Positions 1-64,000 of a stretch of 64,000 nt of DNA are shown in pieces; position 1 is the stretch's first letter, and each line of letters begins with the position of its first letter. Position numbers and translations under genes: made by a program. This DNA comes from Mustelus asterias (lineage: Eukaryota). The notes beneath the pieces were generated by a model that saw nothing but the letters and a program-made list of their open reading frames with translations, had not been told where the DNA came from and searched no databases. Location: contig NC_135810.1 in NCBI RefSeq assembly GCF_964213995.1, positions 21,142,001 through 21,206,000 of the forward strand, read 5' to 3'.

Positions 1-2
1 AA

Positions 3-470
3 CTACCCAGCCTTCAGGAGAACAGTGACCAAGACACCACACAACCCTGCCACAGCAACCTCTGCAAGACGTGCCGGATCATCGACACAGATGCCATCAT
101 CTCACGTGAGAACACCATCCACCAGGTACACGGTACATACTCTTGCAACTCGGCCAACGTTGTCTACCTGATACGCTGCAAGAAAGGATGTCCCGAGGCA
201 TGGTACATTGGGGAAACTATGCAGACGCTGCGACAACGGATGAATGAACACCGCTCGACAATCACCAGGCAAGACTGTTCTCTTCCTGTTGGGGAGCACT
301 TCAGCGGTCACGGGCATTCGGCCTCTGATATTCGGGTAAGCGTTCTCCAAGGCGGCCTTCGCGACACACGACAGCGCAGAGTCGCGGAGCAGAAACTGAT
401 AGCCAGGTTCCGCACACACAAGGACGGCCTCAACCGGGATATTGGGTTTATGTCACACTATTTCACATAA
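3..470 (+). CDS. Penelope ORF C-terminal part, GIY-YIG endonuclease domain (5' end lies outside the window)
   Basis: Open frame from position 3 to the stop at 470. VVY...YIG motif, R..EH, E and N residues typical of GIY-YIG. Confidence 0.85.
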   Translation, partial: LPSLQENSDQDTTQPCHSNLCKTCRIIDTDAIISRENTIHQVHGTYSCNSANVVYLIRCKKGCPEAWYIGETMQTLRQRMNEHRSTITRQDCSLPVGEHFSGHGHSASDIRVSVLQGGLRDTRQRRVAEQKLIARFRTHKDGLNRDIGFMSHYFT

Positions 471-752
471 ATATTTCTGCTTTTTTCCTCCTGAGTCTTT
501 ATCATGCGATCCTAGAATCAGAATTTATGTCACACTATTTGTAACTCCCACAGTTGCGTGGACCTGCAGAGTTTCACTGGCTGTCTTGTCTGGAGACAAT
601 ACACATCTTTTTAGCCTGTCTTGATGCTCTCTCCACTCCCATTGTTTTGTTTCTTAAAGACTGGATTAGTTGTAAGTATTCGCATTCCAACCATTATTCA
701 TGTAAATTGAGTCTGTGTCTTATAAGTTCTGTTTGTGAACAGAATTCCCACT

Positions 753-789
753 CACCTGAAGAAGGGGCTCAGAGCCTCGAAAGCTTGTG
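753..789 (+). ncRNA. Minimal type I hammerhead ribozyme motif in the Penelope pseudo-LTR
   Basis: CAC-CTGAAGA-A-GGGGCT/CAG/AGCCTC-GAAA-GC-TT-GTG: conserved CUGANGA and GAAA core, stem II, palindromic AGCT stem III, stem I CAC/GTG. Confidence 0.7.
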
Positions 790-1407
790 TGGCTTTTGCT
801 ACCAAATAAACCTGTTGGACTTTAACCTGGTGTTGTTAAACTTCTTACGATCTTTTAAATCAACAGCAAGCTGTGTTCGTCATGAATAGAACAAATGACG
901 AGTATATACACAAGTTCAGTAAACCGAATATAATTCATAGAGCACATTATATAGGTTTGAATTAATTCTGAAGATAACTTTCATTTCTTTACCACACAAA
1001 GAAAAAGGTGGGCAGTAGATGGAAATAAATTAGTGATTCATTCCATCAGGTTGCCTGACTTTTCACAAATTGTCATTTTCTGTGGAGTCAGTAATCCCAG
1101 AGCTTGTGACTGAAAAGTGTGGCTGCCTCAAGAATGAAGTCAAATCAAGGTCATGTGACATCATGTATCCGTATCATTTCGATCAGGAATGTAAATCATG
1201 AAGAGGAACAGTTCCAAAAGAGGTCCTTTCAGGACTCTGCCAATAATTGGTCTTCACTCACTACTGCTTTCATTAATAACAAGTCCCTCTTAAAGCAACC
1301 AATTCCAACATATCTACACGTTATGCTATAGGTGTGAGCCCACAGTGCCTATGTGAAGTGCTCTCTTTTGTTCCATGAGTGACTGTCACAAAGGGGATGG
1401 ATGCACA

Positions 1408-1867
1408 GTGGCACGGTAGCACAGTGGTTAGCACTGCTGCTTCACAGCTCCAGGGACCTGGGTTCAATTCCCGGCTTGGGTCACTGTCTCTGTGGAGTTT
1501 GCACATTCTCCACGTGTCTGCGTGGGTTTCCTCCGGGTGCTCCGGTTTCCTCCCACAGTCCAAAGATGTGCGGGTTAGGTTGATTCGCCATGCTAAAAAT
1601 TGCCCTTAGTGTCCGGAGATGCGTAGGTTAGAGGGATTAGTGGGTAAATATGTAGGGATATGAGAGTAGGGCCTGGGTGGGATTGTGGTCGGTGCAGACT
1701 CGATGGGCCATGCTAAAAATTGCCCTTAGTGTCCGGAGATGCGTAGGTTAGAGGGATTAGTGGGTAAATATGTAGGGATATGAGAGTAGGGCCTGGGTGG
1801 GATTGTGGTCGGTGCAGACTCGATGGGCCGAATGGCCTCTTTCTGTACTGTAGAGATTCTATGATTT
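1408..1867 (+). mobile_element. HE1-like V-SINE (CR1-type tail) with internal 120-bp tandem duplication
   Basis: tRNA-like A box (GGTAGCACAGTGG) and B box (GGTTCAATTCC), V-domain GGGTTTCCTCCGGGTGCTCCGGTTTCCTCCCAC, TTCTATGA tail. Confidence 0.9.
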
Positions 1868-2425
1868 AGGAGCTCAAAAGAAACCTGTGACTGGCAACCT
1901 TAAGAAGCTTGATTTTTCAGCCACCCAGCAGCAGACTGCAAAACAAAGCAGCCTGCCAGGGCACTCCAGCCAATCTGACTGTCTGGCACCAGGAGAGGGA
2001 TTGCTTTGGGATTATGCGCCTCCATAAATGCTGTCAGGAGAGATGGAGTGGAACAATTGTCCATGTCAATCGGCCAAGACTCAATATCTACTTACCTGCT
2101 GGAGATCAAATACTGGGATATCCATGATTTTCTCCATTCACTCTCAGCCTATTCAAGGCAAAGGAGATGAATGCAACATCTGCACAATCTCAATATAAGC
2201 ATCCCGAGGTGATGCTATTGCCTGCGATTCACAACGTCTTGCCAGGGAACCTAACAGAAGCTATCATTAGATGATCATATGTTCCAGGTGGAACAGCTGA
2301 ATGATATTGCCATGAATGAGACCTTCATACATTTACTAGCAGCCTGAAACATATAATCCAACAGGTTCTGGAAGTTTCCTGGCAGGCAGTCAAATGCATT
2401 TAGGAGTTGTTAGTGCACAGATATT

Positions 2426-2600
2426 GGGTGGGATTTTCTTCTCCTCCACGGTGCGTTCCTCAGCGGCGCATTGCTCGCTGACGAGATCTTATGTCAACGG
2501 GTTTTCCCATTAAAATCACCCCTCACCGCAGGAAACCCACAGCGGGGGTGGGCTGTCGGCGAGACCATAATATCCCATCAGTGTCAACGGCAGCATGGTT
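2426..2600. mobile_element. Short degenerate MITE (GGGNGGGATTTT-type terminus, Harbinger-like family)
   Basis: Similar to the GC-rich short repeats at 6415, 11742, 42552 and 60777. Confidence 0.45.
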
Positions 2601-2687
2601 TTGGTAACTGTCCTTCTTTTAAAAGTTGCACTCTTGAAATCTGTACCTTGTTTGTATGTACACCATTCCTTGACACATCCAACTTTT

Positions 2688-3040
2688 GGGGCGGCACGGT
2701 AGCACAGTGGTTAGTACTGCTGCTTCACAGCTCCAGGGGCCTGGGTTCGATTCCCGGCTTGGGTCACTGTCTGTGTGGAGTTTGCACATTCTCCTCGTGT
2801 CTGCGTGGGTTTCCTCCGAGTACTCCGGTTTCCTCCCACAGTCCAAAAATGTGCGGGTTAGGTTGATTGGCCATGCTAAAAATTGCCCTTAGTGTCCTGA
2901 GATGCGTAGGTTAGAGGGATTAGTGGGTAAATATGTAGGGATATGGGGGTAGGGCCTGGGTGGGATTGTGGTTGGTGCAGACTCGATGGGCCGAATGGCC
3001 TCTTTCTGTACTGTAGGGTTTCTATGATTTCTATGATTTT
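2688..3040 (+). mobile_element. HE1-like V-SINE (first unit of a head-to-tail dimer)
   Basis: Full head, V-domain and (TTCTATGA)n tail. Confidence 0.9.
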
Positions 3041-3400
3041 GGGGCGGCACAGTGGCACAGTGGTTAGTACTGCTGCTTCACAGCTCCAGGGATCTGGGTT
3101 CAATTCCCCAGCTTGGGTCACTGTCTGTGTGGAGTTTGCACATTCTCCTCGTGTCTGCGTGGGTTTCCTCCGGGTGCTCTGGTTTCCTCCCACAGTCCAA
3201 AGTCCAAAGATGTGCGGGTTAGGTTGATTGGCCATGCTAAAATTGCCCCTTAGTGTCCTGGAATGCGTAGATTAGAGGGATTAGCGGGTAAAACATGTAG
3301 GGATATGGGGGTAGGGCCTGGGTGGGATTGTGGTCGGTGCAGACTCGTTGGGCCGAATGGCCTCTTTCTGTACTGTAGAATTTGTATGATTTCTATGATT
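3041..3400 (+). mobile_element. HE1-like V-SINE (second unit of the dimer)
   Basis: Full head, V-domain and tail directly abutting the previous copy's tail. Confidence 0.9.
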
Positions 3401-4968
3401 TTCCTGCTGACTTATACTCCGCGAATCTGACCTCCCTCGTGGGCTGTCAATTTTCATGCTGATGGATTGTCTTCAGATTTATCAACTATCTGTCTGACTA
3501 CAGTGGCTGAATCATTGATTGAACCTAAGAAAAGCAGAGATAGAGAAAGGTTATGATGCAGTTACACTGAAAATATTACTAGATCAGTGGCTGCACAATG
3601 CAATACCAGGTTGTCACTCTAGGAATGTGTGAGTGGTATTGTTAAGTAAATAGAGAAAGGAAGTGGGTGGTGGGAAACATAACTTTCTGTACCAGGCCTC
3701 TGGCCCTGATCATCATCCCTCACATTGACTGTTTAATGTTGCTGGCGGGGGACCTCTTCCAAAGATGCTAGTGTTTGTAGAATGGCAGGACCTTTTCCAG
3801 TTATCTCTCTTCTGTTATGCCCTAGGTTGTCCTGCAAAGATGAATGTTTCACTACGTGCCTTGGGCAAGGGTTTTCAACATCAATAAGTCAAATACCTTT
3901 GTAAGTCCATGATAGAAAGAAGCAGCAAGTGTAGACAAGAGCGAGAAGCTGCTGTGTGTACAGTAGATGTGTCAGTCACCTCTTTGCTGCATCTTCAATA
4001 TCAATCAAGCAGCAGAAATCGCTACTTTATCTCACACAGTTGGTGCCACAACAACAAAGTCATTTTCCCGTGAAAATGTGTTCCTGTCAAAGAATTATTC
4101 GAGGAAACCCACAGTCAGTTGTATCAGCATGGGAACATTGATTTGTTTTATGCCTTTTTGATGTTATTCCACATCCAGCAAAAAAGCAGAACATGCCATT
4201 GAAGCCCACTGTAGTTTGTCAAATAGCCTGCAAAGGGAACCGAATCAGGGAAATATTCAGTGTTTCTGTGATTCAAATGCATGTATCAAACCTCTTCTAT
4301 GGTCCAGCAATGAATCTCTGAGAAACCTTCCGTGGAAGTGTTTGCAAGACTGAAGATCATCGCGTTAAACCCTTGTAAGAAAGGACAAATTCAAAGCAAA
4401 TGATGCAAAGCAGTTGCAAACTGAATGGCAAAAGAAAGAGGTCACAGAGGCAAGGAACAGGAGCAAAGAATGTCTGTGAATCTGTAAGAAATAAAGTACC
4501 ATAAGCATTCTGAAAAATTCTGTCAGAGAGCAGAGTGTTGAGTATAATTCTGGCAAGCAGTCTGAGAATGTTATGTGCATCCATGCAAAAAACAAAGAGC
4601 ATGAAAGGAACTCACTGTGGGAAATCATGTCACAATCTGATTATTTTAACAAGATGTAACTTAGAATCAGAAGCACTGTGACAAATGGCAATTGTACTGA
4701 GTCACTGATGGACCATTAAGTTGCTGTGAGAAATATTATCAGGGTATTATTATGAAAAAAACTAAAAGCACTACAATAGTAGTCAAGAACCATTCTGTGA
4801 CTTATGTGTACCATAGGTCACTACAAGTTATGTGAAGATGCACTGGCTACCTAAAAAAATTCACGTTCAGCACTTCATTCATTCGTAGAGTCTAAATTGG
4901 AAGTAGATAATACCGCTTGTTGTCAACAGCTAATATAATATGATGGGTGGAGCACAAGGGAAAAAAAA

Positions 4969-5302
4969 GGGCGGCACGGTAGCACAGTGGTTAGCACTGC
5001 TGCTTCACAGCTCCAGGGTCCCAGGTTCGATTCCCGGCTCGGTTCACTGTCTGTGTGGAGTTTGCACATTCTCCTCGTGTCTGCGTGGGTTTCCTCCGGG
5101 TGCTCCAGTTTCCTCCCACAGTCCAAAGATGTGCGGGTTAGGTTGATTGGCCAGGTTAAAAAATTGCCCCTTAGAGTCCTGGGATGTGTAGGTTAGAGGG
5201 ATTAGTGGGTAAAATATGTGGGGGTAGGGCCTGGGTGGGATTGTGGTCGGTGTAGACTCGATGGGCCGAATGGCCTCCTTCTGCACTATAGGGTTTCTAT
5301 GA
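4969..5302 (+). mobile_element. HE1-like V-SINE
   Basis: A/B boxes, V-domain, CR1-type tail. Confidence 0.9.
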
Positions 5303-6031
5303 ATATACGGATAAACAGATTCAGATCATACATAATGACTAATATCCCCCTGCTTTGTGTCCAGGGAGTGCTCAGTTCCTGAGTGTCAATCATAGGGGAA
5401 ACATCTCTAATGCTGGATCTCAGGAACCCATACCACCACCGTCCCTCACAACCCCTGAGCTGTCTGTCTGAATGTCACCCACCGGTAAAGGTGTGGAGGG
5501 CAGGAAAAATGTTCTTTGCAGCTGGAGATGGGCTATTGGTTTTGGATTAATTTAAAACACATGATGTGACTTGGACATGAAGTTTTTGGAATTAAATTAT
5601 ATACGCACATGCTCGTGGCATGGAGCCTCACCCACTGGGAATACATGGCAGGAAGTTGTAAGCACAGCTCTCCATGATTTTTCAACCATGGATCACTATC
5701 ACCTCTGTCTGAAGATAAAAGAGAAGTATAAAATCCCTCAGGAGTTTTAGTTTGCTGCCAAGTTGCTGATTGTAATGGACACTTGAGTCTGTTTTGAATT
5801 TTCTGAGTATGTAACACAATGAATTTCCTATTGCTAGTTATGACAAGTGATACTACAGCTGGTCATTATTTTCCACTTAATGCTTCTATCAGAGATTGGA
5901 GATCAGACAGAAAGCAAGTGGTGGAACAAACAACCTGACTTTTCCTTTCTTGGAGGGAAATGGTAATTCAATGTGCAATTGTCAAGACTTGCAGTCAGAA
6001 TTAGTTGTCTATATTCTGTAGGGCATCTGTA

Positions 6032-6343
6032 GGGCGGCATGGTGCTACAGTGGTGAGCACTGCTGTCTCACAGCTCCAGGGACCTAGGTTCAATACCGGT
6101 CTCGAATGACTGTGTAAAGTTTGAACATTCTCCTCGTGTCTGCGTGGGTTTCCTCCGGGTGCTCCAGTTTCCTCCCACAGTTCAAAGATGTGCGGGTTAG
6201 GTGGATTAGCCATGCTAAATTGCCCCTTAGTGTCAGGGGGATTAGCGGGGTAATTATGTGATGTAGTGGGGTCTGGGTGGAATTTTTGTTGGTGCAGTCT
6301 CAGTGAGCCAAATGCCCTCCTTCTGCACTGTAGGGATTCTATG
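6032..6343 (+). mobile_element. HE1-like V-SINE
   Basis: A/B boxes, V-domain, CR1-type tail. Confidence 0.85.
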
Positions 6344-6414
6344 AGTCTTTTCCTCCTTCTTCAAAATAACTCTTCCTCTTTGTTTTGTCTTGCTCAAGCA
6401 ATTACAGTCCAGGC

Positions 6415-6623
6415 CCGGCCAAAACTTTTCAGCTGTTCCTGCTGGCGGGATTTGCCAGTCTCGCCAATGGCAAACCCCAGCCGTAGATTTCCCGGTGGTG
6501 GAGGGTACGAATAACAGGAAAATCGAATGATTGCGGTGGGACCAGAAGATCCCGGTGGTGGCCAATGATGGGCCATCTCCACAGGACAAGCCACAGCGGC
6601 AGGGAAGGAGGGGAATCCCACCC
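6415..6623. mobile_element. Degenerate MITE, Harbinger-like family
   Basis: GCTGGCGGGATT... interior and GAATCCCACCC terminus shared with the 11742-11950 copy. Confidence 0.45.
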
Positions 6624-7725
6624 TTCTGTTCTTTGTTGGATAGAAATCCAGAAATTCTGGGAGAAATTCACCTTGGAGACTGGCGTTACGTGAACAATGT
6701 GGCTTTGATTGTCTGTTTCGTACGTGTTGCCTGAAATATTGAACTGAATGAACCTGAACGTAGGATGAGAGCCTGAACTGAGAGTCCGTATTTTCCAATA
6801 CTAGTACAGATGAATTTCCAGCGTTTTGAGTTTAACCTTAATAAATTATAAAAGTTATTATGCGCTCAGCCTATGATCAAGCTCGCAACTTTCCACTGAG
6901 GGTTGTGTTCAGCTGTTCAACTATTCAGTGTTTGATTCTGAGGTGGGACTTTTCCAGTCCAGCCCACCAGCAGGATTTTCCGCTCCTTGCTAAAGTCGAT
7001 GGACTTTTGGCTCGTTCTCCGTGTTTCTCCTCCCTGCCTCTGCCACAGCGCGGCCTAAAAACCCTGTGTGTCTGTTAACTGTGCTGTGGGGGTGTGTGTG
7101 TGTGTGGTTACAGAGAAACAGAAAGCCAGCACGAAGCATGAGACTGCGGACAGTTTAATAACATTGTTTAATACCAAAGTTACTGTTCATGCATAAAACC
7201 TGGTGAAGGTCACCTCTACATATCTCCGAGGTGCAAAACACAATATGAGGCTTGGTAGAAGAAAATGGGCACCGTATTACCTGTGTCCCCTGCAGAACAT
7301 TGAAAACAAAAGCTATTCCTTGTTCTTTCCAGTAACAAATATAAAACTTTAACTGGTAGCAACTTATTCCCAGTAAATTCAATGGCAAATTTTCTGTACT
7401 CATTGCAAGATAAAAATTTACTTTGTATCTCTGCTGTCCTCTGTACACTGTACAGTTGGAAATTACACCCTCACCAATACAGAGATAGAAATATCTGCAC
7501 ATATTCTAAGATTATCTCAATTTATATTATGACTGGAAAGACCACATTCAAAAAAGCAGTGGTGGCAACTGCAAAGCAATTAAAAATCTAGGCCAATGTG
7601 TTCACTGCAGTCTGATTCGGGTTGCCTTTCCAATGCATACTGCGTTTTTCAACCATTTTCAAAATAGGAACTGATTTGAGTTTGTTTAAAATATTTTGTG
7701 GCTCTGAAATTATTACAACTGAAAT

Positions 7726-8043
7726 ATCATAGAATCATAGAATCTCTACAGTGCAGAAGGAGGCCATTTGGCCCATCGAGTCTGCACAGACTGCAATCCC
7801 ACCCAGGCTCTATTCCCGTAACCCTACATATTTACCCTGTTAATCCCCCTGACACTCGGGTCAATTTAGCATGGTCAATCGACCTAACCTGCATATCTTT
7901 GGAGTACGGGAGGAAACCAGAGCACCCAGAGGAAACCCACGCAGACACGGGGAGAATGTGCAAATTCCACACAGACAGTGACCCAAGGCCAAAATTGAAC
8001 CCGGGTCCCTGGTGCTGTGAGGCAGCAGTGCCAACCACTGTGA
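7726..8043 (-). mobile_element. HE1-like V-SINE
   Basis: Reverse complement of the SINE consensus, with a (TCATAGAA)n tail at the left. Confidence 0.9.
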
Positions 8044-9242
8044 TCTGATTAGAGATTTCAAATCTGTAAATATTTCCTTTAAAACACAGCCAAATTAATA
8101 AAAAGCAGTTTTCCCCGCTAAAATGTTCAAGCCTTCAAAAACGATCTGTTGAAAAATACACATAATTAGTTTAATTTTTGCTTCATATGAAGTGCACACT
8201 GTCCCAAAGAAGCACGGCATGCTTACCGAAGTCGAAAGAATTAAGGGCAGGTTGGAAAGTCAAACTTATTTCCCCCTAGGTGCACTTAGATAATTCTGGA
8301 CATTTACAAGGTAAAATCATGCATTTTACAAGGACCGAAAGCTGATGGACTTCCAGCGGCTTCTCCAGGTGTGGACCACGGTGGCTTTCAACGTTGTACT
8401 TTAGGAAAAATGTCAAAGGATGCAGGGTGAGATTCTCTGAGAAGATTTCAGCAATGAGAGGTTTATCTATCATGATAAAATATGAAGATTTCTTCATTGC
8501 AGCAGAGAAGGTTAAAAGGAGATCAAATTAATCTATCTGATCTAAATTATGAGGCGTTTTGATAATTTAAACCAGAAAAAGATTTTGCACTAGTTGGTGA
8601 GTCAGTAACTAGAGTGTATAAGGTTACAATTGAAAGAACAAAGGGAGACATGCAACAATTTGTATCATGTAAAGGTTTGTTAGGACCAACTATACTGTGC
8701 ATTGGCTTAATCAGAATCCATTTTCGCTTTTAAAAGGACTGCAGATCCATATTTTAAAAATTAAAACATGTAAAATAACATGAGGGAAAGTGCGAGGTTA
8801 CCACTAAGTGGATTGTTCTTTCAGAGACCTAACAATTGCCTTGATCACAATAATTTTCAATGCCACACAGCCAACACCAAACCAGCTCCATTGTTTTCAT
8901 AACTTCTTTGAACTCAAGTTTTCCAAAATATAAAAATCTTTCATGTAACTTCCTATTGCCCCCACTTCTGGAATCAAATGAAATGTAATAACCTTTCCTT
9001 GTTTAAACTTGAAATCTTTGCAAGTTGTAAAAGTTCCTCACTCCCTGTTGAAATTTAACAGTTGAAAAATAAATGGGTCCCGATGCATCTCCTAATGCAA
9101 ATTTCTAAACAAAGCCTATTTACTTACATAACCACTTGACCGTAGTTTTATGACAAATTCATACATTTAGCACCACTTCGTACCATCTTTCAATTCTCAC
9201 AGACAAGCTGTCCCTATCACCCCAGCACAAGTAAGTATTTCC

Positions 9243-9246
<4 letters not shown>

Positions 9247-9279
<33 letters not shown>

Positions 9280-9431
9280 GTGCTGTGTGCTGGCTAAGTG
9301 CATTGGCCATGCTAAATTTTCCCTCAGTGGATGCAAACAAGCACCGGAATGTGGTGACTAGTGGATTTTCAGGCTAACTTCATTGCATGGTTAATGTAAG
9401 CCTACTTGTGGCACTAATAAATAAATAAATA
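9247..9431 (+). repeat. (CA)n microsatellite followed by the 3' part of the alternative-tail V-SINE
   Basis: CA run, then GCATTGGCCATGCTAAATT...TTAATGTAAGCCTACTTGTGGCACTAATAAATAAA. Confidence 0.75.
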
Positions 9432-10479
9432 CAAACAGGCATACACACTGGCACACAGACTCACATCGTGGAATAAGTGGAATAACACAGTATTCCCTGA
9501 AAATACTATTAAAAAATAACATCCATTCTCATACCTGACTTGTACTTTCTGAATTTCAATCTCATATATTTGTTGAATGTCATCGATAGATAAGTAGCCA
9601 TAACATTTTATGGAGTTAATGGCTAAAAGTAATCATGTTATTGCAAATTGAAAGTGAAAGATTAAACTGTGCAGTATCCTTCAATAACATAAAGAAAATA
9701 GCTCTCTAGTTATCTTGGAGCACTGTCATGCATTCATCTGTTTATTATAACAGCCTTGACACATCATTATCCTTAAAAGAGAGTGGTGAGGGTTTTAAGT
9801 GACAGCAATTGTTTAGCTTATCACATATTTCCTAATGTAAAATGTCATAGTGCTCTGAATATACACAACCTACTGTGCAGAATTATACGTCAAGCATTGG
9901 CAAAGTATTTCAGGCCAGTTCCACTTCATCCAGTTTTACTTATCAGGCTGTGGTAACTATTGTAACACCGGTAATTGCTGTGTAAAAGAGCCACGTCAGT
10001 GCAATTGTAGTTTGAACATGAATATCAAGTGACCACTGTGAACATTATTCAAACCTACACTGCATAAATTAGATGGTGCCAATTTAATAAGATCTCTTCA
10101 GCGGACTTGAATTTTCACTTTCATTTTCTTTTTCTTCTATCCACAGCCCCTGAACTAACTTCTCCTGAAATGGTTGTTGTTTCTCTTCACTCTTTTCCTC
10201 AATTACCAATGACATCATTCTTTGCCATCGTGCTCCAGAGAAGCTGAAAAAAGTAAATTGCGTTAAACACTGAATAAGCATCACATAAATTGAGTGCCTG
10301 ATTTTTACACAAATGGACTTGAACTGATTTAGTTGGGGACCTGAGAAAGATTTTTTAAAAAGGCCGGAAAGAACCAGCTAAAAAGCTTTCAGGCCTCCAG
10401 ATTTGTACCCTTCACTGACCATGCGCAATTTTTCAGATTATGTTATCCATCAATTCACTGGGAGAACAAAGATCTTCAC

Positions 10480-11350
10480 AGAATCACGGAGTTTGTATGG
10501 TGCAGAATGAGGTCACCTAGTCCATTATGTCTGCACCGGCTCTCCCAATGAACAGCTTACCTGGTTCCATTCTCCCACCTTCTCCTCATTACCCTGCATA
10601 TTCTTCCTTTCCGCATTTGAGTCCAACTCCCAATTTGAATGCTTCAGTTGAACCTGCTTCTGCCACACTCACAGCCAGAGCATTCCAGACTCTAACCACT
10701 CATGGTGTGATTGAGGTTTTCCTCAGGTCACTATTGCTCCTTTCACTAATTACTTTAAATCTGTGCCCTCTTGACCTCGATTCTTTCACAAGTGGGAACA
10801 GTTTCTACCTATCTATTCTGTCCAGACTCCTCATGATTTTGAACACCTCACTCAAATCTCCTCTCAGACTACTTTTCTGAAAGGAAAAGAGTCTTAACTT
10901 CTCTAATCTACCCCAGAACTGAACTTTCTCATGCCAGGGACCATGGTGGCACAGTGGTTAGCACTGCTGCCTCACAGCTCCAGGGACCTGGGTTCGATTA
11001 CTGGCTTTGGTCACTGTCTGTGTGGATTTTGCACATTCTCCCTGTGCCTGAGTGGGTTTCCTTCAAGTGCTCCGCTTTCCTCCCATAGCCCAAAGATGTG
11101 TGGGTTAGGTGCATTGGCCATGCTAAATTGCCCCTTAGTGTCCTGGGATGCGCAGGTTAGAGGGATTAGTGGGGTAAATATGTGGGATTACAGGGATAGG
11201 GCCTGGATGGAGTTGTTGTTGGTGCTGGCTCGATGGGCTGCATGGCCTCTTTCTGCACGGTCAGGTTTCTATGGTCTCTTTCTATGACTCTTGTGAATCT
11301 TTTCTGCCCTCTAATGCCTTCACATCCTCCCTAAAGTGTGGCGCCCAGAA
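10480..11350 (-). mobile_element. Degraded CR1 LINE 3' fragment interrupted by a SINE
   Basis: Reverse strand shows ...GDLSEVFKIMRSLDRIDR... and VVRVWNAL-like CR1 ORF2 C-terminal motifs. The fragment resumes after the SINE at about 11290. Confidence 0.7.
10941..11290 (+). mobile_element. HE1-like V-SINE
   Basis: A/B boxes, V-domain, tail. Confidence 0.85.
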
Positions 11351-11741
11351 GAGTAGGAGAAGATAAGGTGTTGTGAATTTTTTTTCCAGTGTCAAAAGAA
11401 GTTCAAACAATCTGAGGAGTTCAAACATCGTAAGTTCTGAAAATGGACCATGTGTGAATCCAGCTGACATCCATTCTACAATATTTTAGAGAATAGTTCA
11501 GATCAGCCACATGATCATTGTGAAAGTGAATGGAGCCCACATTTTGGGCTCCTCACTTTCATGCATCTAAGGCCCAACCCTGGTCTGGATTCCCAGGTGA
11601 GCTGAGATTGACAGCAGTGAAGTCATGCATGTCTCCACCACTCACATGCCGTGTCCTGATAAAAGGCCAGCGTGTGGTAACTCCTGACTTAGGACGTCCT
11701 CACCCCTGAGTTCCACTTTGACCATTGGCTTTGATTCTACA

Positions 11742-11950
11742 GCCAGAGTTCTCCAGATGTTCATGCCGGCGGGATTCTCTGGCCCCGCCGGCAGTGCACC
11801 CCCAGCAATAGGTTTCCCGCTGGTGTGGGGCAACGTCAATAGGAATTCCCATTGACAACGGTGGAACCAAAGAATCCCGCCGCTCGCAAACAATGCACCA
11901 CCTCCCGCCAGCGGGAAACAAAAGACTGGGAGGCTGGAGAATCTTGCCCC
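11742..11950. mobile_element. MITE, Harbinger-like family
   Basis: Imperfect terminal inverted repeats GCCAGAGTTCTCCAG ... CTGGAGAATCTTGCCC. Confidence 0.55.
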
Positions 11951-13082
11951 AGCTCTTTACAAGGTTCAGCAAGAGATACAAGTGTAGACGAGGACCCAGC
12001 CTATTTAAATCATGGTCAAATTTCTGATCCTTCCATTTGGAGTTGTGACAGCAGTGAATAAAGAAAATAAATTTTGAGTTAATTGTCTCCATGGTAAAAG
12101 AACCCTGGGATGAATTAATGGATAAAATTCTCCGAAGGCCTGAATGGTTTGGAAAATTCCTAATATGTTGACAGCACATTTAATTATTATTTTTTAAAGA
12201 ACTGAAATACAATCCTGTCACAGTGGGAGAAAGAGGTGACAGGTTGAAAATTCCAGATTTGAATGTCAATCCCCAACCTATCCAGAACAATCCCACTTCG
12301 AGCATCAATAGAGACAGGTTGTGGACTAGATGACTGCTGACCTGCTTTCATTTCAATGTTTTAGTTAAGGCTTGCTTTAAATTCAACCAAATTTTGACAC
12401 TTGCAGGCCAGGTCTCCCAAGGTTGGGGAATTTCATTAGGTAAAGGAAGTGAGGAGGCAGCTTCATCAGGTAAATGTCTTTACAGCAATGTGTCTGGTCC
12501 AAAAGGAGCAGGAGTGTATGTTACTGCCCCATGAAGGTAGCCTGCTTCCCTGCCTGTGACTTACTGACTCACAAATCCCCTACCATGACCAATAACCCCA
12601 ACTCATTCTCAGTTCTGGCCCAAACTGATGACATTCTTTGTGAGATAACTTCTGAGAGGCTGGTGTCCCTTCACCAAAACTGATCTATTGATAATGGTTT
12701 GCAGTTCTCAGGCAGGTACTTTCCAGTATGTAGAATTCACCCCGAGCACCAGTGACCCAGAAGCTCCACACTATACGTCTCTGTAGGGCTCCCTGATTGG
12801 GCAGCCTTAACAGGATTCAATCAGGGAGCTCATATTCCAGCAGGTCCAACTCATGGACCTTGTTGAAGTCATTTACACCATGCAGCAACTGACTCCCCCA
12901 TCCCTTCATGATGCTCTCTATGACTTCCATTCAGGCCATCCACAAGGTCCCACTGACCCCGAATCCCTCCCTCTCTTCTCTCTGCTCCTGAGCAGTGGTC
13001 TGGTCCACAGGACTTTCAACCCAAAAACCAGTCAGAAAGTTTAATGATGCGGTTAACTTACTTTTCTGGGCTTTCCTGCCCC

Positions 13083-13366
13083 GGCGGCATGGTAGCACAG
13101 TGGTTAGCGCTGCTGCTTCACAGTGCCGGAGACCAGGGTTTGATTCCTGGCTGGGGTCACTGTCTGTGTGGAGTTTGCACGTTCTCCCCGTGTCTGTGTG
13201 GGTTTCCTCTGTGTGCTCTCATTTCCTCCCACATTCTGAAAGACGTGCTGGTTAGGTTTATTGACCTGAACAGGTGCCGGATTGTGGCGACTAGGGGAAT
13301 TTCACAGTAACTTCATTGCAGTGCTAATGTAAGCTTTACTTGTGACTAATAAATATACTTTACTTT
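13083..13366 (+). mobile_element. V-SINE, alternative-tail variant
   Basis: HE1-like head and V-domain, but with tail GTGGCGACTAGGGGAATTTCACAGTAACTTCATTGCAGTG...GTGACTAATAAA. Confidence 0.85.
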
Positions 13367-14127
13367 ATATCTCCCCACTAGCTACTCCCTACCTGAATGG
13401 AAATATAGGGGCTAATGTCACTGATTTATAAATTTTAATATAGGCAAAATTAACAAAGGTAATGGGAAACAACGGTGTCATAATTCAGGTGTGGACAGGC
13501 TTAATATCATTATGAAAGAGAAAGCGAATAAAATGTTGATGGAAGTTGGAGTTTTTTTTTGTTTTGCCTTATCTAATTGAAAAAGCCTGTAGAGATTTTG
13601 ACGCACGCTGTTAGCTTATAATGTAGTCACTGTCTGTGCAATTCTCCGATTATTTTATTAGAAGTAAGCCTGGCCTTAATTAGTTTGGTCGACTGAAAAA
13701 TAAACAGAGGAACAGATCTACCTTTGGGCAAAACAGCCACCATCTTAGAGACCAAAATGAGTTTGTAATTGTTTGTCGCTCAGCAACTTAAATTATTTAG
13801 AGAAATAATGAAAAAATATCACCGTTGCTTTGTGACAAGGCACATTTTTAATGAGATTTAGTTGAAAATGTCACATTGTTCTCGGGGCCAGTTGTGTGAG
13901 GTTTTTAACCCAGATGGGGTCAGTAGGAGGCTGAGAAATGGAGGTTAGTCGAGAAAAAAAGCTGGGAGCAGCATTTGTGTACAAATGTATCAGAAGAAAG
14001 AGCAGGGATGGAAAGCAAAAGATTAATTGTTTGAAATAACAACCAGATTTTTCTTTTAATCCTCGTTTGCTTCTCTGAACAGATGAAAATAAAATCAAAG
14101 TATGTTAAGACTAACAGAAAAAGCATA

Positions 14128-14440
14128 GGTGGCATAGTAGTACCGTGGTTAGCATTGCTGCCTCACAGCGCCAGGGACCTGGGTTCAATTCCGGGATCAC
14201 TGTCTGTATGGAGTCTGCACTTTCTCCCCATGTCTGCGTGGGTTTCCTCTGGGTGTTCCGGTTTCCTCCCACAGTCCAAAAGACATGCTGTTTAGGTGTA
14301 TTAGCCATGCTAAATTCTCCCTCAGTGTACCTGAACAGATGTCGGAGCGTGGCGACTAGGGGATTTTCACAGTAACTTCATTATAGTGTTAATATAAGCC
14401 TACTTGTGACACAAACTAAAAATAAACTGAACTAAACTAA
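14128..14440 (+). mobile_element. V-SINE, alternative-tail variant
   Basis: Same head and tail organisation as the 13083 copy. Confidence 0.85.
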
Positions 14441-14759
14441 AGAGCAAGGAATACCTAATGAGAGACCTTAACGAAACAAAGTTGGCCATGCTTTGACCAA
14501 CATGAGACACAAGGGACTCATTTAGAGCTAGGAAACTGAGAAGGTGTAAATCGGTGAGATATGTTGCTTTATATTGAAACTACAATACACTTACTAATGT
14601 TTGTATCAGAGAGCTCATTTGTGGCTGCTTTAATTCCTGGCTGGGATAAATGTTCACAGGGTTTTTGCTGTTTCCATGGATCGTCTGCTGAAGTTATGAA
14701 GATGATAGTGAGAGCTCCTGTGGAAACTTAGCCCAATAAATTATTGCCATCAACTCTTA

Positions 14760-15092
14760 GGGGTAGCACAGTGTCACAGTGGTTAGCATTGCGGCCTCAC
14801 AATGCCAGGGACCTGGGTTCAATTTCAGCCTCAAGTGCCTGTCTGTGTGGAGTTTGCACATTCTCCCCGTGTCTGCGTGGGTTTCCTCTGGGTGGTTGGA
14901 TTCCTCTCACAGTCTAAAGATGTGCAGATTAGGTGGATTTGCCATGATAAATTGCCCTTTAGTGTCAGAGGGACTAGCAGGGTAAATATATGGGGTTACG
15001 GGGATTGGGGCTTGGTGGGATTGTTGATGGTGCAGGATTCAATGAGCTGAATGGGCTCCTTCTGCACTGTAGGGATTCTATGATTCTATTCT
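14760..15092 (+). mobile_element. HE1-like V-SINE
   Basis: A/B boxes, V-domain, CR1-type tail. Confidence 0.85.
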
Positions 15093-15303
15093 AACTCTCT
15101 TCACAGCTAAAAAGCGCTTGAAGCCCGGATTTCACAAGGTGGGGAGGAGGTGAGGTGGGAGAGGGAGGAGTGGGTTGCAGTCTAGTCTACAATATCATGC
15201 AGGAATCCCAGAGGTAGCATCAAATAGTCAATCAGTAACTTCTGAATGCAGCCACTTCAATGTGTAGCCCAATAGGTTTGAACCTGCAGACTTCTGGCTC
15301 GCT

Positions 15304-15800
15304 AGAATATATAAGAACAGGAGTCGGCAATTCAGTCCCTTGAGACTGCTCTGCCATTCAATACAATCTGGGCTGGTCTTGTCTCAGCCTCAACTCCACT
15401 TTCCTGCCCTTGTTCCGTAAATCTTCAACCCATTATTAACTAAAAATCTGTCTATCTCCTCCTTAAATTTCCTTAATATCCCAGGATCTACTGCTCTCTG
15501 GGGTAGTGAAGTCCACAGATTTGTGACCTGTAAGAGAAGTAATTTCTCCTCATCTTGGCCTTAAATCTGTTACCCCTTACCCTAAAATTGTGACTTCTCA
15601 TTCTAAATTGTCCCACAGGAGGAGACGCCCTCTCTACATCTACCCTGTCAATCCCCTTTAGTATTTTGTGTACCTCAATTAGATCTCCCCTCATTCTTCT
15701 AAACTCTAGAGAAGTACAGGCCTAAACTGTTCAACCTCTCTTCATAAGACAAGCCCCTTTACTCTGGAATCAATCAAGTGAATCTCCACTGAACTGCCTC
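15304..15800 (-). mobile_element. CR1 LINE 3' fragment
   Basis: ORF 15488-15694 MRGDLIEVHKILKGIDRVD...RSHNFRVRG is CR1 ORF2 C-terminus. Confidence 0.8.
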
Positions 15801-16037
15801 AAGGAGGAAGAGGGTGCCTCCTTTCTGGGTACATGGTGAAAATTGGAGGGTCCTTCCCACTGACCACTCCGACCCCAACAGATTTTGCTCCCAGCGTCTA
15901 CTCTCCCACCTTGCTTTGTTCAACATACCCTCAAGCCACATCTTGGCCTCGTTGAGATCCCAGACTTACCTGGAGTTCCGCTCCATCGCTGAAAACCTCC
16001 TCCTCAGCCTCGCTGAGGAATGGTTTCCAGTTTGATT

Positions 16038-16345
16038 GGGCAGCACAGTGGCACAGTTGTTGGCACTGCTGCCTCACAGCGCCAGGGACCCGAGTTCGAT
16101 TCTGGCCTTGGGTCACTGTCTATGTGGAGTTTGTGCGTTTTCCTCGTGGCTGCGTGGATTTCCTTCGGGTGCTCGGGTTTCCTCCCACAGTCCAAAGATG
16201 TGCGGATTAGGTTGATTGGCCATGCCAAATTGCCACTTAGTGTCGGGGGATTAGCAGGGTAAATAAGTGGGGTTACAGGAATAGGGCTTGTGGCCGGTGC
16301 AGACTGATGAGCCAAATGACCTCCTTCTGCACTGTAGCTTCTATA
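16038..16345 (+). mobile_element. HE1-like V-SINE
   Basis: A/B boxes, V-domain, tail. Confidence 0.85.
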
Positions 16346-16861
16346 GCTGCAGTACTGGCACTGGCCACCACTCCCAAGGGTGCTGCCAGTACCTCAGAGC
16401 TGTGGGTCTCTGAGTGGGTGGCAGCTGTATGAGGAGGAACCTCCTCCTGAACAGGGCCAGAGGTCTCACCTCATAACAATCAAAGGCCTGTTGGCTTAAA
16501 AATTAAGGCAGGATGAGCCGGCCAAGTGGGGGCAGACATACCCCTGAAATTTATGTTGTGGTGTGGGAAGCCCACCTGCAGCTTTTGATCCAATTGAGGT
16601 TTCCTGGCAAATGTCATCAGCAACATCTGAATTGGATTCAAAACGGAAAATTCTGAAAATCCACAACGTTTCTGGCAGCATCTCTAGAAAGAGAAAGAAT
16701 CAGAGTTAAGATTCCAGATCAATGACCCTTCATTAGAAGTGGGAACAATGAGTGATATGATAGCTTTTAAGTAGGTGAAAGGTGGGAGTGCGGAAAAAGA
16801 ATTGAAGGGAAGGGTGGATGGCAGGAGAGATTAATTATCAAAGAAAGATTCAATGGTGCAA

Positions 16862-17183
16862 ACCATAGAATCCCTACAGTGCAGAAGGAGGCCATTCGGC
16901 CCATTGAGTCTGCTCCAACCACAATCCCATGCGGGCTCTATCCCCGTAACCCCATGCATTTACCTGACTAGTCCCCCTGATTCTAAGGGTCAATTTAGCA
17001 TGACCAATCCACCTAACCCACACATCTTTGGGCTGTGTGTGGAAACCAGAGCACCCGGAGGAAACCGACGCAGACATGGGGAGAACAACATGCAAACTCC
17101 ACAGACAGTCACCCGAAGCCAGTATTGAACCCTGGTTCCTGGCGCTGTGAGGCAGCAGTGCCAATCACTATGCCACTGTGCCC
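16862..17183 (-). mobile_element. HE1-like V-SINE
   Basis: Reverse complement of the SINE consensus. Confidence 0.85.
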
Positions 17184-17384
17184 AAATGGAATGGCAATGA
17201 GGCAAGTAAAGAAAGACTAGTTATGTCTAGAGGAATTGTGAATAACAGGATCTGGAACAGCTGCTGTTTGAAAGCAAAAACAAACAGGAAAAAATAGAGA
17301 GAAACAAAAGGTAAATACCAAATTAGCAAGATGAGAGATCATATGACACCAGATTATAGTCCAACAGATGAAGTATCAGTAACT

Positions 17385-17502
17385 TCGCCTGAGGAAGGAA
17401 CAGCGCTCAATAAGCTTGTGAATTCAAATAAACCTGTTGGACTATAACCTGGTGATCTCCTATCTTGTCCACCCCAGTCCGACACCGGCATCTCCAAATC
17501 AT
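17385..17502 (+). mobile_element. Short Penelope pseudo-LTR fragment with decayed hammerhead
   Basis: TCGC-CTGAGGA-AGGAACAGCGCTCA-ATAA-GCTT-GTGA (GAAA mutated), then AATAAACCTGTTGGACTATAACCTGGTG as at 805-835. Confidence 0.65.
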
Positions 17503-17917
17503 GGTCAAACTAGCAAAGAAAGGGAAACAAAATGAGGGCAGAGTTGAAAATTATTGAACTCAGTTTTGAATCTGGAGATGCAGAGTACCCAGTCGGAAGA
17601 TGGCATTAATTCCTGAGCTTGTATTGAGCTTTGTAAGAAAGACACACACATACACACACACACATGTTCTTGTCCTTACTCTTGATATTTATGGTACACA
17701 GCAACCTGTTTGTTCTTCAGGAAATCTCTAAGCAACTGTAGGTATTCCCAATGATATTGGTTGTTTAGGAATCCGGTGAGCTAGGGTCTGTCTCAGGCAG
17801 TCAGCCCTTCGACAAATTCCCAGGTGTGATTTCGGAATGGCTGACCAGGCCATTTTATTCACTGCAGTAACAATGCCCTTAAGGGCTATGTCTTTATAAA
17901 CCTTTCTAACACTGGCC

Positions 17918-20748
17918 ATAGAACCATAGAACGATAGAAAATTACAGCTCAGAAACAGGCCTTTGTCTCTTGTCTGTGCCGAACCATTTTTTGCCTAGTC
18001 CCACTGACCTGCACTTGGGCCATACCCCTCTACACCCCTCTCATCCATGAACCCGTCCAAGTTTTTCTTAAATGTTAAAAGTAACCCCGCATTTACCACT
18101 TTATCCGGCAGTTCATTCCACACTCCCACCACTCTCTGCGTGAAGAAGCCCACCCTAATATTCCCTTTAAACTTTTCTCCTTTCACTCTTAACCCATGCC
18201 CTCTGGTCTTTTTCTCCCCTAGCCTCAGCGGAAAAAGCCTGCTTGCATTCACTCTATCTATACCCATCAAAATCTTATACACCTCTATCAAATCTCCCCT
18301 CAATCTTCTACGCTCCAGGGAATAAAGTCCCAACCTATTCAATCTCTCTCTGTAACTCAGCTTCTCAAGTCCCGGCAACATCCTTGTGAACCTTCTCTGC
18401 ACTCTTTCAACCTTATTTACATCCTTCCTGTAACTAGGTGACCAAAACTGTACACAATACTCCAAATTTGGCCTCACCAATGCCTTATATAACCTTACCA
18501 TAACACTCCAACTTTTATACTCGATACTCCAATTTATAAAGGCCAATGTACCAAAGGCACTCTTTACGACCCTATCCACCTGTGACGTCACTTTTAGGGA
18601 ATTCTGTACCTGTATTCCCAGATCCCTCTGTTCAACTGCACTCTTCAGAGTCCTACCATTTACCCTGTACGTTCTACTTTGGTTTGTCCTTCCAATGTGC
18701 AATATCTCACACTTGTCTGCGTTAAATTCCATTTGCCATTTTTCAGCCCATTTTTCTAGTTGGTCCAAATCCCTCTGCAAGCTTTGAAAACCTTCCTCAC
18801 TGTCCACTACACCTCCAATCTTTGTATCATCAGCACACTTGCTGATCCAATTTACCACATTATCATCCAGATCATTGATATAGATGACAAACAACAATGG
18901 ACCCAACACCGATCCCTGCGGCACACCACTAGTCACAGGCCTCCACTCAGAGAAGTAATCCTCCACAACCACTCTCTGGCTTCTTCCATTGAGCCAGTGT
19001 CTAATCCTATTTACTACCTCCCCATGTATACCCAGCGACTGAACCTTCCTAACTAACCTCCCATGAGGGACCTTGTCAAAGGCCTTGCTGAAATCCAGGT
19101 AGACAACATCCACCGCCTTCCCTTCATCCACTTTCCTGGTAACCTCCTCGAAAAACTCTAATAGATTGGTCAAACATGAGCTCCCACGCACAAAGCCATG
19201 TTGACTCTCCCTAATAAGTCCCTGTCTATCCAAATATTTGTAGATCCTATCCCTTATCACACCTTCCAATAACTTGCCCACCACCGACGTCAAACTTACT
19301 GGCCTATAATTTCCCGGATTTCTTTTGGAACCTTTTTTAAACAACGGAACAACATGAGCCACCCTCCAATCATCCGGCACCTCCCCCGTGAATACTGACA
19401 TTTTAAATATGTCTGCCAGGGCCCCTGCAAGTTCAACACTAGCTTCCCTCAAGGTCCATGGGAATACCCTGTCCAGTCCTGGGGATTTATCCACTCTGAT
19501 TTGCCTCAAGACAGCAAGCACCTCCTCCCCTTTAATCTGTAAAGGTTCCATGACCTCCCTACCTGTTTGCCCTACTTCCGTAGACTCCATGCCCGTTTCC
19601 TCAGGAAATACGGATGCAAAAAAACCATTTAGTATCTCCCCCATCTCTTTTGGTTCCATACACAGTCTACCACTCTGGTCTTCAAGAGGACCAATTTTAT
19701 CCCTCACTATCCTTTTGTTCCTAACATACCTATAGAAGCTCTTTGGATTTTCCTTCACTCTGTCTGCCAAAGCAACCTCATATCTTCTTTTAGCCCTCCT
19801 GATTTCCCTCTTAAGTAGCTTCTTGCACTTTTTATACTCCTTGAGCATCTGATCTGTTCTTTGCTGCCTGTACATTTCATACAAACTCTCTCTTCCTCTT
19901 AATCAGTGTTACAATCTCCCTCGAGAACCAAGGTTCCTTATTCCTATTTACTTTGCCTTTAATCCTGACAGGAACATACAAACTCTGCACTCTCAAAATT
20001 TCTCCTTTGAAGGCCTCCCACTTTCCATTTACATCCTTACCAGAGAACAGCCTGTGCCAATCCACACTTCCCAGATCCCTTCTCATTTCATCAGATTTGG
20101 CCTTTTTCCAGTTCAGAACTTCAATCCGAGGACCAGACCTATCCTTATCCATGATCAGGTTGAAACTAATGGCATTATGATCACTGGATCCAAAGTGTTC
20201 CCTCACACCAACATCCATCACCTGCCCTAACTCATTTCCCAATAGGAGATCCAATATCGCACCCTCTCTAGTTGGCACCTCTATATACTGATGTAGAAAA
20301 TTCTCCTGAACACATTTTACAAACTCTACCCCGTCTAAACCTTTAACAGTATCCGAGTCCCAATCTATATGTGGAAAATTAAAATCCCCTACGATCACAT
20401 CTGTGTGTTTCTTGCAGTTGTCAGCTATCTCTCCGCTGATTTGCTCCTCCAATTCTCGCTGACTATTGGGTGGTCTATAATACAACCCTGTTAATGTGGT
20501 CATACCTTTCCTGTTTCTCAGCTCCACCCATAGGGCCTCTGTAGACAAGCTCCCTAATCTATCCTGCCTGAGTACCGCTGTAACATTTTCCCTGACCAAC
20601 AATGCCACCCCTCCACCTTTTAAGCCTCCGCCTCTATCCCGCCTGAAACATTGGAACCCTGGAACATTGAGCTGTCAGTCCTGCCCCTCCTGTAGCCAAG
20701 TTTCACTAATGGCTATAATGTCATATTTCCATGTGTCTATCATGGCCC
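17918..20748 (-). mobile_element. 5'-truncated CR1 (HER1-like) LINE
   Basis: AP-endonuclease plus RT coding sequence, short 3' UTR and (TTCTATGG)n-like tail at 17918-17940. Confidence 0.95.
17995..20745 (-). pseudogene. CR1 ORF2 (endonuclease and reverse transcriptase), disrupted
   Basis: IAISETWL, GDFN and SDH endonuclease motifs; NYRPVSLTS, DFSKAFD, GVPQGSVLGP and CADD (normally FADD) RT motifs. One stop near 20677 and an apparent 1-bp insertion near 19883-19885 split it into ORFs 19877-20608 and 17995-19884. Confidence 0.92.
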
Positions 20749-21039
20749 TTGGCATGTATGGCAGCGCCTTAAATTAGATCATCTGATTGGGTTATTAATC
20801 CCACCCTGGCCGTCCACATGGTCATACCCTGCTCTCACAGGGAGTTGTCTTCAGATGTATACCAGGAATGAGAAAGAAGGCCATTCACACGTTTCCATGT
20901 GATCATTGTCTAGTTCAGCTTCTGTTGACGAAGCGTTTGGGGAAACCACCAGAGTACGCTATTCATGTGTGTCTGTTTTAGTTAAAACTGTCCCAATAAT
21001 ACTGTCTTTGGTCAGAATTCTCCCTTCATAGCTCCATCT

Positions 21040-21742
21040 TTGAGAAGGGACGGGGTTTGAAGGCAGGCATAGCACTTTCTGTGCTTGTTTAAAGGTGCTG
21101 TGGGAAAGGGAGGAGGTGCTGCCACTGGCTGAAGAGTGGACCAGGGTGACATGAATCTTCAGGGTGCTGAAAGGCGAGGGGAGAGGAAGATGTGTTGCGT
21201 GGTGGTATCATGCTGGAGGTGGCAGAAAATATGGAGGCTGATGGATGGAAGGTGAGGGACAAGGAAACCATATCATGTTTCTAGGAGAGAGGGGAAGAAG
21301 GGAGAGCAGAAAAGCATCAAATAGAATAGATACAGTCAAGGGTCCGGTCAACCAAAGTGGAAGGGAATCCTCAATTGAAGAAAAAGGAAGGGAAATCAGA
21401 ACAGTTGCGGCAGAGATGAAGAAACATGGAGAATGGAATGGTGTCCTTACAGGAAAACGGTGTCAGAAAGTGTCCTGATGGTTGTTGTGGGTGTCAGTGG
21501 GTCAAGAGTCATGGTTAGCTGATAGCATATCTGCAAAAATGGAGGCAGAGAAGTGGAGGAAGAAAAGGCAAGTGTCGCAGATGTACCATATGGAGGCAAG
21601 AGAAGGGTGTAAATTCGAAGAGAAGTTGATGACATTTGCTCTGGAGAGATTTGGATGCTGCACTGGAACAATCAACAATGTACTGGAACAAAGAAATGAG
21701 GGAGGGGACCTGAGTAGAACAGGAACAAGGAATGTTCCACAT
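21040..21742 (-). mobile_element. Degraded Penelope RT fragment
   Basis: Reverse frames give FQYIVDC (YIDD-like), INFSSNLHPSL and LFFLHFSASI (LPFLD-like) Penelope RT and thumb remnants. It continues at 22877-23100. Confidence 0.75.
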
Positions 21743-22871
21743 TGTAGCGGGATCCCCTTTTTAACTCCACCCAACGGGCTCACTTTGGGCTTGGCACACC
21801 GATTGTCCAAACCCCACCACTGCCCGGGTGATCCTCGCCCTCTTACCGGTGGACTCACAGCCACCTTGCGCCTACTCCACTAGAGAGAGAGAGAGAGAGG
21901 AAAGGAAAGCCTCTGCCCACCTTTACCTGGCAGCCTTTCCTGAGTGGGCGGTTTCGAAGCGCCCAGGGTACCCTCCATTCTAGACTCTGGAATTATGGTA
22001 AGGGATATTTAATATTGTGACTTGGTCAGAGATCGTTGGTGAGAAATCGAAAAGATCAAAACGGACTCCAATGGAAGTCAAAGATATATATATATTTGTT
22101 AAAACATCAAGGTCAAGATCACCAAACACCAGGAAAACAACACACAATGCCTTATGCTCTATAAGACTATAGCTATGGAAGGAATACTAAAACGGGCACA
22201 ACGGGAATGCTTATTTTACACAAGTTTACCAGTGTCTTAAACTATGAAAGGTGCATGCAAAAGCCGCCCCCCCCTTTCCCCAAAGCCTCATCCACTATGA
22301 TGATCTCGGGAACTTCGCGAATTACCAGAGGATACTCACAATCCTAGTTTAAATTGCTCAGTGGACTTCGGGCTGCGTGCTGGAGACGAACAAGAGGCAG
22401 GCAGGAACAGGAGAAGAGAGAGGAGAGAGAGAGACCAGAGCTTGCTTGTCCCTTTTTAAAACCTGAACCAGTCATTCTCTCACACAAAACAGTTTCTGAT
22501 CATTGGTAGTTTTGATTGACTGGAACAAAAAGGGCCGGAACTGTCGGGACCGCCCTTAATCGATATTTTAATGTCTTTTAAATGTTCTCTGAGTCAGCCT
22601 GATTGGAATCCCATCAGCGAGATGAATCTTGATGTTGTCCGTGGATGGAATGATCTCTGTTCTCATTGTCTTGCTGCTGGGCTATTTACTCCTCGTCTGC
22701 TGGCCATGGTTTCTCCTTTGTTTCCTGTTGATTAGATCATCATTGTCTCGACCTTCTCGTTATTCCCAGCCTCTTGCATATTCATGTGGCTGTAAAGTTC
22801 CTGACAGTCAGCCGGCCATTTTCCTTATCCCTGGGTTCTTTAATCATGGAGGATTTGCCCTAAAACTTACA
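21743..22871 (-). mobile_element. Solo LTR (1129 bp) inserted in the Penelope RT
   Basis: TGTA...TACA termini and perfect 5-bp TSD CACAT (21738-21742 / 22872-22876). Removing it rejoins the Penelope sequence. Orientation is inferred from CCAAT and TATA-like motifs on the minus strand. Confidence 0.8.
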
Positions 22872-22876
22872 CACAT

Positions 22877-23100
22877 ATCCCACAAAAAGGCAGATATGGG
22901 TAGGACCCAGGCAGATACCCAAAACAAAACCTTCTATTCAGAGGAAGTGAGTGGAGCTAAAGGAGAAGCTGCTTAATGTGACAGCAAGTTTAGCTCATTG
23001 GGAGAGATTGGTGGTGGATGGTACTAGTTGGACGTCTGTTCAAGAAAGAAGTGGAGAGCTCTAAAGAGTTCCAGTGAGGGATGGCGGTGCAGAGATTGCA
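22877..23100 (-). mobile_element. Continuation of the degraded Penelope RT
   Basis: Reverse strand shows the G..MG....P.YA.LFVG-like segment contiguous with 21742. Confidence 0.6.
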
Positions 23101-23109
23101 CTGGGTATT

Positions 23110-23640
23110 GTTACTAAATAGCATCAGTGCCCAGAAATCTTGTTCGCTCATTCATAAAGTCCATTTTGTGGTTGTCTATCAGTTGCACATTGATGGAGTG
23201 GAAGTCTTTGTGGTTACGGAATTTTCTGGTTGTTCTGGTGGTGCCCAGATGGTGCCACGTGTGTGCAGCTGATGACACGCTGCATCTGTGAGAAGCCAGT
23301 CAGCGGCACAAAATCGAGTGCCTGTTTACAGGCAAAGTTGACATAACTGCAAACAAACCGCCAGCGACCTGCTGTCTGCGGCAGAGTTCTGGAAGGTTGC
23401 CAAAGCAAGAAAGGTTGCAGCCAGTGGTGACATTGACAGCCACTGACTACCGGATCCAGTGGGGAGTGTGTCTCCTTCTAGGAAACTGCAGGTGTCCATC
23501 AAATTTGATGCTGCATTCAGAGCCTCCTGAGACATTTGCTGTTCAGGTGTATCGGGGAGACATAATTTGAGTCTGTACACCCTGCTTTGCAGATGATCCT
23601 TTCTGAAAGGTGCATCTCTCTGCTGGTTCTCTCTCTGTTT
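23110..23640 (-). pseudogene. Harbinger/PIF (HARBI1-like) DDE transposase fossil
   Basis: Frameshifted motifs SRVYR..., ATFQNSAAD (GSFQ-like), GFSQMQRVISCTHVA (GFP.V.G.IDCTHV) and NHKDFHSINVQL (NRKG.HSINVQ). Confidence 0.8.
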
Positions 23641-25169
23641 GCAACTTCTCTGTTGTGTAGCTGGAAATCTGTGAACAGCAAGCTGCTGCTGCTGGTACTG
23701 GTTGTTATCATGTTGTTCCTGATCTGATGTCTGATCTAAGGGAGCGTGAGCAACATACATCGTGCTGTGACAGATCAACGCTCTGAATGGAGAAATTCAT
23801 TTCTCAGCAAATATTCTATGAAAGCCTTTCCTTCCCCTCAGATGACAAAGCAGCGACAGGTGCTGAGTATTTATTGTCATCTCTCCCTGAGACCCATTCA
23901 ACTCTTCAATTGCCGTTTTGTACGCACCTTACTTCTCGCTGGTGAAAATGAGGAGATAGAGAGTCCAATAAATGTCAAAAATCTGTCTTAGCCTTTGCTC
24001 CGTTTCAGCACTTAAAATATGTTAATTATCAACTCTCTCTCCCTCAAGCACAAAGACTAACAAACCGGTGTGAAACTCAGATGTCAGGAGGTTGGAAAAG
24101 GCTTACCCACACAATTTTACTTTTCCTACTTTTGATCCCTCCCCCCCCTGCCCTCCCCCCCGCCCCCCGCACCCCCCCCCCCCCCACTAATTCCAGCAAC
24201 TTGCAAACAATCCCACACATTCCGCCTTCATGAAATTCCCCCAATTTGAAAGGTATGTTGGAGAATATCTCATCCAACCGATCTTGACTTCTCAGCTGTT
24301 TATTAGGATTGAATTTAATTCTCTCCAAGATAACTTTGAGGGAAGGTTGCATTCTTTGTGAAACGTAAGCAAAATGATCAGCTCATTTTTAAAATTAAAA
24401 ATGTTTATGGCCTTGCTGCATACAGCGCAAAGAAAAAAGTCCTCCATCTCAGAGGGAATAAGTAAGAGATCTCCACAGGACTAGGAGAAAGGAAATATGA
24501 AACAAATGGGACCTTGGAGAGGAGTTTGCTGAAGTGAGCAAGTTAAAGTGGGTTGAGATTCAAAACCAGTATGTGAGACGTTGAGAGAAGTCGTTATGAT
24601 CTCAGAGGTCTCATGTCTTTCTTTTCACTGACAGAGATTGTCTCCTGAAGAACATTTTTCACTCCCTGTGGCCTAAAGGTGAATTGAAGAAAACCCCTCT
24701 CTACTGATGTAAAATGAGGAGAAAAGGTTCTCTGTTTGACCACAAGTAACCACGAGTCTCCCAATGTTACACATTGTAGCTAAGAGCTAAATTCAATTCA
24801 CACAGGCTTAAAATCGAAAGTTTATTCTTATAGGATGTTGATATGCTGTAACTAGTATTTTTAATAAAGGTTAGTCAATAAGCAAAGCTCCAAGGAGGAA
24901 GTTCTTTTGAGAGGCATGGGCCGGGGAGATTAATTTTTAAGTTCATGCTGTGGAACACATAACCAAGTCTGGACTGCATTTTGAAAATAACTCTCTAGGT
25001 TATTATCTTTCTTCTCTAATGAATGTATGAGAAGTCAAACCACTATTGAAATTGATTCTTGGGATCACTAACAAATGGAAATATGTTGAAGCCCAAGAGA
25101 AACCTGAGAAAGACTTTTGAAATTAAATTGGCTTTCATACTTTGGAAATGAAACATCAAATCATCATAA

Positions 25170-26290
25170 CGTGGTGATTGTCCCTTTAAGGACAACATAG
25201 CAGGGTAACGGTCACATGACCAATCGAGACTCAGAGTGTAGAATCTCCTTGGCAGAGAGAATTTGGGAGGTGGCTACAACCATAAGGCTGCTGTTTTCTG
25301 ATTGATAAATACATTTTGTGTTCACGAATGAAGTCTGTGAAAGTACATCTTTACATCTGGCGACGAGGATAAATTATCCTGACACTGCCTCTGGCCCAAC
25401 ACATGTGGGTATCCTGTTTTAATCGAAGTCTGAAAAAAGTACTCACCCGAATACTTCTCTTTGGGTGAATAGACCCATTTGACTCCTCCATGGAGGACTG
25501 AGCAAATACATCAAGTGCCTAGGGTGTTATATCCAATTCTCCGAAATGTTTGTGGAACTCAGGTTATAATCTTATTTGCCGCAATTACAGCCACAAATGC
25601 GCCCAACCCCAAATGATTTAGTGAGCTTGTGGATTTAGTGAAGGCTCAATTGCAACCTCGACCATCAGTCATACTCCAGAGATTCAGATTTAATTTGAGG
25701 GTGAGAGACCCACGCAAATTTATCACGATTTATATTGCTAAATGGAAGCAATTATCAGAGTATTATGATTTTGGAGTCACCCTAAATGACATGTTACGGG
25801 ATTGAGCATGATAGGGATATGGCATAAACAACAACACTATTCAATGCAGATTGCTTGCAGAGGTCAGTGTAAATTTTAAACAAGCAATGGAGATAGCCCT
25901 GGCCATGGAAAATACTGAAAAAGTGCACAAGAATTGCAGAGTGCACAAAAATGGTACCGTTCAGCAGTTAAGGAAGGAACCTTTAGCCAGCCACGGAACT
26001 GAAACCGCCAAAGTAGCTGTGCATCGAGAAACAATTGCAGCCATCAACAAAACAAAACGGCACAGAACAGGCAATCAGTTGGTAATGCTTAAGATGGAAT
26101 GCTACTGATCTGGAGGTAACCACTGAATTATGTAGGTTTAAGGAGGCTGAGTGTTTTGATTGACCCCAAAGAGGACATTTGATAAAGCAGCGCAGAGCAA
26201 AGTCAAGATCACTGAGTGATCGACCAACCAAGTTGTTCCAAGTATACAATATGGAAGAGCCTAGCACCAACGATCTTGTTATTCATTCTC
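25170..26290 (+). mobile_element. Decayed Gypsy (Mag-like) 5' part: LTR, PBS and gag remnant
   Basis: Short LTR ending TTACA at 25355, then a PBS, then decayed gag (IDPFD...W; FRFN; LRD...GINNNTIQCRLLAE...AMEIALAME; degenerate twin Zn knuckle near 26100-26190). Confidence 0.75.
25358..25370 (+). promoter_or_regulatory. Primer-binding site complementary to the tRNA-Ser(GCU) 3' end
   Basis: TGGCGACGAGGAT lies 2 nt after the LTR CA. It complements ...AUCCUCGUCG-CCA of vertebrate tRNA-Ser(GCU). Confidence 0.75.
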
Positions 26291-26888
26291 TATTTAGCTC
26301 AATCCACAGCTGAAAGCAGCAACAGACTAAATCTGGGTTCCACAGCTATGGTCTTCACCAAAATATCACATGTATTTTAGAAACCTGGTGCTGGAAACTG
26401 GCTCCATCTACAAAACTGGTCAAATCCCTGGATGGAATTAATCACCACTGTGCGCTTCTGTTAATTGCTCCAATTTGTGGGACATTGATGAGATTCTTAA
26501 AATTAAACTGGGACTCTTAGGCACAAAAATATTCTTCGGCATCTTTTATAAACTTTTAATTGAAAAGAATAAGTACTTAGAAGCTGGCGATTGCTCACTA
26601 ATAACACTAATAAATGGTCCTGTGAAATTTTATAAAGTCATTTTCAGTTAATTAAAATTGAGTTACTTACAGTTGGTGGACTCGACACACTTATTAAAAA
26701 CGCTTATTTTTAATTCATTTTCAACTGTTTAATCAAACTGCACCAAGTTACCAAATTTGAACATATCAAGCAGGAATTACATTACAAATTGTTGCCCAAT
26801 GGTGTTGGTTAAAGGCAGATTTTACATTTGTTGACAAACAAATTACATTCAGGGGAAACCTGAGAAAATAAGACACTTCCTGAATCTA

Positions 26889-28730
26889 TGGGGGGTGGAA
26901 TTCTCTGGGCCCGCTATCTTCGATTGTGGATCACGATGGCTCAGATAATTGAGTGTCTGCACAATTCCCGTTGCGATACTCCCAGCCCACCCTGCCAATC
27001 CCAATCAGGTTCACACCCATAGAAGGCGGAAACCCAATGCATATTCAAATTCACTACTTTAAATATAATTAGCAGACTTGAAGCCCAATTCAACGAGCTC
27101 CCCACTATTCACCTGCCTCCCCAGCAGAGTCTACACCGTGCAGGCTTTCGTACAGGTCCTCACAAGCAAGGACCTGGCATGTTGAACCCCAAGGGTCAAG
27201 AAAGCATCATCAACCTTTCAACAATGAGAGGCACCCCCACCCACCCCCCCACCCCCAAACACCATGCAGGCATGAGGTTTATCTGACCCAAACCCCCAAT
27301 GTAATGCATACAGCTTTGATTTGAAGTTGCTGTGGCTTCCCAGCAAGTTAAAATTGTTGAAACCCTTTCCATTACACTTGAAGCCTTTGATCTGCAACAA
27401 ATTCAATGTGCCGAACCTCATAAAAGATTCAGCTGTGAGCACAATGGATTTCTATCATCCTTCAGCCACCTGTGTTTATTTTTATTTCCCTTCATATTTG
27501 AATGCACCGTAAGTACCCCCTTGATCCTGACCACAATGTTGACAGGGTCTAAGCCTAATTTACAGCCTGTGGTTTCACTTCCTCTGCATGAATGCATTGG
27601 GGCTGAGTGCACAGTAGAATGGAACCACTGCCGCTGCCGCAACACCGCCCCCCACCCCCGCCACAGTTAAAATTGACAGCTCGTCTCTGTCAGAGGGCTT
27701 CAAAGGGGTCTGTATCACCTGCAGCTCCTGACAGGAAAATCTCTGCTGCAGAATAGGGTGCTGCAATGATTCAAAAGCCTGCCATGCGACCTGAGGAGAT
27801 TAAAGTGACCTGGCCACTTCAGAATCTTCACAGCTGACAGGCAGGAATGCAGATGTTGATCACAGGGCTGCCTGAAAAACCGTGGTATTCAGGTCTGCCA
27901 GGGCTAGAAGGGGCAGTTCAGCCACAACACCACCACCCGAGTGGAGAGTGGTGAGATCAACCCCTTCCCCCCAGCTTGAGCCCACTCAACACCCAGGACT
28001 CTTGAAGGATCCTTCCTCTGCAGCCTGGCATCAGCAGAGAGGTAAATAGCCACTGGTGTTACTTCCTGGAGCCCCCACTGGGCTAAGGTGACAGGCCAGG
28101 GTGACAATGCTGTACTGACAAGGTGCATGGCCTGAAGAAGGCTCAGTGGGGGATCTGTCGGGGTTTGGGGCGGGGTGGGGGGGTGAGGGTGGACGGGGGT
28201 GAGGGGAGGTTGGGGGTGAGGGGAGATTGGGGGGGTGGTGGGGGGGTCGGGTGGAGGGCTGAGTGGGGAGTCTGAGGAGGAAGGAGGCCTGAATAGGGGA
28301 TTTGAAGGGGAAGGGATCTGACTGGAGGGTCTGGAGGAAGGCATCCTGAGTGAGGAGTCTGCAAGGGAAGGGTGCCTGAATGGGGAGGGGAGGTTGCACG
28401 GGGGAGGGGAGGTGAGCGGGGATCTGAGGAGAGGAGATTTGGGTTTGGGACACCCTGCCTGCGTGGTGTGGGGGCAGTTACCCATTATTTGTGGGTGGGG
28501 GGGAGGACATCCCTTTTTGGTGACATCCCCTTGTCAGTGAGGTGGAGGGGGTGGCACCGTTTCATTTTCTGAGGGAGAGGTGCCTGTCTCTGAGCACCGA
28601 GACCCAGTCGCCCTTTAAAAACGGCGGCCCGGTTTTGGAACAGCAGGGCTGGCCGGTGGGCTGCTTGCAATGACTTCCACCCAATGCCCAGGAAAGCCTT
28701 CAGGTTTCTCACTGGCATGGGCAGTTGGTC
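26889..28730. mobile_element. Degenerate GC-rich non-autonomous DNA transposon (Harbinger-like) with long G-rich interior
   Basis: GGGGTGGAATTCTC left terminus like the other copies, and G-tract-rich interior (28150-28480) similar to 30731-31906. The right end is not defined. Confidence 0.45.
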
Positions 28731-28823
28731 TCATTTATATGTGGCCTATAATGCGAATTAAATACACATTGCACCCTAATAGAAATTCCTGGACTTGAAG
28801 TGATGTTCTTGTTTCATACCTGA

Positions 28824-29054
28824 TGTAATAATTGCAAGGATTGGCAACCACCAGTTAGTATAATGAACTAGAACGGTTTATTTACTAGCAGAGTAACATA
28901 CAAAGTACTTTCACGATGGTAACACTTCCAGCTCTAAGACCTACTCTGGCTGCAAAAGCCCATGTTCGGCACAGAGATCCCTGCGCTCATCCCCATTGGA
29001 CGATTGGGTCACATGACCCCCCGGTATACACCCCTTAAAGGGGCCAGCTGCCAA
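28824..29054 (-). mobile_element. Solo LTR (about 230 bp)
   Basis: Starts TGTAAT and is flanked by direct repeat (A)CCTGA at 28818-28823 and 29054-29059. TTTATT gives a poly(A) signal on minus. GGTCACATGACC and CCCTTAAAG motifs are shared with the 25170 LTR. Confidence 0.7.
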
Positions 29055-29119
29055 CCTGATTATGTAACTAATTTATAATTGTGAAGAAGACAGTTTGTGG
29101 GCGGGAATTTCATTTATTT

Positions 29120-29457
29120 TCATAGAATCCCTGCAGTGCAGAAGGAGGCCATTTGGCCCATCGAGTCTGCACCGACCACAATCCCACCCAGGCCCTATCC
29201 CCTTAACTCCTATATTTACCCCACTAATCCCTCGAACCTACGCATCCCGAGACATGAAGGGGCAATTTTGCATGGCCAATACACCTAACCCGCACATCTT
29301 TGGACTGTGGGAGGAAACCGGAGCACCCGAAGGAAACCCATGCAGACACGGGGAGAACGTGTAAACTCCACACAGATAGTGACCCAAGCCAGGAATTGAA
29401 CCCGGGTCCCTGGCGCTGTGAGGCAGCAGTGCTAACCACTGTGCCACCGTGCCACCC
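29120..29457 (-). mobile_element. HE1-like V-SINE
   Basis: Reverse complement of the SINE consensus. Confidence 0.9.
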
Positions 29458-29590
29458 AGACCCAAGAACAGCTTCTTCCCTGCTGCCATCAAACTTTTGA
29501 ATGGAGCTACCTCGCACTAAGTTGATATTTCCCTCCACACCCTCGCTGTGACTGCTGTAGCACTACACTCTGCACCTTCCCCTTTACTTC
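29458..29590 (+). mobile_element. Rex1/Babar LINE 3' fragment
   Basis: KNSFFPAAIKLLN coding remnant, same as in the 36385-36810 copy. Confidence 0.65.
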
Positions 29591-29810
29591 ACAGGGCTCA
29601 TTGCACTATTTCTCTCTTTCCTCCTCTTTCTCAAATCCTTTCTCTCTCTCACTCACTCAGTCTTTTTCCCTGCTCTTGATTTCATTTCAACATTGCAACA
29701 TCCAAAGAAATGAGAAGCAGAAGGGGGAAGGGGAGGGGGGTGGGTCCACCTGAGAGGTGTCCTGAGTTTGGTCATGCACGCCCGAAATACTGTCAGGCAT
29801 GGATGAAAAC

Positions 29811-29883
29811 TAGCCTGACCAGGATTCGAACCTGGGTCGCCTGCTCTCAGAGAAAGTTTGTTAGTCCACTGCACCACCAGGCT
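29811..29883 (-). tRNA. tRNA-like 73-nt cloverleaf (tRNA pseudogene or tRNA-derived element; isotype uncertain)
   Basis: 7-bp acceptor AGCCTGG/TCAGGCT plus discriminator A, A box TGGTGCAGTGG, perfect T arm CCAGG-TTCGAAT-CCTGG, and TTTT just downstream. D and anticodon stems are imperfect. Confidence 0.5.
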
Positions 29884-29935
29884 TTTGAAAGACAAAGAAT
29901 ATTTTCTGAAAATCATCTCTCCTACCATAGATAAG

Positions 29936-30155
29936 AATGAAGTCTTACAACACCAGGTTAAAGTCCATCAGATTGATTTGAAATCACGAGCTTTCGGGCT
30001 TGCCTGGTGAATTACGAACTTTCATGACTCACCTGATGAAGGAGCAGCGCTCTGAAAGTTTGTGATTCCAAAAAAAGTCTGTTGGACTTTAACCTGATGT
30101 TGTGAGACTTCTTACTGTGCCCACCCCAGTCCAACGCTGACATCCCCACATCATG
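29936..30155 (+). mobile_element. Short non-autonomous Penelope-type insertion: inverted pseudo-LTR pair with hammerhead
   Basis: Arms 29939-29997 and 30052-30111 are imperfect reverse complements, flanked by ACCATAGA(T/C)AAG direct repeats. Confidence 0.75.
30029..30065 (+). ncRNA. Minimal type I hammerhead ribozyme motif
   Basis: TCAC-CTGATGA-A-GGAGC/AGC/GCTCT-GAAA-GT-TT-GTGA, with 4-bp stem I TCAC/GTGA. Confidence 0.65.
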
Positions 30156-30730
30156 ACCATAGACAAGCACCTTGCATCTGAATAAGATTCAATTCACTTT
30201 AGATCCACAGGTTTGACCATCCATCTTGGATCCTGATAATTTGAAATTCAATTTTTCAGAATTTACTCTCATTCTCACACATGACTTACACTGCCAAGAT
30301 AAGTATTACATTGAAAGGTAAGCAGATCCCAACCCAGAAAGGCCCAGAGCCCACTACTTAAAAGGCAAAAGTCGACAGATAAATGACGACAATTTGGCTG
30401 TTGTCAGTTTTTATTGAGTATTTTAATTTAGTTTCGTTCTTAATTATCCAAGTTTAATTATCCATTACCTACCTCCAAATTAACTCAAAAAAATATTGAT
30501 AAGACTTCACCAAAAGGCATGACAGGACTTGCAAACAGCATATAAATGGAGGAAGTTTATTTTAAAAGGATAAAAATATGCACTTAACTATACAAGGCAG
30601 ATTATTAAAGCTTTGATTGGTTGATCAGGATGGTGAAGTTGCAAGATTTCTCAAGTTTTTTCATTGCCATCAATTCTTTTAGAATTCTGCCTCAGAAATA
30701 TCCAGTACATGATGAGCTTGCAAAGGTGTT

Positions 30731-31906
30731 GGGGCGATTCTCCCATTCCGCTGCACTGCTTTTGTAGCGCAGCAGGCCGGGAGAATCTAGCGGAGACCGT
30801 TTTGCGGACTCCCCGCTGGGCGCCATGGCCTCTGCCTGTTCCCCAGTGCCAGATTTCTAGATTTTATTATATACAGATGCTGATTTGAATATAATTATAA
30901 TCTTATTCGTGGGCCCAAGAAAGGTCTCTGGGCCTGCTAATCTCTCCCCCTCCCGCCAGAAGTATTTCACTCCAGCTGGGTTTGCTACAGCCCACCACTT
31001 GCGGGGAGCTGGCCGCCCAACCTTGCTAGAGTGAAGGGAGGGCAATCGAGGCCCCCCCAGAACGTCAGGTACCAGGGGGTGTCTTCTGGGCATTGTCTGC
31101 CTGGCAATGCCAGCCTGGGCCCCCTGGCACTGCTCAAGGGGCAAAGTGCCAATGCCCAGAGGGCGTCTTAGCACTGCCCATCAGGCATGGGGCAGTGCCA
31201 AGGGGGCAGGGCCTAATAGAGGTGGGGCCTGATGGGGTAGAGTCTCCATGGGCGATCTAGGGGGTGGGGGGGTCCCGCTGCTACTCTGCACTTTGGGCTG
31301 AGTGACAATGGGAGGGATGCAAGTGATTGAGGCTCGCCATCGGGGTGGGAGGATGGGGGGACAGCCTGGGGGGGGGGGGGGGGGGGTTGGGGCTACAGTG
31401 GGGGTCGGGACTGTGAGCGAGGTGTCAGGGATGCGGGTGGGGGAGGGAAATCGGTGTGGGGAGATTGGGGCTGAGGGGAGGGGGGAGTCAGGGCTGGACT
31501 GGGCATGCTTGGGGGGGCCAGCAATCGGGCCATGGGGATGGGGGGGGGGGGGGGGGTGGTGGGGGGGGAGTGTGGCACGCCCAGCGATGCGGGGGTCTCA
31601 GGGCTGGCCAGCAATCGAGCTGGCCAGCAATTGGGAGGCCGGCAGACAGGGGCCACTGCGCATGCGCAGATCTCGGCACTGACAGATCGGCGCAGGTGCA
31701 GTGGCCCACTCAGCGCTCTGCTGCCGGCCTCTCCAGTGGGACTAAGCCCCGGCCCACTGATTTCTGGAGTGATTCACGCTCGTGCACTCAGCAGTGCGCA
31801 GAGTGTGCGAGATTCTTTTTGAAACACCCGTTGTAAAACCCAGCGTGATTTACTCCAGTTTTTTGGCAAATTCGACACTATGAATGCTTTTGGGAGAATC
31901 GTTCCC
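30731..31906. mobile_element. Non-autonomous Harbinger-like DNA transposon (1.18 kb)
   Basis: TIRs GGGGCGATTCTCCCA ... TGGGAGAATCGTTCCC with 3-bp direct repeat GTT on both sides. No transposase ORF. Confidence 0.75.
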
Positions 31907-32135
31907 GTTATTCAGAACCTCTATTTTTAACCGTAAATTGTCATTACCTCATCTTGAATCAGCTCCATTGGAATTTAGCAATTGGTCAATTCCGCTGTTG
32001 AATTATTTTATTGGATTTTAGCTACCTGCATACATGTCGATAAGACAGAATAATGATTCTAATGGCACTTTGCTTATGTTGAAGTTTTACATTTAACTAA
32101 AACTTCAACATAATTCATACTCATATCAATTTATG

Positions 32136-32444
32136 AGTGGCACAATGGTTAGCACTGCTGCCTCACAGCTCCAGAGACCCGGGTTCAACTCCGGCCTCGG
32201 GTCACTGTCTGTATGGAGTTTGCACATTCTCCCCGTGTCTGCATGGGTTTTCTCCGGGTGCTCCGCTTTCCTCCCACAGTCCAAAGATGTGCAGGTCAGG
32301 TTGATTTGCCATGCTCAATTGCCCCTCAGTGTCAGGGAGATAAGCAGGGTAAATACAATTACAGGGATAGGGTCACGGTGGAATTATTGTCGGGGCAGGT
32401 TCGATGGGCCAAATGGCTTCTTTCAGCACTGTAGGGATTCTATG
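32136..32444 (+). mobile_element. HE1-like V-SINE (duplicated with its flank at 33980)
   Basis: A/B boxes, V-domain, tail. Shares private variants with 33980-34269. Confidence 0.9.
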
Positions 32445-33010
32445 AACAATCTGAGGTAAAAATTAGCCCTGAGTTCAATCTCCGGTCTGTGCTGAGTTCA
32501 TTGACATTAACTGGGTCATGCTGGGAAGCACTGAGTTAGGGAAATCACGATTCCTCGTCTCCATCCAGTGATTTGTGTTGGATATCAGCATGTGAACTTT
32601 GGATGAGAAGAAGAATGGGCATGTGAGAATCCTCACATTTTGCCAGTCACTGTCAAACTTAATATGAATAAAGGCAATTGGCTCTCTGTGGTAATGTATT
32701 CCAGAAAGCCAAGTCAATCCCCTCAAGAAATAACATTTTGGGAGAAAAAGGCAAAATAAATATTTATCGTAAATAAATTCTGCGGCTTTTTAAAATTATA
32801 TAATGTGATTTACAAATTCTGGGTGTCTTTTCATGTTTTTATGTGGTTTCATGGTATTGGTCACTCACAAAAACAGAGCTCATATTGATAGTGTTTCAGG
32901 AGGTTGCTTGCATATAGCAAGATCCATGTGTGTGGTAAACACATCCCATTCGATTGGAATTAACACAAACCTGTACATCAGTACTTGTAATTGTGTACAC
33001 ATCCTAAACT

Positions 33011-33330
33011 TAGAATCACAGAATCCTACAGTGCAGAAGGAGGCCATTCACTCCATTGGGTCTGCACCGACCACAATCCCACCCAGGCCCTATCGCCATA
33101 GCCCCATGCATTTACCTATCTAGTCCCCCTGCCACTAAGGGGCAATTTAACATAACCAATCCAACTAACCTGCAAATCTTTGGACTGTGGGAGGAAAACG
33201 GAGCACCCAGAGGAAACCCATGCAGACATGGGGGGAATGTGCACACTCCACACAGATAGTGACCCAGCCGGGAATCAAACCCAGGTTCCTGGTGCTGTGA
33301 GGCAGCAGTGTTAATCACTGTGCCACAGTG
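33011..33330 (-). mobile_element. HE1-like V-SINE
   Basis: Reverse complement of the SINE consensus. Confidence 0.85.
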
Positions 33331-33979
33331 GCGTCGTGCTTCTGAGAGGCAGACTGATTCTGAGATGAGGCAAGTCCTCACGCTGCTATATGTTACAGTC
33401 AACATGGAAATATCCAAAATAGTTACAGCAAATCTTAAATAACTTTAACTTAACATCAGAGCCTCATCATAAAGATAATCATACACATTCCCTATTTCTT
33501 TGTCCAGCCTCATCATTGAATCAGATCGGAAACGTTCCCGACCTATTGGTTCATTTCACGTTGACCAGACAGGCTTTTTTACGTCTTTCTCAACAGAATG
33601 AACCAACTGACCTATTTGATGTCTTCTCCCCAGTTCATCTGTCTGCTTGTTGGATGGGAAGTGCACCCTCTAACTCTGTTTCTATCTAGAGATTGATCAG
33701 CCAACAATATTGGTAATTAAATTGGCTACAACCCCGGAGACCACAAAAAATGAATTCCTGCCATATTCAAGTTAATAGGTTTTCGGGAAAAATCAAAACT
33801 AACATTTTGTCTGAGATTGGAGTGATATGTTGAAATCAATATTCCATGCACCGGGCCATCTGACTTATACATGCCTGCCTTACACAGCTTCATAGTGCAG
33901 AATGGCCTTTTGAATCCTTGTGAGCTGTACTTAACTAAAATGTAAAACATCAACATAATTCAAACTCACATCAATTTAT

Positions 33980-34269
33980 GGGTGGCATAGTGGTTAGCAC
34001 TGTGCCAGGGATCCGGGTTCAATTCCAGCCTTGGGTCATTGACTGCACATTCTCCCCGTGTCTGCATGGGTTTCCTCCGGGTGCTCCGGTTTCCTCCCAC
34101 AGTCCAAAGATATGCGGGTCAGGTTGATTTGCCATGCTCAATTGCCCCTCAGTGTCAGGGAGATTAGCAGGGTAAATACAATTACAAGAATAGGGCCAGG
34201 GTGGAATTGTTGTCGGGGCAGACTTGATGGGCCGAATGGCTTCTTTCTGCACTGTAGGGATTCTATGAT
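33980..34269 (+). mobile_element. HE1-like V-SINE
   Basis: A/B boxes, V-domain, tail, with two small deletions in the head. Confidence 0.85.
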
Positions 34270-34632
34270 CAATTATGACAAAATGGTCAAAAATCCTGAA
34301 ATGCAGCTTGTCGTTTTCGAATATACATACGGGGGTTAATTAACAATGATCTGAAAAGCTATTTCTTTTAATGATGTGGATTGAAATGCAAGGGATGATT
34401 AAACAATATCATGCTTCTTGTAGGCCTCCCCACCTATTTGGTTGTAAAACTGTGGGCAGCATCTGTTCAGATTTTCAGTCTGTGTGGCCAGCTGATATAG
34501 CTCTCCATTAGACACTCACAATTAGAAAGTGGTGCCCGCTGTATATTTCAAAATGTACTACTTCAAAATGTTAACTTGCCAGCAATGTTACGTGCAATCA
34601 GCGCCATGAATTATATTAATATGTGAATTCTT

Positions 34633-34917
34633 GGGCAGCACAGTGGTTAACGCCAGGGACCCGGGTTAGATTCCCGGTTTGGGTCATTGACTGTACAGAG
34701 TCTGCATGTTCTCCCTGTGTCTGCGTGGATTTCCTGTGGGTGCTCTGGTTTCCTTCCACAGTCCGAAAGGAGTGCTGGTTAGGTGCATTGGCCATGCTAA
34801 ATTCTCCCTCAGTATGCCCGAACAGATGCTGGAGTGTGATGACTAAGGGATTTTCACAGTAATTTAATTGCAGTGTTAATCTAAGCCTACTTGTGACACT
34901 GATAAATAAACTTTAAA
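34633..34917 (+). mobile_element. V-SINE, alternative-tail variant
   Basis: V-domain plus ...AAGCCTACTTGTGACACTGATAAATAAAC tail. Confidence 0.8.
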
Positions 34918-35424
34918 CAGTTGATAATTTAGCTTGTCCAATTAATTTTTAGGTGAACATGAAAAGATTGTGAATCTAAAATCGGATTTTATATTGAAGT
35001 CTGAGTGATTTTATGCAAGATACTGAGAGAGATTTTCACCTGACAGACTTGATTCGTGCTGCTTGCAATCTTTCAGCTTTCTGTACATTCTGTACAAGAA
35101 CACAATTAGACTGTAGAAAGTAATTGAAAATTGTATTTAAATGAACCATCACGTGACCATCTCACCAGTATGAACTGTGCACTCAATATCAGCGGTGCTC
35201 TATTTTTGCTTGGAGGTTTATAGCGTAACAGTTACATTTTTCAGAGCATTTGCCAATATATTTAAAATAGATATTATAGTGAGTTCTCCTCTCTGACTTC
35301 TTGTTTACAGTTGAAAGATGTAAATAGATGAATGGATACAAAGCAGGTCTCCTCGCTACACACAGTGTGTACAAAGCAGTCACTCCATAAATATCCAACG
35401 ACAACTATTTTATCAAGCTCTCCT

Positions 35425-35745
35425 GTCTCAGGAAGACATTGACTGAATTGTGGCATTTACTGATATCTGATTCACAGTTAACATCAACAACTGAGATGGC
35501 ACTACCAGTGGCTGTGAGTTATGACTACAGCTCAGAACTGTTATGCATTCGACTCCCTCTAAGATATCTCAAGGGACATATGCTACATTAATCAATATGC
35601 AGCATACAGATACAATTAAGCAATTCACTGATGTGTTATTCACCAGGATAAACACTTTAATCACTTTCCCTCGGGCGAAACTGCAGCAGAATCTGAAGGC
35701 ATTGCAATTTTACTGCATTGCAGGTTTGCCAAATGTATATTGCCA
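35425..35745 (+). pseudogene. Second Harbinger (HARBI1-like) transposase fossil
   Basis: ALPVAV..TTA, DICYINQYAA, IKQFTDVLF and ALQFYCIAGLPNV match the N-terminal HTH to GFP region of Harbinger transposases. Confidence 0.7.
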
Positions 35746-36384
35746 GCCTAGCTTTGAAACAAAACGCTACTGTGTTCATGAACTGCAAAAGGTTCCGTTC
35801 CCTTGATACCCATCTTATCAATAACGACAGAATTTCTAACCTAGAATTCAACAGATGAAAATAGACAAGTCGACATTAATTTCAAATCAATCTTCTGTGC
35901 TTGGGCCATTTGAAAAAAAGAAAGGAGATAAATGTTTGCTAGCAGGTGAAGAAGAAAGACCAAAATGTATTTTTATAGCTTTTTCACAACTTAAAATCCT
36001 CCAAAAGGCTTCATAGCAAATTAAGTAATTTTGAATTGTGATCACTGGTGTCATATAAAGATAAGCAGAAATCAATTTGCACATGGCAAAATCTCACAGA
36101 AGCAATTAAATAAATGCACAGTGAATGTACTAAGTCAATTAATTTGTTGTTCAGCCTCTTTGAATTGAAATGCTCCTGTACCTATTTGTTCTGAAGTTGA
36201 TCCTGAAGTTGGGTCTGCCACATCTGATGCTGTGTGGATATGTGTTTCAAATTATTTTCTGGGCATGTCTTCCATCATTTCAGTGAGGGGATGAATGAGC
36301 AGGAAACCTACAATTCACTGACATGTAGCAGGTTCCTACTTTCTCCAACATACTCTTTCACCATGTCCTCTCTTGGCAATCATT

Positions 36385-36810
36385 TGATTTGATTTGATTT
36401 GATTTCATGTATGATTGTCACGTGTTAACATACAGTGAAAAGTATTATTTCTTACACACTATACAGGCAAAGCATAACGTTCATAGAGAAGGAAAGGAGA
36501 GAGTGCAGAATGTAGTATTACAGTCATAGCTAGTGTGTAGAGAAAGGACAACTTAATATGAGGTAGGTTCATTCAAAAGTCTGATGGCAGCAGGGAAGAA
36601 GCTTTTCTTGAGTTGGTTGGTACCTGACCTGAGGGTTTTGTATCTTTTTCCCAAAGGAAGAAGGTGGAAGAGACTATGAGTGGGGCCCTGGATTATGCTG
36701 GCTGCTTTTCCAAGGCAGCGGGAAGTGTAGACAGAGTCAATGAATGGGAGGCTGGTTTGCCTGATGGACTGCGCTTCGTTCACGACGCTTTGTAGTTTCT
36801 TGCTTTGGGC
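36385..36810 (-). mobile_element. Rex1/Babar LINE 3' end
   Basis: ORF 36553-36783 ...HSLFHLLPLGKRYKTLRSGTNQLKKSFFPAAIRLLN, with an (AAATC)n tail. Confidence 0.8.
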
Positions 36811-37432
36811 AGCAGAAAAGTTTTAAAGTGTTATGTGAGGACTTCCTCGATGTCATCCCCATCAATGCCAAAACCAGATAGGGGGACTTGTTTCATATTA
36901 GATAAAATAGACCCATTGGCAGCAATGGTAGCATTCTTTAAAAAAATACTTTTACAATGAAAAAGGACCACTATCAGTCTATCTACATGCAGAAGCCTCA
37001 TAAGTTACCAAAACCAATAAACTATTGTGCAGACTGTACAAATGCAGACCGCACCCACCAGACTTTGCTTGAACCTCAATGACCACAGATAATAGTTGTG
37101 CTCAGATTAGAAACCATTTATTTGAAAGCTGTTCAAGGCCTTAAACTTGGCTGAGAAAGGATCTGATTTGGCAGTCAAATCAATTGGTTCCTGTTCATCT
37201 ACAGCCCTCACTAGCCATACCACCACTACTCACCTACCTGTTCCCCTCCCACCCCCGCCCCCTCCCCTAACCCCCATCCTTTCCACAAACGATTGATGGG
37301 TCTGCTGGAGGTGCTTGCTGATGGGCATAGTGATTTTAAATGTTGTGAAGTGTCTTTTTTTTCTTCTGTGCTACGTGGGACTGGTTCAAGATGATTCTGA
37401 TAGAAACAGGAGTAGAATGTACTATGGAAATG

Positions 37433-37762
37433 ATGGCATGATGGCACAGTGCTTAGCACTACTGCCTCACTGCCCAGGGACCCAGGTTCAATTCCGGCCT
37501 CAGATGACGTTCTGTGTGGAGTTTGCACATTCTCCCCGAGTTTGCGTATGTTTCTTCCTGGTTTTCTGGTTTCCTCCCACACTCCAAAGATGTGCAGTTT
37601 AAGTGGATTGGCCATGCTAAATTCCCTCTTAGTGGCAGGGGGATTAACAGGGTAAATACTTGGGGTTACGGGTATAGGATTTGTTGGGATTGTTGCCAGT
37701 GCAGGCCGATGGGCCAAATGACCTCCTTCTGCACTGTAGGGATTCTATGATTCTTTGATTCT
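37433..37762 (+). mobile_element. HE1-like V-SINE
   Basis: A/B boxes, V-domain, tail. Confidence 0.85.
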
Positions 37763-38522
37763 AATTGGTCACTAAACACTCCTTCAATTCATGCTGACAT
37801 GTTGATAGGTGGTGCATCATACTTGAAGTTATGTTATGAGAGTTAATTAGGGAGTAGTTAAGAAAGGGTAACAGGGTAAAAGTGATGCTAACAGTTTGGG
37901 AATTTCCTACGTTGACTTTCTCCATCATTATTGTGGAAGAAGAGTTGCATTTACAGCTAATTAAGTCTTTTTGACGTGTACCCACTCTATTTGGATTATG
38001 GGCTCCTCAAATGGATGAATGGATGTACCAACAATGCTAGTTTTCTCCCCTTGTTGTGAATGAATTTCTAATTTATGTCAAACTAACTCAACACTGCATG
38101 GGTATGCTAAGCAACAATCATTAATCAGATGGGCAATAGGACATCCAATGTACTGTACAATATTTACCTAAGTTTCCACAAATCCAAAACATCCCGTGAA
38201 AGAGGAATGTAACTGGAATTACAAAATGTGCCGAATTCCCAGTATATAGTCCCAAGGTGGAAAACTTTAGCTGGAAATGCTGAAGAGAGGCACAATTGCT
38301 TCCCTGATATGCTGTTTGATGACTCCTGTTAGAATACAGCCAACGTCAGCAGCACCTCCTCACCATCTCCTCACCTCAGCAGATCAGAATGCTGACAAAG
38401 CGAGCATTGAATATTACGTACTTAAGAGTAGTGTTTGATTTCAATATATAGGCCAATGTATGGTCAAAATTGGAGCTTCCTCCTTTTTTAGAGAGAGGGA
38501 GAAGCATTCTGAATGATTTTGC

Positions 38523-39030
38523 AGGGAGACGGTGGTGGAGTGAAATGTCATTGGATTAGTAATCCAGGGACCCAGGCTAAAGCTCTGGTGACATGGGTTC
38601 AAATCCCACCATGGCAGCTGGTGGAACTTGAATTCAGTTCACAGATGTGGAATAGTTTAAAGTTTATTTATTGTCACAAGTAGGCTTACATTAACATTGC
38701 AATAAAATTACTGTGAAAATCCCCTAGTTGCCACACTCCAGCGCCTGTTTGGGTACACTGAGATAGAATTTAGCATGGCCAATGCACCTAACCAGCACAT
38801 CTTTCGGAGTCAGCTTATCTCAGTAATGGTGATATAATCGATTGTCATTAAAACCCATCTAGTTCACTAGTGCCATCCTTACCTGGTCTGGCCTATATGT
38901 GACTCCAGACGAACTGCAATTTGGTTGACTCTTAATTGCCCTCCGAAATGACCTCGCAAGTCGGCTCAAGGGGCATTTCGGGAGAAGCAACAAATGCTGG
39001 ACTTGCTGGTGATGCCCACATTCCATGAAA
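38523..39030 (+). mobile_element. Older tRNA-headed SINE (second family) with a nested minus-strand alternative-tail V-SINE fragment at 38655-38808
   Basis: B box GGTTCAAATCCC. Body CTTACCTGGTCTGGCCTATATGTGACTCCAGAC...AAATGCTGG is also at 40298-40625 (+) and 56460-56806 (-). Confidence 0.7.
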
Positions 39031-40297
39031 TAATAGAAGGGAAATTTAAGCTGATCAATTCTCCCCTCATGTAGCAAACTCTGTAATACATTAAAGTACC
39101 CAACACCAGCACAATGCTGTCACAATGTGGTGGATGAAGCATTTGAAGAGGCAAACATTCGCCATTGTCTTATTTCAGAATCTGAGCTGCAAGTCGCAAC
39201 AATATCCCACCCATTCTTCAAAGAAGGTGAAAGTGGCCAGACTTTACAGGAATCTCTGATATTGCATGAAACAGAAGTGGTATGTTGAAAGTCGTATTTT
39301 AAATTACACCATAACTTAGCTCATACAGTTTGGACTGGATGTCAAACCTGAGATTTATCTAACTATAAACACTAACTTGTCACAAATAAGCGGTTTAGCA
39401 TTTGGGAGGGTCTAAAATTGTTTATAACAGGACACTGGCATTATTGTTTTATGGTTAAAGAAAAAATAGATCTATCTGTGTCAGGATATGTTCCTTTCTT
39501 GACATTGTGTATCGAACAAGCCTGTTGGCTCCTTCATGTCACTGTCTTTTTAAGGGAGCAAACAAAATCACTATTGATATTGGAAGAGAGTGTAACTGTC
39601 ACTGGGATGAGTTGAATATAGCTCTGCATTATTTCTTATGCCCCATGAGGAGCTGTCAGATAATGTTGCTCATTTGTCAATACTTATAAAGCTTGGGTGA
39701 TGGAAGATGACTAGATAAGTATTTCTATGCCTGGTAACTGTGGTACTGTATATTGTGCAAGAGCAGCATCTTCCAGTTATATTGAGTTTGCATTCTACTG
39801 ATTGTGAGTAAAGATCTATTTTCACCATGAAGGACATAGTCTCATATTGTTACCAATGAGTGAGTAAAGATAATGGAAACTATTATAATGTGCATTATAA
39901 ATGGACATAACCAGCATGACTTCAGAAATCCAAAGGTCATGTTTTGTAAACCTAATTTGTTTTTTCAAGGGCTGATGAGAATGCTCGACATAAAAGAGCC
40001 ATTAGATATCAGCTAAGTAATCTCCAAAAAGGTTTTTAATACCATGCCACTTGGGTGGGTAGATTCGATTGCATAGTGTGAGGTGAATTGGGAAGATGGA
40101 TAACAAATCAACTCAGGCAGGGTTTTCCAAATCCTTCCAGCTTCTGTTGTCCAAAGAGAACTGAAGGAACTGTCACCGACTCTTTCGGAACTGTTAATAG
40201 TCTGTTCAATGTCTCGGAAAAATGGTCAGGATAAGAGCATGATTTGCATATTTAAACTGCTTCCCATCGAAAGCAGCTGGGATTGCTAACCATTCAC

Positions 40298-40625
40298 TTA
40301 GTAATGACAATGATCTGGGGACCCGGGTTTGAATCCCACTACAGCAGATGGTGAAACTAGAATTCAATAAAAACCTGGAATTAAAAGTCTAAGGATGACC
40401 ATAAAATCATTATTGATTGTTGTAAAGAAACAATCTGGTTCCCCTTTAGGGAAGGAAATCTGCTGTGCTTACCTGGTCTGACCTACATGTGACTCCAGAT
40501 CCACATGAATGTGTCTGACTCTTAAATGTCCTCAGAAATGCCTAGCATGCTATTTAGTTCAAGGATAACTAGGGATGGGCAATAAATGCTGGCCAGCCAA
40601 TGATGTCCTCATCCCATAAGCGAAT
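40298..40625 (+). mobile_element. Older tRNA-headed SINE (same family as 38523)
   Basis: GGTTTGAATCCC B box with shared body and tail. Confidence 0.7.
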
Positions 40626-41689
40626 TGAAAAACAGGTAATCCAGCTGAACATTAAAATTGGTACACCTTGGGTATCAATAAGTTAACGAAAGTATCCTTT
40701 CCTCAGGCTGGCACCAAACCATTTTCTAGTGAGAAATGGGTAGATAGCAGTTGAAAATTGTTCCCAGTGGCTCATGACCATTTTTGACAAACCTATCCTC
40801 AAGTGTCAGAGAAAGCCTGACTTATAGTGGTTGGGATTCTTTTGGGCTATCGTCTAACAATATGGTTAATCTGGCATTCACACAAGATGGAGGGAATGAT
40901 TCACTGTTTCAAACTCCTTTGGGAAAAGAACTTCAACAGTCCCAAACAATACCTAATATTCCTGCAGGTTCCTGGACCACTTCCCTTTCCCAGTGTTCAC
41001 AGGTGGGACGCACAACCACCCATGTAAAGGCCAGTCTGGTTAATGTCTGTCATCTCTTTCATGATACGCCGAGTCTTAAATGAACACAATGAATGGGAAC
41101 TCTGCATGGAGAAATTCCAACTCTGGTTCCATTCCCTTGGCATTATGTTCCTTGTAAATAGCAAACATGAACCTTCCGCTCCACTGAGGAATTCCAGCCC
41201 CAAATACAGGCCTCAAGGAAAAAAATACTGTTTAGCATCTTGGGAAAACTAAGTTTTCTGCTTTCTGTTTGTGGTTACTCCTGTGTTAGCTCTTCAGCAT
41301 CATTGATTAACCTCCTGCGCAATTGTTTCTTCCTGCTCCTCATTCACAAACACCTGTTTATCCCTTGTTTTGTACCACACGGCTTAATGATATCACTCTG
41401 TGAGCTCTCTGTGGGACTCATGGTAGATTTCACCTGATGTGATTCAAACATCAGAATCACTGCATAAATAATAGAAATGTTTGATACAAGATGTTTTCTT
41501 TATGTTTTATTCATTCATGGGGTGTGAAAGTCGCTAGCAAGAGCAACATTTATTAATAGACACACACACACACACCACACATACACACGCATGCACGCAG
41601 ACACACACACATACACAAGGGAGGGAGTGTGAGGATTTTAACACAGCAATAATGAAAGAATGGCAAAACAACCATTTGGAATGGAGTTC

Positions 41690-42350
41690 AGCTTGTGGGG
41701 TACATTACAGAGGATGGTGTTCCAATGTGTCTGTTGCCCTTGTCCATCTGGGTAATAGAATTCACAGCTTTGGACGGTTCTATCGAAGGAGTATTGGTGA
41801 ATTGCTGCAGTGCTCCTTGAAGATGATATTCATAGCTGCCACTGTGGTCCAGTGATGGGGGGAATAAAGGTTTAATTTGATTTGATTTATTATTGTCACA
41901 TGTTTTGGGATAGAGTGAAAAGTATTGTTTCTTACACTACACAGACAAAACATACCATTCGTAGAGTACAGAGGGGAGGTGGTGGATGGAGTGCCAATCA
42001 AGTGAGGTGCTTTTCTTGTGTTTGTTATCCAATTTCTTGAGTGTTGTTGGAGCTCCCACTCACCAGAGCAAGTGGAGACTGTTTCATCATGCTTGTGACT
42101 TGTAAATGGAAGCTGGGCTTTGGGGAGTCAGCAGGTGAGTTACTCACCACAGAATTCCCAGCCTTTGATCCGCTCTTGTAACCACAATATTTATATGGCT
42201 GGTCCATGTTTTTGAAAATGATAACCCTGGGATATTGATGGGCTAATGCCACTGACTGTCAAGCGGGATACTGCACTCGGTCAAATGTTGTCTTGATGTG
42301 AGGGGCAATCACTCTCACCTCACCTCTGGAATTCAACATTTTGTTCCATG
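41690..42350 (-). mobile_element. Degraded non-LTR retrotransposon RT (L2/CR1 group), distal part
   Basis: Reverse strand gives LNSRGEVRVI..DIKTTFDRV-like sequence, contiguous with the 44683 fragment. A small Rex-type tail is nested at about 41872-41980. Confidence 0.6.
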
Positions 42351-42909
42351 TGTTATGGCTGAGTGAGGTTGGACTCCTCGGTTGGTTCCAACAAAGGTTT
42401 TAAAATATCTTTTCCTATGTGAATACCTTTTCCAATCAAACTTTTTCATAAGGAGTAAATCAAATTACGTTTTCTTGAGTCAAATAAAGAACAAGTTTAT
42501 TAGTTACTAACCCAATGAAAAATAATAAAAGATGTGACAACACACACACAGGGCTGGGGTTTTCGTGCACACTACCACATATTTTACAGAGGTGGTCATT
42601 GGCAGGAGCTTCTGATCCCACCGCTGTTAATGGGATTTCCCATTGAATGCACCCTCACTGCTGGATAACCCATGGCAGGAGCACATCATCGGCAGGACTA
42701 GAATATCCCACTTGCATTAATGGACAGAAAATTCCATCCAGAGATCACAAAAGGAAGAAAAGTTAGAGTCCAACTAACAGTTAAATGAATACATGATTCA
42801 GTCCTTTGCTTGCTCTTGAGTCATACATAGATTGTTGAATGTTACAGGTGTTTGAAATTAGCTGATTCTCTTGAAAATCATGGAGTTGAATTTAATTCTA
42901 AGTAACGAG

Positions 42910-43195
42910 GGGTGGTAATGGTGGCACAGTGTTTAGCACTGCTGCCTCACAGTGCCAGGGACACAGGTTCAATTCTGGCCTCGGGTCACTGTCTGTTTGA
43001 AGTTTGCACTTTCTGCCCGTGTTTGCATGGCTTTCCTCTGGGTGCTCTGGTTTCCTCCCACAGTCCAAAGATGTGCGGGTTAGGTTGATTGGCCATGCTA
43101 AATTGACCCTTGTGTCTGTGGGGTTGTGGGAGTGGGGCCTAGGTGGGATTGTGGTCAGTACAGACTCCTTCTGTACTGTAGGAATTCCACGATTT
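42910..43195 (+). mobile_element. HE1-like V-SINE
   Basis: A/B boxes, V-domain, shortened tail. Confidence 0.85.
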
Positions 43196-43614
43196 TAACG
43201 ACTTTATGTTGAAAACAATTTCCTTCCTTTTAATTCCATGACCGGTCTCCCACAAATAGATGGGTTTCTCCTGAGGTTCATTCCCATGGACAGACACAAC
43301 CTCTTGGCTTGGATTTTTCTACTGTTGAGGCGGGGTTTTTCTTAATTTTAGAGAGAGAGAGAGGTTCTTCACTTGTTGTTACAGATTTTCCAGATGACTT
43401 TGATGAATTTTCTTTGTGTCAGCTTGGCAAAAATCAGTTCTTAAAACCTCCTGTCTGTATATTCCCAAAAGGAAATTCAATTAACAATTAACATGTATTG
43501 CAGTCATTGTTGTAACACAAGTAATCACATTTTGATCTTTCATCTCAGAAATCTTTGACTCGTTTCATGAAGGTAAAGACTAACAGGATTTAGGGTTATT
43601 TTGCCCTCCACAGA

Positions 43615-43958
43615 GGGGTAGCACGGTGGTACAGTGGTTAGCACTGCTGCCTCACAGTGCCAGGGATGCGGGTTCGATTCCGGACTAAGGTCACTGCCTG
43701 TGTGGCGTTTACATGTTCTCCCTGTGACTGTGTGGATTTCCTCTGGGTGCTCCAATGTCCTCCCACGGGTCGGGAGGATTGGCCTTGCTAAATTGCCTCT
43801 TAGTGTCCGAAGATGTGTAAGTTAAGGGGGTGGTAAATTAGTGGGGTTAAAGGAATATGACATGGTGTTGGGGGTGAGCCTGGATAACATGCTCTGTCAG
43901 AGAGTTGGTGCAGACTCGATGGGCCAAATGACCTCCTTCTGTCGGGATTCTATGATTT
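43615..43958 (+). mobile_element. HE1-like V-SINE
   Basis: A/B boxes, V-domain, tail. Confidence 0.8.
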
Positions 43959-43993
43959 CACAGAGGGTTCTGAGTACCTGTTGGATGTATAGA

Positions 43994-44333
43994 AGAATCA
44001 TAGTATCATTGAATCCCTATAGTGCTGAAGGAAGACATTCGGCCCATCAAGCCTGCACTGATAGCAATCTCATCCAGGTTCTATCCCCGTAATCCCGCGT
44101 ACTATCCTGACATATTTACCCTAGTTCCCCTGACACTATGGGGGCAATTTAACACAGCCTATCAACCTAACCTGCACATCTTTGGAATGTGGGAGGAAAC
44201 CGGAGCACCCGCAGGGAACCCACGCAGACACGGGGAGTACATGCAAACTCCACACAGACAGTCACCCAAGTCTGGAATTAAACCTGTGTTCCTGGTGCTG
44301 TGAGGCAGCAGTGCTAACCACTGTGCCATCGTG
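43994..44333 (-). mobile_element. HE1-like V-SINE
   Basis: Reverse complement of the SINE consensus. Confidence 0.85.
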
Positions 44334-44682
44334 CTGGTTAGCAGTTCCTGTTGTCTTTACTGTTGATTCAAATTCAGAACTTTGCATTTTCCTTGATTAG
44401 AGTCCTTGGTTGATGTCTGTTGGTTTCCTGTAAGATGTCTCCCTCTTCACATTTCCTTTCTTGGGGTGGGGTGAAGGGGCGGGGGAGGGGGGGCGGTGGT
44501 GGTGCGGGGAGTCGGCGGGGCGGTTGTGGGGGGGAGTTCTTGCTTGCTTTTCTCACCCTCACCTTAGAAGGTGACCTCAAATTTTAAAAGTTTGCTGTCT
44601 ATTTTTTAAAATGCCAAATTTTCAGTCATTTGAAATTTTTAAAAGATCACTTTTCGACAATAAAAAGGTATTTGTTTTGTGT

Positions 44683-45055
44683 GTGGTCCAAGGCTGTGAT
44701 AAGGTCTTGAACAGATTGGCTCTGATAGAACTCAAACTGCACAGCAGTGAGCAGATTATTGCTGGAAGTGCCACTTGATAGCACTGTTGACAACACTTTC
44801 GATCACTTTGTGAGGATGGAGAGTAGACTAATAGGGTGACATTTGGTCAGATTGGATTTGTCCTTTTTATGTACAGGATATATCTTGGCAATTTTCCACA
44901 TTCACAGGTAGATGTCTGTGTTCCAGCTGTACTGAAACAGCTTGGCTAAAGATGCAGCCAGTTCTGGAACGTAAATCTTCAGGACTACAGCTGGGATGTT
45001 CTTAGGGCTCATGGTCTTTGCAGTACACAGTGCCTTCAGTTGTAACTTGATATTA
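44683..45055 (-). mobile_element. Degraded non-LTR retrotransposon RT, proximal part
   Basis: Reverse strand DKSN....HPISLLSI..KVIESVVN...NNLLTAVQFEF...DLITAL (NYRPISLL / QFGFR region). Confidence 0.7.
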
Positions 45056-45529
45056 TGATTGTTGAATATTTTTTCATTTCATGTTGTTTGTCAGAAAATG
45101 CAAGAGTTAGATTGTTGTTCTTGAATCGTTGCAATGGCACAATCACATATACTTCTTGTCACCCCAAATCAGGATGACTGATCTGTTCCTTTGACGACAT
45201 CTTCAGAACGCTTATCTTTTCAGCTTCTAAACATCTGCTGTTTCATACTTTCCATCAAATTCATATGTGCTATGTTCCTGAAAGCAGTTGGTGGGGGATG
45301 GAACTGCAGCCAATCTTCACAGACTTTTATAAGCATTTATTTGCAGTTACACATTACACCCATGCACCTTTGAATCTTACCACCACAGTTTCAGTCTGTG
45401 TGTACTTACAAGGGCACTGTTCCTTAGGATGTTTGATTCTGTAAAAAGCACGATATAAAGTTGCTGTTTTGTTGTTGCTGACCAGGTCATTACACTTCTT
45501 TCTGTGCAACTATAAGTCTTAGGCTCAAG

Positions 45530-45808
45530 ATGGTAGCACAGTGGTTAGCATGCTGCTTCACCGTGCCAGGGATCCGGGTTCAATTCCCAGCTTGGGTCAC
45601 TGTCTGTGTGGAGTTTGCACGTTCTTCCCGTGTCTGTGAGGGTTTCCTCCGGGTGCTCCGGCTTCCTCCCATATTCTGAAAGACGTGCTGGTTAGGTGCA
45701 TTGACCCAAACAGGTGCCGGACTGTGGCGACTAGATGAATTTCACAGTAACTTCATTGCAGTGTTAATGTAAGCCTTACTTGTGACTAATAAATAAACTT
45801 TAACTTTA
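45530..45808 (+). mobile_element. V-SINE, alternative-tail variant
   Basis: Head, V-domain and ...GTGACTAATAAATAAACTTTAAC tail. Confidence 0.85.
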
Positions 45809-46286
45809 GCATTCAATTCCACAGCCAACTCCCTTCCCCGAGCATGGATTATATACTTGGGGGTTTACTGACCACTTAAATACTAAGTAATCCATCCTTT
45901 CTGCATGTTATCCCCATTAGCATTATGTACAAGTTTGATTGCTCAAGATTGCCCTTCTCTGTATCTAGCTGCCAACTTGACTGCCCTGACCAGCAGCCCC
46001 CATTTCACCCTGCTGGCCATTTACGGTCAATTTATGGCCTAATTCTACAGGAGTTTTCTAATCTCACAGACATATCAAAATCTTGTACAAACAGATGGCA
46101 TGTCTCTTTTTATATTGGTTTCCTGACCCTGCACTTTGAGATGGAGTCAGGATTGAGTTGCCATGGCAGTCTGCAGTCCACTCCACACTGAGAGTGCAAA
46201 ATCAGAATTTAGAAACCTCAGTGTTTATATCTCAGCGACTGCCCAGAGATTCCAGTTACAGTTTACAGTTAAAGTAAACTTATCTT

Positions 46287-46580
46287 CCACGGTGGCTCAG
46301 TGGTTAGCATTGTTGACTCAAAGCACCAGGGATCCGATTCCCAGCTTGGGTCACTGTCTGTGCGGAGTCTGCACATTCTTCTCGTGTCTGCCTGGTTTCC
46401 GCCGGGTGCTCCAGTTTCTTCCCACTGTCCGAAAGGCGTGCTGGTTAGGTGCATTGGCCATGATAAATTCCCCCTCCATGTACTCAAACAGGTGCCGGAG
46501 TGTGGCGACTAGGGGATTTTCGCAGCAACTTCATAACAGTGTTAATGTAATCCTATTTGTGACACTAATAAGTAAACTAA
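46287..46580 (+). mobile_element. V-SINE, alternative-tail variant
   Basis: Head, V-domain and alternative tail. Confidence 0.8.
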
Positions 46581-48061
46581 AGGAAAAACATTACAGCAAG
46601 GCTTTTGCTCCTGCCACAAAACATTTTTTGCAGGATCTATAGTCACAATTTAACTGCATCGTAATACTTTTCTAATATGACAATATTTTACTGTTGCTTT
46701 GACTTACACAGGATAATCCAACCAGTGTCTGAAAGTGAAAGCGGTGTGTTCTCACAGAGTAGTTCATTATTCCATGAGGCTGGGTAAGAGTTTGTGGATG
46801 AGGTGTTATTAATGGGGGGAGGGGGTCGTCTGGAGGAGAAACTTATTCTTAAATAAGTCTGGTGTGTAAGCATTCTGTAGGTATTATTTAACTGGACAGG
46901 TGACAGCTGATCTATGCAAGGTGCCCTGAGCAGAACTGCAGAATTCTCGTAAAATGATCCAACAGATCTGGGCAGGTCCGGCAAAATGTATGGCATACGT
47001 TATCCCTCAGCCAGGACAGTGGCTGCTGTGCTGAAGAGAACACTTCGTAAATATTAATTCTCTGTTCTGAATTACAGCAGAAAACAAAGAATACATTTAT
47101 TGTGACTTATAAACTGGAGGCACATGTATCTCTGCCCAATTTTAAGAGAGGATTATAATTATGGAGAACAGGTGCCCTGCGTGATTGCTAGTCACAGACT
47201 TTCCATAATCCTGTTGCAAATCCTTGGGATACATGTTCAACTTTACCACTCATTTTAACTGTTGCCTGAGCAGAAAACGGGGCAATATCTGCTGTGGAGG
47301 ATTACATACTTATTAAAAAACTTGCCTGACTTGCTCCCTATGAATGTGAATGGAAGGAACAGCGACACATTGCCTTATCAGTACATAATGCATTCTTTCC
47401 TTCCCTGCTCTGTTCAGGCAATGTTTATTATCCAGGCTGTAAAGTTGCAAATCCACCATCTTAAGGCGACTAATTCCGAGGTGAAAACATTCATAACAAG
47501 ACTGAATTTTGAAGCTCCTCTGTGGGCAAATTAGCTCGAGACTTTTTAACTTGACATGTTTGTTTGGCTCAGACGCTTCACGGATAGAAGTTTCTGTGGT
47601 CAGGTGATCCATGACCTCGAGGATTGTTCTGGAAATATAGATATTTTTTTCATGAGCCTGGATAAAAACTCAAAATGTGGAAGCCAAGTTTAAACCTAGC
47701 CATTCTCTGCAATTTGTAAACTGGAACAACAGTTTTCATACAGCCAGGCCTTGGACAATCAACTTCCCATTGAACCCAGGCAGGCCTGGAAGTGCCTGGC
47801 CAGTTGCTAATGGCCACATTGTGTCAGAACAAACTGTTGTTTGCAACTCCAGTGAACCTGCTTTGTTAGAAGAATGCTACACAGACTTGGTGGCATCCAG
47901 TTCAGTAGGAGGCCAGAGTCATAGCATGACAAGGACAGCATTTGACAGTTTGAAGTTCAAAACCATGTTCTGTGACCTCCAAATATAGAAAGTAGTCACC
48001 TCATTGGATTTTATCCAATGCTAGTATTGGACAAAGGCCACAGAATCTTCAAGAAGGGTAC

Positions 48062-48358
48062 TGAAGCGCGACAATCAAGCACGAGGTACAAGGCTTCAGC
48101 TATTGAAGGCTTTTATGAGCAAACAATGGAACTAACTAACACGAGTACACCAATTCAGACTGGAGGGGTCCCGCCTGAGCAGAGGGTCTTATACCTCTCC
48201 CCAGGAGGCGGGGCCCGACCGGGATGTGCCATAACAACATCTACCACAGGTAAACACCCTAACCCAACAACATTATACAACCCCCACAGTGGCAACACCC
48301 TAACCCAACAGTAACATAGGAATAACCCCACAGTGGTAACCAACGATGGTTCACCACA
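48062..48358 (-). repeat. 3' LTR
   Basis: Direct repeat of 52440-52736 with 4 substitutions by eye. Poly(A) signal reads CATAAA here. Confidence 0.95.
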
Positions 48359-48373
48359 TTCACCCCTCCTTTA
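48359..48373 (-). promoter_or_regulatory. Polypurine tract
   Basis: Minus strand AAAGGAGGGGTGAA immediately before the 3' LTR TG. Confidence 0.85.
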
Positions 48374-48422
48374 AAAACAAAAGGCCGGCGGGGTGCGAAA
48401 ACAGGTCACATATATACAAAAT

Positions 48423-49927
48423 TCACAAGTCCAGACGGTCTGGAGGACCGCACCGTCGCTGTGATCTCCTCAACACCGGTTGCGACACCGGAGCAGGTGC
48501 TTGCGGTGGCGTTCTCTCCAAAACAGCGTCCGGCTGTCCCCTCGAGGACTCCCGGGCCGGTTGACCCTGGTGAGGCGATGGTGCAGGGGATCCTGGAACC
48601 TTCTGTGGTGGCGCCGATCTCCGAGTCTCAGGCAAGCTGTACATGGGAGTATAACTGTTAAGCACTGGTCCCGGTGCTGACCGCGCCACGTCTGGGGAAG
48701 AAATAAGTGATAGGGGATTCGTGACAGGGGGTGTGGGAGCGACAGGAGTTGCTACGTCCCCTGCGGGCGCCAGGTCTCGAATGGAGACAGTGTCCTCTCG
48801 CCCGTCAGGATATGCCACATAGGCATACTGAGGGTTGGCGTGGAGGAGTTGGACCGGTTCGACCAAGGGGTCGGACTTGCGGGCCCTCACATGTCGCCGC
48901 AGAAGGACGGGTCCTGGGTACGTCAACCAGGCTGGTAAGGAGATCTCCGAGGACGACTTCCGAGGGAATGAGAACATCCTCTCGTGGGGAGTAGCATTGG
49001 TTGCCGTACACAGGAGGGAGCGAATGGAATGAAGCGCATTTGGAAGGACCTCCTGCCAACGGGAGACTGGAAGGCTTTTTGACTTCAACGCCAGTAAGAC
49101 AGCCTTCCAGACTGTAGCATTCTCACGTTCCACCTGTCCGTTACCCCTAGGGTTGTAGCTCGTGGTTCTACTAGAGGCAATCCCGTATGAGAGCAGGAAT
49201 TGCCTCAAGTCATCGCTCATGAACGACGAGCCCCTGTCGCTATGTATGTAGCAGGGGTACCCGAACAGGGTAAAAAGATCACTGAATGCCTTAATCACTG
49301 TGGCAGTCGACGTGTCCGCACAGGGGACAACAAACGGGAACCGGGAGTATTCATCTATTATGTTGAGAAAATAGACATTCCGGTCCGTTGAGGGAAGGGG
49401 GCCCTTAAAATCCACACTCAGTCTCTCGAAGGGGCGAGTGGCCTTGACCAATTGTGCCCGGTCCGGTCGATAAAAGTGCGGTTTGCATTCCGCGCAAATC
49501 CGACAGCTTCTTGTTACTGACCTGACATCCTCCACCGAGTAGGGCAGGTTGCGGGCTTTTACGAAGTGGTAGAGTCGGGTGACTCCAGGATGGCACAGGT
49601 CATTGTGGAGGGCCTTCAAGCGGTCCTCCTGCATGATGGCGCATGTTCCGCGCGAGAGGGCATCCGAGGGCTCATTGAGCTTCCCTGGACGATACATAAT
49701 ATCGTAATTATAGGTGGAGAGCTCAATTCTCCACCGCAAGATCTTATCATTCTTGATCTTGCCCCTCTGCGTGTTACTGAACATAAACGCCACGGATCGT
49801 TGATCCGTGATCAGGGTGAACCGCTTCCCCGCCAGGTAATGGCGCCAGTGTCTGATGGCCTCCACAATGGCCTGAGCCTCCTTCTCCACCGCTGAGTGCC
49901 GAATTTTGGGGCCTTGAAGGGTGCGGG
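48423..49927 (-). CDS. Gypsy pol 3' part: RNase H C-terminal half and integrase
   Basis: EKEAQAIVEAIRHWRHYL and TDQRS (RH); H-x4-H...C-x2-C, VDFKG, HSDRG and VERENA (IN DDE). Separated from the upstream frame by one extra T at 49928-49933. Confidence 0.92.
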
Positions 49928-52398
49928 AAAAAATATGCGACGGGCCTGCCTGCCTGGTTTAGTGTGACGGCCAGGGCGAAATCAGATGCATCACTTTCCA
50001 CCTGAAAAGGGATGGATTCATCCACCGCGTGCATCGTGGCTTTTGCAATGTCGCTTTTCAAAGCCTCGAAGGCCAATTGGGCCTCCAGCGTGAGTGGGAA
50101 GGTCGTGGACTTGATGAGCGGACAGGCTTTGTCCGCGTAGTTGGGGACCCACTGCGCATAATACGAAAAGAAGCCGAGGCATCTCCTCAGTGCTTTTGTG
50201 CTAGCGGGCAAGGGAAGTTCAGTAAGGGGGCGCATACGGTCTGGATCAGGGCCGATGACCCCGTTTTCCACCACGTATCCAAGGATAGCTAACCTGCGCG
50301 TACGGAATACGCACTTCTCCCTGTTATAGGTCAGATTCAGGCGAGATGCAGTGCGCAGAAAGTTTTGGAGATTCGTGTCATGGTCCTGCTGGTCATGGCC
50401 GCAGATGGTGACGTTATCCAGGTACGGGAAGGTAGCCCGCAACCCATTCTGGTCCACCATTCGGTCCATAGCACGCTGGAAGACTGAGACCCCATTGGTG
50501 ACACCAAATGGAACCCTAAGAAACTGGTATAGACGACCATCCGCCTCAAAAGCCGTGTATTGTCGGTCCTCTGGGCGGATGGGGAGTTGATGGTAGGCGG
50601 ACTTAAGGTCTATGGTGGAGAACACCCGGTACTGCGCAATCTGATTGACCATATCAGATATGCGCGGGAGAGGATACGCATCCAGCTGCGTATAACGGTT
50701 AATGGTCTGACTGTAGTCGATGACCATCCGAGGTTTGTTCCCGCTTTTAACCACCACGACCTGCGCTCTCCACGGACTAGCACTGGCCTGTATGATCCCT
50801 TCTTTGAGGAGCCGCTGAACCTCAGATCTGATAAAGATCCGGTCTTCAGCGCTGTAACGCCTACTCTTAGTAGCGATGGGCTTGCAGCCTGGTACCAGAT
50901 TCTTAAATAAAGAAGGTGTGGTGATTTTTAGTGTGGAGAGATTGCACGCGGGGCGCTTTGGGCAATTTGGAGGCTGCAGCTGATTCCCTACTGCCAGTGA
51001 AGGGAGTGGCCCACCGTACTGTAGGATCACACTCTTCATGTAGACCATAAAGTTTAGTCCGAGGAGAATTGGTGCACAAAGGTGCAGTAACACAAGGAGC
51101 CTGTATCGCTCGTACATTGTGCCCTGCACCTCTAGGGTTACCATACAACGTCCTTGGATCGGTACAGACCGGGACCGTGATGCCATGGAAATTGTCTGTT
51201 TGGCAGGTAGAACCCGGAGTCCACACCTTTTTGCAGTGTCAGGGTGAATAAAACTCTCGGTGCTCCCGCTGTCAAACAGACAATAAACAGTACGACCATT
51301 TACCTTGATGTTCATCATGGAACTGTCAAGCCTGTGATGCTTTGTCTGGTCCAGAGAGATCGACGCCACCGTTGGCCCCTGGGCGTCACTGCATGCAGCC
51401 GAGGTTGATACTGAGGACCCCTGCTGGTCGCTCCTAGTTGTCGTTGACCATGATGGCCGCCCCCATGAATCGCACGTGGGTGAGGGCGCCAAGCGTAGCA
51501 ACTCCTGGTGGTCTTCCTCCTCCTCCGTCAGCCACAATGGCGTCGTCCTGGGTTCGCACGTGGTCGGACCTCGTGGGTACTGCGACGCCGAAGGAGATTG
51601 TCTCCGCTCTGGAGGGTCACAGGCTGCACTGCCATTCTTGGGCTTCGACCTGCAAACTTTAGCATAGTGCCCCTTTTTACCACACTGACTGCAGATCGCC
51701 GTTTTTGCAGGACACTGTTGCCGTGGATGCTTGGCTCCGCCGCAAAAATAGCATCGCTGGCCGCCTGGAGCTGCCGCCGTCGTCGGATCGATATGGGAGC
51801 GCGAGCCCGTGGGGCGAGGAGGGATTTGTGCTTGCTCCTGCCACGTTGTCTCCACGTGGTCTTCGGGGTACAGAGCCAAGCTTTTCGACGCTGCCTCCAG
51901 CATCTCAGCCATCTCCATCGCTTGGGTCAAGTTGAGGTTCCCTTTCTCTAATAGCTTAAGCCGGATGTACGAGGACCCTACCCCTGCTACGAACGCATCT
52001 CGGGCGAGGTCGTACATATATTGCTCTGCCGACACATCTTTGCAGTCGCAGCCCCTGGCAAGCTGCAAGAGCTCATTGGCGTAGTCCTCCATGGTTTCGC
52101 CCGACTGCCGACGTCGTGTAGCGAGGAGGTAACGAGCGTGGATCTCGTTGGGTGGTCTCGTGTATCGTTTCTTCAAGAGCTCGATGGCCCTCGGGTAAGT
52201 GGTGGCCGCACGAATCGCAAGATAGACCGTGTCGCTTACCCTCGCGTGGAGGACCTGGAGTTTGTCGTCGTCTGTAGTAACTGCTGCAGAGGCCGCCAGG
52301 TAGTCTTCGAAACACTTCCACCAGTGGTCGAAGGTGTTAGCGGCACCGACCGCATGTGGGTCCAGCGTCAGACACTCTGGTTTTAGTATTTGTTCCAT
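49928..52398 (-). CDS. Gypsy gag-pol 5' part: Gag (twin CCHC), aspartic protease, RT, start of RNase H
   Basis: Likely start MEQILKPE (ATG at 52398); CYFCGGAKHPRQQC and CSQCGKKGHYAKVC; LFDSGS; IDLKSAYHQ, VPFG, YLDN; ESDAS. Confidence 0.93.
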
Positions 52399-52439
52399 AC
52401 TCCCTTTACTGTCGAGAGTTTTATGTTTGCTAATAAAAT

Positions 52440-52736
52440 TGAAGCGCGACAATCAAGCACGAGGTACAAGGCTTCAGCTATTGAAGGCTTTTATTAGCAA
52501 ACAATGGAACTATCTAACACGAGTACACCAATTCAGACTGGAGGGGTCCCGCCTGAGCAGAGGGTCTTATACCTCTCCCCAGGAGGTGGGGCCCGACCGG
52601 GATGTGCCATAACAACATCTACCACAGGTAAACACCCTAACCCAACAACATTATACAACCACCACAGTGGCAACACCCTAACCCAACAGTAACATAGGAA
52701 TAACCCCACAGTGGTAACCAACGATGGTTCACCACA
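52440..52736 (-). repeat. 5' LTR with TATA (52566-52571), Inr-like CCAGTCT (52535-52541) and AATAAA
   Basis: TG...CA termini; TATAAG about 32 nt upstream of the Inr-like A; AATAAAA at 52489-52495 on minus. Confidence 0.93.
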
Positions 52737-53410
52737 GGTACGGAGAGGGAGATAAAAGGAGAATCCTGGAGCCCTCATTCTCTCTGCTCTTGCACCTTCT
52801 TCAACAATATCTCCAGAGCGAACCTTCGACTGGCAACTGGGCAGCACAGCATCTCCAGCACCTTGTACCTCATGGTAAGCATCATCAGACTGGCCAGACC
52901 CAGAAAACCACCCTGGTGAGATGCCCCAAAGACCAGAACCAGCTCTACACAAGAGGGGAAGACCAAATCAATGACTGCAGATCCTGAAACATCTGCCAAC
53001 CCTCAAAGACCGAGGAATAGCTTGGCTCAGCCTTATTGAATGGGTATTATCAGTCTGTTCAGACAAAGAGTTCAAAAATAGTGGTAGGAATGTGTGGATG
53101 GGATGTAGCAAATCCTCGGAAGTGCATGTCAGAAGTAGATTGCAAATGTAGTTTTGAGACTGTTTACTCAAGAGTCTTGCGAAGAGATAGATAGAATTTA
53201 ATTGAGTTTAGTTAAAGAGCAATAGTAGAGTCTGATAAATATTATTTTTCCTTGATAAAGTGTTCAATAAAGTTGTGTTGGACCTTCATCTCACTCTTGT
53301 TCCCTTTGTCTGTCTCAACATGTAACAGACCTGGGTTAAAAAGGTCTGGTTAAGGTTAGTCAGGGTACATTTACCAATCTTAACTTTACAACATTCCTTT
53401 GTGTCCTTGT

Positions 53411-53752
53411 GGGCGGCACAGTGCTGCCCCACAGTGTCAGGGACCAGATTCGATTCTGGCCTTGGGTGACTGCCTGTGTGGAGTTTGCATGTTCTCCCTG
53501 TGTCTGTGTGGTTTTCTTCTGGGTGGTTTGGTTTCCTCCCATGCTCCAAAGATGTGCAGGTTAGATGGATTGGCCATGCTAAATTTCCCCTTATTTTAAA
53601 AAGTTGTATAGGTTACATTGATTAGCCATGGCAAATGCACGGGGTTGTGGAGATAGGGCAGAGGGGAGGGCCTGCGTGGAATGCTCTTTCAGAGAGTCAG
53701 TGCAGACTTAATGGGCTGAATGGCCTCTTTCTGCACTGTAAGGATTCTATGG
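53411..53752 (+). mobile_element. HE1-like V-SINE
   Basis: Head with deletion, V-domain, tail. Confidence 0.8.
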
Positions 53753-53929
53753 TGTCCACAAAATAGTAAGAAAAATCTTTGTCCCTGAAACCCTAGGTGC
53801 ACCTAATTTATCTTCAAACTGATTGTTAAATCTTTTACTTAATATTTTCAGTTTCAAAAAGCTCAAGAGATTCTTGGATGTCTCGCAGCAAGCAGTTGTA
53901 AAGCCACTGTAAAAGGGGACAATGCCATA

Positions 53930-54833
53930 GGGCGCATATCATTACGGTGAGAAAACTTGAGCAATCTGTGCCAGTACATCTGGTGTGGACCAGACTGCAA
54001 TTGTCCCACTCTTAGTCATCTTTGTGGGAGAGTGGTGAGTTGCATGCCAGCAATGGGAGGGGTGAGGGCCTAAACACACCAATGAGCCTGGCTGCAAAGC
54101 TATCAGGCGCCACTGTGGAATGGCGCCCCAATCTCCCTGTGCACTGGGAGACCCCCTCCCTAACCCCACCATCCCCCATCCGCAGCATGTTTTCCTACCC
54201 ATTCCCTGACATGAATCACCAGCATTGGGGCATTGAAACCCTCGCCCTCCCAATAGGTTCTTCTTCATGACCCCCAACATGCCCATCCTTCCTGTTCCAC
54301 AACTGCACGACCCCACTGCATGATTCCCCTGCATAGCCCCCCAGCATAGCATGATCCCCCTGTCATAGCCCCACCCCTGCTCAGGCCCCACCCCCTTGGC
54401 ACTACCCCTGGCACATGGGCAGTGTCCAACTGGTGTCAGGAGGGCACTGCCAGGTGGGCACTGCCAGGTGGGCGCAGACCAGCCACGTCCCCAATCAAAT
54501 GAGGGCTTCAATGGCCTCCAACACGCCGGCTTGGCTATCACGCCTGGTCTCCACTAGGCTCGCTGGGCTTGTGCCGCACCTGACGGTCAGAGGATACCAG
54601 GAGCTGGAAGAATCTGGCATTGAATAGGCTCAGCATATTTAAATGCTACTTTAAATATGCTAACCGACCTCACGCCCTTTCTGTGTGAGATCCAGTTTGA
54701 GCCAATAGAAAGGGACTGGGATGATTGCAAACCATTTGGCGCCAGGCGTGAATGATGATTTTAAGGCCCACGTGCAATTTTCCGAGATTGACGCAAAATG
54801 CGTCAGGCGCGGCAAGGCCAGAAAATCAGTCCC
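53930..54833. mobile_element. Non-autonomous Harbinger-like DNA transposon (degenerate)
   Basis: GGG...CCC termini flanked by ATA on both sides. Interior TGGCA/TGCCA-rich motifs are shared, in inverse orientation, with 30731-31906. Confidence 0.55.
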
Positions 54834-55199
54834 ATAATTTTGATAAGTTTGGTTATTTTTCTTGCAGATTTTATAACTTTACCTATCTTTATTCTGTTAC
54901 AAAATTAGGAACCTGGAGTGGGCAGAGACAAGATCAGATGAAAGGCTTGTGGGATGTGGCTTCCTGTAATTGGACTCTGAATAGAGCCTGGAACAAGCAA
55001 TAGTAATAGAAAACAACAATGGAACTATGATAGGTGACTGAGAAAAATCAACTCATTTGGATGATTAAAAGTTGCAAAAACAGTTGGAATTCAACCAACA
55101 GTTTCTTTTAACTTGTCAGCGAAACCAGGATAAATTGCAGGATTCCCATTCATCCAGTCACCATTTATAGTCACGATTTCAACTTAAGTTGTTCGCAGT

Positions 55200-55830
55200 T
55201 TATGCTGACAATTCAGACTTTGGAATCAAAAACACAATTTCTAAATTTGTAGATGACACCAAATTGGAGGAGGTCGTTAATACAGCGAAAGATATCAACA
55301 AATCACAAGAAGGTATGAGGAAACTTGTAGAATGGGACATGGTTGGCAGATAACTGTCAACACAGATTAAAGTGAAGTATTACATTTTGGCAAGAAACAT
55401 AGGAAAATTGTATGTTACCGAGAAAATAAAAACCTAAGTTGGGCAGGTTCCAACTACACAAGTCAGTCAAAGTAGCAACACAGGTTAAATAGGCCATAGA
55501 AAACAAACCAAGCATGCAGGTTTATTTCTACAGGGATGGAATTGGAAAGTAAAGAAGATATGATGGATTTGCGTTGAATGTTGGTTAGACCGCACTTGTA
55601 GTATTGAGTACAATTCTGGTTGCTCCACTATAAAAAAGAGATGCAAAGGATTCGGAGTGGGTTCCGAAAACAATTTACAAGCGATATCAGAAATGTGGCT
55701 GTATGTCGATCAGCAGAGTGTGAACAGGCTGGGCATCTTTTCAGTTGAAAAGAAAAGGCTGAAGAGTGACTGAATAGAGGTCTTTAACATTATGAAATGT
55801 TTTGAATGAGTTATCACAGAAAGAAAGACC
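55200..55830 (+). mobile_element. Highly degraded CR1 RT fragment
   Basis: ISKFVDDTKLE, EVLHFG, LVRPHL.Y..QFW and RRLKSD.IEVFNIM remnants. Confidence 0.75.
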
Positions 55831-56099
55831 CACCATCTTCTGGATCACTGGAGACTGGATATTAGACCCAAGATGCACATGGAATCCCGCAGAATTTCTA
55901 ATGCACTGTGGGAATTTTCCAGGAAATTTCAACTTCCAATGGACTATTCCCCTGATCCCTGGGACCCCCTGTAAATGATTTTGACACTGGGTTAGAGTTG
56001 GAGACTTCAGGAAGTTCTGATGTATTTAGCTGAATAGTTACCCAAGAAATGTTAGACAGAAAAAAATCTATTCTAACTCCTTGGTAAATGCACATTGAC

Positions 56100-56420
56100 C
56101 ACTCCAAATCACTCACACTGACACCCCAAATCCCCCCTGACCCCACAGCTACTCACTTGATCCCGTGATTATACCCACAGTGCTCTGACTATCACCTACA
56201 CATTCACTCACCGATCACCTCATCCACCTACCAGCCAACACACTTACCGCTTCACCCAGTTGCCTCCCTATCCACCTACCACCTCACACACCTTACCCAG
56301 GTACCAACTACCCACTTACCTCATCAAATAAATGCGCTTACCCTCTCACCTCATCCACTTACCCACACTACCAACCTACTCAATCACTCATTCATCATTC
56401 ACCCATTAACCAACATGCAC
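56100..56420. repeat. Low-complexity C/A-rich degenerate repeat (CACCTAC/CACTTAC-like units)
   Basis: Recurrent CACCTA, CACTTACC and CACTCA words. Confidence 0.6.
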
Positions 56421-56459
56421 ACTCGATTTTTAAATTTACCATACGACAGCTGGTCCTTT

Positions 56460-56806
56460 TTTTTATTTGTTCATGAGATATGGCATCCCCAGCATTTATT
56501 GCCCATCCCTAGTTGTCCGAGGGTAGCTGAGACTCAACACATTGCTGTGGCTCTGGAGTGACATGTAGGCCAGACCGGGTAAGGATGGCAGACTTCCTTT
56601 CCGAAAGGACATTCGTGAACCAGGTGGGTTTTTCTTACAATAAACAATGGTTTCATGGTCATCAATGGATTCTTAACTCCAATTTTTTTTATTGAATTCA
56701 AATTCCACCATCAGCTGTGGCGGGATTCAAATCTGGGTCCCAAGAACATTAGCTGAGTTTCTGGATTAATAGTCTAGTGATAATACCACTTGGCCATCGC
56801 CTCCCC
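56460..56806 (-). mobile_element. Older tRNA-headed SINE (same family as 38523)
   Basis: Reverse complement of the 38523/40298 family, with GGGATTCAAATC B box at the right. Confidence 0.7.
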
Positions 56807-57864
56807 TGTTATCCCCTGATTCAGTCGTGATCCAACGGGGGACACTGCACTCTGTATTTTTGTATTTCTGGCAAATCTAAGCTCAGAAGACCTGGCAAGA
56901 AAAATGGGACAGCATTGAGGTGGCGGAGTGGCAATTTGATGATGATTGCCACTCCTCGGAAGATCCGGGTGAATGTTTCTACTTCTGGGGAAAAGCAAAT
57001 CTAGAAGACATCAACATAATATACCGACGAAGAAATCAAACAGGAAATCTGGAAGAAATGTTTTTACCCAGAGAAAGTTGAGAATGTGAAATTTGCTATT
57101 ACAAGGAGTGGTTGAATTGAACAGTATAGGCCTAGTAAAGGAGGGGTCAGATAAACATGTGGGGGATATCGGGAATAGAGGGTCAGGCTTATAGAGATAG
57201 ACAAGGAAAACAAGAAGTGCCTTGAATTGAGTATAAATGCTAACATGCACTAGCTGTACTGAATGACTTATTTCTGTGCCCTATCTATCCTATGTATTAG
57301 AGCTAATATGAGGGGAATAATGGGAATATACTCAAAATTTATTGTCAGGTTGACTTCATTTGTTTTCATTTAAGGCTATTCAGCATTTGGTGATCAAATT
57401 TTGATCTGATTTGTTGGCTTTTAGGAAGTCATCCTTAGCTACAGACCACAATATTGTGTTTCTACGTTATGGTTTGAGATTTGTTAAATGTAGATATTAC
57501 TCACAATTTATTCATAATCCTAACTGCTAATGTGACTGCTATGTTATGTTCTTTCATTTGATGTTTTCTTTAATTATCACCATACCATCTCAACAGCTTT
57601 ATAGGTTTCTGAATGAAATGTACAATGGGACCCAAATGAGTTTTGAGAGCAAGAAAATTGGGACCTCTGCATCAGATCTATTATTAGAATGATTCAAGGT
57701 TTCATGGCTCCTACCAAGAATGTGACTTTTGCTTTTTTTCTATGTCAGGTGCCAAGCTATTTTGTTTCTTACAACTGAAGATTTAGATCAATATTATTGT
57801 CATGGCCAGGACATTCATAACAGTCTTCTAAATCTCTTGAGCTCTGCAGGAGAGTCATAGCAGC

Positions 57865-58450
57865 ATAGAATCATACAGTGCAGAAGAGGCCCTTCAGCCC
57901 ATCGAATATGCACCAACACATGAGAAACACCTGACCTCCCACCTAATCCTATTTATCAGCACTTGGCCCATCGCCTTGAATGTAATGATGTGCCAAGTGC
58001 TCAACAAGATACTTTTTAAAGGATGTGAAGCAACTCGCCTCTACCACCCTCCCAGGCAGCGCATTGCAGACCGTTACCACCATGGCGAAAAGGCTTTTCT
58101 TCACATCCCCCCCCCCCCCCCCCGCCTCTTGCTCCTTACCTTGAACCCCAAGTAGGGTGGTGGAGGCAGACACGCTGACATCGTTTAAGACTTACCTGGA
58201 TAGTCACATGAGCAGCCTGGGAATGGAGGGATACAAATGATTGGTCTAGTTGGACCAAGGAGCAGCACAGGCTTGGAGGGCCGAAGGGCCTGTTACCTGG
58301 GCTGTACTGTTCTTTGTTCTTTATATCCCTTTGTGACTGACCCTTCAACTAAGGGGAACAGCTGCTCCTTATCCACTCTATCCATGTCCCTCATAATCTT
58401 ATACACCTTGATCAAGTCACCCCCTCAGTCCTGTCTGCTTCAGGGAGGGA
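57865..58450 (-). mobile_element. CR1 3' end with a nested plus-strand CR1 3' fragment (about 58150-58322)
   Basis: VCNALPGRVVEA...FKKYL...GDGPSADK motif and ATAGAATC tail. The inner fragment ends with (TTCTTTG)n. Confidence 0.75.
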
Positions 58451-58659
58451 TGTTATGTATCTCTATTTGATTAGTCATGTGATGTGTGGTGAAGTCATCA
58501 GTGACATTCATGGGTTTTTCCGTCTCTTCCATCCTGCACTGTACGTAACTAACACTTACCTAATAAAGCTTGACTGACTGGTTAGGTAACCCACCATGTG
58601 GCAAACTGTCATCCTTTTATCTTGCTGTATATGTGAGCTAACCATATTAATATATAACA
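58451..58659 (+). mobile_element. Orphan LTR (209 bp)
   Basis: TGTTAT...ATAACA inverted termini, AATAAA at 58562, preceded by purine run AGGGAGGGA. No TSD seen. Confidence 0.6.
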
Positions 58660-60776
58660 TGCTCCCAACTGATTTTGCACCTCAAAGCAGAGTTAGCAGC
58701 CAGCTGCTCAGAGCAACCTGAAACCCAGTTAAAACATAACTGATGGCACTCTCGAGGAACCCAAACAAAGTGGCACAGGGTTGATACAGTGAAAGCCATA
58801 TGACAACTAGGTACATTACTGAGCAAGCCATCCGCATGCTAAGGATACACTTTGGCTGCAGAGATACATCTGAAGGGACCCTTCAATACACATCAGCCAT
58901 GGCTTCCAGAATAGTTGTGGGGTGTTCCACAACTTTACATAGGACAGATTTGGATCTGCCAAAGGGACAAGACTCAGAGCACAAAGCCTGTACAGATATG
59001 TTGCTACCAAAACCAATTTCACCCCAAATGGAGGCTGTCAATTCTTCAGGATTGTCCTCGAGTCTCCATGAATTAAAGCTTAAACTTCCAGTCACTGCCC
59101 CAAGCAAAGGGGAGAAAAATCATAAGGGCATTGGAAAAAGTACACTTTTTAATGTTCTTAGTTAATTTTATCAGTTCTAAATTTATTAAAGATGGGGATA
59201 AAAGGCTTTATGATTGAGTACGATGAGTGAAGTGGGAAGCCATATTATGGAAACTTCAGGAACACATCCAACTAGAACTGGCAATCCTGCTAATCCCATC
59301 ATGAATAAATAAATCTGGTAATCTATGATCTAACAGCAGAATGGATGAAAGCTGCTAAATTGTTGTAAAAATCCAACCTATTATAGTAATATCCTCCAGG
59401 GAAGACAGAATAGTTTGTCTTAGATGTGACTCCAGTTCAGCAATATCCTCTGGAGTGGCCTACCAAGTCTCTCAGCAGTTAAAATCAAGCAATCAATCAT
59501 TTACTAAACCAGGGAAGGGTAATAAAATCAGCCTTGCAAGCATGGCCCATGCTCTGAGAGCTACTAACATCAGTTGGGGAGCAGTTTATCGGGTAGCTGC
59601 CTGTGTAATAAAGGGACTGAGATATAAAGGTACAACATTCGGATGAAGCTACTCTCAGGGAACTCTGTCTACTATGGAGAATAATACACAGGTGGAGGTT
59701 CTGCAGGAGTGTAAGAGGCTGAAGCAAACCTTCTGGCACCATTGACCTCTGTAGGTAATTGCAAGCTGTTCTACACAGCAAGCCAATTATTATGATAGGC
59801 AGGTGAGTCTTAATAATAGAGACAAGGCGACCTTTCTGCTAATTGCGTGTTATATTGCCTGTTTAGCAATTTTGGATTATCAGTTAATCCGTCCTATTAC
59901 ACCACAGAACAAATTAGAGTGGAGCTAATTTTTCTCCCCTCTCCAACCTGTACGTCGAGGAGCATGCACCTGATCTGAACTAAACCTATATTTATGAGTT
60001 CAGTTTATTATCCGAGGCCGAACATTCTCACAGTGTGGGCCTACCTCTATCTAATAAGGACTTTGTGTCTGTGAGTGTGGGAGGAAAGTTAATTGTTGCT
60101 GGAGATAAGCGGTGGACATTACCATTGACTTTGGGGCTGCCAGGTTAATCTCTGACGTAACAGCCAGAAGACTTCCACCTCATAAGTCTGGTTCGATGGA
60201 AGAAAAACAAAGTGCTTTATGGCTAGCCGCATATTAGGCCCTATTCAGATCAGAGGATTTGAGCAGATTTTTGCACCTATTCACCCACAGAGGATGCACT
60301 CTGTTTGGGATACCAGCAAAAAGAAACATAATTTCAACTTCACTATGTTGTAATTCGAAGCTTGCATGCATTGGCGCAAATATGTCGCCTCCATCCACCA
60401 TGCCCCTCTCCCGTGTAATACAAAAAGGCATAGAGGTGCCCTCTGCCCTTTTTATTTAGCTTGCTATGTACAGCAGAGAAAAATCAGTCTCAGTATCTGT
60501 TTTCCTATTGTAATCAAACATTAAATGAGACAAAACGCACTTACACAATTGTGGTGTTAGGAATTTGACCTAGGAAGCAATGAATGGCAAACATTTCCTA
60601 GTAATTTACATGACACAGCAGCAGGTAAAGATAGAATCGTAGAATGGTTACTGTAGTTGTCAATTGCTCTGTGTTTGATTATGTATCTGTTCACTATTGA
60701 TGCTCACTGTGCTTAATGAGTTAAGCCTGGGTGAAGACTCAAAAATAAACAAAGCAGAAATATTGCTGGAAACTAG

Positions 60777-60903
60777 GGGAGGGATTTTCCAGCTGCGCTC
60801 GCCCTAAGACCAGAAAATCCCATCCGAGGTCAACAGACTTTTGCATGGTCCGTGTCTCGCCCATTACGATTCCTGTGGCAAGCAGGATGGGAAAATCCTG
60901 CCC
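60777..60903. mobile_element. 127-bp MITE, Harbinger-like
   Basis: TIRs GGGAGGGATTTTCC ... GGAAAATCCTGCCC with 3-bp TSD TAG on both sides. Confidence 0.75.
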
Positions 60904-61171
60904 TAGATCTGTAACCATGGAGCGGACATTTTGAAGCACTGTGAATACATTTCTATTACACACGTATAAACTGGTGTATTACCGACAAGGTGCTCTGAGA
61001 TATTCAAGTACAACAGTTATGGCACGGAAGGAGGCCATTCAGCCTCCTTGTTTGAGGGATCCCTCTCTACAAGACCACATCAGCTAATCCCACTCCTCTG
61101 CCCTTTGCCTGCAATTCAGCATTTCTTTTCTTTTCCCTTCAGCTGCTTATTCAATGATTAGTTTTGGGAGT

Positions 61172-61455
61172 CTAAAAGGTGAGAGGGGAAAGACATAAAA
61201 GGCAACAGAGGAGCAACTTTTTCACACAGAGGGTGGTGCGTATATGGAATGAGCTGCCAGAGGAGATGGTAGAGGTGGGTACAATTACAACATTTAAAAT
61301 ACATTTGGATAGGTACATGATTGAGAAATGTTTAGAGGGATATGGGCCAAACGCAAGCAAATGGGACTTGTTCAGTTTAGGAAACCTGGTCGGCATGGAC
61401 GAGTTGGGCCAAAAGGCCTATTTCTGTGCTGTATATCTCTATGACTCTGTGACTT
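61172..61455 (+). mobile_element. CR1 LINE 3' end
   Basis: NFFTQRVVRIWNELPEEMVEVGTITTFKIHLDRYM...GYGPNASKWD plus 3' UTR and tail. Confidence 0.85.
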
Positions 61456-61522
61456 TTTGAAAGCTCTGGTTAAATCTATTTCCACCACACCCTCATACAG
61501 TGCATTCGAGATCCTAACCACT

Positions 61523-64000
61523 TGTGGTGAACCATTGTTGGTTACCACCAGGTAGTGCTGAGCCATGGTCTGGCCAGTACTATGAGTCTGTAGATATGTT
61601 ACTGTTGGGGTTAGGGTTGGGCTGTTCTACCTGTTAATATAGTCCTTATGGTACACCCCAGTCGGCTCCGCCTCCTGGGAGAGGTATAAAGGTCACTGCT
61701 CTGCCTGGTGACCCTGGTGAAGTGTTTCCAAGATTACCTCGACGCCTCCACAGCGGTCACCGACGACGCCGACAGACTCCGGGTCCTCCACGCGAGGGTA
61801 AGCGACGCTGTATACCTAGCGATCCGTGGGGCCACCGACTACAAAGGGGCCCTCGAGCTTCTCAAGAAGCGATACAACAAACCGCCGAATGAGATGCATG
61901 CTCGACACCTTCTAGCCACTCGACAGCGGCAGCCCGGCGAAACGACGGAACAGTACGCGTGCGAGCTTCAACAGCTAGCCAGAGCCTGCAACTGCAAGTC
62001 AGTGTCGGCAGACCAGTACATGAACGACCTAGCTCGAGATGCATTCGTGGCGGGAATTGGCTCGTCGTACATCTGCCTTCGGCTGTTGGAGCAAGGTAAC
62101 CTCGATCTCACTAAATCCATAGAGTTAGCTGACGCTCTAGAAACGGTCTCCAAAGGTCTGGCGATGTACCCCGACGACCACGTGGAGACAGTGTGGCAGG
62201 GGCAGTCGCAGACTCCACTTCATTCAGCGGGACCGAAAAACTGCGCGATTGCGTTCCCAGCCTCGGACCTGATGACGGCAGCAGCTCCAGGTGGCCCGCG
62301 GTGTTACTTCTGTGGCGGGGTGAAACACCCTCGGCAGCGATGTCCAGCTAAAGCGGTGTTGTGCTCCGCCTGCGGCAAGAAGGGGCACTATTCCAAGGTA
62401 TGCCGCTCCAAACTTCCATCCAAGAACAGCAGTGCGGCGTGTGACTCCCCGGAGCCGGCCTCCTTGTCTTCTGCATCTTCAAGGTCTTCTACCACGTGCG
62501 ATTCCAGGACGTCGCCATTCCGAACGAGGGAGTCGCAAGACACGTGCGACCTGCAGGGGCCGCAGGTTTTGGTGCCATCGTCCACGTGCGGCCTATGGGG
62601 GCAGCCATTTTGGTCGGCACCGACCGCGAATGACCAGCAGGGGTCGTCATCAACCATCTCAGCTGCCTGCAGTTGCGCCCACGAACCAACGGTGGCATCG
62701 ATCATCCTGGACCAAGCCAAGCCTCACAGGCTCGACAAGTCCATGATGGACATACAGGTAAACAAACGCCCGATTTATTGTTTGTTTGACAGCGGGAGCA
62801 CGGAGAGCTTCATTCACCCAGACACCGTGAAGCGGTGTGGTCTCCAGATTCGGACTGTCAAGCAGACAATTTTGATGGCGTCAAGGTCCCAGTCTGTCAC
62901 CATGCTAGGGAGTTGCGTGGTCAATCTGACGGTGCAGGGCACGGTTTACGAGAACTTCAAGCTCCTTGTGTTACCGCACCTTTGCGCGCCAATACTCCTA
63001 GGACTAGATTTTATGGTCCACCTGAAGAGTGTAACCCTGCAGTACGATGGGCCACTCCCTCCGCTTTCAGTGGGAGATCCGCAGCCTCTAAATTGCCCAA
63101 CGCGCTCCACATGTAGTCTCTCAACGCTTAGGATTACCACACCCTCCCTATTCCAGAATCTCGTGCCAGGCTGCAAGCCCATCGCAACAAAGAGCAGGCG
63201 TTACAGCGCTGAGGATCGGATCTTCAGTTGATCTGAAGTTCAGCGGCTCCTCAAGGAAGGGATCATCCAACGTAGCGCTAGTCCTTGGAGAGCGCAAGTC
63301 GTGGTGGTTAAGAATGGGAACAAACCCCGGATGGTCATAGACTATAGTCAGACCATTAACAGATACACGCAGCTGAATGCGTATCCCCTCCCGCGCAAAT
63401 CTGGCATGGTCAATCAGATTGCGCAGTACTGGGTGTTCTCCACCATCGACTTAAAATCTGCTTACCACCAGCTCCCCATTCACCCAGAGGACCGACAATA
63501 CACAGCCTTTGAGGCGGATGGTCGCCTGTACCATTTTTTAAGGGTTCCTTTTGGTGTCACGAATGGGGTCTCGTTCTTCCAGCGTGCTATGGACCGAATG
63601 GTGGACCAGAACGGACTGCGGGCTACCTTCCCGTACCTGGATAACGTCACCATCTGCGGCCATGACCAGCAGGACCACGATGCCAACCTTCTTAGATTCT
63701 TACGCACTGCATCTCGCCTGAATCTGACCGACAACAGGGAGAAGTGTGTATTTCGCACGCGGCGCCTAGCTATCCTCGGATACGTGGTGGAAAACGGGGT
63801 CCTTGGCCCTGATCCAGACCGTATGCGTCCTCTCCTCGAACTTCCCCTGCCCACTAGCGTTAAAGCACTGAGAAGATGCTTAGGCTTCTTCTCTTACTAC
63901 GCACAGTGGGTTCCCAATTACGCGGACAAAGCCCGTCCGCTCATCAAGTCTACCTCTTTTCCCCTAGCACCAGAGGCTCGCTTAGCCTTTGCAAGAATAA
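61523..64000 (+). mobile_element. Second Ty3/Gypsy copy of the same clade, with internal 5' deletion; runs off the window
   Basis: LTR start TGTGGTGAACCATTGTTGGTTACCAC nearly identical to the start of the first element's LTR. U3 and TATA are fused directly to gag near 61715. Confidence 0.93.
61717..64000 (+). pseudogene. gag-pol (Gag, PR, RT) lacking its start, with an in-frame TGA at 63229-63231
   Basis: Homologous to the 892-aa ORF (twin CCHC, LFDSGS). After TGA (Arg in the first copy) the frame continues through IDLKSAYHQ, VPFG and YLDN to the window end. Confidence 0.9.

Follow-up and report, generated by a model that had tools for sequence, protein, structure and literature searches.

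In LTR elements, minus-strand synthesis necessarily starts beside the LTR end; mature tRNAs all end in CCA, and a full tRNA primer needs a primer-binding site (PBS) beginning with TGG. In the window analyzed here, the whole 64,000-nt stretch of the Mustelus asterias genome under study (NC_135810.1, positions 21,142,001 to 21,206,000), a Gypsy retrotransposon carries at this position a sequence that is not tRNA-like and that exactly complements part of its own LTR. This raises the question of what primes reverse transcription in the element and how such priming relates to that of the Tf1/sushi chromoviruses. To our knowledge, experimental proof of self-priming exists only for fission-yeast Tf1, and the trait has been treated as a mark of the Tf1/sushi group. 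The original prediction for this locus proposed self-priming in a mode distinct from that of Tf1.

Structure of the Element and Its Primer-Binding Site

The element occupies the minus strand from 52736 to 48062 (4,675 bp), and all of its features given below lie on that strand. It is bounded by two 297-nt LTRs of the TG...CA type (5' LTR, 52440..52736; 3' LTR, 48062..48358), which start with TGTGG, end with TCA and show four differences from each other. A 5-bp target-site duplication (TSD), GTACC, is found on both flanks (upstream copy, 52737..52741; downstream copy, 48057..48061), and the polypurine tract AAAGGAGGGGTGAA (48359..48372), which is conserved in relatives, precedes the 3' LTR. The gag-pol gene (48423..52398) encodes Gag with a CCHC motif, protease, RT, RNase H and integrase, with no chromodomain. 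The domain order Gag-PR-RT-RH-IN, together with the TG...CA LTRs, the TSD and the polypurine tract, is that of Ty3/Gypsy elements, and Ty3 RT is the nearest solved structure by sequence.

Two features of the window copy were missed in the original prediction: a single frameshift near 49,930-49,952 that breaks the gag-pol frame, and a 3' LTR hexamer that reads CATAAA, a private change, with AATAAA retained in other copies. Since the best 40 DNA matches to the window element are all at least 98% identical and many copies of its family have an uninterrupted 1,342-codon frame, the family is young and abundant. A SINE-like repeat is present in several diverged copies on the flanks of the element (window 42900-46560 and 53400-53600). 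Elsewhere, three copies at a 4,113-nt spacing form a tandem array (L068-L070, G000:C9:23.109-23.118 Mb).

The 5' LTR is followed by a single unpaired A (52439) and then by the PBS, TTTTATTAGCAAACA (52424..52438). The PBS is the exact complement of LTR positions 234-248 (52489..52503), a segment referred to here as the partner and regarded as the putative 3' segment of a self-primer, at +37..+51 of the predicted RNA. The partner contains AATAAA (52495-52490), the only such hexamer in the 5' LTR. The expected number of exact 15-nt matches by chance is 1.7e-7, and the longest anchored complementary run in 20,000 shuffled LTRs was 11 nt.

A tRNA-primed Gypsy element was considered as the conventional candidate and rejected. 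TGG is absent at the PBS of the window element and was found after the LTR in none of the 16 full-length elements aligned without a parser filter, and the PBS starts with TTT in 197/197 parsed copies, a count in which the parser itself fixes three positions. When 19 PBS variants were compared with 34 tRNA sequences of the same genome, representing 10 isoacceptor types only, the longest match was 6 nt, and an Rfam search of the PBS region returned no match. Both the exact 15-nt complementarity and the non-tRNA character of the PBS, as originally described, were thereby reproduced.

Compensatory Evolution of the PBS and the LTR

Searches of the same genome yielded 238 loci with gag, 213 of them distinct, of which 197 were parsed and 16 dropped, the LTR end or the anchor not being found. 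Thirty loci came from a DNA query holding both arms and are biased toward the perfect pair, while most of the others came from gag queries. The 197 copies form 10 families that are mutually 64-80% identical where alignable. Pairing is perfect over 13 nt in 155/197 copies, and 19 different PBS 13-mers occur, each matched by its own LTR. The paired arm begins one base past the LTR in every family, and the proportion of paired copies falls from 97% at position 13 to 74% at position 15 and 17% at position 16.

Compensatory covariation among relatives was the check put forward with the original prediction. Because positions 1-3 are set by the parser, the test was confined to positions 5-13, where 1,723 of 1,773 cells are paired across the 197 copies and 10 families, against 1,371±12 when LTR arms were shuffled across families and 1,666±5 when they were shuffled within families. 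None of 5,000 shuffles under either scheme reached 1,723, a comparison in which the copies are related and the events hence not independent. Nine of the 10 families contain mirrored changes, among them transversions (T-A/G-C, C-G/A-T and G-C/C-G swaps); mirrored C/T-G/A changes at CpG sites (families 1, 3 and 5, position 9) were discounted as weak evidence, given that independent decay is possible there. The recurrent pairs of the primer helix comprise 124 Watson-Crick and only 4 G-U pairs. AATAAA or ATTAAA lies inside the partner in 10/10 families of the genome; in family 1 (e.g., L154 and L156) the hexamer is altered to ATTAAA, with the change mirrored in the PBS.

Across the genome, 301 copies carry the pair found in the window, and 112 differ at position 9 of the LTR arm, the mirrored PBS base being present in 96 of the 100 listed. 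These 96 mirrored-transversion copies represent one subfamily and were counted as one event; a single copy (L255), taken at first for a lone mirrored mutation, was dismissed as a member of this subfamily of about 100. Only two copies genome-wide combine the LTR arm of the window with a different PBS base. Among 20 further full-length stretches, 13 have a mismatching 5' arm together with a readable 3' LTR, and in 12 of these 13 the change is restricted to the 5' LTR, so that the mismatches in these 12 copies most likely post-date insertion. Judged from these alignments, the PBS-LTR pairing evolves by compensation, and the covariation is strong.

Direct signs that the PBS is recopied from the primer were looked for in chimeras of two subfamilies (17 A, 16 B and 8 test copies; 22 diagnostic columns). 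In two copies, L307 and L325, the PBS alone carries the base of the other subfamily (reciprocal transversions), so that U5 and PBS types differ, a combination not expected under strict cis priming. Swaps at single sites are frequent, however, the 17 A copies having B alleles at 12 diagnostic cells, and the two PBS swaps accordingly weigh little against strict cis priming; they are a possible trace of trans priming or of short conversion. Seven further copies (L304, L305, L306, L308, L309, L324 and L327) have alleles of the opposite subfamily in one LTR despite an intact TSD (one mismatch in L306), which suggests that LTR gene conversion is frequent in the window family.

Predicted Transcription Start and Leader Folding

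The position of the partner within the RNA depends on the predicted promoter. The 5' LTR has a predicted TATA box, TATAAG (52566..52571), with TATAA present in 177/197 related copies, and an Inr-like CCAGTCT (52535..52541) whose A at 52539, 32 nt after the T of TATA, is the predicted +1. An Inr consensus akin to the one applied is quoted in a section of PMC3601003. An Inr-like YYA+1 site lies 31-34 nt past TATAA in 160 of the 177 copies, in eight families and with differing intervening sequence. Counted from this predicted +1, the end of the partner falls at +50 to +55 in six families and at +64 and +74 in two. A TATAWA motif 20-40 nt upstream of the partner was found in 0/197 copies. Based on the TATA-Inr spacing conserved in eight families and the lack of TATAWA at that distance, the partner is predicted, in accord with the original prediction, to be internal to the RNA (+37 to +51) rather than at its 5' end. 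Four sequence runs consisting of contigs, with loose ends that resemble library adaptors, yielded neither start nor end sites, a blank that has no bearing on expression.

A second predicted helix adjoins the first. The LTR arm GTTCCAT (52504..52510; +30..+36) can pair with the Gag start-codon region, ATGGAAC (52392..52398). A conserved six-mer, G(C/T)TC(C/T)(A/G), adjoins the partner on its upstream side and complements the bases that follow the A of the Gag AUG. This AUG helix can form in 176/197 copies, compared with 18, 1 and 24 in three control windows; if it forms, sequence upstream of the partner is needed in the RNA, in agreement with an internal partner. In folding predictions, the primer helix has a mean ensemble probability of 0.80-0.99 per family and the AUG helix one of 0.73-0.98, and the leader of the window element folds as a nested hairpin (z=-2.6). 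A stem just inside the primer helix has an ensemble probability of 0.05-0.06 in the family of the window and of 0.43-0.99 in five others.

The AUG helix is less secure than the primer helix, since its AUG arm is under codon constraint. A non-pairing combination of its arms occurs in two copies among the recurrent types, G-U pairs are tolerated, and no two-sided change free of codon constraint was seen. The six-pair test failed in 5/5 copies of one family and in 4/7 of another.

The window also holds a second element on the plus strand (61524-64000), which belongs to a sister family with 76% protein identity. It has lost about 240 nt, from just past the TATA region to early gag, in a deletion that takes out the Inr, partner, PBS and start codon and whose junction brings together two short CTGGT-like stretches. 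Intact copies of this sister family have the compensatory pair.

Distant Relatives and Clade Placement

Beyond the shark genome, no DNA relatives were confirmed among the viral contigs or genome contigs searched. Metagenome contigs provided 13 loci, of which 3 rearranged upstream, 1 cut off and 3 duplicates were set aside, leaving 6 assessable relatives with a gag identity of about 28-40%. Five of the six pair over 10-18 nt, with one base separating the paired arm from a CA and in some cases with mismatches, whereas L081, with only a 7-nt match, was counted as a non-pairing relative. LTR ends are confirmed by a second repeat only in L087 and L091. In L087 and L088 the second copy pairs perfectly over 17 nt with AATAAA inside; both loci contain a second LTR-PBS-gag start in tandem. 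In two of the five pairing relatives, L090 and L093, the partner is devoid of a canonical hexamer. On the evidence of these two sequences, the pairing is more widespread than its overlap with the poly(A) signal, and a role in polyadenylation does not extend to the whole clade. In L091 (~930-975), an intron-like stretch of 37 nt (GT...AG) lies directly upstream of the partner, and acceptor-like pyrimidine tracts ending in CAG occupy the same place in L090 and L093; splicing in these three relatives could alter the cap-to-primer distance.

Among named proteins, the nearest are those of rays and sharks, followed at a greater distance by proteins from nematodes, a crustacean and a cnidarian. One named host-gene model (P0007) includes a stretch 85% identical to part of the window Gag-Pol and is possibly an exonised or mis-annotated Gag-Pol copy.

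As first noted from the sequence, the element has no recognizable chromodomain: neither this domain nor SH3_Tf2-1 gave a match at E<=0.1 in the integrase tail of the window element or in P0001 and P0025, while the control P0055 matched both. In a quick RT tree of 73 rows, a 63-row clade (SH-aLRT 99) is separate from four chromoviral stand-ins (98), which were picked by Pfam domains or name, the tree containing neither Tf1 nor sushi itself and leaving the deep fork unsettled. Membership of the Tf1/sushi group was rejected on these two grounds. A non-chromoviral placement of the window lineage is thus supported by domain content and RT sequence, and a sister relation to chromoviruses is possible in the quick tree.

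A tentative candidate identity for the clade is Cigr-1 or Saci2-like. Cigr-1 has LTRs of about 245 bp and an ORF of about 1,200 codons, resembling the invertebrate members of the window clade, and the likeness to Cigr-1 and to Saci2/lennie-like elements lies in their being compact single-ORF animal Gypsy elements. A Cigr-1 clade is named in part of PMC6238403. For Saci2-like families, a section of PMC12471100 gives highly variable PBSs, assigned tRNA primers and 4-bp TSDs; the assigned tRNA primers and the TSD length differ from the window element, whose TSD is 5 bp.

Candidate Priming Mechanism and Alternatives

Considering that the sequence at the priming position tracks the element's own LTR through 19 variants, self-priming with an element-derived primer is very likely. 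The proposal that the element supplies its own primer has thus gained from the strong compensatory covariation, the mirrored subfamily and the pairing in 5/6 metagenome relatives. The best mechanism, to which a probability of about 60% is assigned, is that the internal 5' R segment (+37 to +51) folds onto the PBS and is cut in cis just 3' of AAUAAAA.

Under this mechanism, transcription would start at the Inr (52539), and once the PBS has emerged (+102 to +116), the RNA would fold into a long nested hairpin in which the 15-bp primer helix stacks on the helix between +30..+36 and the Gag AUG. Cleavage past the primer helix, for which the RNase H of the element is the candidate nuclease by analogy with Tf1, would expose a 3' OH separated from the LTR end by one base. 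Minus-strand strong-stop DNA would then copy about 50 nt of template and jump to the RNA 3' end, aided by the short overlap that lies between AAUAAA and the poly(A) site. The primer would subsequently be recopied into the PBS during plus-strand strong-stop synthesis, which would account for a Watson-Crick-perfect helix. The nested fold would also mask the poly(A) signal of the 5' LTR together with the start codon, and the 3' LTR, with no PBS behind it, would stay open.

The unpaired 5' part of the primer could be removed by RNase H on meeting the new minus strand, or be excluded by a plus-strand stop at the AUG helix, which starts 16-18 nt from the primer 3' end in 8/9 families listed. An uncut 51-nt primer would need such a stop or trimming in plus-strand synthesis. 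PBS complementarity running into upstream R gave 0 genomic matches for the family of the window, and no genomic copies with a terminal poly(A) run past the hexamer were found; both blanks are uninformative.

Three other explanations were weighed against cis cutting of the internal segment. The primer might come from the RNA 3' end, either from the 3' R copy or from a short 5' or solo-LTR transcript, and be trimmed to AAUAAAA before annealing in cis or trans; once RNase H had stripped off the part of R paired to nascent DNA, a primer of about 15 nt would remain. With identical LTRs, covariation cannot separate the 5' from the 3' copy. The primer end adjoins the poly(A) signal, about 20 nt from the predicted 3' end, and a 15-nt boundary would arise naturally. 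This source is nevertheless unlikely: the adjacent 5' copy is itself predicted to lie on the PBS with a probability of 0.80-0.99, and precise removal of the poly(A) tail plus about 20 nt would be required. The two PBS-only swaps are compatible with trans priming but fall within a background of single-site swaps, with LTR gene conversion visible in the same family. Alternatively, the RNA might begin at or just before the partner (~52503), as in the geometry of Tf1, and the primer be its first 13-17 nt. The sharp stop of pairing at 13-16 nt does resemble the short primer of Tf1, and alternative start sites are described for Tf2 in part of PMC5341516, the start being a predicted one in the present element. 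Such a start is nonetheless improbable, given TATA and Inr motifs conserved 36-60 nt farther upstream in eight families, TATAWA at a fitting distance from the partner in 0/197 copies, and an AUG-pairing six-mer upstream of the partner in 176/197 copies that would be needed in the RNA.

The helix might also be purely regulatory and hide the 5' AAUAAA, with a tRNA half, a host RNA or a protein as the actual primer. Its appeal lies in the AATAAA or ATTAAA inside the partner in every family of the genome, in the hairpin masking of the 5' poly(A) signal established for HIV-1 (section of PMC3432602), and in a tRNA screen that covered 34 sequences of 10 isoacceptor types. A regulatory helix, however, would not explain why the paired arm occupies the exact primer position, one base past the LTR, in every family, and 19 PBS sequences would demand 19 host RNAs identical to the element's own LTR segment, where the best match to the 34 tRNAs is 6 nt and the Rfam search was blank. 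The dominance of Watson-Crick over G-U pairs (124 vs 4) is unlike the AUG helix, and L090 and L093 pair in spite of having no hexamer. Taken with these points, a purely regulatory role is highly improbable.

Comparison with Known Systems

Tf1 offers the closest comparison for cis cutting of an internal R segment. Tf1 RNA anneals to its PBS through its first 11 nt, which RNase H then cleaves off (part of PMC7175516), and both additional duplexes described in a portion of PMC10085805 involve LTR sequence that lies downstream of the primer. The window family resembles Tf1 in its Ty3/Gypsy domain order, in the absence of a tRNA PBS, in a PBS that follows the 5' LTR directly and is complementary to the element's own LTR, and in additional helices flanking the primer helix. 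It differs in several respects. The primer of Tf1 is the first 11 nt of the RNA, whereas that of the window family would comprise 13-17 nt and is predicted to lie at least 36 nt inside the RNA; Tf1 forms a "pretzel" of three duplexes, whereas the window family is predicted to form a nested hairpin in which the helix 3' of the PBS uses upstream LTR sequence and covers the AUG. The stem inside the primer helix is needed by Tf1 but predicted to be weak in the family of the window and strong in some others, and a poly(A) hexamer falls within the putative primer in the window family. In contrast to Tf1/sushi, the window clade has neither a chromodomain nor SH3_Tf2-1 and forms a separate RT clade in the quick tree. 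The observed complementarity is strongly supported by sequence, and the putative mode of the element is best regarded as a variant of Tf1-type self-priming outside the Tf1/sushi group. The distinct mode envisaged in the original prediction consequently stands as regards a predicted internal primer, but not as a wholly separate mechanism.

Self-priming has also been predicted for the plant chromovirus Tcn1 and for TAR elements of Ty1/copia (Houba and Osr-1), the criterion being that the 5' LTR is complementary over at least 10 bp to sequence located 0-5 bp downstream of it (section of PMC6317226). These elements resemble the window family in the complementarity criterion and in showing the trait also outside Tf1/sushi; they differ in host and lineage, and the relevant section of PMC6317226 makes no mention of an internal primer, a poly(A) signal or an AUG helix. 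The polyA hairpin of HIV-1, which masks the 5' AAUAAA (section of PMC3432602), is comparable to the window family in placing a helix over this signal, masking being a prediction for the latter. The HIV-1 hairpin, however, is local to R/U5, forms at both ends and belongs to a tRNA-primed virus, whereas the masking strand in the window family would be the PBS, at the 5' end only.

A search confined to the open-access literature found no description of self-priming in the window clade; subscription journals or Repbase/GyDB entries may contain one. The features that the present sequence analysis addressed directly are the within-family mirroring, the conserved TATA-Inr spacing, which would make the primer internal to the RNA, and the AUG helix.

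Implications

A broader proposal can be advanced tentatively, at somewhat less than even odds. A large animal-wide Gypsy clade, with named relatives from cnidarians, nematodes, crustaceans and cartilaginous fish, may have evolved an internal-primer form of self-priming independently of Tf1/sushi. A single hairpin would supply the primer, hide the poly(A) signal and cover the Gag AUG, acting as a switch between translation and reverse transcription, and its arms would be recopied in each cycle and evolve in lockstep.

Self-priming has been proposed as the ancestral mode of LTR elements (part of PMC3601003). If the present interpretation is true, the self-complementary PBS of a separate animal clade that is abundant and was active recently would constitute another independent origin of self-priming, which bears on that proposal. 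An internal primer would also pose a question absent in Tf1, namely what sets the 5' boundary of the primer. Self-priming elements would evade control exerted via tRNA supply or tRNA fragments, and self-primers may be concealed among animal Gypsy families annotated as having "no PBS" or a "variable PBS".
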